In this document: piece by piece, positions 1-64,000 of the stretch
How the letters are laid out: the number at the start of each line of letters is the position of its first letter
Position numbering within the stretch: the first letter of the stretch is position 1
Source: Desulfobacteraceae bacterium
Lineage (GTDB): Bacteria > Desulfobacterota > Desulfobacteria > Desulfobacterales > UBA5852
Assembly (NCBI GenBank): GCA_014237395.1
Contig: JABZFP010000041.1
Coordinates: 273,742 to 337,741, forward strand
DNA: 64,000 bases
Direction of reading: 5' to 3'
Program-made: the position numbers and the translations under genes
Notes under the pieces: model-generated
Seen by the model: only the letters and a program-made list of their open reading frames with translations
Told to the model about the DNA's origin: nothing
Database searches by the model: none

Positions 1-350
1 TCAATGATCAGTCCCGGCAGGCCGTCAGATTCGGCATTGACCAGCCGGCAGGCGCTGAGATGGAGCCGTTTTTTCAGTTCATGACGGCTGAGAATGGCCC
101 GTTCCAGTCGGCGCCGGAAAAAGGCGGGATCGATGTGTTCCTCTTCGTTGAATGTCCAAATCCGAACGGCGATCTGCGATTTGGGGGAATAAGCCCCCCT
201 TCCCATCCATCCACCCCTGGAATTCACGATATCCACGGTTTCCCCGGCCGCCGGGCTGCCTTTCTTTTTCGCTACGGCGCCGCTGAAGACCCATGGATGT
301 TTTCGCTGAAAGGCGCTGTCGCGTTTGGGTTTGATAATGATAAAAGCCAT
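1..350 (-). CDS. rlmI: 23S rRNA (cytosine-C5)-methyltransferase RlmI family, N-terminal part. The gene runs off the left edge of the window.
   Basis: Manual reverse translation from ATG at 350-348 gives MAFIIIKPKRDSAFQRKHPWVFSGAVAKKKG...GRGAYSPKSQIAVRIWTF...ESDGLPGLIID. This matches the PUA/N-terminal region of E. coli RlmI (RRHPWVFSGAV, ARGAYSP, ESDGLPG). It is not in the ORF track because it has no stop codon inside the window. Confidence 0.8.
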   Translation of the reverse strand, partial: MAFIIIKPKRDSAFQRKHPWVFSGAVAKKKGSPAAGETVDIVNSRGGWMGRGAYSPKSQIAVRIWTFNEEEHIDPAFFRRRLERAILSRHELKKRLHLSACRLVNAESDGLPGLII

Positions 351-519
351 ATGGGTTGTATCGTTTCTTGGAAAGAGGGTTATCGAAAGCGCGGCCCGGG
401 ATCTTTCGTTCTCCGGCCGGCAAAGTCCAGCGGTCTTTCTTTAGGCATGTTCCCGTCGCTTTGTCTATCCCGCAGCCATCCTTGCCTCGGTTGGTGACGG
501 CCGCGGCCCGTTCCCTATG

Positions 520-1317
520 CTACGGCCGGCATGCCTGCTTGTATACCAGTACACGTGCTTCCTGAGTTTCATCGGCCCTTGGCCAGGAGCGATAGGCCGC
601 TGACCACGATTGACAGTGCCACCCGGCGGTGTTTTTCATCTGTTGAAGGATCGCCAGAACGTCCTCTTTAAACCCACCGTCCCATTTGAGGCTGAAGATG
701 ATCATCCCGCCAGGCCGCAGGATGCGGCTGAGTTCGAACAGCGAATCGGGCGGTGCATGGCCCGGGGTATACACGCCGGCTGCCAGCAGCCCGTCAAAAT
801 AGTGGTCCGGAAATCCCAGGGGACGACCCAGTGCCATCCGGCAAAGTAAGCGATAGGTGCCTTTGCGGCAGGCCTGTGTCAACATACCGTGCGAGCCATC
901 CATGCCCACCAGGTGGCGGTATCCCAGGCCATAAAGTTTTTCACCCAGCAGGCCGGTGCCGCTACCCAGGTCGAGCAGGCGCGCATCCCGTTTCGGAAAA
1001 TGCCGGCAGACGGCGGCCGCGACGGCATCGGGCGTGGCATAACCGAAATCCTGGACATCATGGTCATAGGTTTCCGCCCAAGCGTCATAGCCCGCCATGA
1101 GGGTGCCGTGGGACGATGCATTATACAGTCTCTTGGGCATGATTTTGACCGGGCTTGTCTTATCTCTGGTGATACCGTGGTAGTGTGAAAGGGCCATCAA
1201 CTTCCATTTTAGTGGATCGGAGGCCATTACGGGCAGCGAAACGGAGGAATAGGCAAAAGGCCGGTTGTCATCAAGCGATGGCGGTTTGATTCTGTTGATT
1301 GTTTCAGGATAGGTCAA
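520..1317 (-). CDS. Class I SAM-dependent methyltransferase. The start is uncertain: TTG at 1317, or an internal ATG such as 1140.
   Basis: Motif I LLDLGSGTGLLG, followed by ILRPGGMIIFS (post-I/II motifs). YDAWAETYD is typical of the Methyltransf_11/25 type. Confidence 0.75.
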   Translation of the reverse strand: MTYPETINRIKPPSLDDNRPFAYSSVSLPVMASDPLKWKLMALSHYHGITRDKTSPVKIMPKRLYNASSHGTLMAGYDAWAETYDHDVQDFGYATPDAVAAAVCRHFPKRDARLLDLGSGTGLLGEKLYGLGYRHLVGMDGSHGMLTQACRKGTYRLLCRMALGRPLGFPDHYFDGLLAAGVYTPGHAPPDSLFELSRILRPGGMIIFSLKWDGGFKEDVLAILQQMKNTAGWHCQSWSAAYRSWPRADETQEARVLVYKQACRP

Positions 1318-1410
1318 TCATAGCATATTATTCATGCGACGGAAAGCCGCCGATGGACCTGGTTCCGCTTGGGTCCCAGACGGTTGCCGCTCTGATTTAA
1401 CTTGACAGCT

Positions 1411-1426
1411 TGGCAGCCCTATGGCA
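1411..1426 (+). promoter_or_regulatory. Candidate sigma-54 (-24/-12) promoter.
   Basis: TGGCAGCCCTATGGCA has exact GG-N10-GC spacing. The -12 element is TGGCA rather than TTGCA. It points toward usp at 1671. Confidence 0.3.
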
Positions 1427-1670
1427 GCTATTAATAATCGTCGTTCTTCTTACGAGAATGGGACATTCCAGCGATATCTCCTTCTAAACCTCTAATCCTC
1501 AAGCTGTTAGCGAAAACGCATGCGGCCCTCTCTCGTGGCGCTGGAATCATTCTTCGGTCAACGCCATTGAACGTGCCGGTTCAACCCACCCGGCGCTGAA
1601 CCATTTTTCGGCCACCCCATTTCGCCAGGATTTGATCCGTTGCGCCCGTGACCGGGAAAGGAGGGAACCC

Positions 1671-2138
1671 ATGGATGCTCAGAGGATTCTGCTGCCGTAC
1701 AATTTCTCGCCTAATGACCAAAAATCGCTGGCATTCGTCATTCGGACCTTCGGGCCATTGGAGAGCATAGACGTAACCATTTTTCATGCCTTTACCCCCC
1801 TATCCGAAATCGAGGCGTCCGACCATCAATCCGCTACCGCCAAACTGAAACGGCGGCTTTCATACCTTACCCAGGAACTGACGGAGCGTGAAATGGCGTT
1901 GCAGGAGGTCCGTCAGTATTTGATCGGTAAAGGGTTTGATAAGGATCATGTCCGCTATGTCTTCAAATCACGCAAAGGTGAAGTGGCCGCGGCCATTGTC
2001 GAACAGACCCAGGAAGAGCACTACGATGTCATCGTCTTGAATCACAAGCCCGGCAAGGTGACACGCTTTTTTACCGGAAGTGTGTTTGCCAAGGTTGTCA
2101 CCGCGTTGCGGGATATCACCGTCTGTATCGTATCGTGA
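1671..2138 (+). CDS. Universal stress protein (UspA family).
   Basis: ATG at 1671 is preceded by GGAAAGGAGGG. The sequence has the Usp-like pattern ILLPYNFS...VIVLNHKPGKVTRFFTGSVFAKVV. Confidence 0.8.
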   Translation: MDAQRILLPYNFSPNDQKSLAFVIRTFGPLESIDVTIFHAFTPLSEIEASDHQSATAKLKRRLSYLTQELTEREMALQEVRQYLIGKGFDKDHVRYVFKSRKGEVAAAIVEQTQEEHYDVIVLNHKPGKVTRFFTGSVFAKVVTALRDITVCIVS

Positions 2139-2202
2139 CGTAAACGGCGCCGGTGTCGGTCGCTGGCGACCGCCACAAGGTGCTCCGATAAGGAGAGATG
2201 CC

Positions 2203-2757
2203 ATGCAAACCGAGGACAAAATCAATATCGAAATCTTCAAGGTTGTCACCCGGGCGATTGCGGAATCGAATAATCTTGAAATCATGGCCAAGCATCTTGC
2301 GCAACTTATGGTGGGTGCCCTGGAGATTAAGGGTGCCACCATTTTCGCCACCAATGTGGAGACCAAAGAACTCGAGGATCTGGGCAGTTTCGGTCTCAGT
2401 ATTCGCTATATGAACAAAGGGCCGATTCATATCAACCGCAGCATCAAGAGTGTCGAAAAGCATAAGGCGGTGGTCGTCAAAGACGTCAAAAACTCAGACC
2501 TGCTGGAGTATACCTCGGATGCGATCCAGGAAGGCATCGGGGCGATCGTTTCAGTCCCGATAAATTTCAGCGGCCGGGTGATCGGTGTGCTCCGGCTCTA
2601 CCACCATGATCAATGGGATATTTCGGATCGGGACTTGGATTCCCTCTTCGTCCTGGCGGAAATCATCGGTTTGGCGATGATGTATGCCCGCATGAACAAT
2701 GCGATCCATGATGTCAAAAACATCGTCGGGGATGTTCACGACGCCTGGCTGGAATGA
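2203..2757 (+). CDS. GAF domain-containing protein.
   Basis: ATG at 2203 follows AAGGAGAG. GAF-like core: GATIFATN...IGAIVSVPINFSGRVIGVLRLYH. Confidence 0.75.
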   Translation: MQTEDKINIEIFKVVTRAIAESNNLEIMAKHLAQLMVGALEIKGATIFATNVETKELEDLGSFGLSIRYMNKGPIHINRSIKSVEKHKAVVVKDVKNSDLLEYTSDAIQEGIGAIVSVPINFSGRVIGVLRLYHHDQWDISDRDLDSLFVLAEIIGLAMMYARMNNAIHDVKNIVGDVHDAWLE

Positions 2758-2797
2758 TGGCGCGAGGTGTTCCCATGTTGTCACCCAAAATAAAAAA

Positions 2798-2828
2798 AGC
2801 CGGCCCTCTTACGGGGGCCGGCTTTTTT
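2798..2828. terminator. Bidirectional rho-independent terminator between convergent genes.
   Basis: AAAAAAA-GCCGGCCC-tcttacgg-GGGCCGGC-TTTTTT. Confidence 0.75.
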
Positions 2829-2848
2829 AGGTTAGGCGGATGGTTCCC

Positions 2849-3463
2849 TCAGGCCGCCGGATCGGCCAGACAGCCGATTGCACGAAAATGGATCCCGCAA
2901 AAAATCATGATGGCGGCGATGGCGCCCAGGCCATCGGCCAGTATATCTTTCTGGGCATCCCAGATATCCCCCTGTGATCCCAAGACGGCGGCACCGGCTG
3001 TCGGGTCGGCGGAAACGGCATAGCGCCATTCAAAAATTTCATAAACGCCGGCCACGGCCAGAATAAAACAAATCGGAAACATGATCAGCACAAAACGGGA
3101 TGCCACGAGCCGCTTGCGCAATAGGAGTTCGGCCAGGGGATAGGCATAAAACCCCACAGTGAAATGCGCCATGCGGTCATAATGATTACGCGAAAAGCCG
3201 AAGAAATCGGTCACCCAACCAAACGGCACCCGCTCGAAAGTGAAATGCCCGCCGATGGTGTGGAGAACAATCAGGCACGCCATCATCAGGTAGGCGGTGT
3301 TGGAAAAGGTGAACCACCGCTTGCTGAATACCAGGGCGGCCACGATGAGCATGATCGGAAGGTTTTCCGCGAACCAAACGGCCCGGTCATACGGGTGGAT
3401 CGCCAGCAGGGTAAACAATACCAGGTAGAAGACCAGAAGCAGGTGTGGAAATCGTTGCGTCAT
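2849..3463 (-). CDS. DUF2238 / YjdF-family inner membrane protein.
   Basis: Multi-TM protein. LAIHPYDR..WFAENLP...HTIGGHFTFERVPFG...RNHYDRMAHF resembles the YjdF family. ATG at 3463. Confidence 0.7.
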   Translation of the reverse strand: MTQRFPHLLLVFYLVLFTLLAIHPYDRAVWFAENLPIMLIVAALVFSKRWFTFSNTAYLMMACLIVLHTIGGHFTFERVPFGWVTDFFGFSRNHYDRMAHFTVGFYAYPLAELLLRKRLVASRFVLIMFPICFILAVAGVYEIFEWRYAVSADPTAGAAVLGSQGDIWDAQKDILADGLGAIAAIMIFCGIHFRAIGCLADPAA

Positions 3464-3476
3464 GGGCCAGATCCTT

Positions 3477-4124
3477 TTATGGGGTTCCAAGAAAAGCGAC
3501 CACCCGCGTTGGGGCACCATCGGATTCGGTTATGTGAAGGGGGAGACAAACCAGCTCCGCAAAGCGGCCCTCCGGCAGGCGATCGAGGTTTGCTATGTTT
3601 TCGATGATCAGAACACGGTTTTCCAGCAGAATGCGGTGCACGGGATAATCGGTCGTATCCATCGTATCCACGGAGAGGGTATCCACACCGATTCCCTTGA
3701 GGCCGAATTCGGATAGCCGTCTGGCCGCCGCTGTGGAGAGAACCGGAAACCCCTCAAAATAACGGGAAGCGCCCCAATAGCGACCCCACCCCGTGCGCAA
3801 CAGCACAAAATCGCTTTCCGGCAATTCCTCTTGGTAATGCTGCAAGGCGTCCCATTCGACCACCCCATCCCGCGTCATCGATACATCGATGCATAGACCG
3901 GTGCCGCGAAAATGGTCTACAGGGAAGTGGTCCAGGGTTTCTCCCCGGCCTAAAAGATGGGCCGGGGCATCCATATGGGTTCCGGTGTGGGAACAGACGG
4001 TCAGTTGTCGTTCACGGAAATGGTCCCGGTCGAACTCCGCGATGGCATGGACGACCGGTGAAGGCGTTCCCGGGTATACGGGCATGCCGGCAGCGAGGGG
4101 ATAAGTCAAGTCAATGGCTGGCAT
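3477..4124 (-). CDS. Cyclase-family protein (kynurenine formamidase-like fold).
   Basis: HTGTHMDAPAHL motif (HxGTHxDAPxH). ATG at 4124 follows AAGGA; the alternative start is 4148. Confidence 0.8.
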   Translation of the reverse strand: MPAIDLTYPLAAGMPVYPGTPSPVVHAIAEFDRDHFRERQLTVCSHTGTHMDAPAHLLGRGETLDHFPVDHFRGTGLCIDVSMTRDGVVEWDALQHYQEELPESDFVLLRTGWGRYWGASRYFEGFPVLSTAAARRLSEFGLKGIGVDTLSVDTMDTTDYPVHRILLENRVLIIENIANLDRLPEGRFAELVCLPLHITESDGAPTRVVAFLGTP

Positions 4125-4160
4125 AGCGGTCCTTTTGGTGCGGCGCAATTCGGCCGTCGA

Positions 4161-4988
4161 TTATTCACGGTCGGGAAGGACGGAGCCGCCGTCACGACCC
4201 TGACCCGTGGACAAAAACGAATTGATAGCTTCCCAGTACCGAGGGGCCAACTGAATATCATTGTGGCCGACGCCTTCGATCATAACCGTGTCTACCGGTC
4301 CTCCCCACACCTCAGATAGCCGGATGGCGTGTTGGCTGGGAATGATCGTGTCCTGCCGGCCGATGAGGATCAGGGCCGGTATGCTGATATCCGGGGCCAG
4401 GGCGGCCGAGTCGAAAGGGTGTTTCAGGAGCAATCTGACGGGCAGCACCGGGTAGTGGCGGCGTGCCACGTTCAGCAGGCTGTCAAAAGGGGTGACCAGG
4501 ATGACGCCCCGCACCGGACGATGGGCAGCCACATGAACCGCCACACCCGATCCCAGACTGCGTCCCACGAGGACGATGTGGTTCAGGGGGATTTTCTCCC
4601 GGGCGGACAAAGTGTCCAGGATATAAAGCGCATCGCGGCAGAGATTTTGCTGGGAGGGCTTGCCCTCGCTGTCCCCGTACCCCCGGTAGTTCATGAAAAG
4701 ATAGGCCCCGGCTTCCAGACGCGCCATGTCCCAGAGGTTGCCGGACACTTCTTCGGCATTGCCCCCGTAGTACACTACCAAAGGACGGTTTGCTGACACC
4801 TTGCCGGGGACGTACCAGCCCTGAAGCTGTTTGCCCTCGTGGTCAAGGGTCAGGGCATATTCGGCAAACGGTTCCCTGTTTTGCGATGGAACCGGTTGGG
4901 AGAAAAAGATCAAGGCCCCCTGAAAGATATACAGGAGGGCGATGCCGATGATGGCAACGGGGATCAAAATTTTCATGGCTTCCAGCAT
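4161..4988 (-). CDS. Alpha/beta hydrolase with an N-terminal membrane anchor.
   Basis: Nucleophile elbow GRSLGSG. A C-terminal GVGHND supplies the catalytic His. N-terminal hydrophobic helix KILIPVAIIGIALLYIF. Confidence 0.8.
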   Translation of the reverse strand: MLEAMKILIPVAIIGIALLYIFQGALIFFSQPVPSQNREPFAEYALTLDHEGKQLQGWYVPGKVSANRPLVVYYGGNAEEVSGNLWDMARLEAGAYLFMNYRGYGDSEGKPSQQNLCRDALYILDTLSAREKIPLNHIVLVGRSLGSGVAVHVAAHRPVRGVILVTPFDSLLNVARRHYPVLPVRLLLKHPFDSAALAPDISIPALILIGRQDTIIPSQHAIRLSEVWGGPVDTVMIEGVGHNDIQLAPRYWEAINSFLSTGQGRDGGSVLPDRE

Positions 4989-5013
4989 GGCGATTGTTTC
5001 CAGACCGACGGGA

Positions 5014-5394
5014 TTAGGTTTTAGAGACGGGGTGTGGTTCCAGATTGCGCAACGGCACCCATCCGCTTTCGCCGTTTGTGCGCCGAGACCAGGCCCAGCC
5101 ATTCAAGATGGTGATGACATTCAGGGTTTCCCCCTTCTGGATGCTGAGCTCGCGGGCGCTGTAATCTTCTCGCGCCGTGCCTGTAGATCCAAGGATCGTC
5201 AGCAGGCTGCGCGGCACCCATCCCCCTTTGTCGGTTTTGCTTTCACACCAGAGCCAGTCTTTCCATTCCGGGTCGCCGTCGTAATCTTGACCAACGTGGA
5301 CCGTGTCGCCCCTGCGCAAGATAATCGGGTCGGCATTGGCGCTCCGGTAAGATTTAACGACACGATACCGTGACGTGACTGTCTGATCGCTCAT
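5014..5394 (-). CDS. Tandem SH3-like domain protein.
   Basis: Two repeats end in GGWVPRSLL and SGWVPLRNL, each preceded by an (L)xxGD/E pattern typical of bacterial SH3 domains. Confidence 0.65.
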   Translation of the reverse strand: MSDQTVTSRYRVVKSYRSANADPIILRRGDTVHVGQDYDGDPEWKDWLWCESKTDKGGWVPRSLLTILGSTGTAREDYSARELSIQKGETLNVITILNGWAWSRRTNGESGWVPLRNLEPHPVSKT

Positions 5395-5566
5395 TGTGGA
5401 TGCCCTTCAGAAAAGCCGCGCAATCAAAAATCGGTGTCCACGCCCATCAAAGAATGAAAGGTGGCGAAGTATGGGGTGTGTGGCTGCGATGCGGTCATCA
5501 TAGCATGAACGTATTTGAAAGCCAGAGATAGACGGTCTGTCAATCGGAAATCACAATTTTTTACCG

Positions 5567-6241
5567 TCACATGACGGCATGCAGCAAAAGCTTGGCATCC
5601 AGGATCATCCAACCGGTATGGCTCCAGACGATGGGGTTCAGGTCCAGCTGGTCGAAGCGCGGTCCCAGGGCGTCCACCAGGCGGCTCACGGTGACGATCA
5701 GCCGGGCCAATGCCGCCGGGTCCAGCTGCAAACCGCGATAACCTTCGAATACCGGCCAGATTTTGAGTTCTTCGAGCATACGGCGGGCCTCGGCGTCGTC
5801 GAGAGGGGCCAGACGAAAGGCCACATCATGGGCGATTTCCGTCAGGATACCGCCGGCGCCGACCATGACGGCGGGCCCGAATCCAGGGTCGATCAAGCCA
5901 CCGGCGATCATTTCCGGGCCGTCGAAGGACACCATCTGCTCGACCAGGATGGCGGTTTCGGGGAACGCGTTACGCAGGGCGCCCAGCGCCATCGCCAGCT
6001 CTTCCGGCCCCAGGTTCAGGTGGACGCCGTGGAGATCGGTTTTATGAACGATATCCGGCGAGCATACTTTGGCCACGAAGGGCCCTGAAAATTCCGGCAC
6101 GCCATCGATGGCCGCCGGCCCGATTCGAATGCCGCGTGGAACGGTCAGCCCCAATCGCGACAGCAGGCGTTTGACCTCGTATTCGTCCGGCCGGTCGGTG
6201 ACGGTCAGTTCGGCACGCCATTGATCCAGGATGGTGTTCAT
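5567..6241 (-). CDS. Acetate--CoA ligase (ADP-forming) family, ATP-grasp (beta) subunit.
   Basis: ATP-grasp_5-like sequence: PFVAKVCSPDIVHKTDLHGVHLNL...MVGAGGILTE...LDLNPI. Overlaps the upstream CoA-binding subunit by 4 nt. Confidence 0.8.
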   Translation of the reverse strand: MNTILDQWRAELTVTDRPDEYEVKRLLSRLGLTVPRGIRIGPAAIDGVPEFSGPFVAKVCSPDIVHKTDLHGVHLNLGPEELAMALGALRNAFPETAILVEQMVSFDGPEMIAGGLIDPGFGPAVMVGAGGILTEIAHDVAFRLAPLDDAEARRMLEELKIWPVFEGYRGLQLDPAALARLIVTVSRLVDALGPRFDQLDLNPIVWSHTGWMILDAKLLLHAVM

Positions 6242-7659
6242 GGCTGCTCCTTCAAGGCGGCCAGGATGCGGGCCCGTTCCACCAGGAAGCGCGCCGCCCG
6301 GACCGCCCGGCTGACGGAAGGGAAACCCACGACACCGGCGTCGTGAAAACGGCGCAGGTAGAGATCAGTAAACGGACCATACTGGGTGAAGGTGATCAGC
6401 GGTTTGGGGCTGCGAGGCACCCGGGCCGCGATTTCGGCGATCAGGCCGTCGGAAATCGCCGGAGGGGCAAAAAAAGCGGTACAAATGATGATGTCGACGC
6501 CGTCGTCTTCGATCAGGGCGTCGAGACTGCGTCCGAACATGCCATCGTCGGCGCTGGCCGTGAGATCCACCGGGTTTTCGCAGGCGGCAAAGGGAAAGGT
6601 GGCGTCACGGATGCGGCGGACGGTGCGCGGTGCAAGCGCGGCCATGCTGAGCGGCATACTGCGCTGGTCGGCTTCGATGTAATCGGCGGCCATGACCCCG
6701 AACCCGCCGGCGGGGGTCAGAACGGCGACACGCGGTCCGCGTGCCGGCGGCAGCATGGCCAGGCACTTGGAGGCATCGCACAGCTCTTCGTCATCGAGGA
6801 CCCGCTGGATGCCGAACTGCCGGAAAGCGCCACTGACCACGGCGTCCATGCCGGCCAGGCGGCCCGTATGGCTGCTGACCGCCCTCGCACCGGCGGCGGT
6901 GCGGCCGGCCTTCAGCACGAGAACCGGTTTGTGCGGCGTCACCTGACGGGCCTTTTCCAGGAATCGCCGGCCGTGGGCGATGTTTTCGAGGTAGAAGGCC
7001 AGACAGGTCGTTTCCGGATCCCGGCCAAAATAATCGAGAAAGTCGAGCTCATCGAGATCGCATTTGTTGCCTAATCCGACAAAGGCGCGCATGCCGTAGC
7101 CGGTGTTGCTGGCCAGGCCCAGCGCTTCGACCCCCACCGAGCCGCTCTGGGTGATGAAGGTCACCCCGCCGCCGCTTCCCAGGGCCTTGTCGCCATGCTC
7201 CACAAAAATGGTGTCCAGCCGTTCCCCGGGGATAAAAACACCGAGCGAATTGGGTCCCAGGATCCGTGTCTCGAAACGGCTGACGATTTCCTGCAGGCGC
7301 GCTTCAAGCCGGGCCCCCGCAGCCCCGGTTTCACCGAAGCCGCCCGCCACGATAATCAGGAAAGGGATCTTTTTGACCGCGCAGGCTTCGGCCGCGGCGA
7401 CGGCGGCTTCGGCCCCGGTAGCCAGCAGGGCCACGTCGATGCCCTCGGGCAGCATGGCAATTTCCGCAAAGGCCGTGTAACCCATGATATGCGATTCCCG
7501 GGGATGGACCGGATACAGTTTGCGCAGGGACGGGATCAGGCGTTCGAAGATGATGCGTCCAATGCTGCCTTCCCGGTTGCTGGCGCCGATGACGGCGATG
7601 GCTTTGGGATTGAAAAGGCGCTTTAGGTCGGGCCGGTTTGGCGTCATCCCAATTGGCAT
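6238..7659 (-). CDS. Acetate--CoA ligase (ADP-forming) family, CoA-binding (alpha) subunit.
   Basis: PKAIAVIGASNREGSIG CoA-binding motif; succinyl-CoA-synthetase-like flavodoxin domains; HTGRLAG phospho-His loop. Confidence 0.85.
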   Translation of the reverse strand: MPIGMTPNRPDLKRLFNPKAIAVIGASNREGSIGRIIFERLIPSLRKLYPVHPRESHIMGYTAFAEIAMLPEGIDVALLATGAEAAVAAAEACAVKKIPFLIIVAGGFGETGAAGARLEARLQEIVSRFETRILGPNSLGVFIPGERLDTIFVEHGDKALGSGGGVTFITQSGSVGVEALGLASNTGYGMRAFVGLGNKCDLDELDFLDYFGRDPETTCLAFYLENIAHGRRFLEKARQVTPHKPVLVLKAGRTAAGARAVSSHTGRLAGMDAVVSGAFRQFGIQRVLDDEELCDASKCLAMLPPARGPRVAVLTPAGGFGVMAADYIEADQRSMPLSMAALAPRTVRRIRDATFPFAACENPVDLTASADDGMFGRSLDALIEDDGVDIIICTAFFAPPAISDGLIAEIAARVPRSPKPLITFTQYGPFTDLYLRRFHDAGVVGFPSVSRAVRAARFLVERARILAALKEQP

Positions 7660-7698
7660 CCTTTCCTTTTTTCCGCGGCAAAATTTCGGAACCGGCGA

Positions 7699-8193
7699 TT
7701 AAGAACCGTTTAGTGCCTGGGCAAAAGCCGCCGGTGCAAACCCCACAATGGGCCGTCCGTTGATTACCGTTACGGGAACCCCCCCGCGCGGGTTGTATCG
7801 CTTGTGGCGCCGCGCGGCTTTAGGGTCTTTCTCGATGTCATATTCTTTAAAAACAATTCCCCGGGATTGAAAGTAGTTTTTCGCATCCCGGCAATAGCGG
7901 CACCAACTCGTGGTATAGATCTCGACCGTGACATCCTTGCGCTCCTGAGCGGCTGGCGGGTCCATGGTCGCAGGGGATTGGGCGGTCTCCGCTGCTGTTG
8001 GTGGGGGTGACAACGGGCGGCCGGCAACCCCTTGGCGGGTTTCGACAGCGCCTTCGACCCGGTTCGCTTCCGGGGCCTGGTCGGAATAGTGCGTGGCGCC
8101 TTGGTCGTCGACCCACTTGTAAATCGAACCTGCCACGGCTGCGCTGGTCAGCAGCAACAGGAGTACGATGGTATGCCGGATCGTATGCCGCAT
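7699..8193 (-). CDS. Secreted DUF4124 + glutaredoxin-domain protein.
   Basis: Signal peptide from ATG at 8193. DUF4124 signature IYKWVDDQGATHYSDQ. Glutaredoxin CxxC: YTTSWCRYCRDAKNYF...GVPVTVINGRPIVGF. Confidence 0.75.
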   Translation of the reverse strand: MRHTIRHTIVLLLLLTSAAVAGSIYKWVDDQGATHYSDQAPEANRVEGAVETRQGVAGRPLSPPPTAAETAQSPATMDPPAAQERKDVTVEIYTTSWCRYCRDAKNYFQSRGIVFKEYDIEKDPKAARRHKRYNPRGGVPVTVINGRPIVGFAPAAFAQALNGS

Positions 8194-8221
8194 GATGCGA
8201 TTGTCCCCCGGATGGCAGGCG

Positions 8222-8647
8222 CTATGGGATGTCCAGAACCGCCAGCGTGATGCGTGATATGCAGACCAGGCGTTCCTGGTCGTCCCGGATGTGAATCTGC
8301 CAGATTTGGGTGGAATGGCCGATATGCAGCGGTTTGACCGTGCCGGTGACATGCCCGCCACGGACCGAGCGCACATGGTTGGCGTTTATCTCGATCCCCA
8401 CGGCCATCTTTTGGGTCGGGTCGATGCATAGATAGGCCGCCACGCTGCCCAGTGTTTCGGCCAGGACCACGGAGGCGCCCCCGTGCAGAATTCGCGCCGG
8501 CTGGACGGTGCGGTGATCCACCGGCATGCGGGCCTGGATGTAGTCGTCACCGATAGCGGTATACTCGATGCCGATATGCGCGACGAGCGTGTCGGTGGAC
8601 CGTGTGTTCAGCTTTTCAACGGTGGTCGATCTCGCCCAGATGCCCAT
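8222..8647 (-). CDS. PaaI-family hotdog thioesterase.
   Basis: LHGGASVVLAETLGS...GIEINANHVR...G core typical of PaaI/YdiI. Confidence 0.8.
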   Translation of the reverse strand: MGIWARSTTVEKLNTRSTDTLVAHIGIEYTAIGDDYIQARMPVDHRTVQPARILHGGASVVLAETLGSVAAYLCIDPTQKMAVGIEINANHVRSVRGGHVTGTVKPLHIGHSTQIWQIHIRDDQERLVCISRITLAVLDIP

Positions 8648-8701
8648 CGGGTCTCCTGTTTCGCCAGGGGGCAGAGGGTGCCTCTGTCCAGCCCTGCGGC
8701 G

Positions 8702-9928
8702 TTATTTGATCCATTTGATTTCGCGAGCGGTTTTCTTTCCGATTAGCGTGTAGTTCAGATTGGGCGGCATGGACGACTGGGTTTTTGAGAGGGGAATCCG
8801 ACTGCCCATGATTTCCGCCGCCTGCTGGGGGTAGAGCGGCAGGCGATCAGGATTGGCGTATCCTTCGGGGAAAACGGGCTGTTGGGTTGCCATGTCATAT
8901 TTGTCCCGGGCGCCTACGGTATGGAGGATTTCATGGGCGATAACCACCTGGTTTTTGGGCTCCAGTCGATAATCGGCATAGGCATGGACCACACCGAACA
9001 GTCCCTTGCGCATTCCCAGGGAGTTTTCCAGTCGATCGGGTGTGCCGGCATCATGATAGACCGTAAAGATTTTGATGTCCGGTGACGGTCCCTCGGTAAA
9101 GGTGTCATTCTGATAAACCCAGAAGCGCATTTTGAGGCTCCACCACATGACGGCGAGGGGGTTCCGGCTCTGGGGCGGCGCCGGCGGCAGCGCGGCGACC
9201 GTCGGGGCCAGCCGAATCGTGAATGGCTCCACTAAAGGGAGATCGTGGGCATCGGCCTCTTCGGCAAAAAAATCGGCTATGGGTCGGAACTGTTCCTCGT
9301 CCAGACTGTCGATATAGTGGGTGATGTGCTCCTTCTGGTCGCCGTTGATGGGGTAGATACCGACCCAAAGGGGCTCATCCCAATCAGTGGCCCAGCGCCC
9401 GGTCATGACAGTATTCATGCCGACGATAAACAGCACCAGTAGTAGGAGACCGATGCGTGCCGTTTTCCAGAGGTTTTTGGTTGACCCCGCAGCACTTTCG
9501 GCCGTCGATACGGGCACGGTGACCTTGGCAATCGGGGCCGGCCGAGGTGTTTCGGCGGGTTTGATCAGAAATTCACCGCATTGCAGGCAGGTGGTGGAGC
9601 GGCTCTGGGAAAAATGGCAATTCGGGCACACCACCATGGTCGCATCGCGTGCGGCCACAGCGGCCGTGGATGGTGCGGTTTCGGCCGGATCATCGCAGGG
9701 TTCGAGTTCAAAAATGACACCACAGCCAGCCGCTGCTTTCTGGTATTTCTTGGCGGTGACCTCGTCCACCTTTTTGCGGATGGTCACGGATTGGCCAGCA
9801 AAGAGGGTGTCGACTTTTTCAGGCTTCAGCTTGAAAATCCGGGCCAGTTTTTCCTTGGCTTCGTCAATATCGTATTCAGGCGAGAATTCCCCGTGAAAAA
9901 CAACATCATACAACATGGCTTGCAACAT
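8702..9928 (-). CDS. Membrane-anchored protein with an N-terminal zinc ribbon and a C-terminal metzincin-like HExxHxxGxxD motif. Putative metallopeptidase; family not recognised.
   Basis: CPNCH-x11-CLQCG (nt 9578-9628). One TM helix, IGLLLLVLFIVGMNTVM. HEILHTVGARD at nt 8903-8935. Confidence 0.6.
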   Translation of the reverse strand: MLQAMLYDVVFHGEFSPEYDIDEAKEKLARIFKLKPEKVDTLFAGQSVTIRKKVDEVTAKKYQKAAAGCGVIFELEPCDDPAETAPSTAAVAARDATMVVCPNCHFSQSRSTTCLQCGEFLIKPAETPRPAPIAKVTVPVSTAESAAGSTKNLWKTARIGLLLLVLFIVGMNTVMTGRWATDWDEPLWVGIYPINGDQKEHITHYIDSLDEEQFRPIADFFAEEADAHDLPLVEPFTIRLAPTVAALPPAPPQSRNPLAVMWWSLKMRFWVYQNDTFTEGPSPDIKIFTVYHDAGTPDRLENSLGMRKGLFGVVHAYADYRLEPKNQVVIAHEILHTVGARDKYDMATQQPVFPEGYANPDRLPLYPQQAAEIMGSRIPLSKTQSSMPPNLNYTLIGKKTAREIKWIK

Positions 9929-10297
9929 CCTTGATGGTCCAAAAAACCGCGCTATCTGTCGTTCGGCGGGTTCCTCGGCTTGGTTTGAAAGTCACTTATC
10001 GGTGTTTCCGGCGCAAAACTTGAACACGGGGACTTCGGTCTTCCCGTTTCGTGACATTGCGTGTTCGGCCCGCGGTCTCCTTCTCGATAGGTTTGGTATA
10101 ACTATTGGCAATTAATTTAAAAACATATCAAATGGAAGCGCGAGAGGCAAGTCAAGGTCGGTAGGAATTGTCACGGCCGGGCGGGTTTGCCCATCGCCGT
10201 ATCCATGATGGCCACAAGGCGGAGGCCCCCATCGTCAAAGGGTTGTCCCCATTACTGTCGATCCTCCGGTTTCCGACAGGGCTTTCAAAAGCGCTCC

Positions 10298-10963
10298 CTA
10301 TGGCATGGCCCCTTCATTTTTAGGCCGCATGCGCAGGAGGAGGATGGCGACACTGCCCTCTTCGGAACGGAGCGTATTTCGGGTGATTTCGATGTGGAAA
10401 TCGGCCTGCATCAACTCCAAGAAGGCGCGGTTGGTCTGGCGCACTTCGCCGGCCAGCAGGATTTCACCGCCCGGCTTCAGGAGGGACTTGAAAAGGCGGT
10501 TGAGCGCCGGGAAGTCTTTTTCGTTGTAGATCAATTCCGACCCGACGATGCGGTCGAAGCGGCGTGCTAATGCGGGTTGCAGCCAGTCCAGATGTTCAAT
10601 ACGGTCCTGGGGGCATTGGTTTAGATGGGCGTTGGCCCTGATGAAGTTGAGGGCGTGGGCATCATATTCCGTGATGGTGATGTGGTGCTGAAACACAGCG
10701 GCGACGATGCCCACGACACCCAGCCCGGCGCCCAGTTCGAGCCAGCGCTGGCCAGCCACCGGCGGCGTCGCTGCCAGGCGATGGGCGAGCACCAGGGACG
10801 CTTCCCATATTTTGGTCCAGAGGGGAAACTGATGGAAGAGGTCCTCCGGATCTAAAAATTGCTCCAGGCGCTGTGGCACCAGAAAGCGGAACGGGTGCTT
10901 GCTGATGACCGATTCCCTCACCTCGGTTTGATATTGTCGATGAAATGCGTCGATGGAAAACAT
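10298..10963 (-). CDS. Class I SAM-dependent methyltransferase.
   Basis: Motif I WLELGAGLGVVGIVAA. Later LLKPGGEILLAG. Confidence 0.7.
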   Translation of the reverse strand: MFSIDAFHRQYQTEVRESVISKHPFRFLVPQRLEQFLDPEDLFHQFPLWTKIWEASLVLAHRLAATPPVAGQRWLELGAGLGVVGIVAAVFQHHITITEYDAHALNFIRANAHLNQCPQDRIEHLDWLQPALARRFDRIVGSELIYNEKDFPALNRLFKSLLKPGGEILLAGEVRQTNRAFLELMQADFHIEITRNTLRSEEGSVAILLLRMRPKNEGAMP

Positions 10964-11060
10964 GGATTGCAGTGCCCCTTTTTTCGGCGAGGATTAAGTC
11001 AAGCCCCCGGTCATTGAATCGGTCTATATCATTTTGGGCCTTGTTTGTCAGTGGTGGTGT

Positions 11061-11091
11061 GGACACGAACACGCCCGGCGTGTTCGTGTCC
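11061..11091. repeat. 31-bp perfect palindrome (15+1+15) in a divergent promoter region.
   Basis: GGACACGAACACGCC-C-GGCGTGTTCGTGTCC, verified base by base. Confidence 0.9.
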
Positions 11092-11304
11092 AGGAAAAAT
11101 TCGAACGAAAGGGGGAGCGATAGGGAAATGGGTGCATTGGCTGGAGACTTTTTCCGGGATGCGCATATGGGGGGCGGGATTGACGTGGCGGCACCGGCAA
11201 TGATAACAGCATGGGTGATCCAGTATTTTATTGCGCTGAATTTATTAGTGATTTGGTGTCCGGCAGCGAACCTTGGCGGCGACCCAATCTTAAAGGATGA
11301 CATC

Positions 11305-12741
11305 ATGGCATCGTTTTCAAAATCGGGTATGTCACGGGAAGATGTGTTTTCCCGCCTGGAGGCGTTTCGTCAAAACGATATAAAATGGCAGGATGGCCGC
11401 GTATTCGGCTACATCTTTGATCCGGGTCAGGCGGTGCAGGACATTGCCAAACAGGCCTACACCATGTTTTTATCGGAAAACGGCCTGGATTTTTCCGTGT
11501 TCCAGAGCCTGTTGATACTGGAAAAAGAGTTGGCGGCCATCGGCCGCCGTCATCTTCGAGGCGATGCCGATGTGGTGGGTAATTTTACATCAGGCGGCAC
11601 GGAGAGCATCCTGCTGGCGGTCAAGGCGGCCCGCGATTACTATCGGGCCATCCGACCGGAGATAACGGCGCCGGAAATGATCCTGCCTACCACGGCGCAT
11701 GCCGCCTTTCACAAAGCCGGCCACTATTTAGACGTTAACGTAGTGCGTGTCGCGGTGGATCCAACGACCTTCCGGGCCGATCCGGCCGCCATCGAAGCGG
11801 CGATCACGCCGAACACGATCCTGCTGGTGGGCTCGGCGCCGTCCTATTCCCACGGCGTTGTGGACCCGATTGCGGATCTGGGACGCATCGCCCTCGACCA
11901 TGAATTGTGGCTGCATACCGATGCCTGCATGGGGGGCTTTCTGCTGCCCTATTTTCGTCGTCTGGGGGCCCCGGTGCCGGATTTTGATTTCAAGGTCCCG
12001 GGGGTTTCCTCCATTTCCATGGATCTTCATAAATACGCTTACACCCCCAAAGGGGCCTCGCTGGTGCTCTACCGCCACAAGGACCTGCGCAAGCATCAAC
12101 TGTTTGCCTGCTCCCACTGGATCGGTTACACGATTGTCAACAACGCCGTCCAGAGCAGTAAATCGGGCGGGCCGATGGCGGCCGCCTGGGCCGTGCTGAA
12201 TACGATCGGCGATGACGGCTATCTTGACATTGCCCGCAAGAAATTGGAAGCGACCCAAAAAATTGCGGACGGTATCGCGGTGATGGACGGATTGCGCCTG
12301 CTGACGCGACCGGATATGTGCCTGATATCCTTTACGACAACTCAGGGCTCCGTGTTTCACCTCGTGGATGAAATGAATGCCCGGGGCTGGTATATCCAGC
12401 CGGCGCTGTCGTTCGAGAATTCCCCGGCCCATGTTCACTTGTCCATCAATGCCTCGAACGTTGGCCGGGAAGCGGCGCTGCTGGCCGATCTCAAGGAATG
12501 CGTGGCGGCGATCGCTACCATGCCGACCGGGGATCTGGTCCAGCTGGTTCAAAGCGGGTTAGACGGCATTGATCTGGCCGGCTTGTCCGAGAAGGAGTTG
12601 GCGGACATGCTGGCCCTGGCCGGTATCGGTGATGAGGGCCTGCCGCATCGCATGGCGGAGATCAACGGCGTCCTGGATGCCCTGCCCCCGAAGGTCCGGG
12701 AACAGCTCCTGGTGACCTTCGTCAACAATCTTTTTAGCTGA
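11305..12741 (+). CDS. PLP-dependent group II decarboxylase-fold enzyme, sphingosine-1-phosphate-lyase-like.
   Basis: ATG at 11305 follows AAAGGA. FTSGGTESILLAVKAARDY and SISMDLHKYAYTPKGASLVLYR (PLP lysine) closely resemble SPL motifs. Confidence 0.8.
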   Translation: MASFSKSGMSREDVFSRLEAFRQNDIKWQDGRVFGYIFDPGQAVQDIAKQAYTMFLSENGLDFSVFQSLLILEKELAAIGRRHLRGDADVVGNFTSGGTESILLAVKAARDYYRAIRPEITAPEMILPTTAHAAFHKAGHYLDVNVVRVAVDPTTFRADPAAIEAAITPNTILLVGSAPSYSHGVVDPIADLGRIALDHELWLHTDACMGGFLLPYFRRLGAPVPDFDFKVPGVSSISMDLHKYAYTPKGASLVLYRHKDLRKHQLFACSHWIGYTIVNNAVQSSKSGGPMAAAWAVLNTIGDDGYLDIARKKLEATQKIADGIAVMDGLRLLTRPDMCLISFTTTQGSVFHLVDEMNARGWYIQPALSFENSPAHVHLSINASNVGREAALLADLKECVAAIATMPTGDLVQLVQSGLDGIDLAGLSEKELADMLALAGIGDEGLPHRMAEINGVLDALPPKVREQLLVTFVNNLFS

Positions 12742-12807
12742 GGCCAAGGTTTTTTAAAAGGGCGGCGGACCATACGCTGCGACCGGCCGCCATGGAAAGG
12801 ATAGACG

Positions 12808-14193
12808 ATGTCGCCGCCATACCCGTTCGACACCATGCTGGTGTTCGTTTTTTTGTCCGCCATGTTGGTGTGCGGCGTGGTCCTGCGCGCCAGGGTGCGT
12901 CTTGTCCAGACATTCTTGTTTCCCAGTTGTCTGGTGGGCGGGGTTCTGGGGTTGGTGCTCGTCCACACGGGATTGTTTGCGATCGACAGGTCCACCGTCG
13001 AAGCCGTGGCCTACCATTTTTTTAACATTTCTTTCATATCGGTCGGTTTGACGCCGAACGAGGCAACGAACGGTTCCAGCCGGGGGTGGCAAAAGTTGAG
13101 GGGTGCCGGATGGATGGCGCTCATGCAGGGCCTGACGTTTCCCCTCCAGGCGATACTGAGCGGTCTGATCGTCCTGTTGCTCGGTATGGCCGGGATGGAC
13201 CTGTTTCCCACCTTTGGGTTCCTGGTGCCGCTGGGGTTCAATGAAGGGCCGGGCCAGGCCCTGTCAATTGGAAAAGTGTGGGAATCGCTGGGGTTTGGGC
13301 ATGCCGCCACCATTGGTCTCACCTTTGCGGCGGCCGGCTATTTCTGCAGTTTTTTTATAGGCGTGCCCCTCGTCAATCGCGGCATTCGCAGGGGGCATGC
13401 CGCCCATGGGCCTCGCCGGCTGCCACCGGATTTTATCACCGGTATCCTGCCCCGTGAAGCGACAAACGCATCGGCCGGCCGGTTGACCCTTCATAGCGGC
13501 AATGTCGATACCCTGGCGTTTCAAATGGCACTGGTGGGCATCGTCTACGGCCTGACCTATGGTCTCGTGCGTCTGCTGGGGACCCTGATGCCGGCCGACG
13601 CGGCGGCTATTCTATGGGGGTTTTTCTTCTTTTTCGGCCTGGTCGTTGCCTTCATTCTCCGGAAGGGAATGCAGCTCGTGCGCGTTGCCCATCTGGTGGA
13701 TGACGGCATTCAGCGTCGCATCACAGGGTGGTCGGTGGATTATCTGATCGTTGCCACGGTGGCGGCGATTCAGCTAAAGATTGTATGGCAGTATGGCGTG
13801 CCGATAGGCTTGATGGCGGTGGCCAACGGTATCATGACAACGCTTCTGGTGGTATGGCTCGGTCGGCGGTTGGCTGAGTTTCCGCTGGAGCGGACGGCGG
13901 CCATCTACGGGACGGTAACCGGCACCGTGTCCTGCGGTTTGTTGTTGCTGCGCATCAGCGATCCGGACTTTCGTACACCGGTGGCGTTTGAAATGGCCTT
14001 GATGAACGTTCTGGTGCTGCCCATCGTGGGGGGCTGCACCGTCCTGGTCAATGCGCCCTTATGGTGGGGATGGCCCATCGGTTTGACGATGATGGTTTTC
14101 GCCGCCATTTCCGGTGCGGCACTGGGGGCGATGGTCCTGCTGGGTTATTTAGGCCGCCGTCGTATGTCATTGTCGACCGCGGAAAAAGCTTAG
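12808..14193 (+). CDS. Polytopic membrane transporter, possibly of the sodium/glutamate symporter (GltS) family.
   Basis: More than 10 predicted hydrophobic helices. The N-terminal pattern L..R.....Q.FLFPS.LVGG.LG is reminiscent of GltS. RBS GGAAAGGA. Confidence 0.5.
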   Translation: MSPPYPFDTMLVFVFLSAMLVCGVVLRARVRLVQTFLFPSCLVGGVLGLVLVHTGLFAIDRSTVEAVAYHFFNISFISVGLTPNEATNGSSRGWQKLRGAGWMALMQGLTFPLQAILSGLIVLLLGMAGMDLFPTFGFLVPLGFNEGPGQALSIGKVWESLGFGHAATIGLTFAAAGYFCSFFIGVPLVNRGIRRGHAAHGPRRLPPDFITGILPREATNASAGRLTLHSGNVDTLAFQMALVGIVYGLTYGLVRLLGTLMPADAAAILWGFFFFFGLVVAFILRKGMQLVRVAHLVDDGIQRRITGWSVDYLIVATVAAIQLKIVWQYGVPIGLMAVANGIMTTLLVVWLGRRLAEFPLERTAAIYGTVTGTVSCGLLLLRISDPDFRTPVAFEMALMNVLVLPIVGGCTVLVNAPLWWGWPIGLTMMVFAAISGAALGAMVLLGYLGRRRMSLSTAEKA

Positions 14194-14294
14194 CATCCCA
14201 TCGTGGTTTTGTGAACGACGATTCCTGTTGGCCGGAACGTCATGTAGGCGTATAGGATTGAGATCGATTCATAGGACGTGAAAGGAGGTGGCCG

Positions 14295-14795
14295 ATGAGC
14301 GGTCGTGCCGGTCGTTGGATGACGATGATGCTCCTGGCAATGCTGCTGAGCCTGCAAGCGTGCGCCCGGAGCGTGCCGGAAGTGCGTCATGTTGCAGTAA
14401 ACGCGCGTTTTAACCTGCTGATCGCCAGCGATGCCAGTGGTTTCAAAGATGCGGTTCGGGGGCGGGTGTTCGATCACTACACACCTTCGGGCAATGTCGA
14501 GGTGGTGAACATCGGAAGCCTTAAAACACGCAAGGCCGAGGATTTCGATGCCGTTCTGATCATAGACACCTGCCTGGGATGGTCCCGCTTTAACCCGTCC
14601 ATGAAAGCTTTTTTAGATGGTGCCCAGGATCCTGACCGCGTCGTTCTTTTCATGACCGTGGACGACACGGAGTGGGATTTCACCTACCAGGGTGTCGATG
14701 CGATTACCGCGGCGTCCACGATTGAGGATGAGGCCCGTGTGGCGGCCGTGTTGATCCAAAAAATCGACCAGATCCTGCAGGCGCGAATGCCCTAG
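14295..14795 (+). CDS. Hypothetical lipoprotein.
   Basis: Signal peptide with lipobox LSLQAC. RBS GAAAGGAGG upstream. Confidence 0.6.
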   Translation: MSGRAGRWMTMMLLAMLLSLQACARSVPEVRHVAVNARFNLLIASDASGFKDAVRGRVFDHYTPSGNVEVVNIGSLKTRKAEDFDAVLIIDTCLGWSRFNPSMKAFLDGAQDPDRVVLFMTVDDTEWDFTYQGVDAITAASTIEDEARVAAVLIQKIDQILQARMP

Positions 14796-14945
14796 CCGGA
14801 CACCGTCGGGGCGAACTCGGCTCGAAGATATCCGCCTGGAAATGTAACCTTACGTTCGACCCCGGCTCAAAAGAAACAAAACGCGAGCACCCAAAGCCGC
14901 AGGTTGTCCACCCTTTTTATACGTTGAGAAAATGGAGACCTACCC

Positions 14946-15143
14946 ATGACAATGGAATACTATATTCGTGCCATCGCCGGAACATTTATTCTTTTATCCC
15001 TTGCGCTGGGCTATTTTTACAGCCCCTATTGGTTTCTTTTTACAGGGTTTGTGGGGCTGAATCTGCTGCAGTCGGCCTTTACGGGATGGTGTCTGATGGA
15101 AACATTTCTCGGTAAACTGGGCGTGGCTCGCGCCGGCTGTTGA
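14946..15143 (+). CDS. DUF2892 (YgaP-like) small membrane protein.
   Basis: RAIAGTFILLSLALGYF...FTGFVGLNLLQSAFTGWC pattern typical of DUF2892. Confidence 0.7.
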   Translation: MTMEYYIRAIAGTFILLSLALGYFYSPYWFLFTGFVGLNLLQSAFTGWCLMETFLGKLGVARAGC

Positions 15144-15324
15144 TCTTCCGTTTCCCCCGGAAATTGATTTGCGCACGGCCGGTGCTTCCGCTATCCTGCC
15201 CAACACCATAGGGGGCGGCCGCGATTAATGTGGTTTGGCCCCCTTCCTCCGATAACGCCTCATCCAATCGTACCAGAAGACCATAACCGTTTAAGGCTTT
15301 TGTTCCCCCCAAAGGAGGTTTGCC

Positions 15325-16008
15325 ATGACCATCAACGTTACCTGGTTAAGTCATGCCTGTCTGCTTATCGATACGGGAGATGCCACGCTTTTGGTGGACC
15401 CGTTCATCACCGGCAATCCGCTGGCACCGATTGCCGTGGACGCGATCCAGGCGGGTTACATTCTGGTGTCGCACGGCCACGGTGACCATGTGGGGGATAC
15501 GGTTGCCATTGCGCAGCGTACGGGGGCCACGGTCATCTCCAATTTCGAAATTCACAACTGGCTGCTGGCCCAGGGCGTGGAAAAAGCGCATCCCCAGCAC
15601 ATTGGCGGCGGGTTCGACTATCCTTGGGGGCGCGTCAAACTGACCATCGCCCACCATGGTTCGGCCCTGCCGGATGGATCCTACGGCGGTAATCCCTGCG
15701 GGTTCCTATTTTATATTCAGGGCAAGAAAATCTATCATGCCTGTGATACGGGATTGTTCTACGATATGAAGCTAATCGGTGAGGAGGGTATTGATCTGGC
15801 GGTACTGCCCATTGGCGACAATTTTACCATGGGGCCGGACGACAGCCTGCGGGCGGTCAAATTGATTGAACCGGCTCGCGTTTTACCGATTCACTACGAC
15901 ACCTTTGATGTCATTCAACAGGACGCCATGGCCTGGAAAACCCGTGTGGAGCAGGAAACCAACACGAAGGTGGCGGTTCTGAAACCGGGCGAATCCCTGG
16001 CGCTGTGA
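15325..16008 (+). CDS. Metallo-beta-lactamase-fold hydrolase, UPF0173 family.
   Basis: SHGHGDH metal-binding motif. LVDPFITGNP. About 227 aa. RBS AAAGGAGG. Confidence 0.8.
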   Translation: MTINVTWLSHACLLIDTGDATLLVDPFITGNPLAPIAVDAIQAGYILVSHGHGDHVGDTVAIAQRTGATVISNFEIHNWLLAQGVEKAHPQHIGGGFDYPWGRVKLTIAHHGSALPDGSYGGNPCGFLFYIQGKKIYHACDTGLFYDMKLIGEEGIDLAVLPIGDNFTMGPDDSLRAVKLIEPARVLPIHYDTFDVIQQDAMAWKTRVEQETNTKVAVLKPGESLAL

Positions 16009-16087
16009 CGTTACCGGAGGGGTGCCGCAGCGCCTTCGCAAGACCGTCATGATCAACGAAAAGAGATGGAACGCGAGGGCGTGGCGC

Positions 16088-18418
16088 TCAGTCATCTAAG
16101 ATCGAACGCAGTTTCCGTGACAGGGTCCCCAAATCGAAAGGTTTCTGGATGAAGCCCCGGCACCCCCGCTGTAAAATATCGGAGGCCTGGCCGTTGAGAC
16201 TGTAACCGCTGGAGAGCAGTACGCGGATATCCGGGTCCATGGTTTTCAAAGCATCGTATGTTTGGCCGCCCCCCATGGTCGGCATGACCATATCCAGAAT
16301 GACCAGATCAATCGCATCCTGCTCACGATGATAGCGCTCGATCGCATCCTTGCCGCTGCCGGCTGTTTTGACGCGATAGCCGAGTTTTTCGAGTAGTTTT
16401 TGCCCGACTTCAAGGATCATTTTTTCGTCGTCCACCAGCAGGATGGTTTCCTTGCCGGGACGGATATCGTCAGCAGCGGCCTTTGTCTGCAGAGCGCTTT
16501 TTTCGGAGGCGGGAAGATAAATATTGAAGGTCGTCCCGCGTCCCTTTTCGCTGTAAACCGTTATCTGGCCGGCGTGGTTGCGGAGAATGCCGAAAACCGA
16601 GGCCAACCCCAAACCGGTGCCTCGTCCCATCTCGCGGGTCGTGAAAAACGGCTCAAAAATACGGTCGCGGGTGGCGGCATCCATGCCGCTGCCCGTGTCT
16701 GTCACCGCCACTTTCACATAATCGCCCGGCGTCAGGTCCGCTGGACGAGTATCATCAGGCGACAACGAAACATTGGCGGTCTTGAGATACAAATCACCGC
16801 CTGCCGGCATGGCTTGCCAGGCGTTGACATAGAGATTCAGCAGGACCTGTTCGATTTGGCCCGGGTCGACTTCCACGGCACGAAGGCCCGGGTCAAAAGC
16901 GGTTTGAATGCGGATTTCCTTGTGGGTTCGTCCGAACATCCGGGCCGAATCGGCGACCAGGTGATTTAAGTCGAGGGGCCGGACCTCGTATTTACCGCCC
17001 CGGGCAAACCCCAGCAATTGTCGGGTCAGATCGACCGCGCTGCGGATATAGGCCTGGATCCCCTGCAGGTGTTCGTAATGCGGGTGATCACCGGTCGTGT
17101 CGGTTAGCATGAGAGAATTGCGCCCCTGGATTCCCATGAGCAGGTTGTTGAAATCATGGGCGATGCCGCCGGCCAGGGTGCCGATCGCTTCCATTTTCTG
17201 GGCGTGGCGCAGCTGGGCTTCCAGTTTTTTGCGCTCCTGGGCGGCCGCTTTGAGGTGGCTGATGTCGCGGGTAATGACAAGCGCGTGCGGCACCTGCTCA
17301 AGGGCGAAGACTTTGGCGGACACCAGGCCGGTGCGAACACGGCCGTCGCGGGTTTTAAATTCCGCTTCCAGATTGCTGACGGCGCCATGCGCCGTCAGAG
17401 CGGCCAGCATCTGTTGCCGCTGTTCCGCGTGATGCCAGAGGCCGATTTCCCCCGCGGTGGTGCCGATGATTTCCTGGCGCGAATAGCCGGTGTGGGATGC
17501 AAAAGCGTCGTTGATGTCGACACAACAACTGTCCGACACTCTTATGATGGCCACCGGGTCGGGAATGGTTCGATAGACCGTACGAAAGCGCGCTTCGCTT
17601 TCCTTCAGAGCGGCTTCGGCCTTTTTCAGTACGGTAATATCGGTGTAAAGGGCGACGACACCCCGCAGTTCATTTTCGACGTAGATGGGTGACCCGGCCG
17701 CAATGACCTGAATCGGGTGCCCGTCTTTGTGATAGCGAACGGTTTCGAACGGTTGGAGCACCTTTCCGGCGATAACATCGCGGGTGCAGGTATTGGCTTC
17801 TTCGACCACGTCCGGGCGTGTCACCAGATCATCAAGATCACGACCGACGGTTTCGTTACGGTCATATCCGAACATTTTTTCGGCGGCTGGATTCCAGTCT
17901 ATCACATGGTGGCGGTCGTCCAGCGTGACAATGGCATCCGGCGCGTGATAGAGAACCGACTCAAGGAACTTCTGGCGCCGTTGCATTTCGAGTTCGGCTT
18001 GCCGGCGTTCGGAAATATCCTCCGCCATGCCGATAATCCGGAGGACGTTGCCGTCGGCATCGCGAATGGCAAACCCCCGGTCCACGATCCAACGAACGGT
18101 GCCGTCGGGCCGTAAGATGCGGTATTCATGCGAAGCACTCTGGCGTGAGGCGGCGATGGCAAGGAAAGCGGCTTCGGCACGATCACGGTCATCCGGATGA
18201 ATGCTTTCGCGCCATTCTTCGTGGCGGCCGTATAGCTTCTCCAGCGGGCGGCCCCAGACATGTTCGTAAGCCGGGCTGGCATAGATCAGGCGTTGCTTCA
18301 GCCAATCGAAAACCCATACGACATTTTGATTGTGGGATGTCGTTTCATCGAAAAAGGCGGCGGCATCCTGGAGAAGGGCGTTGTAGCGCACGGATATGGT
18401 GTCGGATGTTTCGTTCAT
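16088..18418 (-). CDS. Hybrid sensor histidine kinase: multiple PAS domains, HisKA, HATPase and a receiver.
   Basis: H-box [12 protein letters not shown]-boxes DTGSGM and GTGLGLA. C-terminal receiver ILLVDDE...[10 protein letters not shown]. The likely start is ATG at 18418 (MNETSD). Confidence 0.85.
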
Positions 18419-18723
18419 GGTAAAGGCTTTTTTAAGCGCCCCGATATGGGATGAGGCTATCGTGGCAATTGTTTGGTGACAGTGAACTTGCGTGGATGTT
18501 TGGCTGAAAAATGACACCCTGCTTTTCTGCGGGAGTATAGAGGAAATCCGTGTTGTGTGCAAATGCTGTCCATTGTAAACGATCAACAAGACACATCTTG
18601 CCATGGGGTGGTTAAATACCGGCGCTGAAATGTCGTTTGGAAATGGCGCGACCGTTCCTGTTGCCGGGTGGCCAGACAGGCCCGACGCGTGAATGCCATC
18701 GGTCGGCAGGGCAACGTCAAGAA

Positions 18724-18739
18724 TGGCACGGAACTCGCA
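18724..18739 (+). promoter_or_regulatory. Weak candidate sigma-54 promoter.
   Basis: TGGCACGGAACTCGCA has GG-N10-GC spacing and a perfect -24. The -12 is TCGCA. Confidence 0.25.
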
Positions 18740-19033
18740 ATTGCCATCACGGTGGCCGCCTTGAGGCCGGGTGACAAATGGTGTGTCCGGCAGCCGTAAA
18801 ACAAAGCTATTCCATTGAAGTGGGGTGCGCTTGCTTTTAAAACCGAATTTCGATATTAGGGTCGCACTAAAAATGACCGGGTCCGTTTAAGCTTGCCCTC
18901 CCCTGGCGGGCTTTTTATTTAGGCAGAAGGTGTTCTTTGCCGGTGGAACAATCGGATAAACTAGCCATCATTGCCGGGCGGCACGACCTAAGCGACATAG
19001 AATCGGACGGACAGTGGTGAAGGAATTCAGAAG

Positions 19034-20029
19034 ATGAAGAAGCACGATATCAACGCCGCCATTACCGGGATTCATGCCTGGGTACCGGAGCATGTTCTGA
19101 CCAATGCGGCATTATCCACCATGGTGGATACCAGTGACGAGTGGATCACGGCCCGCACGGGGATCAAGGAACGGCGGATTTTGAAAGGCGACGACCAGGG
19201 AACCTCGGTCATCGGTATTGCCGCGGTCAACGGCCTGCTGGCAAAAACCGGCACCGATCCGAAGGATATCGACCTCTTGGTTTGTGCGACGACCACACCG
19301 GACATGCCTTTTCCGGCCACAGCCAACATTATCGCGCACGCCGTGGGCGCCGGCAATGCCTTCAGTTTCGACCTGCAGGCGGGGTGCTCGGGGTTCCTCT
19401 ATGGCCTCACCACTGGAGCGCAATTCATTGAAACCGGTCGCTGCCGGAAGGTGGTGGTGGTGGGCGCCGATAAGATGTCGTCCATTATCGACTATGAAGA
19501 CCGCACAACCTGCATCATTTTTGGTGATGGCGGGGGGGCCGTGCTGCTGGAGCCGTCGCACGAAGGGGTCGGAGTGCTGGATGCGATCCTGAGATCCGAT
19601 GGCGCCGGCGCACCCTATTTACACATGAAAGCGGGTGGCAGCCGTCGGCCGGCCAGTTTGGAGACGGTCGCGGCACGGGAGCACTACGTTTACCAGGAGG
19701 GCTCGACCGTTTACAAATTTGCGGTCAAGAGCATGGCGGATGTGGCGGTGAAGATCATGGAGCGCAATCATCTGAATCCCGACGACATTGCGTTTCTGGT
19801 GCCGCATCAGGCCAATAAGCGCATTATTGACGCGACGGCCGAAAAAATGGGCATCGGACAAGATCGGGTCATGCTCAACATCCATAAATATGGCAACACC
19901 ACCAGCGGCACGATTCCGCTTTGTCTTTTCGAGTATGAAGACCGATTGCGCGAGGGAGACAACCTTGTGCTGGCCGCGTTCGGGGCCGGGTTCACATGGG
20001 GGGCGGTTTATCTGAAATGGGCCTACTGA
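19034..20029 (+). CDS. fabH: Beta-ketoacyl-ACP synthase III.
   Basis: [10 protein letters not shown] active-site Cys, HQAN and GNTTSGTIP motifs. 331 aa. Confidence 0.9.
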
Positions 20030-20185
20030 CGGATGGCGACCGTGCCGGGCCAGAGCAAAATGTCAGGGGCGTTGCCGCCCGTGCCGTTCCCGGATGGTGT
20101 TCGCCGGGAAGGGCGAAGCATTTGCCGGTCGGCGCCATCCGGGAGGGGCGGGATCAACACCAAAACGATCGACTTCTCGCGAACG

Positions 20186-20479
20186 CTATAAATCGATTCT
20201 TTCAATGGCGGCCACTTCCAGATTTTCACCAAATGTGACGGCCACCCGGTCGCCGGCGCCGATGTCGCGCAGACGGTCGCGATTGATCCCGTAAAGGGCC
20301 ATAAGGGAACCGCTGTCCTGCGAAATCAGAATATCTCCCGTGACATGACTTACCGCTAATATCGTTCCGATGATGGCGTTGTTGCTTGCTTTGGGCGGCG
20401 ATGATGTTTCATCCGTGGCTGCCCGCGTGGCTGTCAGCAAAATAGCCGCCATCAGTAAAAAAACGATCGGTTTTTTCAT
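20186..20479 (-). CDS. Small secreted hypothetical protein.
   Basis: ATG at 20479 is preceded by AAGGGGAG. Signal peptide MKKPIVFLLMAAILLTA. Confidence 0.5.
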   Translation of the reverse strand: MKKPIVFLLMAAILLTATRAATDETSSPPKASNNAIIGTILAVSHVTGDILISQDSGSLMALYGINRDRLRDIGAGDRVAVTFGENLEVAAIERIDL

Positions 20480-20966
20480 AGCGCCGCTCCCCTTGGAAAC
20501 TGGCTGCACTCAAAGATGCCATATCGTGCCTGACCACATGGTGGCATGTCGCGTCGGTTACGCGCGGGTGGTGCCGCGGAGGGATAAATGGATGCGGTTT
20601 CGGTCTCAGGAAGGCGGCGTCGGTCACGGCCCGGATCAAATCGGTACGGGTGAAGGGTTTGTACAAGATCCCCGCATCATGGGCTTTTTGTTCATCGGCC
20701 AGGCGCTGTTGATAAGGACCAGGGTTTCCGGTCATGTATATCACAGACGTGTCCGCATGGGTTTGGCGGATCGATTGCATCATGGACAACCCGTCCAGCC
20801 AGGGCATCTCGATATCGGTAATGACGATATCCGGCCGGATGTCATGAAAGGCGGCCAACCCCTCTTTGCCGTTGGTCGCCGTAAAGACCTCCTGATGATC
20901 TTGCGTAAGAATGGCTTCGACAACGGACAGAATGATACGGGTATCATCGACAACAAGCATTTTCAT
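20409..20966 (-). CDS. Single-domain CheY-like response regulator with an unrecognised tail of about 65 aa.
   Basis: MLVVDD...DIVITDIEMPWLDG...YKPF receiver signature. The tail overlaps the next gene by 71 nt. Confidence 0.8.
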   Translation of the reverse strand: MKMLVVDDTRIILSVVEAILTQDHQEVFTATNGKEGLAAFHDIRPDIVITDIEMPWLDGLSMMQSIRQTHADTSVIYMTGNPGPYQQRLADEQKAHDAGILYKPFTRTDLIRAVTDAAFLRPKPHPFIPPRHHPRVTDATCHHVVRHDMASLSAASFQGERRYEKTDRFFTDGGYFADSHAGSHG

Positions 20967-21517
20967 ACCAGGGCTCCTTCCCTAAAGACTCTCAATGATC
21001 CGCCTGCCCTAATCAAAGCAAAAGGCATACCATCAAACTTAACATGCCGACAATATTGATAAATCTGTTATTTTGCGGTTTCAGATAGGCATCCTGTTGA
21101 ATGCAAAAACCTACAACAGGATCGGACAAGACAACGGCTAAAAATATTATAATCATTTGTATTTATTTGGAATTTTTACATATGTAGGATATTTCATTCG
21201 CTTTGTGTATGGCAAATGACACATTTTATGGGGTGTCGATTTCCAAACCGGTATTCTGCCGGTGGCCGTGTCCCGTCCTATGCACCATTCTTTCCGGCAG
21301 GCACACCATAACCATGACGAAATCAGTCCCTTCATCAATGACCGCCTCCCATTCGGTAGCCCGTCAGCATCGTATCCTGCCGCCCCTCGATTTCGACGCT
21401 TGGGATGGACTTTAGTGGGCCTCTATGTAGGTGTTTTCCTTCATGTCGGATGTCTTGAGAATCGGCCATTATTTTAAAATATTCAATTATATTAATAGAA
21501 TATAATTTTTGGCCGAT

Positions 21518-21533
21518 TGGCATCGCCTTTGCT
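21518..21533 (+). promoter_or_regulatory. Sigma-54 (-24/-12) promoter.
   Basis: TGGCATCGCCTTTGCT is a near-consensus match to TGGCAC-N5-TTGCW. It lies 142 nt upstream of the 21675 ORF, and an AT-rich tract lies immediately upstream. Confidence 0.6.
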
Positions 21534-21674
21534 TTGTTGGGGACTGCCCGTCAATGCGGAAGGAGCCATGGTGGTTTTTTTCGATCGGCAGCATGGACGT
21601 TTTGTACGATCCGGTGGACTGGCCATCCAGAGCCGGCGGGCAGCAAACCGTAAAAAAATGAAGGAGGTTCGAAA

Positions 21675-21971
21675 ATGAAACGAAACGTAATGCTAATAGT
21701 GGTTGGATTGACCCTGGCCGTTCTTTTGGCCGGCACCGGATGGGCGTCAAGCACGGCGGCCACGGATGAAATTCAGCTCACGGGAACCGTTCTTAAAGGT
21801 GGGCGTCTGGTTGATGATCAGGGACAGGAATACCAGATGGCCAAAGATGAGGGCAGTCTTGCGCTGGAAGCGCAAATCGGTCAGAAAATCGAAGTCAAGG
21901 GCACTGTCCTGGAAAACAGTGATGGACAGAAAGTGATTAAAATCAATGACTACAAGGTCATAAAGGAATAA
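21675..21971 (+). CDS. Small secreted hypothetical protein.
   Basis: RBS GAAGGAGG. Signal peptide MKRNVMLIVVGLTLAVLLAGTGWA. Beta-rich mature part. Confidence 0.6.
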   Translation: MKRNVMLIVVGLTLAVLLAGTGWASSTAATDEIQLTGTVLKGGRLVDDQGQEYQMAKDEGSLALEAQIGQKIEVKGTVLENSDGQKVIKINDYKVIKE

Positions 21972-22021
21972 TGTCTTGATGTCGACCATTGGGGAATGGG
22001 AGACACCCTGACCGTCATGAT

Positions 22022-22051
22022 GCGTAGAGGGGCGAACCCGCCCCTCTACGC
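22022..22051 (+). terminator. GC-rich 13-bp hairpin downstream of the small secreted protein gene, with no U-tract.
   Basis: GCGTAGAGGGGCG-aacc-CGCCCCTCTACGC. Confidence 0.45.
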
Positions 22052-22273
22052 TGGCCTATCCAATGTGTTTCGGCATGAACAGAAAACGGTCGGGTAAAGG
22101 GCTGCTACCGTCCAAACGTCAATGGTTCGTGCCGACCGCGCGTATTTTTTAGAAGACCCCTCCCGGTACGACAACCGTCACCCACACGCCTGCCTTTAAG
22201 CGTTCGTTAAACGACATCCTCTATCGGTAACGATGCCAAAGCCGTGATGCCTCGTCGTTGGTCTAACCCCGTG

Positions 22274-23638
22274 TCAGCCGGCAGATCGAAAATCGGTTGG
22301 ATTCAGGGCATACTTTTTCAGCAGGGCGTAGAGATCGGCCCGGTATTTGCCGGCTAATTTAGCGGCCTGGCTGATGTTCCCCCGGGTCAATTCCATCAGT
22401 TGAATCAAATACCGGCGCTCAAAGGATTCCTTGGCGTCCTTGAAGGGTTTCAGGTTTTCATCGATGCTGACCTGCATGGGGTTGCGCAGGATGACACCGG
22501 CATCGATGACGGCATCATCCGACATGGCCACCGCACATTCGATCGTGTTTTCGAGCTCACGGACATTGCCGGGCCAGTCATAGGCCATCATTTTTTTCAG
22601 GGCTGCGGGGGTAAACCCTTTGATGGGCTTATCCATTGCCAGGCTGATTTTGTCGAGAAAGTGATGAGCCAGCAGCGGGATATCTTCTTTGCGTTCCCTG
22701 AGAGAGGGCAGTTTGATCAAAATCACATGAATACGGTAGAAAAGATCTTCACGGAATGCACCTTTTTTGATTTCGGTTTCCAGAGATTTGTTGGAAGCGG
22801 CAATAATGCGGATGTCCACCTGAATGGTGTCGCTGCCGCCCAGGGGGAAAAAGCTCCGCTCTTCCAATGCCCGGAGCAGTTTGACCTGCATGGTCGGCGG
22901 CATGTCGGCGATTTCATCCAGAAAAAACGTCCCCCCGTCGGCTTCGGCGAGCAAGCCCTTTTTGTCACGGTTCGCGCCGGTAAAGGCGCCCTTTTGATAG
23001 CCGAACAGTTCGCTTTCCAGCAACGTTTCCGGAATGGCGGCGCAGTTGATGGCGACAAAGGGACCGTCACGGCGGGAGCTTGCCAGATGGAGCGATTTGG
23101 CAATGAGCTCCTTGCCCGTGCCGCTGTTGCCTTCGATGTAAACACTGGCGTCGGTATTGGCCGCCTGGGAAACTTGTTCCAGTACGTGCTGGATGGCCGT
23201 ACTGTTCCCGATGATGTTGTCAAATCGATAGCTGTCACGAACCAACCGACGCAGCTGTTTGACTTCGGTGGACAACCGCCCCTGGGCGAGGGCCTTGTCC
23301 ACCTGGGCTAAAAGGGCATGGCCGTCAAAGGGTTTCGTGAGATAGGTGTAGGCGCCCCGTTTCATGGCCGCGACGGCCGTGTCGATGGAGCCATAGGCGG
23401 TCAGAATGATCACCGGCAGACCGGGAATCTGGTGACAGAGGGTTTCCATCAGGGCCATGCCGTCTTCATTTTTCAGTTTTAGATCGATCAGCGCCAGATC
23501 CACCCGGTCCGTTTTGCTTCGGGCCAGCGCTTCAGCAGCATCAGAAGCGGTGGTCACGTGGTGTCCGTCGCTCACGAGACGCATGCGCAGTACCTGCAGA
23601 ATGTTGTAATCATCGTCCACCACCAGGATGTGGGCCAT
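22274..23638 (-). CDS. Sigma-54-dependent response regulator (NtrC/Fis family enhancer-binding protein).
   Basis: Receiver (ILVVDDD...DLALIDLKL). AAA+ domain with GNSGTGKE and the GAFTGA loop. C-terminal Fis-type HTH. Confidence 0.9.
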   Translation of the reverse strand: MAHILVVDDDYNILQVLRMRLVSDGHHVTTASDAAEALARSKTDRVDLALIDLKLKNEDGMALMETLCHQIPGLPVIILTAYGSIDTAVAAMKRGAYTYLTKPFDGHALLAQVDKALAQGRLSTEVKQLRRLVRDSYRFDNIIGNSTAIQHVLEQVSQAANTDASVYIEGNSGTGKELIAKSLHLASSRRDGPFVAINCAAIPETLLESELFGYQKGAFTGANRDKKGLLAEADGGTFFLDEIADMPPTMQVKLLRALEERSFFPLGGSDTIQVDIRIIAASNKSLETEIKKGAFREDLFYRIHVILIKLPSLRERKEDIPLLAHHFLDKISLAMDKPIKGFTPAALKKMMAYDWPGNVRELENTIECAVAMSDDAVIDAGVILRNPMQVSIDENLKPFKDAKESFERRYLIQLMELTRGNISQAAKLAGKYRADLYALLKKYALNPTDFRSAG

Positions 23639-23688
23639 AAGCTACCTCACGCACGTTTATGGTGTTTGAGCAGGATGAAGGGAAGGCG

Positions 23689-24234
23689 TCATTCCAGATT
23701 CAGGTCGATAGCCTTCATCTGCTGCAGGCGCTCTTCCAATAGGCGGCGTTTCGCCGCTTCCGCCTTGAGCTGTTGTTTCAACGCCAGGGATGCCGCCTGC
23801 ATCTGTGCCAGAGACGCTTCGCTTTCTTTCAGCTGCGTGATCAAAGTTCGCCATGTCGTGGCGGCGGCCAGTAGTGGCGAGTCCGGATATCGATCCTCGA
23901 TCCGGTGGAAGCAGACATCGGCGCGATGGATGTCCTGGCGTGGATTGTTCGGATGGACCCACACCATTCCCAATAGATAGAAGGCCCGGTCATCCGCTTG
24001 TCCGGGAAATCGTTCCAGTTGCAGACAGGCTGCCCGGCGGGCGGCCTCATATTCGCCTTCCAGCAGCAGGACATCACCCTCCAATAGATGGCGACCGGTG
24101 TCCGGGAGGGGCGGGGCGTGATTTCCGATGGGTGGCCGACCGATTGTGCAAGCGCCCAAAAGGAGACCCCCCATCAGACCACCGGCAAGGTAAAGCAGAA
24201 AACGCTTCCGTTTCCAGGCTGGCTTGTGGCCCAT
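23689..24234 (-). CDS. Lipoprotein with a TPR-like region and a C-terminal coiled coil.
   Basis: Lipobox LLLGAC after a K/R-rich n-region. Strong SD GGAGG 6 nt upstream of ATG at 24234. C-terminal heptad-like LKQQLKAEAAKRRLLEERLQQMK. Confidence 0.65.
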   Translation of the reverse strand: MGHKPAWKRKRFLLYLAGGLMGGLLLGACTIGRPPIGNHAPPLPDTGRHLLEGDVLLLEGEYEAARRAACLQLERFPGQADDRAFYLLGMVWVHPNNPRQDIHRADVCFHRIEDRYPDSPLLAAATTWRTLITQLKESEASLAQMQAASLALKQQLKAEAAKRRLLEERLQQMKAIDLNLE

Positions 24235-25628
24235 ATTTTTCCTCCATGCGCCATGACGATATGTTTGGCAATCGACAGGCCGAGGCCGGTGCCCCGTTCC
24301 GTTTCCTGCCCGCTATCGATGCGGCGGAATTTGTCAAAAATAGTTTTCAGCGCGTTCTGGGGTATACCGCAGCCGGTGTCGCTGATCTGCACCTGCAAAA
24401 ACCCGGTATTGTCGATATCCGGCTGCAACGCGATGCATACCTTACCGCCGGCTTCCGTGAATTTGAGCGCATTGCCCAGTAGGTTTTCCAGCAGTTGGTA
24501 TAAACGGTCCGGATCAACATGCACCTTTGGCAGGGCGTCGTTGGGTGTGAGTTCCAGCAAAATTTCCTTGGCCACCGCGATGGGCGCCAGTTTCAGGATA
24601 CAGGAGCGCACCACCGGCAGAATAGCGATCGCTTTAAAGGCATAATCCATCATCTGCGCTTCCATGCGGGACAAATCCAGCATGCGGTTGATGGATTTGA
24701 TCAAGCGGTCGCATTCATCCTTGACAATGGTCAAGAGCTGATCCTGGGAGTCCGGTCGTTCACGGAAGCACCCTTCCAGCAGCATGCTGGAGGCTTCCCG
24801 AATGGCTGTCAGGGGCGTGCGAAGCTCATGGGATACATGATAGATAAAATCTTCCTTCATGTCGTTGAGCTCCTGCAGGCGGTCGCACATCCGATTGAAG
24901 TCCCGGGTCAGGGCGGCTATCTCCGGGGGAGACTCAATCGGCGGCAGGGTGCTGAAACGGCTGTTGGCCACATCGTGGGTTTTTAGCTGAAGGCGTTGAA
25001 TGGCGTGGTTGATACGGCGGGCATTGATAAACGAGACAAACAGTCCGATCAAGCCGCCGATGCCAATCGTAATGATGCCGACGCGGATGACCGTGACACT
25101 GATGTGGCTGGACCGTAGAATTTTCTGATCCCGGGCCTGGCGGGCTTCCCCCATGATGGTCTGCAAAGACAGGCGAATCTGATCGAGCACTTCGGCCTTA
25201 CGGTCATGATAGATATCTGGTTGTCGGCGGCCGTCCCCCAACATGCGTTCCCTTTCCCGATCGATCAGGGCGAAATAGGCCGTGCTGAGGGTGCCGATGT
25301 CATCGAGGATGGCCCGCAGCGCGTCTGATTCGAGATGGTTCTGCATCGTCAGTTGCGATGATAGAAAGCGGGTGCGGATTTCCTGAAACCGCGCGAAAAA
25401 GGCGGCATCGCCGGTCACCAGGTGTTTTTTTTCAAACCGGGCCAGGGATACGGCCATGCTGTCGAGGCTTTCAGCCAGGCGGACGGTTTCCCCGTCCCGC
25501 ATGACGACGGCCCAGGTCAGTTGGTTCAGTCGGTTGAGCTGCACCGCAACATAAACCCCCAGCCCGATCAGCAGGATCACAAAGACGCCGTAGCCCAAGC
25601 TTAATCTTTTAAAAATAGTGAGTTGCAT
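24174..25628 (-). CDS. Membrane sensor histidine kinase (HAMP, HisKA, HATPase).
   Basis: Two TM segments. H-box VSHELRTPLTAI. DTGCGI and GTGLGLSIA boxes. Confidence 0.85.
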   Translation of the reverse strand: MQLTIFKRLSLGYGVFVILLIGLGVYVAVQLNRLNQLTWAVVMRDGETVRLAESLDSMAVSLARFEKKHLVTGDAAFFARFQEIRTRFLSSQLTMQNHLESDALRAILDDIGTLSTAYFALIDRERERMLGDGRRQPDIYHDRKAEVLDQIRLSLQTIMGEARQARDQKILRSSHISVTVIRVGIITIGIGGLIGLFVSFINARRINHAIQRLQLKTHDVANSRFSTLPPIESPPEIAALTRDFNRMCDRLQELNDMKEDFIYHVSHELRTPLTAIREASSMLLEGCFRERPDSQDQLLTIVKDECDRLIKSINRMLDLSRMEAQMMDYAFKAIAILPVVRSCILKLAPIAVAKEILLELTPNDALPKVHVDPDRLYQLLENLLGNALKFTEAGGKVCIALQPDIDNTGFLQVQISDTGCGIPQNALKTIFDKFRRIDSGQETERGTGLGLSIAKHIVMAHGGKIWATSQPGNGSVFCFTLPVV

Positions 25629-25787
25629 GATGTGCCGGACTATTCAAGCAAGGATCAGGCCAGGGAAAGTTTCGTCATAACTGGCGTGGCTTGGCGTGGA
25701 TTACAAGTTTGCCGGACCGGGATAAAGCAGAAAGGGTGTGCACATTATAATACGGTTTGGGGGAGGGTTATCAGCGTCGGATGGGAT

Positions 25788-26183
25788 CTAACCGAAGTCA
25801 AGGCCGACGTCGGGAATGGGTTTCAAATTTTTTGCGCGGTCCACACACACCAGATGGATCTCAGCCTGAACGGCGGCCTTGGCCGCCCCCGGCCGCCAGG
25901 CTTCCTGCTGCCAGACCAGGCGGTAGTCGCTGTCCTTGCGCACGGTGGAAATGATATCCAGGGTGTCCCCAAATTCGGCACCGTCCAGGAAACTCACATT
26001 GGCCTTATAAACCGCAAATCCCAGGCCCTTTTTCTTCCAGAGCGCCACCAAAGCGTCGGGGCTGATCACACCTTCCCGGGCGCGTTCGAAGTATTTGAGG
26101 TAATTGGCGTGATAGACCACGCCGGAGTGATCGGTGTCTTCATAATAAACCTGCACTTGGAAGCGATAGGTCCGTTGGGTCAT
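25788..26183 (-). CDS. YbgC/4HBT-family acyl-CoA thioesterase.
   Basis: VYYEDTDHSGVVYHANYLKYFERAR signature. Confidence 0.8.
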   Translation of the reverse strand: MTQRTYRFQVQVYYEDTDHSGVVYHANYLKYFERAREGVISPDALVALWKKKGLGFAVYKANVSFLDGAEFGDTLDIISTVRKDSDYRLVWQQEAWRPGAAKAAVQAEIHLVCVDRAKNLKPIPDVGLDFG

Positions 26184-26258
26184 GGAAAACCATCCGTTTC
26201 ATCGATGGATCGGTGATGCGACCCCTTGCCTTGGCGCGGCAGGGTGGCCAAGAAGGCC

Positions 26259-26912
26259 TTATACCACACGATCACCATTGCGGGTGACGACGAAAAGGCC
26301 GATATGGGCCAGTAAATTGGCGCACAGCCGCGCCGGCAGATGCCGACGCCATTTATTCATGATCAGATCGTATTCCGCCACGATGCGCAAATTTTCTTCC
26401 CGACAGAACGCCCTGAAATCCCGAATCGTTAGTACCCGGATATTCGGGGTGTTGTACCACTCGAAGGGTAGGGCCGGCGATTTGGGCGCCCGGCCGCCAA
26501 AAAAAATACCGGCCCGCAGGGCCCAATAGCCGAAGTTGGGAAATCCCACGATGCCGAAACGGCCGATGCGCATCATTTCCCTTATGACGATCTGCGGGTT
26601 TTTGACCACCTGGAGGGTCTGGTTGAGGATAACATAGTCGTAGGCCTTGTCCGCAAAATCGGCCAGGCCCTCGTCCAGATCACCCTGGTAGACCGGAAGG
26701 CCCAGCGCCATGCCGCCCGCCAGGCGCGACCCGTCGATATCGACTCCCCGTCCGCGAACATGCTTGCGGGCCACCAGTTCCCCCAAAAGAGCGCAGTCGC
26801 CGCAGCCCAGGTCAAGCACTTGGGCCCCTTCGGGAATGATAGCCGCAATGATGTCCCAGTCGGTCTGACTCAGGGTGTTGACATAGTTAACCTGCCGACG
26901 ATCGTCTTGCAA
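26259..26912 (-). CDS. metW: Methionine biosynthesis protein MetW.
   Basis: VLDLGCGDCALL. It follows and overlaps metX. Typical length of about 200 aa. Confidence 0.85.
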   Translation of the reverse strand: MQDDRRQVNYVNTLSQTDWDIIAAIIPEGAQVLDLGCGDCALLGELVARKHVRGRGVDIDGSRLAGGMALGLPVYQGDLDEGLADFADKAYDYVILNQTLQVVKNPQIVIREMMRIGRFGIVGFPNFGYWALRAGIFFGGRAPKSPALPFEWYNTPNIRVLTIRDFRAFCREENLRIVAEYDLIMNKWRRHLPARLCANLLAHIGLFVVTRNGDRVV

Positions 26913-28056
26913 TGGGCTGGCTCCTCTGGCTGCCGTCGAGAAAGGCGGACGTGACCCGCGTGAGCTGGTCGATGTCGATTAGAAACGCATCGTGCCCGTG
27001 AGGGGAATCGATGTCAACGAAAGATACGTCCCGGTCCGTGGCGATCAAGGCGCGCACGATTTCTTTGGACTGGGCGGTGGGGAACAACCAGTCCGAACTG
27101 TAAGAGACCACTAGAAAACGCGCGGTTGCCTCGGCAAAAGCCTCCTTTAGCGGTCCGTAGGTTCGTGCGATATCGAAATAGTCCATGGCCTTGGTGATGT
27201 AGATGTAGCTGTTGGCATCGAAGCGTTCGGTGAAACGGGTTCCCTGGTGGTTGAGGTAGGATTCCACCGCAAACTCGTGGTGGATATCGTAGCTCAGGCG
27301 ATCGGCCGACTGCAGCCGGCGACCGAACTTGTTGTTCAGGGAGATTTCCGAAAGATAGGTGATATGGGCCACCATGCGGGCGCTGGCCAGGCCGCGCACC
27401 GGTCCGGCGGTATCGTAATAATGGCCGTCCTGCCAGTCGGGATCGGTGGTGATGGCATGCCGCCCCACCGCGTTGAAGGCAATGCCCTGGGTGGAAAGCT
27501 GGGCGCCGGCGGCGATGCAAATGACGGAATGCACATTTTCCGGGTAGCGCAGCGACCACTCCAGGGCCTGGAAGCCCCCCATCGAACCGCCCACCACACA
27601 GAACAGGCGCTCGATGCCGAGGTGGTCCACCAGGCGTTTCTGGGCTGCCACCATATCGCCAATTGTGATCAGCGGGAAATCGCTGCCATAAGGTTTGCCC
27701 GTGGCGGGGTTGGTCGAGTTCGGCCCGGTGGACCCTTTGCAGCCGCCGATGACATTGGCACTGATGACCCAATAGCGCTCGGTGTCAAACGCCTTGCCCG
27801 GCCCGATCATGTTGTCCCACCACCCGACCCGTTTGTCATGTGGGTCGTGAATACCGGCGGCATGGGCATCACCGGAAAGGGCATGGCAGATCAAAATGGC
27901 GTTGGTATGGTCTTGGTTCGGCGTGCCGTAGGTTTCATAGACCAGTTCGACCGGACCCAGTGCCCGGCCGGAATCCAGTACCAGCGGGTCCTCCTGGCTG
28001 CCGAAGACAAACCGCCGGGGTTTGACCTGGCCCACCGAATGGCGTTCGATGAACAT
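26887..28056 (-). CDS. metX: Homoserine O-acetyltransferase.
   Basis: GGSMGG nucleophile motif. ALSGDAH. C-terminal SPHGHDAFL. Confidence 0.9.
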   Translation of the reverse strand: MFIERHSVGQVKPRRFVFGSQEDPLVLDSGRALGPVELVYETYGTPNQDHTNAILICHALSGDAHAAGIHDPHDKRVGWWDNMIGPGKAFDTERYWVISANVIGGCKGSTGPNSTNPATGKPYGSDFPLITIGDMVAAQKRLVDHLGIERLFCVVGGSMGGFQALEWSLRYPENVHSVICIAAGAQLSTQGIAFNAVGRHAITTDPDWQDGHYYDTAGPVRGLASARMVAHITYLSEISLNNKFGRRLQSADRLSYDIHHEFAVESYLNHQGTRFTERFDANSYIYITKAMDYFDIARTYGPLKEAFAEATARFLVVSYSSDWLFPTAQSKEIVRALIATDRDVSFVDIDSPHGHDAFLIDIDQLTRVTSAFLDGSQRSQPIARRSSAG

Positions 28057-28104
28057 CGCGCTTATCCTTTTATCAGCAGCCGCTTGGCTGCAAATGACAT
28101 CACC

Positions 28105-29403
28105 CTACAGGGTACAGGCCACACCGGTTTCCAGGGCCTGGTGCAGATCGGCAATGATATCGTCCACATCTTCGATACCGATGCTGAGCCGGATGAAATC
28201 CGGGGTGACGCCGGCGGCCTGCTGTTCCGCTTCTGTCAACTGCTCGTGGGTGGTCGATGCCGGGTGGATCACCAGGGTCTTGGCATCGCCGATGTTGGCC
28301 AGGTGGCTGATGAGGCCGAGACTTTCAATAAATTTAACGGCCGCCTTCTGACCGCCTTTGATGCCAAATCCCACTAGAGCGCCTTGGCCGTCCGGCAGAT
28401 ATTTGTCTTTGAGGCTGTAGGTCGGTGACGACGCCAGGCCTGGATAACGCACCCAGGTGACGCAGGGGTGTTCCTCCAGAAATGTGGCGACCTTCAAGGC
28501 ATTTTCCGAATGCCGGGCCATGCGCAGATGAAGCGTTTCCATGCCCTGCAAAAACATCCAGGCGTTGAAGGGGCTGAGGGCCGCCCCCATATCGCGCAGT
28601 CCCAAGACCCGCGCGCGCAGGATAAAGGCCATGGCGCCAAAGGTGTCCACGAAGCGCAGGCCGTGATAGGCGGGCTCGGGGTCGTTAAACGAGGGAAAAC
28701 GGCCGGAGCCCTGCCAGTCAAATTGGCCGGAATCGACAATCAGGCCGCCGATGGAGGTGCCGTGCCCGCCGATGAACTTGGTGGCGGAATGCACCACAAT
28801 GGCGGCGCCGTGCGAAATCGGCCGGTTGAGAAACGGTGTCGTCACCGTATTGTCCACCACCAGCGGAATGCCGTGCTGCCGGCCTACGGCGGCAATCTTT
28901 TCGATGTCGATGATGTCGAGTTTGGGGTTGCCGATGGTTTCGACGAAAAAGGCTTTGGTGTGGTCCGTGACGGCTTTTTCCCAGGCCGCGATATCGTTGG
29001 GAGGCACAAAGGTGACGCCGATGCCCATTTTCTTGAAGGTATGGGTGAACAGGCTTACGCTACCCCCGTATAGATCGGTGGAGGCCACAATCTCGTCGCC
29101 GGCTTGGGCCAGGGTCAAAAGGGCCAGGGTTTCGGCGGCCTGCCCGGAGGCGACGGCCAGGGCACCGACGCCGCCTTCCAGGGCGGCAATCCGCTGCTCC
29201 AGGGCATCGGTGGTGGGGTTCATGATACGGGTGTAGATGTTGCCGAACTGGCGCAGGCCGAAGAGATCCGCGGCATGCTGGGTGTTCTCGAACACGTAGG
29301 AGGAGGTCTGATAGATGGGCACGGCACGCGAATGCGTGTCCTTGTCCGGCGAATGGCCGGCGTGAATGGCGCGGGTTCCTAAACCATATTGATCTTCACT
29401 CAT
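28105..29403 (-). CDS. metY: O-acetylhomoserine sulfhydrylase / aminocarboxypropyltransferase.
   Basis: Cys/Met-metabolism PLP enzyme. [10 protein letters not shown] holds the PLP lysine. TRIMNPT. Confidence 0.9.
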
Positions 29404-29549
29404 AAGGGAATTCTCCTTTTTGTGGCTATCGCAGGATGTTCGTGATGGTCGGTGGTTGCATGTCTAAAGGGAATCGTCGAGCGCGTTATGCACCGGTCGT
29501 TGCGGTTTCCGCCGTTGTTTTCCCGGCCTGAGGTTCGCAACTTATATTT

Positions 29550-29581
29550 TTGAAAATAAAAAACCTCCCGTCAAAGGGAGG
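29550..29581 (-). terminator. Intrinsic terminator forming the expression platform of the SAM riboswitch.
   Basis: Minus strand reads CCUCCC-uuugac-GGGAGG-UUUUUUAUUUU. Confidence 0.7.
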
Positions 29582-29605
29582 TTCGATTCCATTGGTCGTA
29601 TCACC

Positions 29606-29695
29606 TCATGTTCCCCTTGCGGGCTGGATTTGGCACCTTGTGGATCAGGTTGCCGGGCGGTCGTCAGGCCAGTTCCCTATCGCCTCTCAACATGA
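29606..29695 (-). promoter_or_regulatory. SAM-I (S-box) riboswitch aptamer controlling metY-metX-metW.
   Basis: Minus strand reads UCAUGUU-GAGAGGCGAUAGGGAACUGGCCUGACGACCGCCCGGCAACCUGAUCCACAAGGUGCCAAAUCCAGCCCGCAAGGGG-AACAUGA. It contains the conserved AGGGA, CUGGCC, GGCAACC and GGUGCCAA.UCC blocks and a 7-bp P1 stem. Confidence 0.85.
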
Positions 29696-29811
29696 ATATG
29701 TTTCGAAGAAGGATAGGCGTTTTTAGGCGCCTGTCAAGTTTTACGAAACTGAAACATCGCTTCTTACGAGTCCATCACGTTTTAATCCTGTTGATGCGGC
29801 GGTATTGGCAG

Positions 29812-30354
29812 TCAGGACTTCACCATCAGGCGGGCCTGCATTTCCTTGACCAGTTCCTGGTGGCGGAAGTTGTCCGGCTCTTTTTCCAGGGCCTGCTGCC
29901 CCCAGTGCAGGGCGGCGGCGTAGTCGTTTTTCTGGCGGTAGTTTTCGGCGATGGCGTAGAGCAGGTGCTGAACCGGCGCCCGGCGATGCTGGGCGGGGAT
30001 GGCCAGCACCTTTTGGAAGTCCGCAATGGCGCGGTCCTGCTGGCCGGTCACCGACAGGCAGCTTCCCCGGCCGATCAGGCTTTCCTCGTCCCAGGGGTCG
30101 TTGGCCAGGGCCTGGGAGTAAAGAGCGATGGCATCCTTGTAGCGGCTTTCCACCTCGTTTATTTTCCCGAGATAGAAATAGGGGTTGTCGCCGTCGGGGT
30201 GGCGATAGGCCGGATCCAGATCGATCACCTTTTCCAGGGCGCGCACAGCACCCAGACCGTCCGGCTTTCGGAAACAGCGGCGGCCCTCCTCAAACAATGC
30301 GGCAATATCCTCGCCGGGGGGCGGTTGGGGGGTCATGATCAGGCTCCATGGCAA
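29812..30354 (-). CDS. TPR-repeat protein.
   Basis: Repeated A..Y..AL...P motifs, e.g. AIALYSQALANDPWD and AAALHWGQQALEKEPDN. Confidence 0.7.
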   Translation of the reverse strand: MPWSLIMTPQPPPGEDIAALFEEGRRCFRKPDGLGAVRALEKVIDLDPAYRHPDGDNPYFYLGKINEVESRYKDAIALYSQALANDPWDEESLIGRGSCLSVTGQQDRAIADFQKVLAIPAQHRRAPVQHLLYAIAENYRQKNDYAAALHWGQQALEKEPDNFRHQELVKEMQARLMVKS

Positions 30355-30570
30355 GAGGGGTGTTTGCAGAAATCCAACGGCATGACCCTACTGGATTTGG
30401 CCGATCAAGTCCAATTGTTTTCGGTTCGGAGGCCGGCCTGACGGTCTTGGTTGTTCAAACCCCTAAAGAATAAGAAGAAACGGTCGATAGCATTAAAGAA
30501 AGCATATGGAAATTTTTTCAATGGTCGCCGCTAAAGGACTGCTGCGGACATCAACCGTCGTCAATAAAAA

Positions 30571-33396
30571 ATGTCGCTATCCATGATTCTTGAACTCTCA
30601 ATGCTGCCCATGGTCGCCTCGCTGACTGTCGCGGCACTCTGTCTGACCTTCGGTTTGTTTCAGACCGTGGTCGCGCTGAAACGACCGGAATTCGCCTGGA
30701 ATAAATGGGGGGCTGGCCTGTCTTTCCTTACGGCCATTTATTCGGTGGCGATTTTTTGTCAGCACAATCTCACCGAAGTCCCGGCCAATGTAATTTGTGA
30801 AAAGGTTCAATACTCCGTTTTTATTCTGCTGGTGCACGCCCTGTTCGGTTTTACCACGGCTTTCCTTGCGATCGACAGCCGCCGCCAACATCGTCTTCTG
30901 CTGGTCTGGCACGCGAGTTTGCTGGGCCTGCTGTGGTCTACCCGGCTCATTGTAAGCGACACCTTCGTGATCCGTCATCACCTCTGGATCGACACGCCCT
31001 ATATTGAACCGGCCTTGGGGATGCTGGGGATTGTCTACCTGCTATACGCGTTCGGCATGGCTCTGGCCGTATTGGCCATCTGGCTCCAGCCGCGGTATCG
31101 TCATCGTCCCGGCCGTAATGGGTTCATTGTGAGTTTTCTGGTCTGGAGCCTTTTGGGTCTTCATGACATTCTTGGCACCATCGGCATCCCGGTGGGCCAG
31201 TTTCTCATGGAATTCGGATTCCTGGGCTTCAGTCTGACGATCATCTGGCTGTCAACGCAAAAGTATCTGGAAATGTATCAGCAGGTGGAAAACAGCCAAA
31301 AAGCGCTGAAAATGGCCGAGAAAAACCTCAAACAACGGGTTCGCGAGCGTACGGAGGAAATCACCCAGTCAAACCTTGAACTCAAGGCGGAAATCAGTGA
31401 TCGCAAACGGGTGGAAAAGACGTTGCGCGAGAGCGATAAGACGTTCCGTGCGCTGATTGCCAATATTTCCGATGTTATTGTAATTTTGGATGCCCAGGGG
31501 ATCATTCGTTATGAGAGTCCCAGCATCACACGCCATTTCGGCTGGGTCCCGAAAGAACTGGTGGGGACCCACAGCTGCGATTTGGTGCATCCGGGCGAAC
31601 GGGCGCGTATCCAGCGGCAGATGGACCGTCTGCTGCGCACCCCGGGTAAGACGCTGACCATCTGCTGCCGTTATCGCGCAAAAGACCAAACCTACCGCCA
31701 CATCGAGTTGATGGCTGCCAACATGCTCGACAAAAAAGGCATCAACGGCATCCTTGTGAATTTTCGTGATATTTCGGATCGGGTGGATGGCGAACGCGCC
31801 CTCAAGGCCAGTGAACAGCGCCTCCGCAAGGCGCAGGCCATGGCGCATGTCGGCCATTGGGAATTCGATCCGGCAACGCAATCCGTTCGCGGTTCCGAGG
31901 AGTGGTTCCGGATGTACGGTCTCGACCGGACAACTCCGGTTGTTCCTCTGGGAAACGTTCGCACCCTCATTGTGGAAGAAGACCGTCCCCGGGCGCAACA
32001 GGCCCTCGATGAGCTGCTCCATCAAAATACGGACTATGATGTTGTCTTAAGGATTCGGCGCGGTGACGACAACCAGCTGGTATGGCTGCATTCCAAAGCC
32101 GAACTGGTGTTCAGGGGGGATGGGCACGAACCGCTGGTTTCAGGCGTGGTCCAGGATATTACCGCGTCCAAGCGGGCGGAGGAAGAAAAGACACGGCTCG
32201 AAAATCAGCTTCGCCAGGCCCAAAAAATGGAATCCATCGGCACCCTGGCGGGTGGCATCGCCCACGATTTCAACAACATCTTGTCGCCCATTATCGGCTT
32301 CACCGAAATGACGCTCACGGAACTGCCTGAAAACAGCCAGCCCCGCGCCAATCTGGAAGAAGTGCTCACGGCCGCCCATCGCGCCAAAGAAATGGTGCGT
32401 CATATTCTGACGTTCAGCCGGCAGGACACCCAGGAAATGAAGCCGATGCGAATCCGGCCCGTGGTGCAGGAATCCATGAAACTCCTGCGTTCCTCGCTGC
32501 CGTCCACCATCGACATTCAGGTGCAGTTGGATGAGGAAACCGGCTCGGTGATGGGAGACTCCACCCAGATTCATCAGTTGGTGGTCAATTTATGCACCAA
32601 CGCCTATCAGGCCATGCGCGAGGGCGGTGGTCGGCTGGACGTCACACTGGCGGAGACCACCTTTGACCTGACCACGAAAGCCCCCTGCCGGGACATGCTG
32701 CCCGGCACCTATGTTTGTCTGAGCGTCAAGGACACCGGTCACGGTATCGATCAGGCCATCATTGACCGCATCTTCGAGCCTTATTTTACGACCAAGGGGC
32801 CGGCCGAAGGAACGGGTATGGGCTTGTCCATGGTGCACGGCATCGTCAAAAGCCACCATGGGCATATCGAGGTTGCCAGCACACTGGGTGTCGGCACCAC
32901 CTTCCGTGTTTACATTCCCCGGATGGCCAGTGTGCACGAGACGACGTTTGATGAAACCACCGAATGTGTCCCGGTGGGTCACGAACACATCCTGCTGGTG
33001 GACGATGAGCCCCAGCTACTGGCCATGCAAGAGCAGATTCTGGAGCGGCTGGGATACGCCGTTACCGCGATGCGACACAGCAAGGATGCGCTGGCGATGT
33101 TCCGGCAGGCGCCGGAATCCTTTGATTTGTTGATTACCGATCAGACCATGCCGCTGATGACGGGGGCCGAGTTGTCCGTCGAAGCCCTCAAGACGCGCCA
33201 TGATCTGCCGATCATTCTCTGCACCGGTTTCAGTGAGGCGCTTTCCCCGGAGGCGGCGGCCGACATCGGGATCCGGCACTATCTTCAGAAACCGGTACCG
33301 TTGAAAGCCCTGGCCCGCGCGGTCCGGCTGGCGTTGAATGACGCCCTGGATCAGAGCGAACCCCATCCCGTTGCCCAAGGTGTGATACTGCCATAA
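30571..33396 (+). CDS. Hybrid sensor histidine kinase: polytopic N-terminal sensor, PAS domains, HisKA, HATPase and a receiver.
   Basis: About 7 N-terminal TM helices. [12 protein letters not shown]-box. DTGHGI and GTGMGLS boxes. Receiver ILLVDDE...DLLITDQTMP. Confidence 0.85.
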   Translation: MSLSMILELSMLPMVASLTVAALCLTFGLFQTVVALKRPEFAWNKWGAGLSFLTAIYSVAIFCQHNLTEVPANVICEKVQYSVFILLVHALFGFTTAFLAIDSRRQHRLLLVWHASLLGLLWSTRLIVSDTFVIRHHLWIDTPYIEPALGMLGIVYLLYAFGMALAVLAIWLQPRYRHRPGRNGFIVSFLVWSLLGLHDILGTIGIPVGQFLMEFGFLGFSLTIIWLSTQKYLEMYQQVENSQKALKMAEKNLKQRVRERTEEITQSNLELKAEISDRKRVEKTLRESDKTFRALIANISDVIVILDAQGIIRYESPSITRHFGWVPKELVGTHSCDLVHPGERARIQRQMDRLLRTPGKTLTICCRYRAKDQTYRHIELMAANMLDKKGINGILVNFRDISDRVDGERALKASEQRLRKAQAMAHVGHWEFDPATQSVRGSEEWFRMYGLDRTTPVVPLGNVRTLIVEEDRPRAQQALDELLHQNTDYDVVLRIRRGDDNQLVWLHSKAELVFRGDGHEPLVSGVVQDITASKRAEEEKTRLENQLRQAQKMESIGTLAGGIAHDFNNILSPIIGFTEMTLTELPENSQPRANLEEVLTAAHRAKEMVRHILTFSRQDTQEMKPMRIRPVVQESMKLLRSSLPSTIDIQVQLDEETGSVMGDSTQIHQLVVNLCTNAYQAMREGGGRLDVTLAETTFDLTTKAPCRDMLPGTYVCLSVKDTGHGIDQAIIDRIFEPYFTTKGPAEGTGMGLSMVHGIVKSHHGHIEVASTLGVGTTFRVYIPRMASVHETTFDETTECVPVGHEHILLVDDEPQLLAMQEQILERLGYAVTAMRHSKDALAMFRQAPESFDLLITDQTMPLMTGAELSVEALKTRHDLPIILCTGFSEALSPEAAADIGIRHYLQKPVPLKALARAVRLALNDALDQSEPHPVAQGVILP

Positions 33397-33473
33397 CCTT
33401 GTCCCCTTTTTTTAAAACGCGCTAAGTGAATTGGCCGCGGTTGGCACACGTTGCGCAACGGTGTCGATGCGGT

Positions 33474-33878
33474 TTACGGGAAATTGCGCGTTTGTTGACC
33501 GGTGCCGACGATGACGCCGGCCGCGTCGATCGCCTTGACCGTAAACTGGTAGCGATGGGAGCCGCTGGGCGGACAGGGACCGTTGTACCCGTCTTGCAGG
33601 GCCCCGGCGGGAATCACGTCCGATCCATCGTAGGCCACGGTGCCGCCGCCATGGTTCCAGGTCGGCACGTCGCGGTCCTTGAGTTTGATCTGCAGCGTTT
33701 TGGTGGCTGCAGGTATGTTTTTTACCCGAATGACCGGCGACTGGCTTGAGCACCGATCCGATGCCTGCCAGGCGAAGTCGACGGACAGTTCCACGGCATC
33801 CGGGCTTACCTGGGCGGTGGCGCATCCGAATAACAGCAATGCTGCTCCTGCCACCAACCGTAACACATGGTTGTTCAT
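33474..33878 (-). CDS. YbhB/YbcL-family (PEBP / Raf-kinase-inhibitor-like) lipoprotein.
   Basis: Lipobox LLFGC. PEBP signature GPCPPSGSHRYQFTV. Confidence 0.8.
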   Translation of the reverse strand: MNNHVLRLVAGAALLLFGCATAQVSPDAVELSVDFAWQASDRCSSQSPVIRVKNIPAATKTLQIKLKDRDVPTWNHGGGTVAYDGSDVIPAGALQDGYNGPCPPSGSHRYQFTVKAIDAAGVIVGTGQQTRNFP

Positions 33879-34082
33879 CCCGTTTCTCCTTTTACGGTCA
33901 TGTCGCGTTGGACGTTATCAGGGCCGGTCAATGGCAACCGCCATGTGCGCGCCGTGGGGCCGTCCTTGTCCGATCCCGTCACCCTATCCTTCAATACCAC
34001 AGATTGTCCTTCCCACAAACGCGATGCCTGGCACGGTAAACCAACACGGCCTTACATGCTATACGTTATATTTACATTTATA

Positions 34083-34112
34083 TTGACATTTGTAGTCGGG
34101 GGATTCTATGGT
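34083..34112 (+). promoter_or_regulatory. Candidate sigma-70 promoter of lexA.
   Basis: TTGACA (34083-34088), 18-nt spacer, TATGGT (34107-34112). An AT-rich UP-like tract lies upstream. Confidence 0.35.
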
Positions 34113-34148
34113 TTCGATCAACAAGCTCGATCTACCGGAAGGAATGCC

Positions 34149-34781
34149 ATGCGACCGGACATTACCGTAAAGCAGCAGCGCCTGCTGGATTATTTGGAAC
34201 AACACATCAACGATTGCGGACGTGTACCCAGCCTGCGCGAGGCCGCCGCGGATATCGGCGTCAGTCACGCGGCCGTGGCCCAGACCCTCAAGGCCCTGGA
34301 GCAGAAAGGCGTCGTGCGGCGCGATGGCCGCTACAGCCGCAACCTGCTGTTGTTGAACCGGGCGCAGGAACCCATCGCCGGTCAACGGTGGCGGGAGGTG
34401 CCCCTGATCGGTCGTGTTACGGCCGGGCGGCCCATGTATGCGCAGGAGGAATGGGATGGCAGTGTGGTGATCGATGCGGCCTTATTTCCGGGGGGCGACC
34501 TGTTTGCCTTGCGGGTGAAAGGAGATTCCATGCGGGATGCGGCCATTCTGGACGGCGATATCGCCATTTGTGAGCCCCGGCAGTACGCGGCGAACGGCGA
34601 AATTGTGGTGGCGCTGATCCATCAGGAAGAGGCCACGGTCAAGCGGTTTTTTCTGTTTGCGGATCACATTGAACTGCGCCCGGAAAACAAGGCTTATCCG
34701 GTGCTGCGTTACACCTTCGGCGACGTCCTGGTGCAGGGCAAGGTTGTCGGGTTGCAGCGTGGCCCCGAGACGGTTCAATGA
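34149..34781 (+). CDS. lexA: LexA repressor (S24 peptidase).
   Basis: wHTH: LREAAADIGVSHAAVAQTLKALEQKG. Ala-Gly cleavage site in VTAGRP. Catalytic Ser in VKGDSM and Lys in EATVKRF. ATG at 34149 follows GGAAGGA. Confidence 0.9.
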   Translation: MRPDITVKQQRLLDYLEQHINDCGRVPSLREAAADIGVSHAAVAQTLKALEQKGVVRRDGRYSRNLLLLNRAQEPIAGQRWREVPLIGRVTAGRPMYAQEEWDGSVVIDAALFPGGDLFALRVKGDSMRDAAILDGDIAICEPRQYAANGEIVVALIHQEEATVKRFFLFADHIELRPENKAYPVLRYTFGDVLVQGKVVGLQRGPETVQ

Positions 34782-34863
34782 CCCGGCGTGATGCACATCG
34801 GCGCATGCCACGATGCCGCTCACGGTCGTCCAGCGGTGGGGGATGATGATGGGGATGGACGTC

Positions 34864-35727
34864 ATGCCGCCATTGGAACCTGATGGTATCAGCCGTGTGA
34901 GGGTGGGCACCAGCGGCTATTCCTATCCGGAGTGGGTGGATGCCGGTTTTTACCCGGCCGGCACCCGCTCGGGGCGGATGCTGCCGCTTTACGCCCAGCA
35001 GTTTTCCGCGGCCGAACTCAACTATACCTGGTACCAGATGCCGAAAGCCGTGGCGATCGACCGCATGCGGCGTCAAGTGCCGCCGCATTTTCGTTTCGCC
35101 GTGAAACTGACGCGCACCATGACCCACGAGGTGGATCGCGACCAGTGGCGCGGACAGGTGGCCCGCTACCGGGACGGTGTGGCGCCGTTGGCCTTGGCAG
35201 GGCAGCTGGCCGCGGTGTTGCTGCAGCTGCCGGCATCGTTCGAGCGGACGCGACCGCGCCGCCATTATCTGGCCGCACTGCTGGAGGAGCTTGCTGAGCT
35301 GCCCCTGGCGGTGGAGTTTCGCCACGTGTCATGGGCCACGGACCGCGTGTTTGCCGAGCTGGAAAACCGTCGGGTGGCCTTGGTGGCGGTGGATGCGCCG
35401 GCCCTGCCGTATCTTTTCCCTCCGTTGGATGTGGTGACCAGTCCGGATCTTTTTTATGTCCGTTTTCACGGTCGCAACCTGGCCGGCTGGCGCTCGGGCA
35501 ACATGCAACAGCAGTTTGACTATGCTTACGGCGCAGCGGAACTGCATGAATGGGCCGAGACGCGCATCGCCGCCATGGCCAGCCGTTCCCGTCGCGGCCT
35601 GGTGTTCTTTAATAACCATGTCCGGGCCCAGGCGCCGGCCAACGCCCGGCAGTTGATGGCCATGTTGGCCAAGCAGGGCCTGCCGGAGGATGCGTCGTGG
35701 AGCGACATGTCATCCACATCAACGTAG
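34864..35727 (+). CDS. DUF72 (YecE-like) family protein.
   Basis: VGTSGYSYPEWVDAGFYP, LYAQQFSAAELNYTWY, FRFAVKLTRTMTHE, AVEFRHVSW, YVRFHGRN are the conserved DUF72 blocks. The likely start is ATG at 34864; the ORF opens at 34813. Confidence 0.85.
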   Translation: MPPLEPDGISRVRVGTSGYSYPEWVDAGFYPAGTRSGRMLPLYAQQFSAAELNYTWYQMPKAVAIDRMRRQVPPHFRFAVKLTRTMTHEVDRDQWRGQVARYRDGVAPLALAGQLAAVLLQLPASFERTRPRRHYLAALLEELAELPLAVEFRHVSWATDRVFAELENRRVALVAVDAPALPYLFPPLDVVTSPDLFYVRFHGRNLAGWRSGNMQQQFDYAYGAAELHEWAETRIAAMASRSRRGLVFFNNHVRAQAPANARQLMAMLAKQGLPEDASWSDMSSTST

Positions 35728-36869
35728 CGGATTTCGCCGTGGCGGTGGAACGCGCCATGGATCGTCGCCTGCGGGAACGCCCGGTCGTCATTGCACCCGA
35801 CGGGGTTTCCCGGGCCGTGGTGTACGACATGAGTGAGGAGGCCTATCAGGCCGGCGTGCGGAAGGGCATGGCCCTGCGCCGGGCGGTGCGGTTGTGCCCG
35901 GACGTGCGGATCCTGCCGCCCCACCCGGAACGCTATGAACAGGTGATGCAGGCCCTGGTGCGGCAGGCGCTGCCCTATTCGCCGCTGATCGAGCCGGGCG
36001 AGGCGGACGGCCACCTGTTCGTGGATGTCACCGGCACCAGCCGCCTTTTCGGGCCGCCGGTGGATGTGGCCTGGCGTCTGCGTCGTCAGGCCCGGGCCGA
36101 GTTGAGCCTGGCACCGGGTTGGGCTGTGGCGCCCAACAAGCTTGTGGCCAAAGTCGCCACCCGCCTGGTGAAGCCTGACGGTGACGCCATCGTTCGTGCC
36201 GGGGATGAGGCCCAGTTCCTGGTGCCGGTTCCCCTGCACCTGGTGCCGGGCATCGACCATCGGGATCTGGTGCGGCTGGCGGGCTTCAATTTACGGCAGG
36301 CGGGCCAGGTCGCATCCCTGAGCCTGGATGCGCTGCAAGCACCGTTCGGCCGCCGGGCCCTCCACTTGTTTGAAGCGGTGCGAGGCATCGACCGTTCGCC
36401 GGTCCGGCCCGTGGGTCACCAACCGCCCCGGGTGGTGACGACGCACACATTCGAGGAGGATGCCCACGCGGTGCCGATGGTGGAGGGTGCCCTTTACGGT
36501 CTGGTGGAAAAAACGGGACAGGCGTTGCGTCAGCAGTCCCTGGCGGCGGGGCGGGTGATTGTTACAGTGGACTTTTCCGACGGGTTGCGCGGTGCTCGCC
36601 AACGGTCGCTGCGACCGGCCACGGCGAACGACATGGCCCTGTTCGCAACGGCCCGGTCCGTGCTCCATATGGCCTGGCGGCGACGGGTGCGGGTCCGTCA
36701 CCTGCGCCTGATGTGTGATCGCCTGACCTTTCCCCCGGCGCAGCGGGAACTGTTCCCGGCGGCGGCGGATGCGGATCGCCGGCCAACGCGTTTGGTATCT
36801 GCCCTGGACCGGATCCGGCAGCGTTTCGGCGCAGATGCGATAAAGGTCGGCCGCACCCTGGCGGCCTGA
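35697..36869 (+). CDS. imuB: ImuB-like Y-family DNA polymerase homolog, predicted to be catalytically inactive.
   Basis: The Y-family N-terminus reads VIHINVADFAVAVE where DinB has IIHVDMDCFFAAVE. IEPGEADGHLFVDVT stands where DinB has IEPLSLDEAYLDVT. GTG start at 35697 with GGAGGA 6 nt upstream, overlapping DUF72 by 31 nt. Confidence 0.75.
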   Translation: MERHVIHINVADFAVAVERAMDRRLRERPVVIAPDGVSRAVVYDMSEEAYQAGVRKGMALRRAVRLCPDVRILPPHPERYEQVMQALVRQALPYSPLIEPGEADGHLFVDVTGTSRLFGPPVDVAWRLRRQARAELSLAPGWAVAPNKLVAKVATRLVKPDGDAIVRAGDEAQFLVPVPLHLVPGIDHRDLVRLAGFNLRQAGQVASLSLDALQAPFGRRALHLFEAVRGIDRSPVRPVGHQPPRVVTTHTFEEDAHAVPMVEGALYGLVEKTGQALRQQSLAAGRVIVTVDFSDGLRGARQRSLRPATANDMALFATARSVLHMAWRRRVRVRHLRLMCDRLTFPPAQRELFPAAADADRRPTRLVSALDRIRQRFGADAIKVGRTLAA

Positions 36870-37012
36870 TCCCACGCGTTTCCAGCGGTTATTTTGCGCA
36901 ATCTCGGCGTCAGAAAGCAATTTTAATCCTCGACATACGTGAGTATGCTTGCGGTTAAAATTGCTTTCTTCCTTGACCTTGCTCAAAATCCCTCGCCGGA
37001 AACGCGTGGGAT
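36869..37012. repeat. 144-nt nested imperfect inverted repeat between imuB and dnaE2.
   Basis: Outer 15-bp arms 36869-36883 / 36998-37012 (ATCCCACGCGTTTCC / GGAAACGCGTGGGAT). Middle arms ATTTTGCGCAA / TTGCTCAAAAT with 1 mismatch. Inner 15-bp arms 36912-36926 / 36955-36969 (AGAAAGCAATTTTAA / TTAAAATTGCTTTCT). Apex CATAC-gtga-GTATG. Confidence 0.85.
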
Positions 37013-37060
37013 ACGATTCTGAAAATCAACGTTATCTTTTGAAAAGGTTTTCCTGCCGGT

Positions 37061-40000
37061 ATGGTGCCATTGACTGTCCGATCCCATTACTCCCTCATGT
37101 GGGGAACATCCTCCGTCAGGCGGCTGTGCCGGGCGGCGCGGCGCATGGGCTACACGCGCCTGGCCCTGACGGATACGGACAACCTTTACGGACTGTGGCC
37201 GTTTCTGGCGGCCTGCCGGCGTGAAGGCATGACGCCCATCGTGGGGGCCGAGGTCACTGATCCGGAGGGCCGCGGCCGGGCGGTTTGCCTGGTGGCCAAT
37301 GCTGCCGGCTACGGAAACCTCTGCCGCCTGCTGACGGCCCGTCACATGGCGGGTGCCTTCCGTTTGGCGACGGCCCTGCCCGACCGGGCGGAGGGCCTGG
37401 TGGTCCTGACCGGGACGCCCGATCTGCTCGAACGCTGGCATGCCGCCGGTGTTCGGGTGGCGGCGGCCCTGCCCCGGCGACCGCTGCCCGCGGCCCATCC
37501 CTTGCGGCAGATTGCCCGCCGCAACCGTCTCCCGGTGGTGGCGACGCCGGGCAGTTTTTTTCTGGACCCGGGTGAGCATGCCACGCATCGTCTTTTGCGG
37601 GCCATCGATCGGAAAACAGCCCTGGATCGCCTTGCGGTACAAGACGTGGCACCGGCCGACGCCTGGCTGGCCCCGCCCGCCCGTTATCGCCAGCGGTTTG
37701 CCGCCTGCCCCGAGGCGGTTGCGGCGACGCATGCCCTGGCGGAAGAACTGACGTTTACCGGTCCGGCATTCGGCCTGGTGATGCCACCCTGGCCAACGGA
37801 GGACGGTCAAAAGATCCCGCCGGATGCCGCTTTGCGAAAATCAGCTTACCGCGGTGCCCGGCGCCGCTACGGACGCGAATTGCCGGAAACCGTGGTGGAT
37901 CGGCTGGAACACGAACTGCAAGTGATCGCCCACATGGGGTTTTCCACTTATTTTCTTGTGGTGCGGGATATCGTTCGTCCCAGTTCACGCACGTGCGGGC
38001 GGGGGTCGGGTGCCGCCTCGTTGGTGGCCTACTGCCTGGGCATTACCAACGTCTGCCCGATCAAGCACAATCTCTATTTCGAGCGCTTCCTGAATCCCGG
38101 TCGAACCGATCCGCCCGACATCGATGTGGATTTTGCCTGGGACGAACGCGATGCCGTGCAGCAGGCCGTGCTGGCAACCTACGGGGAGCACGCGGCCATG
38201 GTGTGCACCCATATCCGGTTTCAGCCCCGCATGGCGGTGCGGGAAACAGCCCGGGTCTACGGATTGACCGAAGGGGAGATCGGCCGTGTCACCCGCCGTC
38301 TGCCCTGGTACTGGCGGACGGACGGTCCGCCCGAGGCCCTTTTGGCGGCGGTCCGCCAGCGGCCGGAAGCGCGGTCGCTGACGTTTCCGGCACCCTGGCC
38401 GGAAATCCTGTCCCACGCCGAACGGATTGTGGGCATTCCCCGTCATCTGTCCGTTCACTCGGGCGGGGTCGTCATCACCCCGGCCCCGGTGGACCACTAT
38501 GTTCCGGTGCAGCGGGCCGCCAAGGGGGTGCCCATCATCCAGTGGGAAAAGGATGCCACGGAAGACGCCGGCCTGGTCAAGATCGATCTTTTGGGCAACC
38601 GCAGCCTGGGCGTGATCCGGGATGCCCTGGCCAACGTCCGGACGTCCGGCGGCCAACTCGACGAACAGCGCTGGGAACCGGAAGAAGATTTCGCCACCCA
38701 GGAAGCCGTGGCCCAGGGCAAAACCATGGGCTGTTTCTACATCGAAAGCCCGGCCATGCGGCTGCTTCAGAAAAAAGCCGGCGTCGGGGATTTCGCGCAT
38801 CTTGTGATCCACAGCAGCATCATCCGCCCGGCGGCCAATGAATTCATCCAGGAATATATCCGTCGCCTCCACGGCGGCGCCTGGGATCCGATTCATCCTT
38901 TGCTGACCGATGTGCTGGCGGAAACGTTCGGGATCATGGTCTACCAGGAGGATGTGTCCCGGGCGGCGGTTGCCCTGGCCGGGTTTTCCCATGCCGAGGC
39001 GGATCGCCTGCGCAAGGTGATGTCCAAAAAGGACCGCGAATGTCATCTGAAGGATTTCCGTGCGCAGTTTTTGGCCGGGGCCCGGGCCAACGGCATCGCC
39101 GTCCCGACCATCGAAGCCGTGTGGGATATGATGATGAGCTTCAGCGGCTATTCGTTTTGCAAACCCCACAGTGCTTCTTATGCCCGGGTGTCTTTCCAGG
39201 CCGCCTACCTCAAGGTGCACCATCCTGCTGAATTCATGGCGGCGGTCATCAGCAACCAGGGCGGCTACTACGCCACCTTCGCGTATGTATCCGAGGCGCG
39301 GCGCATGGGGCTGCGGGTGTTGCCGCCCGATATGACCGATAGTCGGCAGCGATGGACCGGTCGGGGGGCCACCGTGCGTGTGGGCCTGCAGGCCGTCAAA
39401 GGGCTGGGGTCCGCTACCGCCGCCCGCATCGTTGCGGCCCGCCGCCGGCAGCCATTCCGTGATGCGACGGATTTTTTGAACCGAGTTCGACCGGACGAGA
39501 CAGAGGCCCAGGCCCTGATTCGTTGTGGCGCCCTGGACGCCCTGGCGGGGTCGGGCGGTCGGGCGGGGTTGATGTGGACGCTGGCCTGCTGGCAGCGGCG
39601 CTGTGACCGACCGCCGGTGCACGACACGCTGTTCGAGGCGCCGACAGAAAAGCCCCCGCCCGGATTGCCGGAGGAGGATGCCTTGGAGCGGCTGCGGCGT
39701 GAATTTACCGTCCTGGGGTTTTTGTGCGATCGTCACCCCATCCGTCTTTACGCCGGCCTGCTGCAATCCCGGAAAACGGTCAAGGCGCAAGATCTGGGCC
39801 TCTGGCTGGGGCGGCGAGTGCGTTTCGGGGGCTGGTTTATCGCCGGCAAAGTGGTGCACACCAAGCAGGGTGACCCCATGGAGTTTTTAACCTTTGAAGA
39901 TGAAACCGACACGATTGAAACCACCTTTTTCCCGGCGATCTATCACCGTTTTTGCCACATGTTGGATTGGGGGCGGCCCTATCTGTTGACCGGCCGCGTG

Positions 40001-40177
40001 GAGACGGACTGGGGGGCGGTTACTCTGACCGTAGACCATATCGCCCCGTTGCCGCCGCTCCGCTCCCTGACGGAAGCGCGGGAGGAGGTATTGCACCGGG
40101 AATCGGAAATGGTTAAGCTGATCTCTCAGGCGGGCGACGGCGGCAGACCCGGGCGCGGGCTGGCGGCTTCCCGTTGA
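37061..40177 (+). CDS. dnaE2: Error-prone DNA polymerase III alpha-like subunit DnaE2 (ImuC).
   Basis: 1038 aa. N-terminal PHP domain (LALTDTDNLYG). Pol III alpha core (GRGSGAASLVAYCLGIT, PDIDVDF). OB-fold C-terminus. Sits downstream of imuB. Confidence 0.9.
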   Translation: MVPLTVRSHYSLMWGTSSVRRLCRAARRMGYTRLALTDTDNLYGLWPFLAACRREGMTPIVGAEVTDPEGRGRAVCLVANAAGYGNLCRLLTARHMAGAFRLATALPDRAEGLVVLTGTPDLLERWHAAGVRVAAALPRRPLPAAHPLRQIARRNRLPVVATPGSFFLDPGEHATHRLLRAIDRKTALDRLAVQDVAPADAWLAPPARYRQRFAACPEAVAATHALAEELTFTGPAFGLVMPPWPTEDGQKIPPDAALRKSAYRGARRRYGRELPETVVDRLEHELQVIAHMGFSTYFLVVRDIVRPSSRTCGRGSGAASLVAYCLGITNVCPIKHNLYFERFLNPGRTDPPDIDVDFAWDERDAVQQAVLATYGEHAAMVCTHIRFQPRMAVRETARVYGLTEGEIGRVTRRLPWYWRTDGPPEALLAAVRQRPEARSLTFPAPWPEILSHAERIVGIPRHLSVHSGGVVITPAPVDHYVPVQRAAKGVPIIQWEKDATEDAGLVKIDLLGNRSLGVIRDALANVRTSGGQLDEQRWEPEEDFATQEAVAQGKTMGCFYIESPAMRLLQKKAGVGDFAHLVIHSSIIRPAANEFIQEYIRRLHGGAWDPIHPLLTDVLAETFGIMVYQEDVSRAAVALAGFSHAEADRLRKVMSKKDRECHLKDFRAQFLAGARANGIAVPTIEAVWDMMMSFSGYSFCKPHSASYARVSFQAAYLKVHHPAEFMAAVISNQGGYYATFAYVSEARRMGLRVLPPDMTDSRQRWTGRGATVRVGLQAVKGLGSATAARIVAARRRQPFRDATDFLNRVRPDETEAQALIRCGALDALAGSGGRAGLMWTLACWQRRCDRPPVHDTLFEAPTEKPPPGLPEEDALERLRREFTVLGFLCDRHPIRLYAGLLQSRKTVKAQDLGLWLGRRVRFGGWFIAGKVVHTKQGDPMEFLTFEDETDTIETTFFPAIYHRFCHMLDWGRPYLLTGRVETDWGAVTLTVDHIAPLPPLRSLTEAREEVLHRESEMVKLISQAGDGGRPGRGLAASR

Positions 40178-40207
40178 TCCGCGATGACGACAGGAGGGGG
40201 AGAACCG

Positions 40208-40834
40208 ATGCGAAAACAACGATGGACAGCCGTATGGGCGTTATCGACCGTCCTGCTGGCGTTACTGGGGGCGTGTGCGACACCGATCACCCACCCGGTA
40301 AAAATGGGCTACAGCGGCCATTCAGGTCTTGCGGTCGAACAGCCGGTGGCGGTGGGAATTCAGGCCTTTCGCGACCAGCGCACCGAAGGCGATCGCTATG
40401 TGATCGGCTACCGCCAGATAGGGCGCGGGGAGCGTGAGCGGTATGTCGCCAGTCCGGACGACATGGCCCGTTCGGTGACCCGTATGGCCGGCGAGCTCAT
40501 TCGTCAAAAGGGCGGCACGCCGGATGTTTTGAAGGGCTGGGACTATTCGCCGGAGCAGATGCTGGCCCTGTCGGATGCCTTCGATGTCTTTGTCGGGGGC
40601 GACATCCAGCAGCTACGGTGTGATGCCGAAAAACGGCTGATGCACACCCGCATGGTGATGGAACTGGAGATGGTGGTGTATGTGGGCAAGGTCCGGGAGG
40701 GCATCGTGCACCGGCGTCCGGTGCGTATGCGCAGCGAGCGTGTTGCGGCCACCTTCGGGCCCCGCGAGCTGGAGCGGTTTTTGAATGACATGGTGTCCGA
40801 GGCCCTGGAAACAGGCTGTCGGGACATTCCCTGA
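40208..40834 (+). CDS. Hypothetical lipoprotein.
   Basis: AGGAGG RBS. Lipobox LLALLGAC. Begins 31 nt after the dnaE2 stop. Confidence 0.6.
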   Translation: MRKQRWTAVWALSTVLLALLGACATPITHPVKMGYSGHSGLAVEQPVAVGIQAFRDQRTEGDRYVIGYRQIGRGERERYVASPDDMARSVTRMAGELIRQKGGTPDVLKGWDYSPEQMLALSDAFDVFVGGDIQQLRCDAEKRLMHTRMVMELEMVVYVGKVREGIVHRRPVRMRSERVAATFGPRELERFLNDMVSEALETGCRDIP

Positions 40835-40860
40835 GAGCGGCCGGCAAGACCGCGCCGCCC

Positions 40861-41658
40861 TCAGAGGATGGTTTTCAGGCAACGGTTGACCTGGGCGAAA
40901 AGCGTCGTTGGCAATGCCAGCAGGTGGATACCGGCGGTCTGGCCTTCCAGAAACTCGGCAATGGGAAACTTTGTCCCGTCCAGCCGCATGAAATGGCCGC
41001 CGGCCGCTTCCAAAATAACCCGCACGGCGGCCAGATCCTGGTAGGATTCATTTGCGATGAGGGCGGCCTCCGCACACCCCGTGGCGACATAACAGATATG
41101 GGCGGAGGTGCACCCGAGGTTGAGCTGCTTGCCGGGGAATCCATTTTCGTAGTGCTGGTGAAAGCGCGAATAGGTCAGCAGGACGCTTTCATCGTTGATG
41201 CTCTCCTGGGGGGAGACCTGAATGGTCTGTGTTCCCCGGAAGGCCTTCTGCCCCGCCACGGCATGGAATAAATCCCCGGTGGCCGGCATGAAAAAGGCGC
41301 CGAGCACCGGCCATTTGTTGTCCAGCAGTGCGATGGACATCCCCCAGACCGGGATGCCGGCCATAAAATTGGACATGCCGTCCAGGGGATCGAAAATCCA
41401 TACATAGCGCTTGGCATCGTGGGTGTAGGCTTCATCCGGATTTTGACCGTCGAAGCAATGGTGGTCGGGGAATCGTGCCTGGAGCGCTTTCTGGAAAAGC
41501 CGGTTCAACTGCAGTTCGGTCCGCGTAATGAGGGTTTCGTCAAATTTGACCTGGGGCGCACCGTGGCCGTAGAATTCGAGCGCTTCCTCCCCGGCTTTCT
41601 TGATAAAGTCAATGGCGAACGACTGCAGATCTTCGATGGGCACGTAGTCCTTGTCCAA
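40861..41658 (-). CDS. Inositol monophosphatase family protein (SuhB/CysQ-like).
   Basis: WIFDPLDGMSNF and later GCTSAHICYVATG motifs. The probable start is TTG at 41658, preceded by GGGAGG; the ORF opens at 41736. Confidence 0.8.
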   Translation of the reverse strand: MDKDYVPIEDLQSFAIDFIKKAGEEALEFYGHGAPQVKFDETLITRTELQLNRLFQKALQARFPDHHCFDGQNPDEAYTHDAKRYVWIFDPLDGMSNFMAGIPVWGMSIALLDNKWPVLGAFFMPATGDLFHAVAGQKAFRGTQTIQVSPQESINDESVLLTYSRFHQHYENGFPGKQLNLGCTSAHICYVATGCAEAALIANESYQDLAAVRVILEAAGGHFMRLDGTKFPIAEFLEGQTAGIHLLALPTTLFAQVNRCLKTIL

Positions 41659-41881
41659 GCGTTTCCTCCCCGGTTGATGGTCGGCAGGTTGTCTATTGCA
41701 GAGCTTCACCATAGTATATTGCCGGTCTGTGATCAAGCACGATAGACGGGCGCTGTTTGACCGTGGTGGCCGGGATCTCGTTTGACATCAACCAATTCAG
41801 CTTTAGCTTGACCTTTCCAATAAACTGGTTGATAGTACCCAATTTTGCAACTCGATCGATAATCAATCGGAGGATAAACGG

Positions 41882-42559
41882 ATGGCTTACGAGACCCGCG
41901 AGCAAGTACTTGAGCGCGTGATGCAAATGACAAAACCCAAGTGCCCCCATTGTGATCAAGAAATGAGCCTGTGGGAGGTGCCGCCCATCAATTTCAGCGA
42001 TGGGCTGGGTTGGGGCGAGCCTTTTCTTTTCGTCTGTTTCAACGAGGAATGCCCCGCCTATGTGAATGGCTGGAAGCACTTGGAAGAAAATTATGCCCAT
42101 CGCGCCTCCTACCGCTGCATGAATTACCCGGGCACCACGGTTTTTGAGTTTATGCCGGTCTTCAGCCCGCACGGCGGCACCGGGCAGATGATCGACGATC
42201 AGGTGATCGCCCAGCAGGAGGCGCTCAAAGAGGCCACCAAGAAAGGGTTCAACATTTTAGCGACCTGCTTCGTGGAAAAGGACGGCCCCGCCATTCTGAG
42301 GCTTTTGCTGGATCCGGCCGAGCCCGCCCGGGTACGTATGAAGGCCGCGGAAATGTTGGGTGACGTGGGTGAGCTCGAGGTCATCGAGCCGTTGCGTAGT
42401 TTTAAGGTGGGCAACGATCTCATCCAGAAAAAAGTCGATGAAAGTGTCACCAAAATCCATGCGCGCTTTTATACCCGGGAGTGCCCGTTTTGTGCGGAAA
42501 TCATCAAACAGCGGGCGAAGACCTGCAAGCATTGCGGTAAAGAGGTGGCGGGCGTTTAA
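41882..42559 (+). CDS. Zinc-ribbon / HEAT-repeat protein, hypothetical.
   Basis: N-terminal CPHC...CFNEEC. HEAT-like RVRMKAAEMLGDVGELEVIEPL. C-terminal CPFC-x12-CKHC. RBS GGAGG. Confidence 0.55.
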   Translation: MAYETREQVLERVMQMTKPKCPHCDQEMSLWEVPPINFSDGLGWGEPFLFVCFNEECPAYVNGWKHLEENYAHRASYRCMNYPGTTVFEFMPVFSPHGGTGQMIDDQVIAQQEALKEATKKGFNILATCFVEKDGPAILRLLLDPAEPARVRMKAAEMLGDVGELEVIEPLRSFKVGNDLIQKKVDESVTKIHARFYTRECPFCAEIIKQRAKTCKHCGKEVAGV

Positions 42560-42607
42560 GCAACGCCCATGGCCTGACATCCATATGGCTGGATAGCGGT
42601 GCATGCA

Positions 42608-42649
42608 ACCGATTCGGAAATCGTGTTATTTTCCGGGTCGGTTTTTTTT
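42608..42649 (+). terminator. Rho-independent terminator.
   Basis: ACCGATTCGGAAA-loop-TTTCCGGGTCGGT (2-nt internal mismatch) followed by T8. Confidence 0.6.
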
Positions 42650-43198
42650 GGTCTTGTCGGTGGGGCGGATGATATTGATATTATCCTGATCGTAGGTTCG
42701 AAAGATCAGTTTCTCGCGCTCGACGCGTTCCTTTGGGTAAGGGGCGGAGGGCGCGTCGGCAAGTTGCCGGGCCGCCTCCTGCGGCGACGGCAGCGCGGCC
42801 AGACCATGGGCCACGGCTTGGCCTGTGGCCGTCTCCAGAACGATGGCGTCCCGGCCGTCTGAAACGACACACCAAGGGATCGGGGTGGCGTCGAAAATAC
42901 GGGCGGCGGCCAGGATTTCTCTTTCGCGCGACCCCAATGATCCGGCACAGCATTTAAATGCCATACAGGGCGCCAACGGCTCGCCGGCTTTCACGATCAA
43001 ATCGATCTTGGCATGATAGGGCGTGTCGGCGATCATGACATGGATCGGGGCGTCCACCCACAGGGCATCGCGGGCATAGCCCTTTTCTTCCACCAGGAAC
43101 CGGAGCACGGCCTGCCGGTGGCTTTCTGCGCCCACATCGGGAATACGGTTGCCGGTGAGATAGTCCGTCATGGTCGGCGGGGTCGAAGACGTTGTCAT
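42626..43198 (-). CDS. Hypothetical protein, possibly carrying a type I restriction enzyme HsdR N-terminal-like (PD-(D/E)xK-like) domain.
   Basis: This is a pattern recollection only (KIDLIV...FKCCAG...PWCVVSDG). It lies 23 nt downstream of rsfS on the same strand. Confidence 0.4.
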   Translation of the reverse strand: MTTSSTPPTMTDYLTGNRIPDVGAESHRQAVLRFLVEEKGYARDALWVDAPIHVMIADTPYHAKIDLIVKAGEPLAPCMAFKCCAGSLGSREREILAAARIFDATPIPWCVVSDGRDAIVLETATGQAVAHGLAALPSPQEAARQLADAPSAPYPKERVEREKLIFRTYDQDNINIIRPTDKTKKNRPGK

Positions 43199-43221
43199 GC
43201 GATCCTCTGCGGGAAGTCAAA

Positions 43222-43620
43222 TTAATCGATCGGCGCATCCTGATGGATTTGCCGCTGGTTCCAGTCATCCAGGGCACCTGTGCGGATACGGGGAGCGTCG
43301 GACCAGAGGCCTTCCAGATCGTAAAAACGGCGCACGTCATCATAGAATACATGGATAACGACGTCGCCATAATCCATCAACACCCAATGGCCCTCCTGCA
43401 AGCCTTCGACACTAAGAGGGGGCACCCCCTTTTTCTTCAGATCGGTTCGGATATAGTCGGCGATGGCCGTGACCTGGCGGTTGGAGCGGCCGCTGCAGAT
43501 GATAAAGGTATCGGCCAGAGACGTCAGGCCGCTCACGTCCAGGACAACGATGTCCAAGGCTTTTTTTCCCAGAACGGCCGTCACAAATAGATTCAGCCGG
43601 GGGTCTTTGGTGTCGCTCAT
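43222..43620 (-). CDS. rsfS: Ribosome silencing factor RsfS (iojap).
   Basis: DTFIICSGRSNRQVTAIAD...WVLMDYGDVVIHVF signature. Confidence 0.9.
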   Translation of the reverse strand: MSDTKDPRLNLFVTAVLGKKALDIVVLDVSGLTSLADTFIICSGRSNRQVTAIADYIRTDLKKKGVPPLSVEGLQEGHWVLMDYGDVVIHVFYDDVRRFYDLEGLWSDAPRIRTGALDDWNQRQIHQDAPID

Positions 43621-44288
43621 CGGTAGAGTCCTTTGGCGGCGATGTATTCCCTGACGGACTCGGGAACGAGAAAGTCGATGGCCTGGTTTTGACGGATCTG
43701 ATCCCGAACGCGGGTTGATGAAATATCCATCGCCGTCACATTGTACGTAAAAATAGGCTGTTTTTCACAATGCGTAAAGCAGGGACCGTCCATGGAACAT
43801 TCATAGCCCTGCAGCGCGCCTTCCGACAGCAACGCCGAAACGGCATTGTTGGCGGACGGCTGAATGCGCCCCCGGTGGTCGGGACGATTCATGACGATCA
43901 GAGGGACGATGTGGAGCAGATCCTGATAGGCTTTCCAGGTTTCGATTTCAAGAAAAGCATCCAGGCCCATGATCAGATAGAGCCAGGCATCCTCCGGCAG
44001 ATATTTGCGAAAGGCACATACGGTGTCGATGGTAAAGGACGGCCCCTGTCGTTTGAGTTCTATATCGGAGACGCGCAGCCCCGCATGGCCCGCAATGGCG
44101 CGCTTCACCATTGCCATCCGATCGGCGGCGGACGCCAGATTGGCGTGATCCTTGTGGGGTGGTGACGCCGCCGGAATAAGATACAGGGCATCGAGCCCAA
44201 ATCCCTCGCGAAGCTCGACAGCGGCACGCAGATGTCCGAGATGAATCGGATTGAAGGTTCCTCCGAAAATGCCAATTTTTTTGGCCAT
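43617..44288 (-). CDS. nadD: Nicotinate-nucleotide adenylyltransferase.
   Basis: GIFGGTFNPIHLGHL motif. ISSTRVR near the C-terminus. Confidence 0.9.
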   Translation of the reverse strand: MAKKIGIFGGTFNPIHLGHLRAAVELREGFGLDALYLIPAASPPHKDHANLASAADRMAMVKRAIAGHAGLRVSDIELKRQGPSFTIDTVCAFRKYLPEDAWLYLIMGLDAFLEIETWKAYQDLLHIVPLIVMNRPDHRGRIQPSANNAVSALLSEGALQGYECSMDGPCFTHCEKQPIFTYNVTAMDISSTRVRDQIRQNQAIDFLVPESVREYIAAKGLYR

Positions 44289-44339
44289 GTCGTTCCATCT
44301 TCCGAACCAACCGCCGGGCCGTTCAAAACTTTCCTGCGG

Positions 44340-45488
44340 TCAGTTGGCAGTCGTTTCGGTCAATACCAGATTGTCGCGGTGGATGACCTCGTCATAGGGC
44401 TTTTCACCCAGGCAGTCCGTGATCTGGGCTGATTTAAGCCCTTTGATTTTACGGATGTCGCTGGCCGCGTAGTTCACTAAACCGTTGCCGAGAACCGCGC
44501 CTTCGCTGTTCATAAATTGAACGGGGTCGCCCACGCTGAACTCCCCGATGACGCGAACGATGCCGCTTGGCAGCAAGCTTTTTCCGCGGCCTTGGATCGC
44601 ACGCACAGCGCCCTCATCAATGATAATGGCGCCTTTGGGCTTCAAAGAGAAGGCCAACCAGCATTTTCGGCTGGAGAGGCGCTCGGTGCGGGGCACGAAA
44701 AAGGTGCCCGACGGGGACCCGCGGAACAAGCGGCGCAGAATATCGGGCTGGGTGCCGTTGGCGATGACCATGGGAATACCGGCCGCGGTGACCTTGCGGG
44801 CGGCTTTGATTTTGGTCAGCATGCCGCCGGTCCCCAATGCTCCGGGGATTTCTCCGGCATAGCGTTCGATGTCTTTGCCGATCGTGTCGATTTCCGGCAG
44901 CAGCTGGGCGTCGGCAAAGACGCGGGGGTCCTTGTTATAGAGCCCGTCAATGTCCGTCAGGTTGATCAACAGGTCCGCATCCATGAGCAACGCAATCACG
45001 GCCGCCAGATTGTCATTGTCGCCGAACTTGATTTCCTCCACCATCACGGTGTCGTTCTCGTTGACTATGGGAACGACACCCCACTCCAACAAGGTGTTGA
45101 GGGTGTTGCGGGCGTTCAGATACCGCTTGCGGTTGGTCATGTCCTCGGCGGTGAGAAGGATTTGGGCAACTTTGCGGTCATCCCGGTCGAAAGCATTTTC
45201 GTAAGCCAGGATGAGTCCGGCCTGACCCACGGCGGCCACGGCCTGCCGGGCCGGTATGGCGCTGGGGCGCTCGGGCAGCTGGAGTTTGCGCATCCCGGCG
45301 GCCATGGCGCCGGAGGAAACCAGGATAACTTGTCGGCCGGCGCTCATCAGGTGGCCGATTTCATGACTGATCGACGCGATCACCGGGAGATTCAGACCTT
45401 GATCCAGTGTGAGAACATTGCTGCCGACTTTCACCACGACACGGCGGGCCTGGGAAAATTGATGGCGGGTGTTCATCATCCTATTCAT
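44340..45488 (-). CDS. proB: Glutamate 5-kinase with a PUA domain.
   Basis: VVKVGSNVL, FGDNDNLAA, GTGGMLTK motifs. Confidence 0.9.
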   Translation of the reverse strand: MNRMMNTRHQFSQARRVVVKVGSNVLTLDQGLNLPVIASISHEIGHLMSAGRQVILVSSGAMAAGMRKLQLPERPSAIPARQAVAAVGQAGLILAYENAFDRDDRKVAQILLTAEDMTNRKRYLNARNTLNTLLEWGVVPIVNENDTVMVEEIKFGDNDNLAAVIALLMDADLLINLTDIDGLYNKDPRVFADAQLLPEIDTIGKDIERYAGEIPGALGTGGMLTKIKAARKVTAAGIPMVIANGTQPDILRRLFRGSPSGTFFVPRTERLSSRKCWLAFSLKPKGAIIIDEGAVRAIQGRGKSLLPSGIVRVIGEFSVGDPVQFMNSEGAVLGNGLVNYAASDIRKIKGLKSAQITDCLGEKPYDEVIHRDNLVLTETTAN

Positions 45489-46476
45489 CGTCCAAAAGCT
45501 GCGTAAGTTTTGATTTCAGCGTTTCCAGGCCGTCACCCGTCTGGGCGGATATCGATAAAATATCCATATCGGGCAGCGCTTTACGGAAACCCTCGGCTTT
45601 CTGGTCGGCCCCCGGCAGATCCAGTTTATTGAGAACGATCAGTTGGGTTCGATCGCGGAGTGACGGTTTATAGAGGGCCAGTTCACGATTTATCGTGTCC
45701 AGAGCCGCCAACGGGCGGTCAGGATCGATCCCGTCCGTGTCGATCAGGTGCACCAGTATGCGGGTCCGTTCGATATGCTTCAGGAATCGGTGACCCAGAC
45801 CGGCCCCTAGATGCGCACCGTCAATCAAACCGGGGATGTCAGCAACGACAAAGGGTTCGGCCCAGTCGGTCCGTACAACGCCCAGATGGGGGTTCAGCGT
45901 GGTAAACGGATAGCTGGCCGTTTTAGGGCGGGCGGCCGAAATGGCCCCCACGAGTGTCGATTTGCCGGCGTTCGGCAACCCGATGATGCCTACATCGGCG
46001 AGCAGTTTGAGCTCCAGTTTGACCTTGAGGGTGATGCCGGATTCGCCCGGTTGGGCATACCGCGGGGCGCGGTTGGTGGATGATTTGAACCGGGTATTGC
46101 CAAGCCCGCCTCGGCCCCCCCGGGCAATGACATACCGTTCGTCCGGCGCGGCTATGTCCTTGATCAGCGTGCCGTCATCGGCATTCAGAATGAGAGTGCC
46201 CGGCGGGATTTCAATAATGAGGTCGGCGCCATTGCGTCCGGTCTTCTGAGCCCCTTGACCGTGGCCGCCGTTGGCGGCCTTGAACTGGCGTTTGAATTGA
46301 AATTGTTGCAGGGTGCGTTTGCGGTGAGTTGTTACAAGAACGACATCGCCGCCCTTGCCGCCGTCACCACCATCCGGTCCGCCCCGGGGTATGAATTTTT
46401 CACGCCGGAAGCTCAGACATCCGCGTCCGCCGTCCCCGGACTGAACGGTAATGGTTGCTTCATCAATGAATTTCAC
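45481..46476 (-). CDS. obg: GTPase Obg/CgtA.
   Basis: MKFIDEA...GGDGGRGC Obg fold. [10 protein letters not shown]-loop. DIPGLI. Confidence 0.95.
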
Positions 46477-46727
46477 TCGTTATAAACGCTGACTTTTTTC
46501 TTGGCGCGTCCCAGACGTTCGTAGGATACAACGCCGTCGACTTTGGCAAAAAGGGTATAGTCTTTGCCCATGCCCACATTGTCACCGGGATGAATGCGGG
46601 TGCCCAACTGGCGCACCAGAATATTGCCGGCCAGAACTTTTTCACCGCCAAAGCACTTGATACCGCGCCGCTGGGCGTTGCTGTCGCGACCGTTTTTGGA
46701 ACTACCACCTGCTTTTTTATGTGCCAT
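46473..46727 (-). CDS. rpmA: 50S ribosomal protein L27.
   Basis: [22 protein letters not shown]. Confidence 0.95.
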
Positions 46728-46766
46728 GATGCATACTCCTCACGCCTGAACCGGCATGTTGCCGTT

Positions 46767-47081
46767 CTAATTGATCGTAATGCTGTCGACTTTGACCGCC
46801 GTGTACTGCTGGCGATGTCCCTGCTTGCGGCGATATCGTTTACGACGTTTATACTTGAAGACGAGAATTTTTTTGGCTTGTCCCTGCTCGACAACGGTGC
46901 CTTTCACGGCCACGTTGTCAAGGCGAGGGGTGCCGACCTGTACATTTTCGCCGTCGGCCACCATCAATACATCGTCAAACGTAATTTCGCCGCCAACGTC
47001 GCCGGGGAGTTTTTCGACTCTGAAGGTTTCGCCTTCCTGGACTTTATATTGTTTACCACCTGATTTGACCACCGCGTACAT
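46767..47081 (-). CDS. rplU: 50S ribosomal protein L21.
   Basis: MYAVVKSGGKQYKVQEG...FKYKRRK. Confidence 0.95.
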   Translation of the reverse strand: MYAVVKSGGKQYKVQEGETFRVEKLPGDVGGEITFDDVLMVADGENVQVGTPRLDNVAVKGTVVEQGQAKKILVFKYKRRKRYRRKQGHRQQYTAVKVDSITIN

Positions 47082-47183
47082 GCCGCGCCTCCTTTAACGA
47101 TGCGAGCCGATTCGCGGCTCACTCTACGCTTGGGCTCCTTGTGATTCGGCTTCGTTCAGCCGGGAGCTTGGTTAGCTATCTCA

Positions 47184-47211
47184 AAATCAGGGAATATTAC
47201 TTTATCCGCGC
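47184..47211 (-). promoter_or_regulatory. Candidate sigma-70 promoter of the rplU-rpmA-obg-proB-nadD-rsfS operon.
   Basis: Minus strand reads TTGACA-N16-TAATAT, about 100 nt upstream of the rplU ATG. Confidence 0.5.
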
Positions 47212-47373
47212 GACTTGTCAAGCAAAAAGTGCAGTAATGGGCTTTAACGCGTATGGTCCCCGATGATACGACGGTCAGCATCGCGGCGTTGACATTCATC
47301 GTGCATAAAGCCTACAACCCCAGGCAAATAGAAGGCGGGAGCCTCGAACCATCAATACGAAAAGGGATGTTGT

Positions 47374-48183
47374 ATGCATCGCCATAAACCATCTGCGGCA
47401 TTACCATGGTCGCCCGAATCCGGATATCGCCAGAACGACGCCATGGATCTGATTGCCGAAGAACCGCTCTCGATTCGCGTTCAGGGGCGACCTTACGTGG
47501 TCGTCATGCGGACCCCGGGAGACGAATTGGCTCACGCGGCAGGTCTCTGTCTGGCGGAAGGGCTTGTCCATGATCAGGCCGATATCGCCCAACTGGCGTT
47601 TTGCGACGGAGACGACACCAACACCGTTACGGTAACCCTCCAGGAGAACTGTGCCCGCCGCCTGGCACAAAAGGGAGACCGCCGGGCCTATATCAGTCAG
47701 ACAGGTTGCGGCTTGTGCGGCAAAGAGCTCATTCAGGATCTTTACACCGAAATTCGACCGATCGCCGATCAAAGGGCGGTCCCGATAGCCGCGGCATGGA
47801 CAGCACTGTCCGGCCTCCATCACCATCAACCGTTGCGGGCGCAGACCCGGGCGGCCCACGCGGCCGCGCTTCATGATCGGGAGGGCCGCCTTCTGGCCGT
47901 GGCCGAAGACGTGGGGCGCCACAATGCCTTGGACAAGGTCATCGGGCGGTTGTTTCTGGATAAGCAATTATCCGAGGCGGCCATGGTGGTGCTCTCCTCG
48001 CGCATCAGCTATGAACTTGTCCAGAAGGCGGCCTGCGCTCGTATTCCCATTATGGTGGCCGTTTCCCGGCCGACGGCGCTGGCCGTGGCCCTGGCGGAGA
48101 GCTTGAACATGACCTTGGCGACCCGGCGACCCGGGGACGGTTTCTGGGTCTATACCGGGGCGAATCGATTTCAGACGGATTAG
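47374..48183 (+). CDS. fdhD: Formate dehydrogenase accessory sulfurtransferase FdhD.
   Basis: GCGLCGKE active-site loop. EDVGRHNALDK motif. Confidence 0.85.
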   Translation: MHRHKPSAALPWSPESGYRQNDAMDLIAEEPLSIRVQGRPYVVVMRTPGDELAHAAGLCLAEGLVHDQADIAQLAFCDGDDTNTVTVTLQENCARRLAQKGDRRAYISQTGCGLCGKELIQDLYTEIRPIADQRAVPIAAAWTALSGLHHHQPLRAQTRAAHAAALHDREGRLLAVAEDVGRHNALDKVIGRLFLDKQLSEAAMVVLSSRISYELVQKAACARIPIMVAVSRPTALAVALAESLNMTLATRRPGDGFWVYTGANRFQTD

Positions 48184-48240
48184 CTGGCCGACGCCTTATA
48201 TCCGGCGGCCACAAATCCGCTGGATACCGGCGAACAAAAA

Positions 48241-48280
48241 ACGGCGCCTTTCCTTCAAGCGGGAAAGGCGCCGTTTTTTT
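48241..48280. terminator. Bidirectional rho-independent terminator between fdhD and dsrP.
   Basis: AAAAA-ACGGCGCCTTTCC-ttcaagc-GGGAAAGGCGCCGT-TTTTTTT. Confidence 0.8.
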
Positions 48281-48297
48281 ACTGTCGTATCGGGGTA

Positions 48298-49461
48298 TTA
48301 GGCGCGGACTTCCTCCTTAACACCGATGGTGATTTTATAAAAGATGGTCAGGACCAGGGCGCCGACGGCATAGACGCCGATGGTGATCATGACCTCGGGA
48401 AACGTCGGTAGGTACTCGTTGACTTCGTGCAGCGGGTTGGGCACGAAGCCGGCCGAGATCAGGCCGAGACCCTTGTCGATCCAGGCACCGATAAACAGCA
48501 TGACGCAGGCCACCGCCAACACACCTTCGTTTTGACGGGTGATGGGCGGGATCAGCAAGATCAGGGCCAGCACCATCAGGGCCATCGATGACCACATCCA
48601 GGGCACCAGCACCCCGTGTCCATGAATGCCCACGAACAGGTATTTGATATGGTCCATGTGTCCCGGAATACCGCTGTAAAACGCCACAAAAAGCTCACAA
48701 CCGAAGAAAAACAGGTTGGCGATAAGGGCGTAGGTGATGATTTTGGCCAGGGTCTGGATTTGTTCGCGACCGGGATCGAAATTGGACACTTTGCGAATAA
48801 TGAGGGCCAGGAGGACCAGCAGCGCCGGCCCTGCGGCAAAAGCCGATGCCAGAAAGCGCGGCGCCAGGATGGCCGTCAACCAGAAGTGACGTCCGGGCAG
48901 ACCGCAGTACAGAAAGGCTGTCACGGTATGGATGCTGATGGCGAAGGGAATGGAAAGATAGATCAGCGGTTTCACCCAGGCGGGATAATGGGTCCCGTTG
49001 CGTTCCGCCTGCAGCACGTTCCAGCCGACGATCAGATTAAGAAACAGGTAACCGTTGAGGACGAGCATGTCATAGAACAGCATCGAGCGGGGCGAGGGGT
49101 GCAGAATGACGTTCAAGACCCGCATGGGCTGCCCCAGGTCCACTACCACGCTCAGCATACAGACGATCAGCGAGGCAATCGCCAGAAATTCCCCCAGCAC
49201 GGTGATGCGCCCGAAGGCCTTATAATCGTGCAGGTAACAGGGCAGCACCACCATTACACCACCGGCGGCCACACCCACCATGTAGGTCAGCTGGGCGATA
49301 TAAAAGCCCCAGGAAACGTCCCGGCTGAGGCCTGTGATGCCGAGACCGAATTTGAGCTGCCACAGATAAAACCCGAATCCCACCCCGATCAGGCCCAGCA
49401 GGATAGCGATCCATCCGTAGTATTTCTTGTCTCCTTTTATCGCATATTCAAGCATAGCCAC
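48298..49461 (-). CDS. dsrP: DsrP, NrfD/PsrC-family integral membrane quinone-interacting subunit.
   Basis: About 10 TM helices. Last gene of the M-K-J-O-P order. Confidence 0.85.
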   Translation of the reverse strand: MAMLEYAIKGDKKYYGWIAILLGLIGVGFGFYLWQLKFGLGITGLSRDVSWGFYIAQLTYMVGVAAGGVMVVLPCYLHDYKAFGRITVLGEFLAIASLIVCMLSVVVDLGQPMRVLNVILHPSPRSMLFYDMLVLNGYLFLNLIVGWNVLQAERNGTHYPAWVKPLIYLSIPFAISIHTVTAFLYCGLPGRHFWLTAILAPRFLASAFAAGPALLVLLALIIRKVSNFDPGREQIQTLAKIITYALIANLFFFGCELFVAFYSGIPGHMDHIKYLFVGIHGHGVLVPWMWSSMALMVLALILLIPPITRQNEGVLAVACVMLFIGAWIDKGLGLISAGFVPNPLHEVNEYLPTFPEVMITIGVYAVGALVLTIFYKITIGVKEEVRA

Positions 49462-49462
49462 C

Positions 49463-50269
49463 TCATATGATGTAGTAGACCGCAGGGCCGGTCCCGAGGG
49501 AAACCTTGCGGCGAATGGTGTAATGTTCTCTCAGCACCTCTCGGATCTCCGAGTGGGGGTCTTCCAGATCACCGAAAACCATGGCCCCTTCGGACGCCTC
49601 GACACAGGCCGGAGGCTGACCGACCGCCAGGCGCTCCGCACAGAAGTTGCATTTTTCAACAACGCCCTTGGTGCGGGTGGGAAAGGCCAGGTTGGTTTTC
49701 TCGATGAAGGGCCGCGGGTCGCGCAAGTTAAAGCTGCGCGAGCCATAGGGGCAGGCCGCCATACAGAAGCGGCAGCCGATGCAGCGGTGAAAATCCATGA
49801 GCACGATGCCGTCGGGCCGTTTGAAGGTCGCCTGGGTGGGGCAGGCCTGAACGCAGGGGGGCTCTTCACAGTGGTTGCAGAGCACCAGGAAGGGACGCTC
49901 CTCGACGTCTTCACTCAGGTATTGGGGACGCAGGTCCGTGAAAGCGTTGTGATAATGGGTTTCCCAGATCCACTTGATCTCATGGCGGGTGGCCACTTTT
50001 TGGCCGACTTTTGCGGCGGAGATGTTGGGGACGTTATGGGTCGAATGACACGCTTCGATGATATGTTCGACCTTCTCATGGTCCAGTTTGGTGGTGTCAA
50101 TCACGAGACCCCATTGTTTGGCGGTAAGGGCGTCATCCCCTTTGCGCATATGCGGCGCTGCACCATGGCCGCCGGAAGCGGCGACGGCATCGATCACCGG
50201 CGCGGTACCCATCCCCAGGGCGGCGATACCGGCAATTTTCAGAAATCGTCTTCTGCTGTCTTCCATCAC
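49463..50269 (-). CDS. dsrO: DsrO, periplasmic 4Fe-4S ferredoxin-like subunit.
   Basis: Tat signal SRRRFLK. Several CxxCxxCxxxCP clusters (CNHCEEPPCVQACP, CIGCRFCMAACP). Confidence 0.85.
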   Translation of the reverse strand: MMEDSRRRFLKIAGIAALGMGTAPVIDAVAASGGHGAAPHMRKGDDALTAKQWGLVIDTTKLDHEKVEHIIEACHSTHNVPNISAAKVGQKVATRHEIKWIWETHYHNAFTDLRPQYLSEDVEERPFLVLCNHCEEPPCVQACPTQATFKRPDGIVLMDFHRCIGCRFCMAACPYGSRSFNLRDPRPFIEKTNLAFPTRTKGVVEKCNFCAERLAVGQPPACVEASEGAMVFGDLEDPHSEIREVLREHYTIRRKVSLGTGPAVYYII

Positions 50270-50658
50270 TTGGTCTCCTTCGGATTATCGATGTGGCAAT
50301 CCCAGCAGTAAGGTTCAATGGAGGCATACTGATGGCAACGGTCACAGAATTCGGCTTTGTTGGAATGGCAATCCAGGCAGGTATTGGACAGGCTCATGTT
50401 GAATTCCTTGCCTTCGGCATTGACATAGATCCGTTCCGCTTTCCGCACCACTGTGTCGCGCCATTCATCCAGGAGCTGCATGTGGTTGGCTTTCATGAAC
50501 GCCGTATCCCGCACGCACACTTTAGCCGCCTGGGCTTTGGCGGTCAGGACCAGCTCAGGAGCCGGTGTTTTTTCAACAAACATATTGAACCAGAACGGAA
50601 ACGTCGCCACAACGAAAAATATGATGATTCCCGCGATGATTTTGCCTTTATCATTCAT
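50266..50658 (-). CDS. dsrJ: DsrJ, membrane-anchored triheme cytochrome c.
   Basis: Three CxxCH motifs (CLDCH, CDRCH, CWDCH). N-terminal anchor helix. 130 aa. Confidence 0.85.
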   Translation of the reverse strand: MNDKGKIIAGIIIFFVVATFPFWFNMFVEKTPAPELVLTAKAQAAKVCVRDTAFMKANHMQLLDEWRDTVVRKAERIYVNAEGKEFNMSLSNTCLDCHSNKAEFCDRCHQYASIEPYCWDCHIDNPKETK

Positions 50659-52285
50659 CAGCCTCTTCCTCCATTCCCGGCAGGGGCTCCCCGCGCAGAT
50701 CGGTCTCTCGCTTTTTCTCGCCCGGCAGGATCAGCGCGTTACCCACTAATTCGTGAACGCCGGTGACATCGGCGCCGGTCTCCCAGTAGTTCATCAGGTC
50801 GGGCAAGGCCGCACGGTCGATGGCGCACACGCAGGCCAGCATATTGACGTCGAATTTATCGGCCATGTATTTTACGGCATTGGCGCGCGGCAGGCCGCCG
50901 CACATCCGCAGCTCCATGTCTTCACCGGCATTCAACCCCGAACCACTGCCGCAGCAGAAGGTGTTTTCACGGATGGTGTTGGCCGGCATCTCATAGAAAT
51001 GGTTGGCCACATTGTTGATGACATAGCGCGGTTCTTCCAGCAGCCCCATCCCGCGGGCCGGGTTGCAGGAATCGTGGAAGGTGATTTTCAGGTTATCGTT
51101 GCGGCGGGGGTCCAGGTCCAGCTTGCCGTGCTTGATCAAATCGGCTGTGAATTCCGTAATGTGAACCATTTTGGTAGAGGCCGCATTTTCGAAGGTGGTG
51201 CCGGTAATGGGATTGACCGGCACTTCCAGATGATCAGCCGGGCCGTTCATGGTGTCCATGTACTGATGGATCACCCGCCACATATGGCCGCACTCACCGC
51301 CCAAAATCCACTTGACCCCTAAACGCTTGGCTTCGGCATACATCTTGGCATTCAGCCGCTTCATGGTTTCATGGGAGGTGAAAAAGCCGAAGTTGCCGCC
51401 TTCCGAGGCGTAGGTGCTCCAGGTGACATCCAGCCCGTACTTGTCTTTGAGGAACTGGAACAGCATCAGGTATCCCATGCAGGTGTAAGTGCCCGGGTCG
51501 GCAAACACGTCGCCGGAGGGGGTGATAAAGAGAATATCCGCCCCTTTTTTGTTGTAGTTGGGCGTACAGTTGACCCCGGTAATTTCTTCGATGTCCTCCA
51601 CGAAGAATTCCAGCATGTCCTTGAAGGCGTGGGGCTGAATTCCAAGATGGTTGCCGGTCTGGTAGCAGTTGGACACCGGCGTGGCGATCCAGTCGATGTT
51701 AAGGCCCAGGAGGTTCAGCAGTTCCCGGCCCATGATGGTGATTTCGGCCGTATCGATGCCGTAGGGGCAGAACACCGAGCAGCGCCGGCATTCCGAGCAC
51801 TGGAAGAAATAGTACCACCACTCTTTGAGCACCTCCAGGGTCATCGGTCGGGCGCCGGCCAGGCGGCCCAGGATTTTACCGGCCTTGGTAAAGTCGTTGC
51901 GATAGACCGAGCGCAGGAGTTCCGCCCGTAGAACCGGCATGTTTTTGGGGTCGCCGGTGCCGATGAAATAATGGCATTTGTCGGCGCAGGCCCCGCAACG
52001 GACGCAGATGTCCATGAACACTTTGAAGGAGCGGAATTTTTCCAGCCTCTCCTTGAGTCCATTGTGCAGGATTTCCTGCCAGTTGTCCGGCAGCAGCCAG
52101 TCCTCCTCAAGCGGATTCCACTTGCGCACGTTGGGTGCGCTCAGCGTCTCCATGCTTTTGGGGTTGGCCGAGTAGCAGTACATTCCCGGGCGAATGTCCA
52201 CGGGAATGTCCATCCAATCTTTCCCTTTGGGCGGCCGATGATCTATGTGCGAAAATAGCTCATCGCTTTTGGGCAGGTCACTCAT
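50651..52285 (-). CDS. dsrK: DsrK, HdrD-like cytoplasmic iron-sulfur subunit with CCG domains.
   Basis: CVRCGACADKC and CSECRRCSVFCP ferredoxin motifs. CCG-type motifs (FHDSCNP..., TFCCGSGSG). Confidence 0.9.
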   Translation of the reverse strand: MSDLPKSDELFSHIDHRPPKGKDWMDIPVDIRPGMYCYSANPKSMETLSAPNVRKWNPLEEDWLLPDNWQEILHNGLKERLEKFRSFKVFMDICVRCGACADKCHYFIGTGDPKNMPVLRAELLRSVYRNDFTKAGKILGRLAGARPMTLEVLKEWWYYFFQCSECRRCSVFCPYGIDTAEITIMGRELLNLLGLNIDWIATPVSNCYQTGNHLGIQPHAFKDMLEFFVEDIEEITGVNCTPNYNKKGADILFITPSGDVFADPGTYTCMGYLMLFQFLKDKYGLDVTWSTYASEGGNFGFFTSHETMKRLNAKMYAEAKRLGVKWILGGECGHMWRVIHQYMDTMNGPADHLEVPVNPITGTTFENAASTKMVHITEFTADLIKHGKLDLDPRRNDNLKITFHDSCNPARGMGLLEEPRYVINNVANHFYEMPANTIRENTFCCGSGSGLNAGEDMELRMCGGLPRANAVKYMADKFDVNMLACVCAIDRAALPDLMNYWETGADVTGVHELVGNALILPGEKKRETDLRGEPLPGMEEEADE

Positions 52286-52291
52286 CGTGTA

Positions 52292-53302
52292 TTACTCCTT
52301 TTTATCCACAGGCAGTCCAGCCTCGATCATTTTTTCCCTGAAATCATCTTCATACTCTTCATAAGTATGGACATTTACCGGGTAGTTCCATGGGTTCACG
52401 TGGCGAACAGCGCGGGTGTTATTGGCCATGTTGCGCGTCGGGCTGAGGAAAATACCGCCCATGTGCATCAGCTTGCTCCAGGGGAAATAGACCAGCAGCA
52501 CGCTGACAAAAAACACGTGGATATAGAAGATGCTGCCGATCCCCTGCATCTTCGCCAGAGACGGCAGGTTGAAAGACACCAGGCCGTAAGTGAGCTCCTT
52601 GGCAGCGGTGACATCGATTTTTGCAAAGTAGCGCATGAAGATGCCGGTGAATACGATGCCGAAAATCAGGAACAGCGGGAAAAAGTCCGATGCCAGCGAT
52701 ATCATCCGGATGTTGGGCAGGTAGACCCGCCGGACGAAAAGAAACAGGACCGTACCCAGCAGCGCGAAACTCGACATGGAAATGACCGGCTGTCCGATCT
52801 GGACAAAGGTGTCAATTTTTTCCAGAATTTCAAAAGGAAGGGGTAGTGGTTCCAGAAAAAAACGGGCGTGGCGCAAAATGACAACGAAGAAGGTGTAATG
52901 GAAGGCCAGGGCAAAGAGCCACAGCCACAGTTCGATGTCGTAGCTGATGCGTCCGTCCGGGTTGACCCGCATGCGCGTATTGCGGAAGAGAGACCGAAAG
53001 GTCACCACTTCGAAAAACATCCGGGCCACCACGCCTCCCGTGGTGAACGGGCTGTCAATGGCATTGAATTTGATCCATGGCAATGATTTGGCCTGGCCGG
53101 CCGTCGTGGGAATTTGGAACGGTACCGTGGAGCGCGCCCAATCCATCATGCGGAGGAAAAAGCCGACCAAAAAGACCACCACCGCGATGTAGGGCAAGAT
53201 CACGCCGAACAGCACCTGAAGGCCGAGGAGGTCACATCCTACCCAGGCAATCAGCGCCAGAACCAAAACGGCTAGAAAGGAATAGAAATACTTAACATTC
53301 AT
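52292..53302 (-). CDS. dsrM: DsrM, NarI-like dihaem cytochrome b membrane subunit.
   Basis: 5-6 TM helices with conserved His. First gene of the cluster. RBS GAGGTAAAGG. Confidence 0.9.
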   Translation of the reverse strand: MNVKYFYSFLAVLVLALIAWVGCDLLGLQVLFGVILPYIAVVVFLVGFFLRMMDWARSTVPFQIPTTAGQAKSLPWIKFNAIDSPFTTGGVVARMFFEVVTFRSLFRNTRMRVNPDGRISYDIELWLWLFALAFHYTFFVVILRHARFFLEPLPLPFEILEKIDTFVQIGQPVISMSSFALLGTVLFLFVRRVYLPNIRMISLASDFFPLFLIFGIVFTGIFMRYFAKIDVTAAKELTYGLVSFNLPSLAKMQGIGSIFYIHVFFVSVLLVYFPWSKLMHMGGIFLSPTRNMANNTRAVRHVNPWNYPVNVHTYEEYEDDFREKMIEAGLPVDKKE

Positions 53303-53392
53303 TGACCTTTACCTCACTTTGGGGCTTCCGGAGCGGCTTATTCGGGCACCGCCTTCCGGGAACCGATATTAAAATTAAAGAAGGTTATGACA

Positions 53393-53995
53393 TTAAGATA
53401 CCCCGGCATCCGGCTTGATGTCAGGATTAGCCCGCACCAGCCCGGCACGTGCAAAAGCGCGGTATATTTTGCTCTGCTCTTCGGTTGCCTTAATGGCGTA
53501 GATTTTTTCGCGGCAACGCACAAATATATCAAAGGCGATCAACAGCAGCCGGTCGATACGCGCTTCAAATTGCAGCAGCTGTGATTGCATATCCGCATCC
53601 TGCAGGTTGCTTTTAAGCGTGTCGCGGATAATTTTTTTAAGGTCGAGGATGAAGGCGGTGGCTTGAGATGGGGTAAACATGGTCTGGACCGCGCGAATGC
53701 GTATCAGGGCGTCCAGTTGCTGGGCCAGGTGGTCCGGGGCGGCGTTTTCAAGGAGGGCGTCCAACACAGCCTCGAGGGTTCGACGGGATGTCCCGCCGAC
53801 CGGATTGGTGAATGTGTCTTTGTTGGTTTTCAGGAAACGGGTGGTATCGGGCGGATAGGTGCCGGCCAGGATGGCAAACCAGTCATTCGCGATCTGCCGT
53901 TTATGTTTGGTTATGCGTTGTTCCAGCCTCATCTGACGGGATGGCTCGGTTTCAAGGGGCCATCCCCTCGAAAACGGCTTGGCTACTCCTTTCAT
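53393..53995 (-). CDS. Hypothetical protein, probably an RsbRD N-terminal-domain family protein. The start is uncertain: 53995 or 53932.
   Basis: W..L...YP......F.......F.NPVG pattern (WFAILAGTYPPDTTRFLKTNKDTFTNPVG). The family assignment comes from memory. Confidence 0.5.
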   Translation of the reverse strand: MKGVAKPFSRGWPLETEPSRQMRLEQRITKHKRQIANDWFAILAGTYPPDTTRFLKTNKDTFTNPVGGTSRRTLEAVLDALLENAAPDHLAQQLDALIRIRAVQTMFTPSQATAFILDLKKIIRDTLKSNLQDADMQSQLLQFEARIDRLLLIAFDIFVRCREKIYAIKATEEQSKIYRAFARAGLVRANPDIKPDAGVS

Positions 53996-54362
53996 TGCAT
54001 TCGGTATTCAATGCGGGCTTCGGGTAGAAAAGGCCCGATTTGAATCAAAATTCTATAGTCAAGTTGAGATTTTCTGTCAAGGAGATTTGGAGCGATCTCG
54101 ATAGGTTAGTTTTGGTCGTCCTAAATTCGTATTGCCTTCCGAAAGGGTGTTGCCCGGAGGCCTGCCGCAACGGTCGAGAGCCCCATCCAGACGGACTTTG
54201 CCAATGGTATTGACACGTGATGCAGTTGAAATGTCAACCAATTGCACAAGCGGCGCAAATCAACCGGGCAACCGCACTGTGCCTGATGTGGTGAAGGGGG
54301 TAAACGGTAATAAATTTAGCACTTTAGAAAAATTCGTGACAGCCATGTAAAAAAAGGGGGCA

Positions 54363-54378
54363 TGGCATGATACATGCT
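54363..54378 (+). promoter_or_regulatory. Candidate sigma-54 promoter.
   Basis: TGGCATGATACATGCT has correct GG-N10-GC spacing. The -12 is ATGCT. It lies 119 nt upstream of the ybjQ-like ATG. Confidence 0.3.
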
Positions 54379-54496
54379 GGTGCAATTGGTGTCCGGCAGG
54401 TATTTAGCATTGGCGATTGCATTTCATTCAACGGCGATTAGGCGTTCCCCCAGGTGCTTGCCCAAAAAACATACCATATAATGAAGGAGGGTACCT

Positions 54497-54847
54497 ATGG
54501 GTCGCTATGCCCGAGAAAAGCAAACCGTCGGCTATCCCTATGCCAGCGAGGAAGAGGATATCATCGTGTCCACCACCCCTCAGCTTGAGGGGTATGCCGT
54601 GGAGCGGTATATTGGTGTTGTGTCCGGCGACGTCGTGTTCAGCGCCAGCTTTACCCGAGTCGAACAGAATTTTGCAAGAGACCGGGCCATGGCCGTGCAC
54701 AGTATGGTGCGCAAAGCCAGGGAAATCGGCGCCAACGCGGTCATCGGGCTGAGTTTTAACTGCGGTTCTTTCCATCGACAGGGAACCAAAAAAGAACTCT
54801 GCTCGATTTCGGCTTATGGAACGGCGGTCAAAATAAGAACGAAGTGA
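54497..54847 (+). CDS. YbjQ/UPF0145 (DUF74) family protein.
   Basis: RBS GAAGGAGGG. IIVSTTPQLEGYAVERYIGVVSG...GANAVIGL...GTAVKI. Confidence 0.8.
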   Translation: MGRYAREKQTVGYPYASEEEDIIVSTTPQLEGYAVERYIGVVSGDVVFSASFTRVEQNFARDRAMAVHSMVRKAREIGANAVIGLSFNCGSFHRQGTKKELCSISAYGTAVKIRTK

Positions 54848-54965
54848 GATCCCGGATTGAAGCATCATATCGCCGAGGCAGCCTTAAGCTTCTGTTCCTG
54901 ACGCGACATTGGTTGCCGACCGCTGAGCGACCAACGTGTTGCTTTCTGATGGGCCGTCGCGGTCA

Positions 54966-55403
54966 TCAGGCCGGTCGCCGATAGCCGGCTTGCCAGTCTT
55001 TGCGGCTGTTTTGCCGACAATCGGTCAGGGCCTTGTAGAAAGCGCCGACGGCCAGCTCAGCGCAGTGAAAGTGGTCGGCCGGCAGGGTTTGCAGATAGTC
55101 CGCCACCATTTCAGGCGTGATTTTCCAGGCGGTTTCCAGGTCGTGGCCTTGAACGATTTCGGCCACGGCGTTGGCGCAGGCGTTGGTGTGCAGGCATCCA
55201 TCCAGTTCATAGGCGATTTCCTGAACCGCGCCATCCCGAACGACCACGAACATGGTAATGCTGTCCCGGCAGGCACCTACATTATGGCCTATGCCGGAGG
55301 GGTGCGCAGGGCGTTTTTGCCGGTCGGTGCGGAAGGCCATTTCCAGAAATACCAGGGCGTGTTCCTGCCAAAAATCCTCGTTCGTGTTTTTCGTTTCATC
55401 CAT
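54966..55403 (-). CDS. NifU N-terminal / IscU-like iron-sulfur cluster scaffold protein.
   Basis: Cysteines in GACRDSI, DGCLHTNACANA and HCAELA, as in IscU/NifU-N scaffolds. Confidence 0.75.
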   Translation of the reverse strand: MDETKNTNEDFWQEHALVFLEMAFRTDRQKRPAHPSGIGHNVGACRDSITMFVVVRDGAVQEIAYELDGCLHTNACANAVAEIVQGHDLETAWKITPEMVADYLQTLPADHFHCAELAVGAFYKALTDCRQNSRKDWQAGYRRPA

Positions 55404-55852
55404 ATCGTTTTCCGGACATCATTTCGCTTCTAAAGAATTGCCGCTGATGAAACCCTTTCACGGGCCGGCACCGTAGATAAAATCGTGTCCGCTGTCAATG
55501 GGTGCCGACGCCTTTATGCTGTTTGGGCCTTCACGACAACCAACGTTTTATCGTCTTCAGGAATGGTTACCTGCATTCGTGCAATCGTCCCGTGCGGCCT
55601 GCACGATGGTTTCAGCCGTTGCTTGCCACACATTTCCCACTGAGCATGGCGTACTTCCCAGATGAGAGGCCTCGCGTCGCCCTGAAATAGCGATAAAATG
55701 GCTGGCACTCCGGTGTTGCAACGTCATAAAAAGCGCCGCCCGGTGATCTGGCCCTGGTCATTTAACAGGGGGCGTCGATGTCGCTGACGATCTCGATATC
55801 CAGGGCAGATTGTGGGTCGGATACCGCTCCCTGACGCCATCGGCATGATGTG

Positions 55853-57037
55853 TCAAGCACGCCGGCCCCTTTTGTTGTGAGACCGTAAAAGGTCGGCGAA
55901 ACCTCGCAGACTCAGGACGTAGGTGTACAGCTCTTGGTAGGTTATATCTCCCAGATAGATGGCCATGTGTTTGGCGCCGATCTTGTCGCCGTAATGCCTG
56001 AGCATATGATTGCTGATGGTGGGGCAGCCATACAGGATACGGGCCAGGATATCGGCCCTTAGGACCTCTAGTTCGATTTCCCGCTTGAGCATGCGGTTGT
56101 AATGGGCCAAAGGCTGCCGGTGTTTCAGGTGGCGTTTCAGGGCAAGGGTTGCGATGTGGGCGCTTTTGAGGGCGTAATAAATTCCCTCGCCGGTCACAGG
56201 ATCCACCAGTCCTGTCCCATCGCCCACGATGAGGCCGCGGCTATCGGCATAGCGGTTGCGGCGGTGGGGGCGGCAGGGGATCGGATGCAGCCGCATCGAT
56301 CGGCTATCGGCTGCCCGGGACAGGCCGTTGTTTTCAAGATAGCGCGAAAAATAAGGGTTTAACTGTTTCGCCGGGCGGCGGCGGGCTAAAATGCCGGCTG
56401 AAAGGTGGTTTTTTTTGGGAAAAAGCCAGGCATAGCCTCCCGGAATGACGCCGAAGTCAAAATGAATAGATCCGGCAAAACGGTCGTGGGTCGCGGGTGG
56501 CACGGTCAATTCGGCTTCAAGGGCCGGCATGAGGCGATAGTGGATCGGCAGATTCAGTGCCCGCGCGACCCGGCTGTGGGCGCCGTCGGCACCGACGATG
56601 ACACGGGCCTTGAAAGATCCGTTGGTTGTTTGGAGCGTCAGCTTGCCGGGCTGTCCCGAAAGGGACAGGAAGCGCGTTTGGTCTCGAAGATCGGCGCCTG
56701 CGGCGACGGCTTGTTGCGCAAGAAGGTGGTCCAGGCGGTCCCGCATGACCAGATGCACAGCCGGGAGGTGCCGTGTTTGGGTAAAAGCGGTTTGGTAATT
56801 CACCCGCAACCGGGTGGTATGGGCCTGGTCCTCGATAACCTCCTGGATATCGAAAGGAATGAGCTTCAACGCTCTTTGGGTGAGACCACCGCCACAGGTT
56901 TTATAGCGCGGCAGCTGTTTCTTTTCCAGGAGAAGCACGGCCCATCCGTTGGTGGCCAAGGCATGGGCCAGCAGGCTTCCAGAGGGCCCGGTGCCGACAA
57001 TGGCGACATCGTAAAGGGTGTGATTGCGGTTGGCCAA
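55853..57037 (-). CDS. FAD-dependent oxidoreductase, geranylgeranyl reductase family.
   Basis: YDVAIVGTGPSGS Rossmann motif ...LLEKK. GDGTGLVDPVTGEGIYYA. Confidence 0.8.
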   Translation of the reverse strand: MANRNHTLYDVAIVGTGPSGSLLAHALATNGWAVLLLEKKQLPRYKTCGGGLTQRALKLIPFDIQEVIEDQAHTTRLRVNYQTAFTQTRHLPAVHLVMRDRLDHLLAQQAVAAGADLRDQTRFLSLSGQPGKLTLQTTNGSFKARVIVGADGAHSRVARALNLPIHYRLMPALEAELTVPPATHDRFAGSIHFDFGVIPGGYAWLFPKKNHLSAGILARRRPAKQLNPYFSRYLENNGLSRAADSRSMRLHPIPCRPHRRNRYADSRGLIVGDGTGLVDPVTGEGIYYALKSAHIATLALKRHLKHRQPLAHYNRMLKREIELEVLRADILARILYGCPTISNHMLRHYGDKIGAKHMAIYLGDITYQELYTYVLSLRGFADLLRSHNKRGRRA

Positions 57038-57358
57038 TTGGCGGTTTCGATCGCTTCAATGCGGAATGGGGTTCACGTGCCGGCAGGGTCCGGCCCCGCC
57101 ATGTTAACGATATGACGATGATGCCGAATCTGATATTTTTCGTCAAGTTGTCAGCGGCCTGAAGGCAACAAGCGGCCGCGTCATGTTCCATCATGCGGTT
57201 TTAAATTGGACAGCCAAAATTTGGTTTCGTTTTGGGTCTATCGAATACCCCATAAGGAGGATGGTGACCGATGATATCGGTTTTCCGGCGGCCATATGAA
57301 GGCACCCATACGATAAAACGGCATGACGTGGACATCGCGTCTATCCGTCGACCCGTTT

Positions 57359-57601
57359 CTACTGCACGGTATGAATCATTTCTTTCTTATGGGATCGGCC
57401 TGTCCCGGCCGTGTCAATGAAAAGCGTGAAGAGATAAACGGCGAAAGCCAGGGCCAGAACGATGCCGGCCGTTTTCAGCATCGCTTTTGGGCGGAAAAAA
57501 ATCAGGAGCAGAAGGGCCACTGCCAGTGCAATTGCCACGATCGTGTGGCCGTAGTAGAAGCTGGTGAGCCGCGTTAAAAGATTTTCGAAGTCAATAAGCA
57601 T
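57359..57601 (-). CDS. Small two-TM membrane protein, hypothetical.
   Basis: ATG at 57601; the ORF opens at TTG 57631. Two hydrophobic helices, IVAIALAVALLLLIFF and AGIVLALAFAVYLFTLFI. Confidence 0.45.
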   Translation of the reverse strand: MLIDFENLLTRLTSFYYGHTIVAIALAVALLLLIFFRPKAMLKTAGIVLALAFAVYLFTLFIDTAGTGRSHKKEMIHTVQ

Positions 57602-57680
57602 CGCTTGAACTCTAATACAATTCTGCCACAAGGCACAAATTTACGACCTTCTTAAGACGATAGCACGATCCACGGCAAGC

Positions 57681-57696
57681 TGCAAAATGCAATCCA
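57681..57696 (-). promoter_or_regulatory. Candidate sigma-54 promoter.
   Basis: Minus strand reads TGGATTGCATTTTGCA, with GG-N10-GC spacing and a perfect TTGCA -12. It lies between the EBP gene stop (57810) and the small membrane ORF. Confidence 0.35.
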
Positions 57697-57809
57697 TTTC
57701 GCTTTTTGCCCAATGGTTTGCCCTGCTTTATGGGCAATTCCACGATATAGTGTAATAATACAAAGGGATAGACAATCCTAATGTGTTCCCTCAACCACGC
57801 CCGTGATCA

Positions 57810-59168
57810 TCAGGAAAGCCCGATTCCCAGTTCCTTGGTTTTGGTCAGCAGGGTGTTGCGATGAATGCCCAGTCGGCGGGCCGCTTCGGTTTTGTTGCCT
57901 TGGGCTGCTTTCAGTACGCTCAGAATATATTTTTTCTCAAAGGCCTGGGTCGCTTCGCGCAGGGGGGCCTGCTGGCCGTTTTTAGAGGCGATGGCTGCTA
58001 ACGGGGGCAGATTGCCGAGTCGGATGGTGCGTTCCGGGTTGACGGTGCAGATGCGTTCGACCAGATTTTCCAGTTCCCGGACATTGCCGGGCCAGTGATA
58101 GGCTGTCAGGTGCTCGATCGCGGCCGGCGTCAGCTGTTTGGCGGTCTTTCCTTTCCGCTTGGCATGCATCTGCAGGAAGTGTTCGAGCAGGAGGGGGATG
58201 TCATCCCGGCGGTCGCGCAGAGGGGGGAGCGTGAGGGGCAGAACGTGAAGCCGGTAATAGAGATCCTGCCGGAAGCGGTTATCGGCAACGAGCTTCAGCA
58301 AATCCTGATTGGAAGAGGCGATAATGCGGATGTCCGCATTAATGGTGCGGTGGGTGCCAATGCGTTCGAACTCCTTCTGTTGAATAACGCGCAGCAGTTT
58401 GGCCTGCATTTTGATGGAGAGCGAATCGATATCGTCAAGAAAGACGGTGCCGGTGTTGGCGATTTCAAGTTTCCCGGGGCAATCCATCGAGGCGCCTGTA
58501 AAAGCGCCCCGGCGATGACCGAAAAGTTCGCTTTCCATCAGGGTTGCCGGTATGGCGGCGCAATTGATCACGACGAAGGGCTTCTTGGCGCGACCGCTTT
58601 TATTGTGGATCGCACGTGCAACCAGCTCCTTGCCTGTACCGCTTTCTCCCTGGATCAGAACGGTGCCATCACTGGGCGCAACCGTCGCGATCAATTGAAA
58701 GACTTTTTTCATTTCAAGGTTGCGCCCCACCATGGTTTCAAAGGGGCAGCAATGATCGATTTCATGCTTTAAAAGAAAAATTTCTTTCTGCATGTCTTTC
58801 TTTTTCAGCGTACGGGCGACAATGGCCTGAACATTTTCCACATCAAACGGTTTGACCAGGTAGTCATGCGCACCGTTTTTAATGGCATCAATGCCGGAGC
58901 GAAGATCTTTGAGGGCGGTGATCATGATGATGTCAACGTGCGGGTCGATGGCCTTGAATTCTTGGATTAATAGGCGGCCGTCGGTATCCGGCAGCAGGAT
59001 ATCGAGGAGGATGAGATCGATGGATTGCGATTCAAAGCAGCGAAGGGCCTCGGCCCCCGTTTTGGCGATATAGAGATCGTACTGTTCCTGTAAAACCATT
59101 CGGAGAGATTCGCGGATACCTTTTTCATCGTCGACAATCAGGATCGAACAGCTGTGCCCGTCGGTCAT
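57810..59168 (-). CDS. Sigma-54-dependent response regulator (enhancer-binding protein).
   Basis: Receiver (ILIVDDE...DLILLDILLP). AAA+ domain with GESGTGKE and GAFTGA. C-terminal HTH. ATG at 59168. Confidence 0.9.
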   Translation of the reverse strand: MTDGHSCSILIVDDEKGIRESLRMVLQEQYDLYIAKTGAEALRCFESQSIDLILLDILLPDTDGRLLIQEFKAIDPHVDIIMITALKDLRSGIDAIKNGAHDYLVKPFDVENVQAIVARTLKKKDMQKEIFLLKHEIDHCCPFETMVGRNLEMKKVFQLIATVAPSDGTVLIQGESGTGKELVARAIHNKSGRAKKPFVVINCAAIPATLMESELFGHRRGAFTGASMDCPGKLEIANTGTVFLDDIDSLSIKMQAKLLRVIQQKEFERIGTHRTINADIRIIASSNQDLLKLVADNRFRQDLYYRLHVLPLTLPPLRDRRDDIPLLLEHFLQMHAKRKGKTAKQLTPAAIEHLTAYHWPGNVRELENLVERICTVNPERTIRLGNLPPLAAIASKNGQQAPLREATQAFEKKYILSVLKAAQGNKTEAARRLGIHRNTLLTKTKELGIGLS

Positions 59169-59492
59169 GGTGTAAATGACTCCATTACTACCTCTCCATT
59201 TGTTATTATTGAAAATTGCCGGCGAAGGGATTGCACCATATTTTGAGCATTTCGTCAAATCAGCGCGCTGACCACAATGCACAGAAAAATGTACAGGCAT
59301 GCACAAGTTTCAGTGCATTGCAGCGGGGATGCGGTGCCCCGCGTGAACGCCACATTTCAAGCCATGCGATGGCCTTGCAGGAACGACGCTATTTGATACG
59401 ATAGTGCACAGGCGTTTGGATCCTTCGATAGGACGAACACTGCTTCCGACCCGGTTTAAGGCAATTGGTTTTCAAAATAGCACTGTTCAAGG

Positions 59493-60806
59493 ATGGGAGC
59501 CCTATTTTTGATGCCCCAAGTTCGTCAACGTGACTTTACGGATGAGGCTGTTCGAAACGCGGTTGACCACATGCTTCGCCTTCAGCAATCCTATGCGACG
59601 TTGCCTGCTGCCGGTGTTGAAGAGAGGATCCGAGCGTTAGCAGCCCTCTGCATGACGTTGGATTCGGTCGATGACGTGCTCATCCATCGGGTGGACTGGC
59701 CGATGGGATCCGCTGGTCTTGATTCATTCACGGCGGGGACGGATTGTTTTTCCGAACGGCGCAATGGTTTAAACCCCCGGGGCGACTCTCTGGAGGAAAA
59801 AGCGGTTTTCAGCCGGTTCCTGGCGCAGGCTCCGTGTGTTGAGGAGGTCATGGCCGCACCGCTCATTTCCGACATGCAGGATCGCATGGCGGCGATGTAT
59901 TGTGTCGCCTTAACGATCCCCGGCCGGGTCATTGGCATTTTATGTGCCGGGACGCTCAATCCGGACGGTTTTCAGGCCGGAATCCTTTTGGCGCTGGATC
60001 TCCTGGCCCCCCAGTTGGCGCTACTGATCGAGAATGCGCGGCTCAGCCGGCCGTCCGAGGATCGGGCTGCGGTCAGCCAAAACGCGGCTGATCCAATCCC
60101 CCGGGATTCGCGGTCGGCCCCTTTGGAGAATCTGCTGGCGCGCCTGGCCCATGACCTTAAAAATCCCCTGACGGCGATATCAACGTTTATGCAGCTGTTT
60201 CCGACCCGCTGGAACGACGATCACTTCCGCTCGACCTTCTATCCGGTGGCCTTTGAAGAAACCGAGCGACTGCTTTGCTTGGTCCATGACATGCTCGATC
60301 GGGGAAAAAACCAAGCGGCCCGGCTGATGCCCGTTGACATGCAGGACCTGGTGGGAAACCTGGTGGGATTGCTGGCGCCCCTGGCTGAGCAGCGGCAATT
60401 GACGCTTTCAACCCAGTTTGCCCGGGCCTCCGCGGTCATTCGGGTTGACGAAGGCAAAATCAAGGAAGCCATCCACAATATCCTGACCAATGCCATGGAG
60501 GCCACACCGGAGGCTGGCCGCATCGATATCCGGCTGGGTGGTCTCGTGCTACCGGGCGGCCGACCGGCCATCCGGCTTGAAATTCAAGACAGCGGCCCGG
60601 GAGTTGACGAGGCCCTAAAGACCGAAATATTTGATCCTTACATGTCAACGAAGGATGCCCGGCATTTGTCCGGCGGAACCGGGCTGGGTCTGTACATTGC
60701 CCGACGCAACGTCCAAGCCCAAGGGGGAATGATCGAGGTCGAAAACGCGGATGCCGGCGGGGCGCTTTTCAGAGTGATTCTGCCGGTGGAAAGGCGGCGG
60801 CGTTAG
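59493..60806 (+). CDS. GAF-domain sensor histidine kinase, cytoplasmic.
   Basis: H-box LAHDLKNPLTAI. DSGPGV and GTGLGLYIA boxes. Divergent from the EBP gene. Confidence 0.8.
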   Translation: MGALFLMPQVRQRDFTDEAVRNAVDHMLRLQQSYATLPAAGVEERIRALAALCMTLDSVDDVLIHRVDWPMGSAGLDSFTAGTDCFSERRNGLNPRGDSLEEKAVFSRFLAQAPCVEEVMAAPLISDMQDRMAAMYCVALTIPGRVIGILCAGTLNPDGFQAGILLALDLLAPQLALLIENARLSRPSEDRAAVSQNAADPIPRDSRSAPLENLLARLAHDLKNPLTAISTFMQLFPTRWNDDHFRSTFYPVAFEETERLLCLVHDMLDRGKNQAARLMPVDMQDLVGNLVGLLAPLAEQRQLTLSTQFARASAVIRVDEGKIKEAIHNILTNAMEATPEAGRIDIRLGGLVLPGGRPAIRLEIQDSGPGVDEALKTEIFDPYMSTKDARHLSGGTGLGLYIARRNVQAQGGMIEVENADAGGALFRVILPVERRRR

Positions 60807-60885
60807 AATGCCACGACACATCCACAACGCCGTTGACGCTCGACGGTTGTCCAGTGTATGGCATAAATAAGCAAACCATCGCGAT

Positions 60886-61647
60886 ATGCCTATGACCAAT
60901 AAACTGACCATCGCTTTCACCCGTCGGGAGGCCGAATTATACCGGTCCCACGGCCTGCTGGAAGAGGCGCGGCAGCTGTACCGCCAGGTGATGGACGAAG
61001 CCGGTACCCTGGGCCCCAGTCTGGCGACGTCACTGCAGGAAAAAATTCGCGCGCTCGAAGGTGAGCTGGCGGAGCTGGACGTCGACCTGACCGATGTGGT
61101 TTCGGAGCGGGAGTTGTGCATCCTGCGGGAGGGGTGGGGCGACGCCCAGAGTCCTTCCGACATCCATACCTGTGCCGCCGCGCTAGGCAGTATCGGCCTG
61201 TATGAGGCCGCCATCGAAGAATACCGCCGCTTGATTCGCCTGCAACAGCCGCTGGTGGATTACATCCGTGGCCTCACGGAGTGCTTGCTATCGGTGTACA
61301 CCCCGGAAACCATCGAGGCTGAGATTGATGCCATCATCGCGCACGATCAACCGGAGGACGCCCACCCCAACATCCTGAGAATCGCCTTTGCCATGGAACT
61401 GGCCCAACGGGGGGTGGACCGCCCCGCCCTCTCGTTGTACGAAGCGGCACACCGGATTCGACCCTTGCCGGATAGAATCCAAGCCCATGTCAAGGCGCTC
61501 AAAAATCGCTTGGATGCCCATCCCGAAAAGGATCAGACGGATCCGGCCGCTGCCCGGGCCACGAATCCGGCCTACCAGCTCAAGGTTCGTCTCGCCAACC
61601 GCCTCGCCCGCCTGCGGGGGTTGATGCGCCGCCTGCGCAAATCCTGA
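60886..61647 (+). CDS. Hypothetical helical, TPR-like protein.
   Basis: Repeated helical A/L-rich motifs. No catalytic motif recognised. Confidence 0.5.
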   Translation: MPMTNKLTIAFTRREAELYRSHGLLEEARQLYRQVMDEAGTLGPSLATSLQEKIRALEGELAELDVDLTDVVSERELCILREGWGDAQSPSDIHTCAAALGSIGLYEAAIEEYRRLIRLQQPLVDYIRGLTECLLSVYTPETIEAEIDAIIAHDQPEDAHPNILRIAFAMELAQRGVDRPALSLYEAAHRIRPLPDRIQAHVKALKNRLDAHPEKDQTDPAAARATNPAYQLKVRLANRLARLRGLMRRLRKS

Positions 61648-61649
61648 TC

Positions 61650-63659
61650 TCAGATCGCCATTCCCGCTTTGAAGCCGCTGTGCATCGCCTCGAATGCCGT
61701 TGCCACCTGATCGGCATCGCCGGCCGTGGTGCAGGGAATGCCAAGCCGCTCTAAAGATTCCGAAAGCGGATGATGGGATTGGGATCCAACGCCCAACACC
61801 ACGGTATCCGCCGGGATGTCCTGCCGGCCCCCGTCCGCGGTTTCCACGGTAACTCCCTGCGGGGTAATTTCCAGCACCCGGGTAGCGGTCAAAGTTTGCA
61901 CATTAGTGCGTTGCAGGTCTTGGAGCAGGGTCCAGCGGGTGGTTTTTCCCAGGCCCTGCCCGATACGATCGATCATTTCGACCACCACCACCTCTTTGGT
62001 GCCGTTGACGGCCAAAGCATAAAGCTCGTCCACGGGTTCCGCTTTATTGACCATCAGAAATTTAAGTGTTTCCCCGGACAGGGTGCCTTTTTCAGCCAGA
62101 AACAGGGCGGTTTCAACCCCGACGGCGCCGCCCCCGACGATAACGCACCGTCGCCCCGTCCGAACCCGGTTGCACAAAACATCCCAGGCCTGGACCACAT
62201 GGGCGCCTTCGATGCCCGGGATGGGAGGCGTAATGGGCCGTGCCCCGGTGGCCACAATGACGTGGTCGGGCGGGTTGGCTTCCAGCAATGCCTCATCCAC
62301 TACCATGTTCAGATGGACCTCCACAGGGCTAAGGGCCACCTGTATGGCCAGATCCCGGGCCAGCGTTGCGAATTCATTGCGGCCTGGCGGGGCCGCCGCC
62401 AGATAGAGCTGCCCGCCGAGTTCTGCGGAGGCTTCGTAGAGATGAACGCTGTGACCCCGTTCGGCGGCGGTCAGGGCCGCGCGCATGCCGGCTGCACCGC
62501 CGCCCACCACCATGATGCGCTTGGGGGTGTCCGTCTTCCTTATGGCGGTGCATTCGGCCTCATGGCCAGCCTTGGGGTTGCACAGGCATTCCACACTCTT
62601 GAGTTTGAACAGGTTGTCAAAGCAGCCCTGGGCACAGGCCACACAATGGACGATTTCCTTTTCGCGGTTGAGGCGGGTCTTTTCAGGCAGGTAGGGGTCG
62701 GCAATGAGGCTGCGTCCCATGGCCACCATGTCGCACATGTCGTCCAGGATCAGTTCCCGGGCGGTCGCGGGATCATTGACGCGATGGCCGTAGATGACGG
62801 GGATGGAGACCTGTTTTTTGATGGCACGGGCCAGGTAGGCAAAGGCACCCCGCGGGACCGCCGTCGTAATCTGGGGCACCCGGGCCTCGTGCCACCCCAC
62901 GTTGATGCTCAAAGCGTCCACGTGTCCTTCTTCCTGCAAGGCGCGGGCATAGGTTTGCAGTTCTCTACGATCCTGCCCGTCCACCATGAAATCGTTGCCG
63001 TTCATCCGGACGATCACCGGAAAGTCTTGTCCCACTTTACGTCGAATGGCCTGCATGACCTCCAGGCCGAACCGCATACGGTTCGGCAGATCACCGCCAT
63101 AGTCATCCTCCCGCTGGTTGGTCAGGGGCGATAAAAATTCGCTGATCAGGTAGCCGGTACCGCTGAGAATTTCAACGGCGTCGAATCCGGCGGCCTGAAC
63201 ACGGCCGGCCGCCTGGGCAAAAGCGTCGACAATGGTATGGATTTCGTCGATGGTAAGGGCATGCGGGGTCTCTTTGGTCATGCGTGAGGCGATGGCCGAG
63301 GGCGCCACAGGCTGCTGCCCGTTCAGGAAAAAGGAGAAATTATAACGTCCGGCGTGGTTGAGCTGGGCGGCGGCACAGGCACCGTTTTCTTTGATGGCAT
63401 TGGCAAGACGGGTCAGGCCGGGAATGAATTCGTCCCTGTGCGCCCCAATGTTGGTCGTGTTGCCGGAAAGGTCGTCGACGGTCGCATAGCCGACACAGAT
63501 GAGGCCGGCGCCGCCGCGGGCTCGTTCGGCATAAAAGTTTATCAGAGGGTCGGTCACCTCGAAATCCACGGCCATGCCCATGTGCATGGCGGGCATATAA
63601 ATTCTGTTTTTAACCTTCAGCTGATTGATAGCGATCGGGTCAAAGATGGGATCCTTCAT
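61650..63659 (-). CDS. Old-Yellow-Enzyme-type NADH:flavin oxidoreductase fused to an FAD/NAD(P)-binding domain (2,4-dienoyl-CoA reductase / enoate reductase-like).
   Basis: OYE TIM barrel (QLNHAGR). 4Fe-4S motif CVACAQGC...C. Rossmann motifs VVGGGAAGM and IVGGGAVG. Confidence 0.85.
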   Translation of the reverse strand: MKDPIFDPIAINQLKVKNRIYMPAMHMGMAVDFEVTDPLINFYAERARGGAGLICVGYATVDDLSGNTTNIGAHRDEFIPGLTRLANAIKENGACAAAQLNHAGRYNFSFFLNGQQPVAPSAIASRMTKETPHALTIDEIHTIVDAFAQAAGRVQAAGFDAVEILSGTGYLISEFLSPLTNQREDDYGGDLPNRMRFGLEVMQAIRRKVGQDFPVIVRMNGNDFMVDGQDRRELQTYARALQEEGHVDALSINVGWHEARVPQITTAVPRGAFAYLARAIKKQVSIPVIYGHRVNDPATARELILDDMCDMVAMGRSLIADPYLPEKTRLNREKEIVHCVACAQGCFDNLFKLKSVECLCNPKAGHEAECTAIRKTDTPKRIMVVGGGAAGMRAALTAAERGHSVHLYEASAELGGQLYLAAAPPGRNEFATLARDLAIQVALSPVEVHLNMVVDEALLEANPPDHVIVATGARPITPPIPGIEGAHVVQAWDVLCNRVRTGRRCVIVGGGAVGVETALFLAEKGTLSGETLKFLMVNKAEPVDELYALAVNGTKEVVVVEMIDRIGQGLGKTTRWTLLQDLQRTNVQTLTATRVLEITPQGVTVETADGGRQDIPADTVVLGVGSQSHHPLSESLERLGIPCTTAGDADQVATAFEAMHSGFKAGMAI

Positions 63660-63724
63660 CGATTCCTCCCCTTGGGTTTTTGCGATGGCCCCGTCGCGCC
63701 GCGGTGGCGCGTTTCACGGCAACG

Positions 63725-63746
63725 AACTTAAGCATATGCTTAAGTT
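63725..63746. repeat. 22-bp perfect palindrome; candidate operator upstream of the flavoenzyme gene.
   Basis: AACTTAAGCATATGCTTAAGTT, lying 66 nt upstream of the start codon at 63659. Confidence 0.9.
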
Positions 63747-63850
63747 GCTGAAACCGCAACCTTTATATGGTTCAAGGGGGGGCGTTGTGGTTTGGGCTTC
63801 CATGCCTCAGGGCAACGTGGTATCGATGGCGCGTTGGCCTATACCGCCCC

Positions 63851-63885
63851 AAAAAAAACGGTTATTCGACATGCGAATAACCGTT
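63851..63885 (-). terminator. Rho-independent terminator, minus strand only.
   Basis: Minus strand reads AACGGUUAUUCG-caugu-CGAAUAACCGUU followed by a U-run (8 T in total). Confidence 0.8.
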
Positions 63886-63924
63886 AAGGAGGAAAACTTA
63901 TACTGAAGGTTAGGTTAGGTTGGT
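63851..63924 (-). ncRNA. Candidate sigma-54-dependent small RNA or attenuated leader of about 74 nt.
   Basis: The predicted +1 is near 63924, 12 nt after the -12 C. Transcript: ACCAACCUAACCUAACCUUCAGUAUAAGUUUUCCUCCUU + terminator hairpin + U-run. No ORF. Confidence 0.4.
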
Positions 63925-63934
63925 ATTAGGGATA

Positions 63935-63950
63935 AGCAAACGGTATGCCA
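63935..63950 (-). promoter_or_regulatory. Sigma-54 (-24/-12) promoter.
   Basis: Minus strand reads TGGCATACCGTTTGCT, a near-consensus match to TGGCAC-N5-TTGCW. An AT-rich tract lies upstream. Confidence 0.55.
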
Positions 63951-64000
63951 GTTTTCTAGTAATTTTTATGGATTGATTTATTTACAATAAATTCAGGTGT

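Follow-up and report, generated by a model that had tools for sequence, protein, structure and literature searches.

DUF72 genes accompany inactive Y-family and DnaE2-like polymerase genes in ImuA-less cassettes from at least three phyla

In the canonical (lexA)-imuA-imuB-dnaE2 cassette of Caulobacter, Pseudomonas and Mycobacterium (imuA'), a RecA/SulA-like ImuA is encoded beside ImuB, an inactive Y-family adaptor that carries a clamp motif and an ImuB-C (DUF6504) domain, and a DnaE-family polymerase, the genes forming a damage-regulated operon. A second group, the ImuA-less iPolY-DnaE2 cassettes, comes from genomes without imuA, and RecA has been proposed as the partner (Timinskas & Venclovas 2019); in two rows of Table S4 of that study, an unnamed "{1}" gene stands between LexA and iPolY.

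The DUF72 family is represented by three crystal structures, available since 2004–2005 (TM1631, 1VPQ; EF0366, 1VPY/1ZTV). They contain no bound metal, and the nuclease role comes from modelling, in which TM1631 was predicted in silico to be an EndoIV-like DNA-repair protein with a modelled DNA-sized groove and a predicted site similar to those with which nucleotide kinases bind phosphate (Konc et al. 2013, PMC3828134). More recently, DUF72 and SRAP were noted near PolB2-iRadA-PPB2 mutasome operons (CSBJ 2025, PMC11791011), DUF72 being present in 119 of 1823 polB2 neighbourhoods (6.5%) alongside SRAP and iRadA. A sequence-only reading of the present locus had offered it as a first functional context for DUF72, a priority that belongs to the DNA-repair prediction of 2013 and the polB2 link of 2025; a literature search found no paper linking DUF72 to imuB or dnaE2.

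The locus lies in a 64,000-nucleotide stretch of Desulfobacteraceae DNA, called the window here. Open reading frames and Pfam/NCBIfam profiles reproduce, to the base, the gene order and coordinates first read from the letters (Table 1). The gap between lexA and DUF72 is 82 nt, DUF72 overlaps the Y-family gene by 31 nt, and 191 nt precede dnaE2. The start of the Y-family gene is a GTG with GGAGGA placed 6 nt before it, and since homologues begin M-[ED]-R at the matching position, this start codon is correct. An alternative DUF72 start is an ATG at 34813. LexA scores 164 bits against a TIGR00498 cut-off of 111 and combines a winged helix-turn-helix with an S24 peptidase, in which the Ala-Gly site (VTAG) and the Ser/Lys dyad (GDSM, VKR) can be read by eye.

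Table 1. Features of the cassette and its immediate surroundings (window coordinates).
Feature	Position	Strand	Remarks
Promoter and candidate operator	34066-34112	+	hexamer repeats, -35, -10
lexA	34149-34781	+	first operon gene in the lineage, self-cleaving repressor; TIGR00498, Peptidase_S24, LexA_DNA_bind
DUF72 (YecE/TM1631-like), TIM-barrel protein	34864-35727	+	PF01904, full profile
iPolY, gbDinB2-like inactive Y-family polymerase (predicted)	35697-36869	+	IMS, IMS_C
Extended hairpin, ~145 nt, iPolY-dnaE2 spacer	36869-37012	+	nested inverted repeats
DnaE2-like Pol III alpha-family polymerase	37061-40177	+	PHP, DNA_pol3_alpha, finger, HHH_6 and OB domains
Predicted lipoprotein, 216 aa	40184-40834	+	begins 6 nt past the dnaE2 end

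The Y-family gene had been called imuB, a name that its product does not bear out. The protein has 390 residues, compared with 488–524 for ImuB, matches DinB at E 1e-28 and ImuB at just 1e-7 over 94 residues, and has no Pfam match to ImuB-C/DUF6504, a domain that is detected in the Azospirillum ImuB (524 residues). Relative to E. coli DinB, three acidic residues are replaced (D8 by N9, D10 by A11, and E104 by H106), and both N9 and the G105-H106 pair are found in 96 of 97 loci. Because the equivalents of Asp8 and Glu104 are lost, the protein is expected to be unable to polymerize. It carries a beta-clamp motif, QRELF, at residues 349–353 (Q349, L352 and F353 in at least 90 of 94 loci) and, at residues ~361–388, a C-terminal motif resembling the RecA N-terminus, with D371, R374, F377 and G378 conserved. 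This tail, RLVSALDRIRQRFGADAIKVGR, agrees with the published motifs of the gbDinB2-like group, and two members of that group, ABW66046.1 and AGF78394.1, are homologues. As judged by these features, the gene encodes a catalytically inactive, gbDinB2-like iPolY.

The polymerase downstream is predicted to be active. Its PDIDVDF motif and third Asp align with the catalytic residues of Taq Pol III alpha, D353 and D355 do not vary among 82 loci, and the PHP motif is degenerate by reading, with HxH, the D of LDG and the H of TDH all replaced. The alignment stops at Taq residue 1107 of 1220, and the C-terminal tau-binding domain is absent. This architecture is DnaE2-like, while the profile scores fall below both cut-offs (NF004225, error-prone polymerase, 586 bits vs 939; NF004226, DnaE, 646 vs 1002) and the protein is about equally distant (29–34%) from annotated DnaE2 and DnaE1.

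The absence of imuA, also part of the sequence-only reading, holds on every search: no ImuA/RecA-like open reading frame is found in the window, no ORF of the cassette or its flanks matches the ImuA model, and neither E. coli RecA nor two canonical ImuA proteins, used as tblastn queries on the whole window and on 90 related loci, gave any match at E <= 1. In common with the canonical cassette, the locus encodes a Y-family protein that is catalytically dead and bears a clamp motif, followed by a DnaE-family polymerase that is predicted to be active, and the gene ahead of the Y-family gene overlaps it (imuA and imuB overlap by 113 nt in L092 and 74 nt in L093); regulation by damage may be a further likeness. 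It differs in that this first gene encodes a TIM-barrel DUF72 protein instead of a RecA/SulA-like ImuA, and in its DinB-like Y-family protein. With neither imuA nor ImuB-C, a canonical ImuA-ImuB-DnaE2 cassette is ruled out. The locus instead matches the gbDinB2-like, ImuA-less cassettes, having an inactive DinB-related Y-family protein with clamp motif and RecA-N-terminus-like tail, an adjoining DnaE2-like polymerase, an upstream lexA, and no ImuA or ImuB-C in the window. The rows for Geobacter, Nitrospira and Syntrophobacter in the published table have no extra gene, whereas the window has DUF72. The published survey could register such a gene only as "{1}", and not at all where no LexA precedes; in Desulfocapsa, the "{1}" gene is DUF72.

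The gene neighbourhoods show that the linkage is not specific to this strain. DUF72 lies directly 5' of iPolY in 72 of 77 informative loci of Desulfobacterales species (GTDB species), three of three DUF72-centred look-ups in this order show the cassette, and among Desulfocapsa-like loci the arrangement is present in 11 of 14, one of which encodes an iPolY sharing 98% identity with the D. sulfexigens protein. The cassette, DUF72 included, also occurs on a mobilizable plasmid of Desulfosarcina ovata. In distant DUF72 clusters (40–47% identity to the window protein; Spirochaetota, Myxococcota and others), all eight sampled precede iPolY-DnaE2, with the genes packed or overlapping. The gene order persists in three or more phyla, at iPolY identities down to 32–44% and with differing flanks and regulators. 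With some 100 independent loci showing the same order, the linkage of DUF72 is not due to chance; within Desulfobacterota it may go back to a single ancestral event. In all of the cassettes, iPolY carries H-x-N, G-H, QxxLF and the RecA-N-terminus-like tail, and thus belongs to one subfamily everywhere. DUF72 is the third, previously unnamed gene of ImuA-less iPolY-DnaE2 cassettes and accompanies one iPolY subclade as its constant partner in different phyla. lexA is not a fixed part of the cassette: the module does sit behind its own lexA in Desulfobacterales and Desulfobulbales, but lexA is absent from the eight distant clusters that keep DUF72, which makes it the interchangeable part and DUF72 the constant one. 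Five Desulfobacterales species have lost DUF72 and kept both polymerases, and the sister cassettes of Geobacter and Nitrospira have nothing between LexA and iPolY, and neither ImuA nor DUF72, so that some backgrounds can do without DUF72. The surroundings of some distant family members are unrelated; one of them lies on a Rhodanobacter plasmid. In one locus (L112), a gene for an Fpg-type glycosylase lies 3' of dnaE2, a hint in favour of the damage-processing role proposed below.

The only sigma-70-like site between 33850 and 41000 is the cassette promoter, with TTGACA (-35) at 34083-34088 and TATGGT (-10) at 34107-34112, set among T(T/G)ACA-type hexamer repeats (TATATTTACATTTATATTGACATTTGTAG). 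A scan of the same interval found no intergenic terminators in the cassette, and one promoter without terminators between the genes suggests a single transcription unit. Upstream of lexA, a non-palindromic 19-bp consensus, TTTACATTGACATTTACAT, occurs within 450 nt in 73 of 75 loci and at ~670 nt in the other two, with one stray match in ~1.08 Mb, and it overlaps the -35 hexamer in 73 of the 75. We infer that LexA binds this candidate operator, which would likely represent a new type of LexA operator in Desulfobacterota.

The DUF72 assignment and the conserved blocks noted at the outset are secure. The protein covers PF01904 completely (positions 1–217 of 217, E 5.7e-60), matches TM1631 at E 2e-39, keeps the core residues of the family and, in an AlphaFold2 model (pLDDT 80), has the 1VPQ/1VPY fold (TM 0.77–0.86 to DUF72 crystal structures). 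It is under purifying selection, with a dN/dS of 0.13–0.16 (about 0.15), equal to or below the values for the polymerases, and identity across orders is 58–61% compared with 43–48% for iPolY. E51, N53, K81, Q121, E151, R153, D177, R200, H202, R204, N205 and N250/N251 are invariant or substituted at most once in 83–85 loci. The contacts to DNA or phosphate predicted for TM1631 (N44, K72, H79, Q114, R145 and R191) correspond to N53, K81, H88, Q121, R153 and R200; Tyr47 is replaced by Trp56, while Gln50, Trp53 and Arg54 are not conserved. Its low dN/dS and the invariance of its core and of the predicted phosphate site give DUF72 the look of a selected enzyme.

The sequence-only reading had also pointed to an endonuclease IV-like TIM barrel. 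Such a prediction was indeed published for TM1631 (PMC3828134), but the similarity is weak: in Foldseek, the DUF72 crystal structures rank first, followed by EndoIV/APN1 at TM ~0.5 (0.46–0.54, E 1e-5 to 3e-3), intermixed with sugar epimerases and with MbnB also among the nearest folds, and UVDE is absent from the top 50 matches. The general fold class is that of AP_endonuc_2-type TIM barrels, and DUF72 is the sole Pfam/NCBIfam match, with none to AP_endonuc_2 or UvdE; membership of the Endonuclease IV/UVDE family is rejected.

We propose, with a probability of roughly 0.55, that the locus is a chromosomal ImuA-less translesion/mutagenesis cassette with a DUF72-iPolY-DnaE2-like core, working as follows. 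DNA damage would give rise to RecA filaments and hence to self-cleavage of LexA, whose loss would derepress the single promoter, overlapped by the TTTACA/TTGACA repeat element, so that the four genes are co-transcribed. iPolY would serve as a non-polymerizing adaptor that uses QRELF to contact the beta clamp and its tail to bind RecA, which is the task of ImuA elsewhere, and that recruits the DnaE2-like enzyme; the latter, with its catalytic aspartates kept and its PHP domain dead, would perform the synthesis. DUF72 is most likely the damage-processing enzyme of this mutasome: a phosphoesterase-like TIM-barrel protein with endonuclease IV and UVDE as distant relatives, it would act on damaged DNA, incising beside lesions or cleaning blocked or abasic 3' ends, and thereby provide a usable primer end for a polymerase without proofreading. 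The content and order of the genes, their conservation, the missing catalytic residues and the selection are observed, and the biochemical steps are all inferred from them.

No earlier contextual clue to the function of DUF72 is as strong as this tight operon linkage, in several phyla, to a pair of error-prone polymerase genes, which gives DUF72 a testable role in DNA-damage tolerance. A wider proposal is advanced only tentatively, namely that DUF72, iPolY and DnaE2 form a distinct and widespread mutasome of three components, in which DUF72 is the obligatory lesion-incising or 3'-end-cleaning nuclease, also serving PolB2 in other lineages. If true, it would provide a biochemical function for the whole DUF72 family, including E. 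coli YecE and comprising about 9,300 clusters (9,316 at 50% identity, E <= 1e-3), and a nick-and-bypass route with no need for ImuA. In the polB2 operons, DUF72 likewise stands beside a damage-inducible, proofreading-deficient translesion polymerase, sometimes with LexA; PolB2, however, is an unrelated, B-family polymerase, and DUF72 is present in 6.5% of its neighbourhoods compared with ~90% in cassettes of the window type.

DUF72 could instead act on a non-DNA substrate (a nucleotide, a damaged dNTP or a small-molecule signal) and aid or regulate translesion synthesis indirectly. The kinase-like phosphate site predicted for TM1631, the sugar epimerases and MbnB ranked with EndoIV, and the family members outside any repair context are consistent with this, but the tight and repeated ties of DUF72 to two unrelated DNA polymerase systems, and to SRAP and Fpg, involve proteins that all act on DNA, and the groove modelled in TM1631 is DNA-sized; we consider such a substrate unlikely.

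The conserved, co-oriented and often overlapping position of DUF72 as first gene of the polymerase pair, with imuA absent and DUF72 near-universal in the H-x-N iPolY clade, speaks for an ImuA substitute, as suggested in the sequence-only reading, in its strict form a non-catalytic structural replacement bridging iPolY, DnaE2 and/or RecA. Position and overlap style do agree with those of imuA. The TIM barrel is unlike the RecA fold, however, and because iPolY keeps a RecA-N-terminus-like motif, predicted to bind a RecA-fold partner, the role of ImuA is probably filled by RecA, not DUF72. The enzyme-like polar core residues are all invariant, the Geobacter and Nitrospira cassettes lack both proteins, the five species without DUF72 have intact polymerases, and polB2 operons, unlike the window cassette, include the RecA-like subunit iRadA, which DUF72 accompanies and does not replace. 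A structural replacement thus appears decidedly unlikely. That DUF72 is an unrelated passenger, trapped early in the operon and kept through descent and co-transfer, is highly improbable: its spacers to neighbouring genes vary from overlap to ~700 nt, it is now and then lost, and other insertions such as 23S_rRNA_IVP enter the cassette, but its order has outlasted the divergence of iPolY and the exchange of flanks and regulators, purifying selection on it equals that on the polymerases, the plasmid copy retains it, and its association with polB2 operons is independent.

Two further elements lie within or beside the proposed DUF72-iPolY-DnaE2-like core. The predicted lipoprotein has no Pfam, NCBIfam or PADLOC match, and homologues lie 3' of dnaE2 only in six related loci, five of them distinct (L001, identical to L054; L010–L012; L064), so that its place in the cassette is doubtful. 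The spacer hairpin, for which Rfam gave no match, folds as RNA at -78.1 kcal/mol (z -7.7), and compensatory changes are seen in L010.

The window carries lexA, a DUF72 gene, a Y-family polymerase gene and a DnaE-type gene in the same orientation. The ORFs in the window, the domain matches, the 31-nt overlap and the GGAGGA-N6-GTG start agree with the gene order and coordinates proposed in the sequence-only reading. The lexA translation contains an Ala-Gly site (VTAG) together with GDSM and VKR, and its product is, as judged by these motifs and the domain matches, a bona fide LexA. The DUF72 ORF matches the crystallized DUF72 protein TM1631 (E 2e-39) and has a possible alternative start at an upstream ATG (34813), while the start codon of the Y-family gene is confirmed by homologues whose N-termini (M-[ED]-R) coincide with it. 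A promoter/terminator scan of the region found no terminator-like sites between the cassette genes. The GC content of the cassette is 0.63–0.68 compared with 0.52–0.60 in the flanks (34500–40500 versus 5 kb on each side).

Coordinates of the cassette and associated features in the window
Feature	Coordinates	Remarks
SAM riboswitch RF00162	29603-29698 (-)	51 bits, above gathering score
19-bp element	34071-34089	region 34066-34094
Sigma-70-like promoter	34083-34112	TTGACA-18-TATGGT; single one in cassette region
lexA	34149-34781	TIGR00498 164 bits versus cut-off 111; Peptidase_S24 and LexA_DNA_bind
DUF72	34864-35727	PF01904 E 5.7e-60, entire profile covered
Y-family gene (iPolY)	35697-36869	GTG start 31 nt within DUF72; GGAGGA 6 nt before
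Spacer hairpin	36869-37012	~145 nt
DnaE-type gene	37061-40177	191-nt spacer after iPolY
216-aa ORF	40184-40834	6 nt past dnaE2

The Y-family gene had been called imuB, a name that the comparisons do not bear out. Canonical ImuB proteins from Azospirillum and Mycetohabitans plasmids comprise 524 and 488 residues, and one of the two matches DUF6504, whereas the window protein has 390 residues and no ImuB-C/DUF6504 domain was found in it. It aligns to E. coli DinB with an E-value of 1e-28, compared with no better than 1e-7 over 94 residues for canonical ImuB. Relative to DinB, the catalytic residues are replaced (Asp8 by Asn9, Asp10 by Ala11 and, after a one-residue insertion, Glu104 by His106), and only the equivalent of Asp103 is kept, at a position that varies in relatives. 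The C-terminus contains a β-clamp-type motif, QRELF, and after it RLVSALDRIRQRFGADAIKVGR, a stretch patterned like the RecA N-terminal oligomerization motif (RecA-NT); QRELF, the RecA-NT-like tail, Asn9 and the Gly-His pair are kept in 90–96 of 94–97 related loci. The Desulfococcus oleovorans and Desulfocapsa sulfexigens proteins described by Timinskas & Venclovas (2019) are plainly homologous to it, and on these alignments we assign the window protein to their “gbDinB2-like (other inactive)” group, referring to it as iPolY. Aligned with Taq Pol III α, the DnaE-type protein still has PDIDVDF and the third of the catalytic Asp residues, stops short of the τ-binding domain, and has all of the PHP motif residues HxH, D of LDG and H of TDH substituted. 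Since it scores under both NCBIfam cut-offs (DnaE and error-prone polymerase) and is 29–34% identical to annotated error-prone polymerases and likewise to DnaE1, the name DnaE2-like rests on architecture and context.

Neither E. coli RecA nor either of two canonical ImuA proteins, used as tblastn queries, matched the 64-kb window or any of 90 related loci (±10 kb each) at E ≤ 1, which upholds the earlier statement that no RecA-like imuA lies near the cassette. Neither canonical ImuA had a Pfam match; Pfam is thus blind to ImuA, and Pfam-annotated contexts alone do not exclude it. iPolY–DnaE2 systems have been described as lacking ImuA in operon and genome alike, with RecA proposed to bind the iPolY tail in its place (Timinskas & Venclovas 2019). 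The cassette is of this known ImuA-less type, and RecA is likely to be its ImuA equivalent. The position of DUF72 had suggested an ImuA substitute; the RecA-NT-like tail of iPolY makes RecA the likelier candidate, and a second context argues in the same direction. Among the families found around polB2, DUF72 ranks eighth in frequency (119 of 1823 neighbourhoods), for example in the operon SRAP-DUF72-iRadA-PPB2-PolB2 (CSBJ 2025, PMC11791011), and in polB2 operons it stands beside the RecA-like subunit, not in its stead.

The core idea of the sequence-only reading, that DUF72 is tied to the polymerase pair, applies to a wider range of loci than was suggested; DUF72 is a genuine, conserved partner of iPolY and DnaE2. 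A DUF72-centred look-up showed lexA-DUF72-PolY-dnaE2 in all three clusters at 69–70% identity, each in a different neighbourhood. In a PolY-centred survey annotated by tblastn (one genome per species; 80 loci, nearly all Desulfobacterales, 55–79% identity), three loci were cut by contig ends and DUF72 lay directly 5′ of PolY in 72 of the 77 informative ones. The five losses spare lexA and PolY, and dnaE2 is present to the extent that each contig covers it (that of L067 ends at DnaE2 residue 394); L012 and L067 hold C-terminal remnants of DUF72, L075 an internal deletion, and L024 and L072 no trace. Apparent truncations of DUF72 in L017, L026 and L043 were not counted as losses, as these long-read MAGs also carry a frameshift in dnaE2. 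Sequence identity co-varies among the four genes (r 0.60–0.81). Intergenic distances range from overlap to ~700 nt, with a DUF72/PolY overlap of −25 to −31 nt in seven species.

A full lexA-DUF72-iPolY-dnaE2 cassette is also present on the mobilizable MOBQ plasmid Do28_1 of Desulfosarcina ovata (NZ_AP021877.1, 55228–74040; L090), with a TraA relaxase gene and an IS200/IS605 transposase at a distance of 3 kb. PGAP labels the iPolY of this copy “hypothetical protein” and its DnaE2-like gene “DNA polymerase III subunit alpha”. The plasmid copy and the GC contrast are compatible with a cassette that has spread horizontally. The plasmid survey for DUF72 returned only four matches, and the one in Rhodanobacter (33% identity) has no repair neighbours. 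Two cassette contigs with genes 58–63% identical to those of Desulfobacterales are binned as Promethearchaeota (L056) and Hyphomicrobiales (L089) MAGs and are probably mis-binned. In some species a small 23S_rRNA_IVP-family (four-helix-bundle) gene is inserted (L002, 6302–6628; L004, 7906–8310; also L005–L009), in the lexA/DUF72 gap in one lineage and the DUF72/iPolY gap in another.

For Desulfobulbales, metagenomes were scanned with the Desulfocapsa sulfexigens iPolY taken from the 2019 supplement. One contig, with an iPolY 98% identical to it, reads lexA-DUF72-PolY-dnaE2, the genes being 5, 15 and 10 nt apart, and the ORF between lexA and PolY is PF01904 (E 1e-56). This identifies the unnamed gene “{1}” in the Desulfocapsa row of the 2019 table as DUF72, and the same very likely holds for the D. 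oleovorans row. DUF72 is present in 11 of 14 Desulfocapsa-like loci, and is 58–61% identical to the window protein, compared with just 43–48% for PolY. The Geobacter, Nitrospira and Syntrophobacter rows differ in reading LexA->iPolY->DnaE2 without the extra gene, and their iPolYs form a separate subclade with N-terminal H-I-T.

When 1.84 billion cluster representatives were searched exhaustively, the DUF72 clade of the cassette formed one cluster, and the next full-length relatives stood at 40–47% identity. Two of these served as queries, and the loci of eight proteins related to them were inspected; the sources are a Spirochaetes MAG, Treponema primitia, another Treponema sp., a Myxococcota MAG and metagenome bins. 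All eight have DUF72, then a Y-family gene of 385–397 aa, then a DnaE-type gene of 938–1046 aa, commonly with overlaps of 4 to 29 nt, and H-x-N, G-H, QxxLF and the RecA-NT-like tail are present in all of their PolYs. A lexA gene 5′ of the module was found in none of the eight; one has an HTH_3 gene there. The intact order at these loci indicates that DUF72-iPolY-DnaE2 is a conserved module and lexA a lineage-specific addition. DUF72 was overlooked in 2019 because the operon notation had no way of showing a gene 5′ of iPolY unless a LexA preceded it, and we found no link of DUF72 with imuB or dnaE2 in the searchable literature. At the Treponema primitia locus (L117), a 129-aa HTH_3 (XRE-type) gene at 4518–4907 takes the position of lexA in Desulfobacterota, which suggests that this module is under another damage regulator. 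Directly 3′ of dnaE2 in a lexA-less Spirochaete-type locus (L112, 10973–11884; also L113, 8907–9818) lies a gene for a DNA glycosylase of the Fpg/Nei type, which adds a second base-damage enzyme to that neighbourhood.

The reading we favour for DUF72 is that of an accessory enzyme whose substrate would be damaged DNA. The dN/dS of DUF72 is 0.13–0.16 against the three closest relatives still carrying it, with 0.19–0.24 for PolY in the same three and 0.14–0.15 for DnaE2 in two of them, the third contig stopping before dnaE2. Across 83–85 loci, the positions of the family-wide polar core (E51, N53, K81, Q121, E151, R153, D177, R200, H202, R204, N205 and N250/N251) are invariant or substituted no more than once each. 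Six conserved residues match the DNA-phosphate site predicted for TM1631 by modelling (Konc et al. 2013, PMC3828134). The AF2 model (pLDDT 80) superposes on DUF72 crystal structures with TM 0.77–0.86. As for the proposed endonuclease-IV-like TIM barrel, AP endonuclease IV/APN1 are the next Foldseek PDB matches, at TM 0.46–0.54 and intermingled with sugar epimerases and MbnB. A relationship to UVDE claimed in the polB2 study (PMC11791011) was not reproduced, UVDE not being found among the top 50 PDB matches of the model. Fold and sequence matches thus place the protein in DUF72, not in EndoIV/UVDE, and any nuclease activity is hypothetical. Literature on YecE, TM1631 and yunF comprised only mentions of a prophage integration site and two modelling papers; a “DUF72” match in a phage-nuclease paper proved to be DUF723.

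Upstream of lexA, a 19-bp element with the consensus TTTACATTGACATTTACAT (>84% per position) overlaps the −35 of the cassette promoter. It lies ≤450 nt 5′ of lexA in 73 of 75 loci and ~670 nt in the remaining two, and has one weak stray match in ~1.08 Mb. The element consists of tandem hexamers and is non-palindromic (L010–L090); Desulfocapsa-like loci (L094–L103) have in its place two copies of the palindromic AATGTACAT flanking the promoter, and a palindromic variant reads ATGTACAT. The 19-bp element is a good candidate for the LexA operator of the cassette, and these promoter elements may represent an undescribed type of LexA operator. At L014, L019, L022, L027 and L031 the lexA leader is packed with short tandem repeats, for example CTGACACCTGAAACC, which push the element 400–670 nt from lexA.

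From the iPolY stop codon, an extended hairpin of nested 19-nt and 15-nt inverted repeats (RNA fold −78.1 kcal/mol, z −7.7) fills the spacer to dnaE2. The fold is kept in the closest relative, L010, by compensatory changes (CCCACGCG/CGCGTGGG to TTTTCCCC/GGGGAAAA). An Rfam scan of 33800–40400 in E-value mode matched neither the hairpin nor the leader, and the window has no further copy of the hairpin.

The nearest neighbours of the cassette encode a PEBP-family lipoprotein, a histidine kinase, an unknown lipoprotein and an inositol monophosphatase. The 216-aa ORF past dnaE2 has a lipoprotein-type signal (…LLALLGAC…) and no family match; PADLOC gave no defence-system match for it, DUF72 or iPolY. 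Homologues 3′ of dnaE2 occur in the closest subclade only (L010–L012, 67–77% identity), with L001/L054 and L064 at 36–37%. No tRNA genes were found in the window, and the SAM riboswitch is its sole Rfam family.

Follow-up and report, generated by a model that had tools for sequence, protein, structure and literature searches.

A small RNA (sRNA) of ~74 nt, encoded close to the right-hand edge of the window, probably acts in trans to repress an outer-membrane porin, and its predicted transcription would be commanded by a histidine kinase through an NtrC-type regulator and sigma-54. The window is the whole stretch of 64,000 nucleotides that has been analysed (G000:C28:273742-337741), and belongs to an assembly of 5.86 Mb with 56% G+C and a completeness of 98.3%.

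Promoter, predicted transcript and conservation of the sRNA gene

The unit consists of the following features:

63935 to 63950, minus strand: sigma-54 (-24/-12) promoter TGGCATACCGTTTGCT, read directly and conserved in homologues
~63851 to 63924, minus strand: predicted sRNA of 74 nt, its +1 derived from the fixed spacing to the sigma-54 promoter, its 3' end from the U-run
63907 to 63921, minus strand: 5' module (AACCU)x3, the first seed, with its complement UUAGGUUAGGUU in the porin leader
63881 to 63897, minus strand: anti-Shine-Dalgarno (anti-SD) block GUUUUCCUCCUUAACGG, the second seed, with a 13-nt complement in the porin SD region
63857 to 63885, minus strand: terminator hairpin with a 12-bp stem and a 5-nt loop, from terminator scan and fold
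63851 to 63858, minus strand: U8 run closing the transcript, read from the sequence, with a U-rich tail in all homologues

A sigma-54 promoter is characterised by a GG at -24 that is separated by exactly 10 nt from a GC at -12 (TGGCAC-N5-TTGCW), and the element at 63950-63935 (TGGCAT-N5-TTGCT) shows exactly this GG-N10-GC spacing. ACCAACCUAACCUAACCUUCAGUAUAAGUUUUCCUCCUUAACGG begins 12 nt past the -12 C, with the predicted +1 at A63924, and the terminator stem at 63885-63857 reads AACGGUUAUUCG/CAUGU/CGAAUAACCGUU, its foot being formed by the final 5 nt of the anti-SD block. Folding of the 78-nt stretch 63925-63848 has returned the terminator hairpin only and left the 5' 40 nt unpaired (z = -3.2), and no ORF of at least 30 aa has been found on the minus strand inside the sRNA. 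All parts named in the preliminary description, i.e., a near-consensus -24/-12 promoter, a start, a 12-bp terminator with a U-run and an ORF-less RNA, are hence present on the minus strand between 63950 and 63851. The unit of promoter, RNA and terminator occurs once in the genome. The strict promoter pattern has 52 matches in the genome versus ~10 expected from base composition, and a lone match is by itself unremarkable and no more than chance, so that the case for the gene rests on conservation. A small ORF on the opposite strand (MKKLLG* in the canonical form of the element) has been considered and rejected, since its start codon is absent here and in locus L063 and its lengths vary; the minus strand of the gene is fixed by the promoter and the U-run as well.

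BLAST and an exact-pattern scan have recovered the element in nine of 12 congeners and in one sister genus, the Desulfobacterales carriers named there all being uncultured MAGs labelled as Desulfobacterales, Desulfobacteraceae or delta proteobacterium. Within the genus alignment, the promoter, CAACCUAACCU, UUCCUCCUUAACGGUUA and the anti-SD core UUCCUCCUUAACGG have been found to be invariant and the stem carries compensatory changes, with both flanks fully diverged. The 44 aligned full-length homologues all keep the promoter-RNA-terminator unit at fixed spacing between diverging flanks, with TGGCA-N6-TTGC unchanged in 43 of them. A covariance model built from the sequences of the genus and the sister genus matches 14 of the 17 genomes of the GTDB family and 90 of the 151 sampled genomes of the order (65 of 109 genera), and has given no match in 146 genomes elsewhere in the phylum, a result which doubles as a specificity control for the model. 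The order-wide consensus runs from TGGCAAG-N4-TTGCA over ~12 nt to cAACCUAAUAAUUUUUUCAUCUGUUCUCCUCCUUAACGG, a variable stem-loop, CCGUU and a U-run. A single AACCUAAUAAUU is present in most of the order, and the (AACCU)3 form is a derived variant of the window's genus.

Conservation of the promoter-terminator pair, the lack of which the preliminary description had named among its refutations, extends to the structure of the RNA. Among 49 aligned hits, 11 of the 12 stem pairs of the terminator change on both sides in a compensatory manner and 98.5% of the cells are paired, values which none of 500 shuffles has reached and which compare with 9-53% paired in slid controls, the alignment having been fitted to the covariance model and thus favouring the structure somewhat. 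Two copies of the sRNA are present in several genomes, at times in tandem, and the genes often lie less than 200 bp from contig ends (G033 C53:38, G095 C304:118, G091 C51:52, G048 C1206:61). From this location and the tandem copies it follows that assemblies may break there, and that counts of absence in MAGs understate the family. No match to an Rfam 15 covariance model, those of Qrr, GlmY/GlmZ, CrcZ, MicF and Pxr included, has been obtained for window positions 62000-64000 (cmscan, E<=10), and a literature search has found no description of such a family. Judged by its conservation, the flagged unit is a real sRNA gene with a predicted transcript, and the family it represents is an uncatalogued one, order-wide in Desulfobacterales, of a known functional kind.

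The porin messenger as predicted target

The two seeds of the sRNA, both contained in its unpaired part, have partners in the messenger of a single gene of the same genome:

C28:505843-504533: predicted target, DESULF_POR1-like porin gene, 436 aa

In the canonical form of the sRNA, the unpaired region mirrors a whole translation-initiation region, i.e., an SD, 7 nt and AUG AAA AAA UUA... The longest perfect complement to the anti-SD block in the genome, 13 nt in length (CGUUAAGGAGGAA), is located 7 nt before the start of the porin gene. For AACCUAACCUAA of the sRNA, the complementary 12-mer UUAGGUUAGGUU has been found in three copies in the 11.7 Mb of both strands, where 0.7 are expected by chance; one of them stands opposite the sRNA gene, and the porin leader accounts for the other two (C28:505920 and C28:505905), which are 15 nt apart. 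The leader reads ...CAUUAGGUUAGGUUAUUUUAGGUUAGGUUAUUUGG, followed by a hairpin and then by ACACGUUAAGGAGGAAUUCUAAUG, and its centroid fold leaves the UUAGGUUAGGUU sites unpaired, with a stable 8-bp hairpin between them and the SD. The encoded protein is secreted, with a signal peptide and a C-terminal ...LSLSF, and aligns over its full length (1-435 of 436 aa versus 1-453 of 454) with NF033939 (NCBIfam, DESULF_POR1 outer membrane homotrimeric porin) at an E-value of 6e-30, the score of 104 bits standing against a curated cut-off of 250; neither Pfam nor PDB has given a sequence match for it. We take DVU0799 to be the founder or reference member of the DESULF_POR1 family. DVU0799 is the characterised major porin of D. 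vulgaris (PMC5686591). The promoter of the porin gene of the window's genome is sigma-70-like (TTGACT-17-TATAAA). All porin leaders also hold, at the same place ~110 nt upstream of the porin start, an SD-like box cGGCGGAAAGGAGGU (L102 ~2905-2925, minus strand), which may serve as an additional site for the sRNA or as a standby site, or may represent a leader ORF.

Searches by energy and by long matches have been less informative. A seed search combined with RNAduplex has found no near-perfect trans target in the own genome, and a 26-mer search with up to 3 mismatches in five other genomes has matched only sRNA genes. When 19,769 SD-bearing starts (-30..+27) were scanned with RNAduplex, the real sRNA did not outperform controls in which the 5' part had been shuffled; the scan missed the upstream leader sites and has shown no single outlier. 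As the energy ranking is uninformative, the target call rests on the rarity of the exact matches and on co-variation, and on these grounds the sRNA very probably silences the main outer-membrane porin by pairing with its leader and ribosome-binding site.

The co-variation has been followed from the own genus into other families. Seven congeners have orthologous porin leaders with 2-6 copies of (A)AGGUUAGGUU, a hairpin and SD matches of 13-17 nt, the SD complements measuring 15-17 nt in part of the comparisons, and the sites have also been matched in the BLAST of the sRNA. Within this genus (g1), AACCUAACCU of the sRNA pairs with AGGUUAGGUU of the leader, and the corresponding partners are AACCUAAUAAUU and AAUUAUUAGGUU in G065 and G160, AACCUGAUAACCUAA and UUAGGUUAUCAGGUU in G091, where (UUAGGUUAUCAGGUUA) is present in 3-4 copies, and ACCUAAUAC and GUAUUAGGU in G067. 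The match in G065 can be drawn further, as CAACCUAAUAAUU of the sRNA corresponds to AAUUAUUAGGUUG of the leader (twice) and SD and start are covered by a contiguous predicted pairing of -36.6 kcal/mol; G160 follows the same pattern. The 11-mer ATTATTAGGTT is confined to the sRNA genes and the porin leader in G065 and G151, and has been located next to porin genes in G160, G025 and G048. Among the 22 genomes in which both partners have been found, the 5' module has a perfect leader complement of 10-16 nt in 15 (shuffle P<0.01 in 14 of these 15), and all 22 show perfect stretches of 9-18 nt in the ribosome-binding region. The (AACCU)x3 and anti-SD seeds, from which the preliminary description had derived a translation-repressing sRNA, are thus both partnered in one porin mRNA and change together with it elsewhere.

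The direction of control may be questioned on account of the tandem sites, whose number per leader exceeds what SD occlusion needs. Control could then be reversed or mutual, the porin leader with its 2-6 tandem sites being a sponge that titrates the sRNA, with the important targets elsewhere, and 64 sRNA-positive genomes without a detected porin of the DESULF_POR1-like family would agree with this. We regard such an arrangement as unlikely, since perfect stretches of 9-18 nt let the sRNA cover the SD of this mRNA as well, together with the start codon where the form is canonical, which is the classic repressing geometry, and since seed search, 26-mer scan and energy scan have yielded no other conserved target. 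A second concern is the generic nature of the anti-SD sequence CCUCCUUA. With 92 genomic sites matching at least 10 nt of the block and the energy scan devoid of a single outlier, the RNA might act as a general anti-SD repressor, or imitate the 3' end of 16S rRNA, and dampen a large number of strong ribosome-binding sites, with the porin as one of many. Such a role is quite improbable, however, as the other seed, (AACCU)3, is partnered only in the porin leader, as seeds of this type co-vary with the leader in other families, for which a general repressor has no need, and as the extended SD matches of 13-17 nt are specific to porin genes. Silencing of the porin by the sRNA is therefore retained as the preferred reading.

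Across the order, the presence of the sRNA (90 of 151 genomes) and of the porin (48 of 151) has not been found to be associated, both being present in 26 genomes versus 28.6 expected. The missing association is probably a detection limit that arises from fast divergence of the porins, gaps in MAGs and strict filters; the sRNA of G091, for instance, has surfaced only under laxer filters. Four genomes have leader repeat arrays and no sRNA detectable by the covariance model and two patterns, and some porin paralogues are devoid of upstream repeats. One of the latter, a second porin paralogue on contig C4 of G005 (L111 ~1380-1400), has a leader without UUAGGUU repeats and with a sigma-54-type promoter CTGGCACGCATACTGCTT, so that in G005 one porin copy may be sigma-54-activated and the other sRNA-repressed.

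Genomic context and the putative activator

In the genus, the sRNA gene is placed between a divergent MFS transporter gene and an OYE/Pyr_redox_2 flavoenzyme gene, which is followed by a convergent gene for a 253-aa protein. The flavoenzyme gene begins 190 nt downstream in the same orientation, and the adjacency is retained in eight of 11 close relatives; the preliminary description had offered, as its alternative, a terminated leader (attenuator) of this flavoenzyme gene. Sigma-54 transcription would in this case continue into the OYE/pyridine-nucleotide-disulphide gene under some condition. We have found this alternative to be very improbable. The congeners G005 and G006 have kept the sRNA with no flavoenzyme gene downstream, and across the order the RNA is located behind a regulator gene and convergent to a TPR gene, or beside unrelated genes. 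Moreover, one hairpin is predicted and no alternative antiterminator fold has been seen, the terminator is strong (12 bp and U8), and the stretch from the sRNA terminator to the start of the flavoenzyme gene contains a separate, perfect 22-bp palindrome of operator-like appearance (window 63725-63746, core CTTAAGCATATGCTTAAG), which suggests that the flavoenzyme gene has its own control. In G002, the downstream gene (L050:1737-3098) encodes, in place of the flavoenzyme, a protein that resembles sigma-54 AAA+ activators and whose N-terminal domain is unrelated.

Upstream of the sRNA gene, two palindromes of the GTTCAAAATTTTGAAC type have been located at window-equivalent positions 64068-64083 and 64146-64161, i.e., 64-161 bp past the window edge, the one at C28:337887 being perfect and the one at C28:337809 having 3 mismatches. 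Activator sites of a sigma-54 promoter are expected 80-250 bp upstream, a range that includes both palindromes (~125 and ~205 bp, span 125-210 bp). The palindrome GGTTCAAAATTTTGAACC upstream of the promoter keeps its TTCAAAA/TTTTGAA core in 37 of 42 loci, mostly in two copies, and three loci (L063, L077, L080) have paired GTTTCCAnnTGGAAAC palindromes in place of GTTCAAAATTTTGAAC, which suggests that the DNA specificity has changed in a sub-lineage of the regulator. The perfect GTTCAAAATTTTGAAC site has its single occurrence in the 5.86-Mb genome at the sRNA gene, and no other pair of such sites adjoins a sigma-54 promoter in this genome; the regulon therefore looks single-target, comparable to LuxO/Qrr and CbrB/CrcZ.

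The regulator itself has been traced through the other families, where at least nine loci show the order histidine kinase, NtrC-type regulator, sRNA (1-2 copies) and convergent TPR_21 gene. The domains are HisKA and HATPase_c in the kinase and Response_reg, Sigma54_activat and HTH_8 in the regulator, and the TPR_21 protein is membrane-anchored. In the window's genome, the orthologous trio has been assigned by orthology on contig C4:

C4:6909-8339: histidine kinase
C4:8336-9709: NtrC-type regulator
C4:9770-10462: TPR protein

The C4 regulator is 66% identical to its orthologue, with 47% for the next-best paralogue, and by this comparison its orthology to the sRNA-adjacent regulator is unambiguous. 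Its GAFTGA motif is intact, rpoN is present in the genome on C19, and in the C4 kinase two transmembrane segments flank a periplasmic domain of ~170 aa. From orthology and shared sites rather than from adjacency, we infer that the C4 regulator is the activator of the sRNA gene. The preliminary description had placed the activator sites and the regulator beyond the window edge; the sites are indeed found there, whereas a neighbouring regulator is not, its gene residing on C4 here and next to the sRNA in the at least nine loci elsewhere.

Some further features of the C4 locus may be recorded. The 60-nt gap between the regulator and TPR genes (L101:9710-9769) corresponds to the ancestral position of the sRNA and contains AUCAUUUUCCUCCUCCGCC, with neither a promoter nor a terminator; it is a possible relic, seemingly of an sRNA copy that has decayed. 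The type IV pilus assembly operon pilMNOPQ (L101:301-6192) is divergent from the kinase/regulator pair. An identity of the pair with PilS/PilR has been considered and rejected, as a pilR-pilA pair is present on C15 and the sRNA shows no complementarity to the start regions of the pilins; with pilR-pilA on C15, the adjacency of pilMNOPQ may be incidental.

Proposed circuit and related systems

In the circuit that we propose, the membrane histidine kinase would sense a signal, presumably by way of its ~170-aa periplasmic domain between two transmembrane segments, and would phosphorylate the NtrC-type regulator (REC, sigma-54 AAA+ with GAFTGA, HTH_8). This regulator would bind the two GTTCAAAATTTTGAAC palindromes, which precede the sRNA gene by ~125 and 205 bp, and open the sigma-54 promoter, and the resulting transcript would end at its intrinsic terminator. 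The unpaired 5' 40 nt would then pair with the porin mRNA (C28:505843-504533), (AACCU)3 with the tandem UUAGGUUAGGUU repeats of the leader and the UUCCUCCUUAACG block with the SD region. A pairing that covers the SD, plus the start codon in the canonical form, implies translational repression, so that the ribosome-binding site would be occluded and porin synthesis lowered, and this without Hfq. Neither an Hfq nor a CsrA gene has been found in the 98.3%-complete genome, and the long GC-containing seeds together with the multiple sites fit a chaperone-independent pairing. That the RNA instead sequesters a protein as CrcZ and RsmZ do, with its CCUAA repeats as sites of an RNA-binding protein, is suggested by a short motif repeated in the single-stranded part of a sigma-54-driven sRNA beside a regulator, which recalls CbrB/CrcZ, but is hardly credible in view of the absent Hfq and CsrA genes, of a repeat that is not conserved as a repeat (one AACCUAAUAAUU in most of the order), and of a motif that changes together with its porin-leader complement, as expected for RNA-RNA pairing.

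Returning to porin repression by RNA pairing, a more tentative extension, which we consider possible and somewhat doubtful, is that the seed and its repeats constitute a co-evolving "address code". The 2-6 tandem sites might recruit several sRNAs, or one in several registers, so that avidity would replace Hfq and give an ultrasensitive shut-off; the array might at the same time buffer (sponge) the sRNA, and the porin mRNA would feed back on the sRNA pool. If true, such a code would provide bacteria that lack Hfq with a design principle of sRNA control that needs no chaperone.

Several sRNAs are known to block the translation of porins and other outer-membrane proteins (OMPs), among them MicF, which acts on ompF in Enterobacteriaceae under EnvZ-OmpR, and the sigma-E-dependent MicA, RybB and VrrA. 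Functionally, MicF/ompF and the sigma-E OMP sRNAs appear to be the closest systems, as they share with the present case an sRNA under the control of a sensor or of stress, with its own promoter and intrinsic terminator, and a pairing (here predicted) at the SD or start of a porin or OMP mRNA. They differ in being driven by sigma-70/OmpR or sigma-E, whereas sigma-54 and a dedicated NtrC-type regulator are proposed here; there is no sequence or Rfam relationship, no Hfq gene has been found in the present genome, and the seed is bipartite here, with 2-6 tandem complements of its first part in the target leader.

The closest regulatory architecture is seemingly that of Qrr/LuxO, GlmY/GlrR and CrcZ/CbrB and of the sigma-54 ncRNAs of D. 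vulgaris. The families of Qrr, GlmY and CrcZ are included in Rfam. Qrr (LuxO), GlmY (GlrR) and CrcZ (CbrB) have the -24/-12 promoter with upstream activator sites and a regulon of seemingly one target in common with our sRNA, which in most genomes lies directly downstream of the regulator gene as crcZ does of cbrB. The differences are the missing Rfam match, the porin as target class, the activator-site motif and the taxon. In D. vulgaris Hildenborough, a member of a related phylum-level lineage, sigma-54 ncRNAs have been described downstream of DVU0679 (Dv_sRNA2) and DVU0653, with their function listed only as "posttranscriptional regulation" and no target reported (Rajeev 2011, PMC3333781; Kazakov 2015, PMC4641369). 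The likeness consists in the gene of a two-component sigma-54 regulator being followed by a sigma-54-driven ncRNA as its (main) target. The activator sites of these ncRNAs, TGTCCGCGATCGCGGACA and CGTGCGATATCGCACG, differ from GTTCAAAATTTTGAAC, and it is by these sites and by the covariance model's lack of matches outside the order that the D. vulgaris ncRNAs have been set apart. A regulon shared with a D. vulgaris activator has been considered and rejected, since nothing similar to GTTCAAAATTTTGAAC is found among the D. vulgaris motifs.

The sulfate reducers among the Desulfobacterales have a key role in the carbon and sulfur cycles of the sea, and to our knowledge almost nothing is known about their post-transcriptional control. 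Here, a complete circuit is predicted from sequence alone, from the periplasm-sensing kinase over the sigma-54 regulator, the DNA site and the sRNA to the porin target. It suggests a way to adjust a major diffusion channel without Hfq, and provides a functional hypothesis for the orphan sigma-54 ncRNAs of Desulfovibrio. With its presence in 90 of the 151 order genomes, the sRNA family is a candidate Rfam family.

Outside the window, a second unit of a sigma-54 promoter and a terminator, ~60 nt in length, has been observed at G000 C30:246183-246270 (plus strand). It reads UCAGAACAUCUUUUCUCCCUCCUCUUA followed by a hairpin, shows the same anti-SD/anti-AUG design, has an orthologue in G005 (L056:1501-1588, minus strand), and may represent a sibling sRNA.
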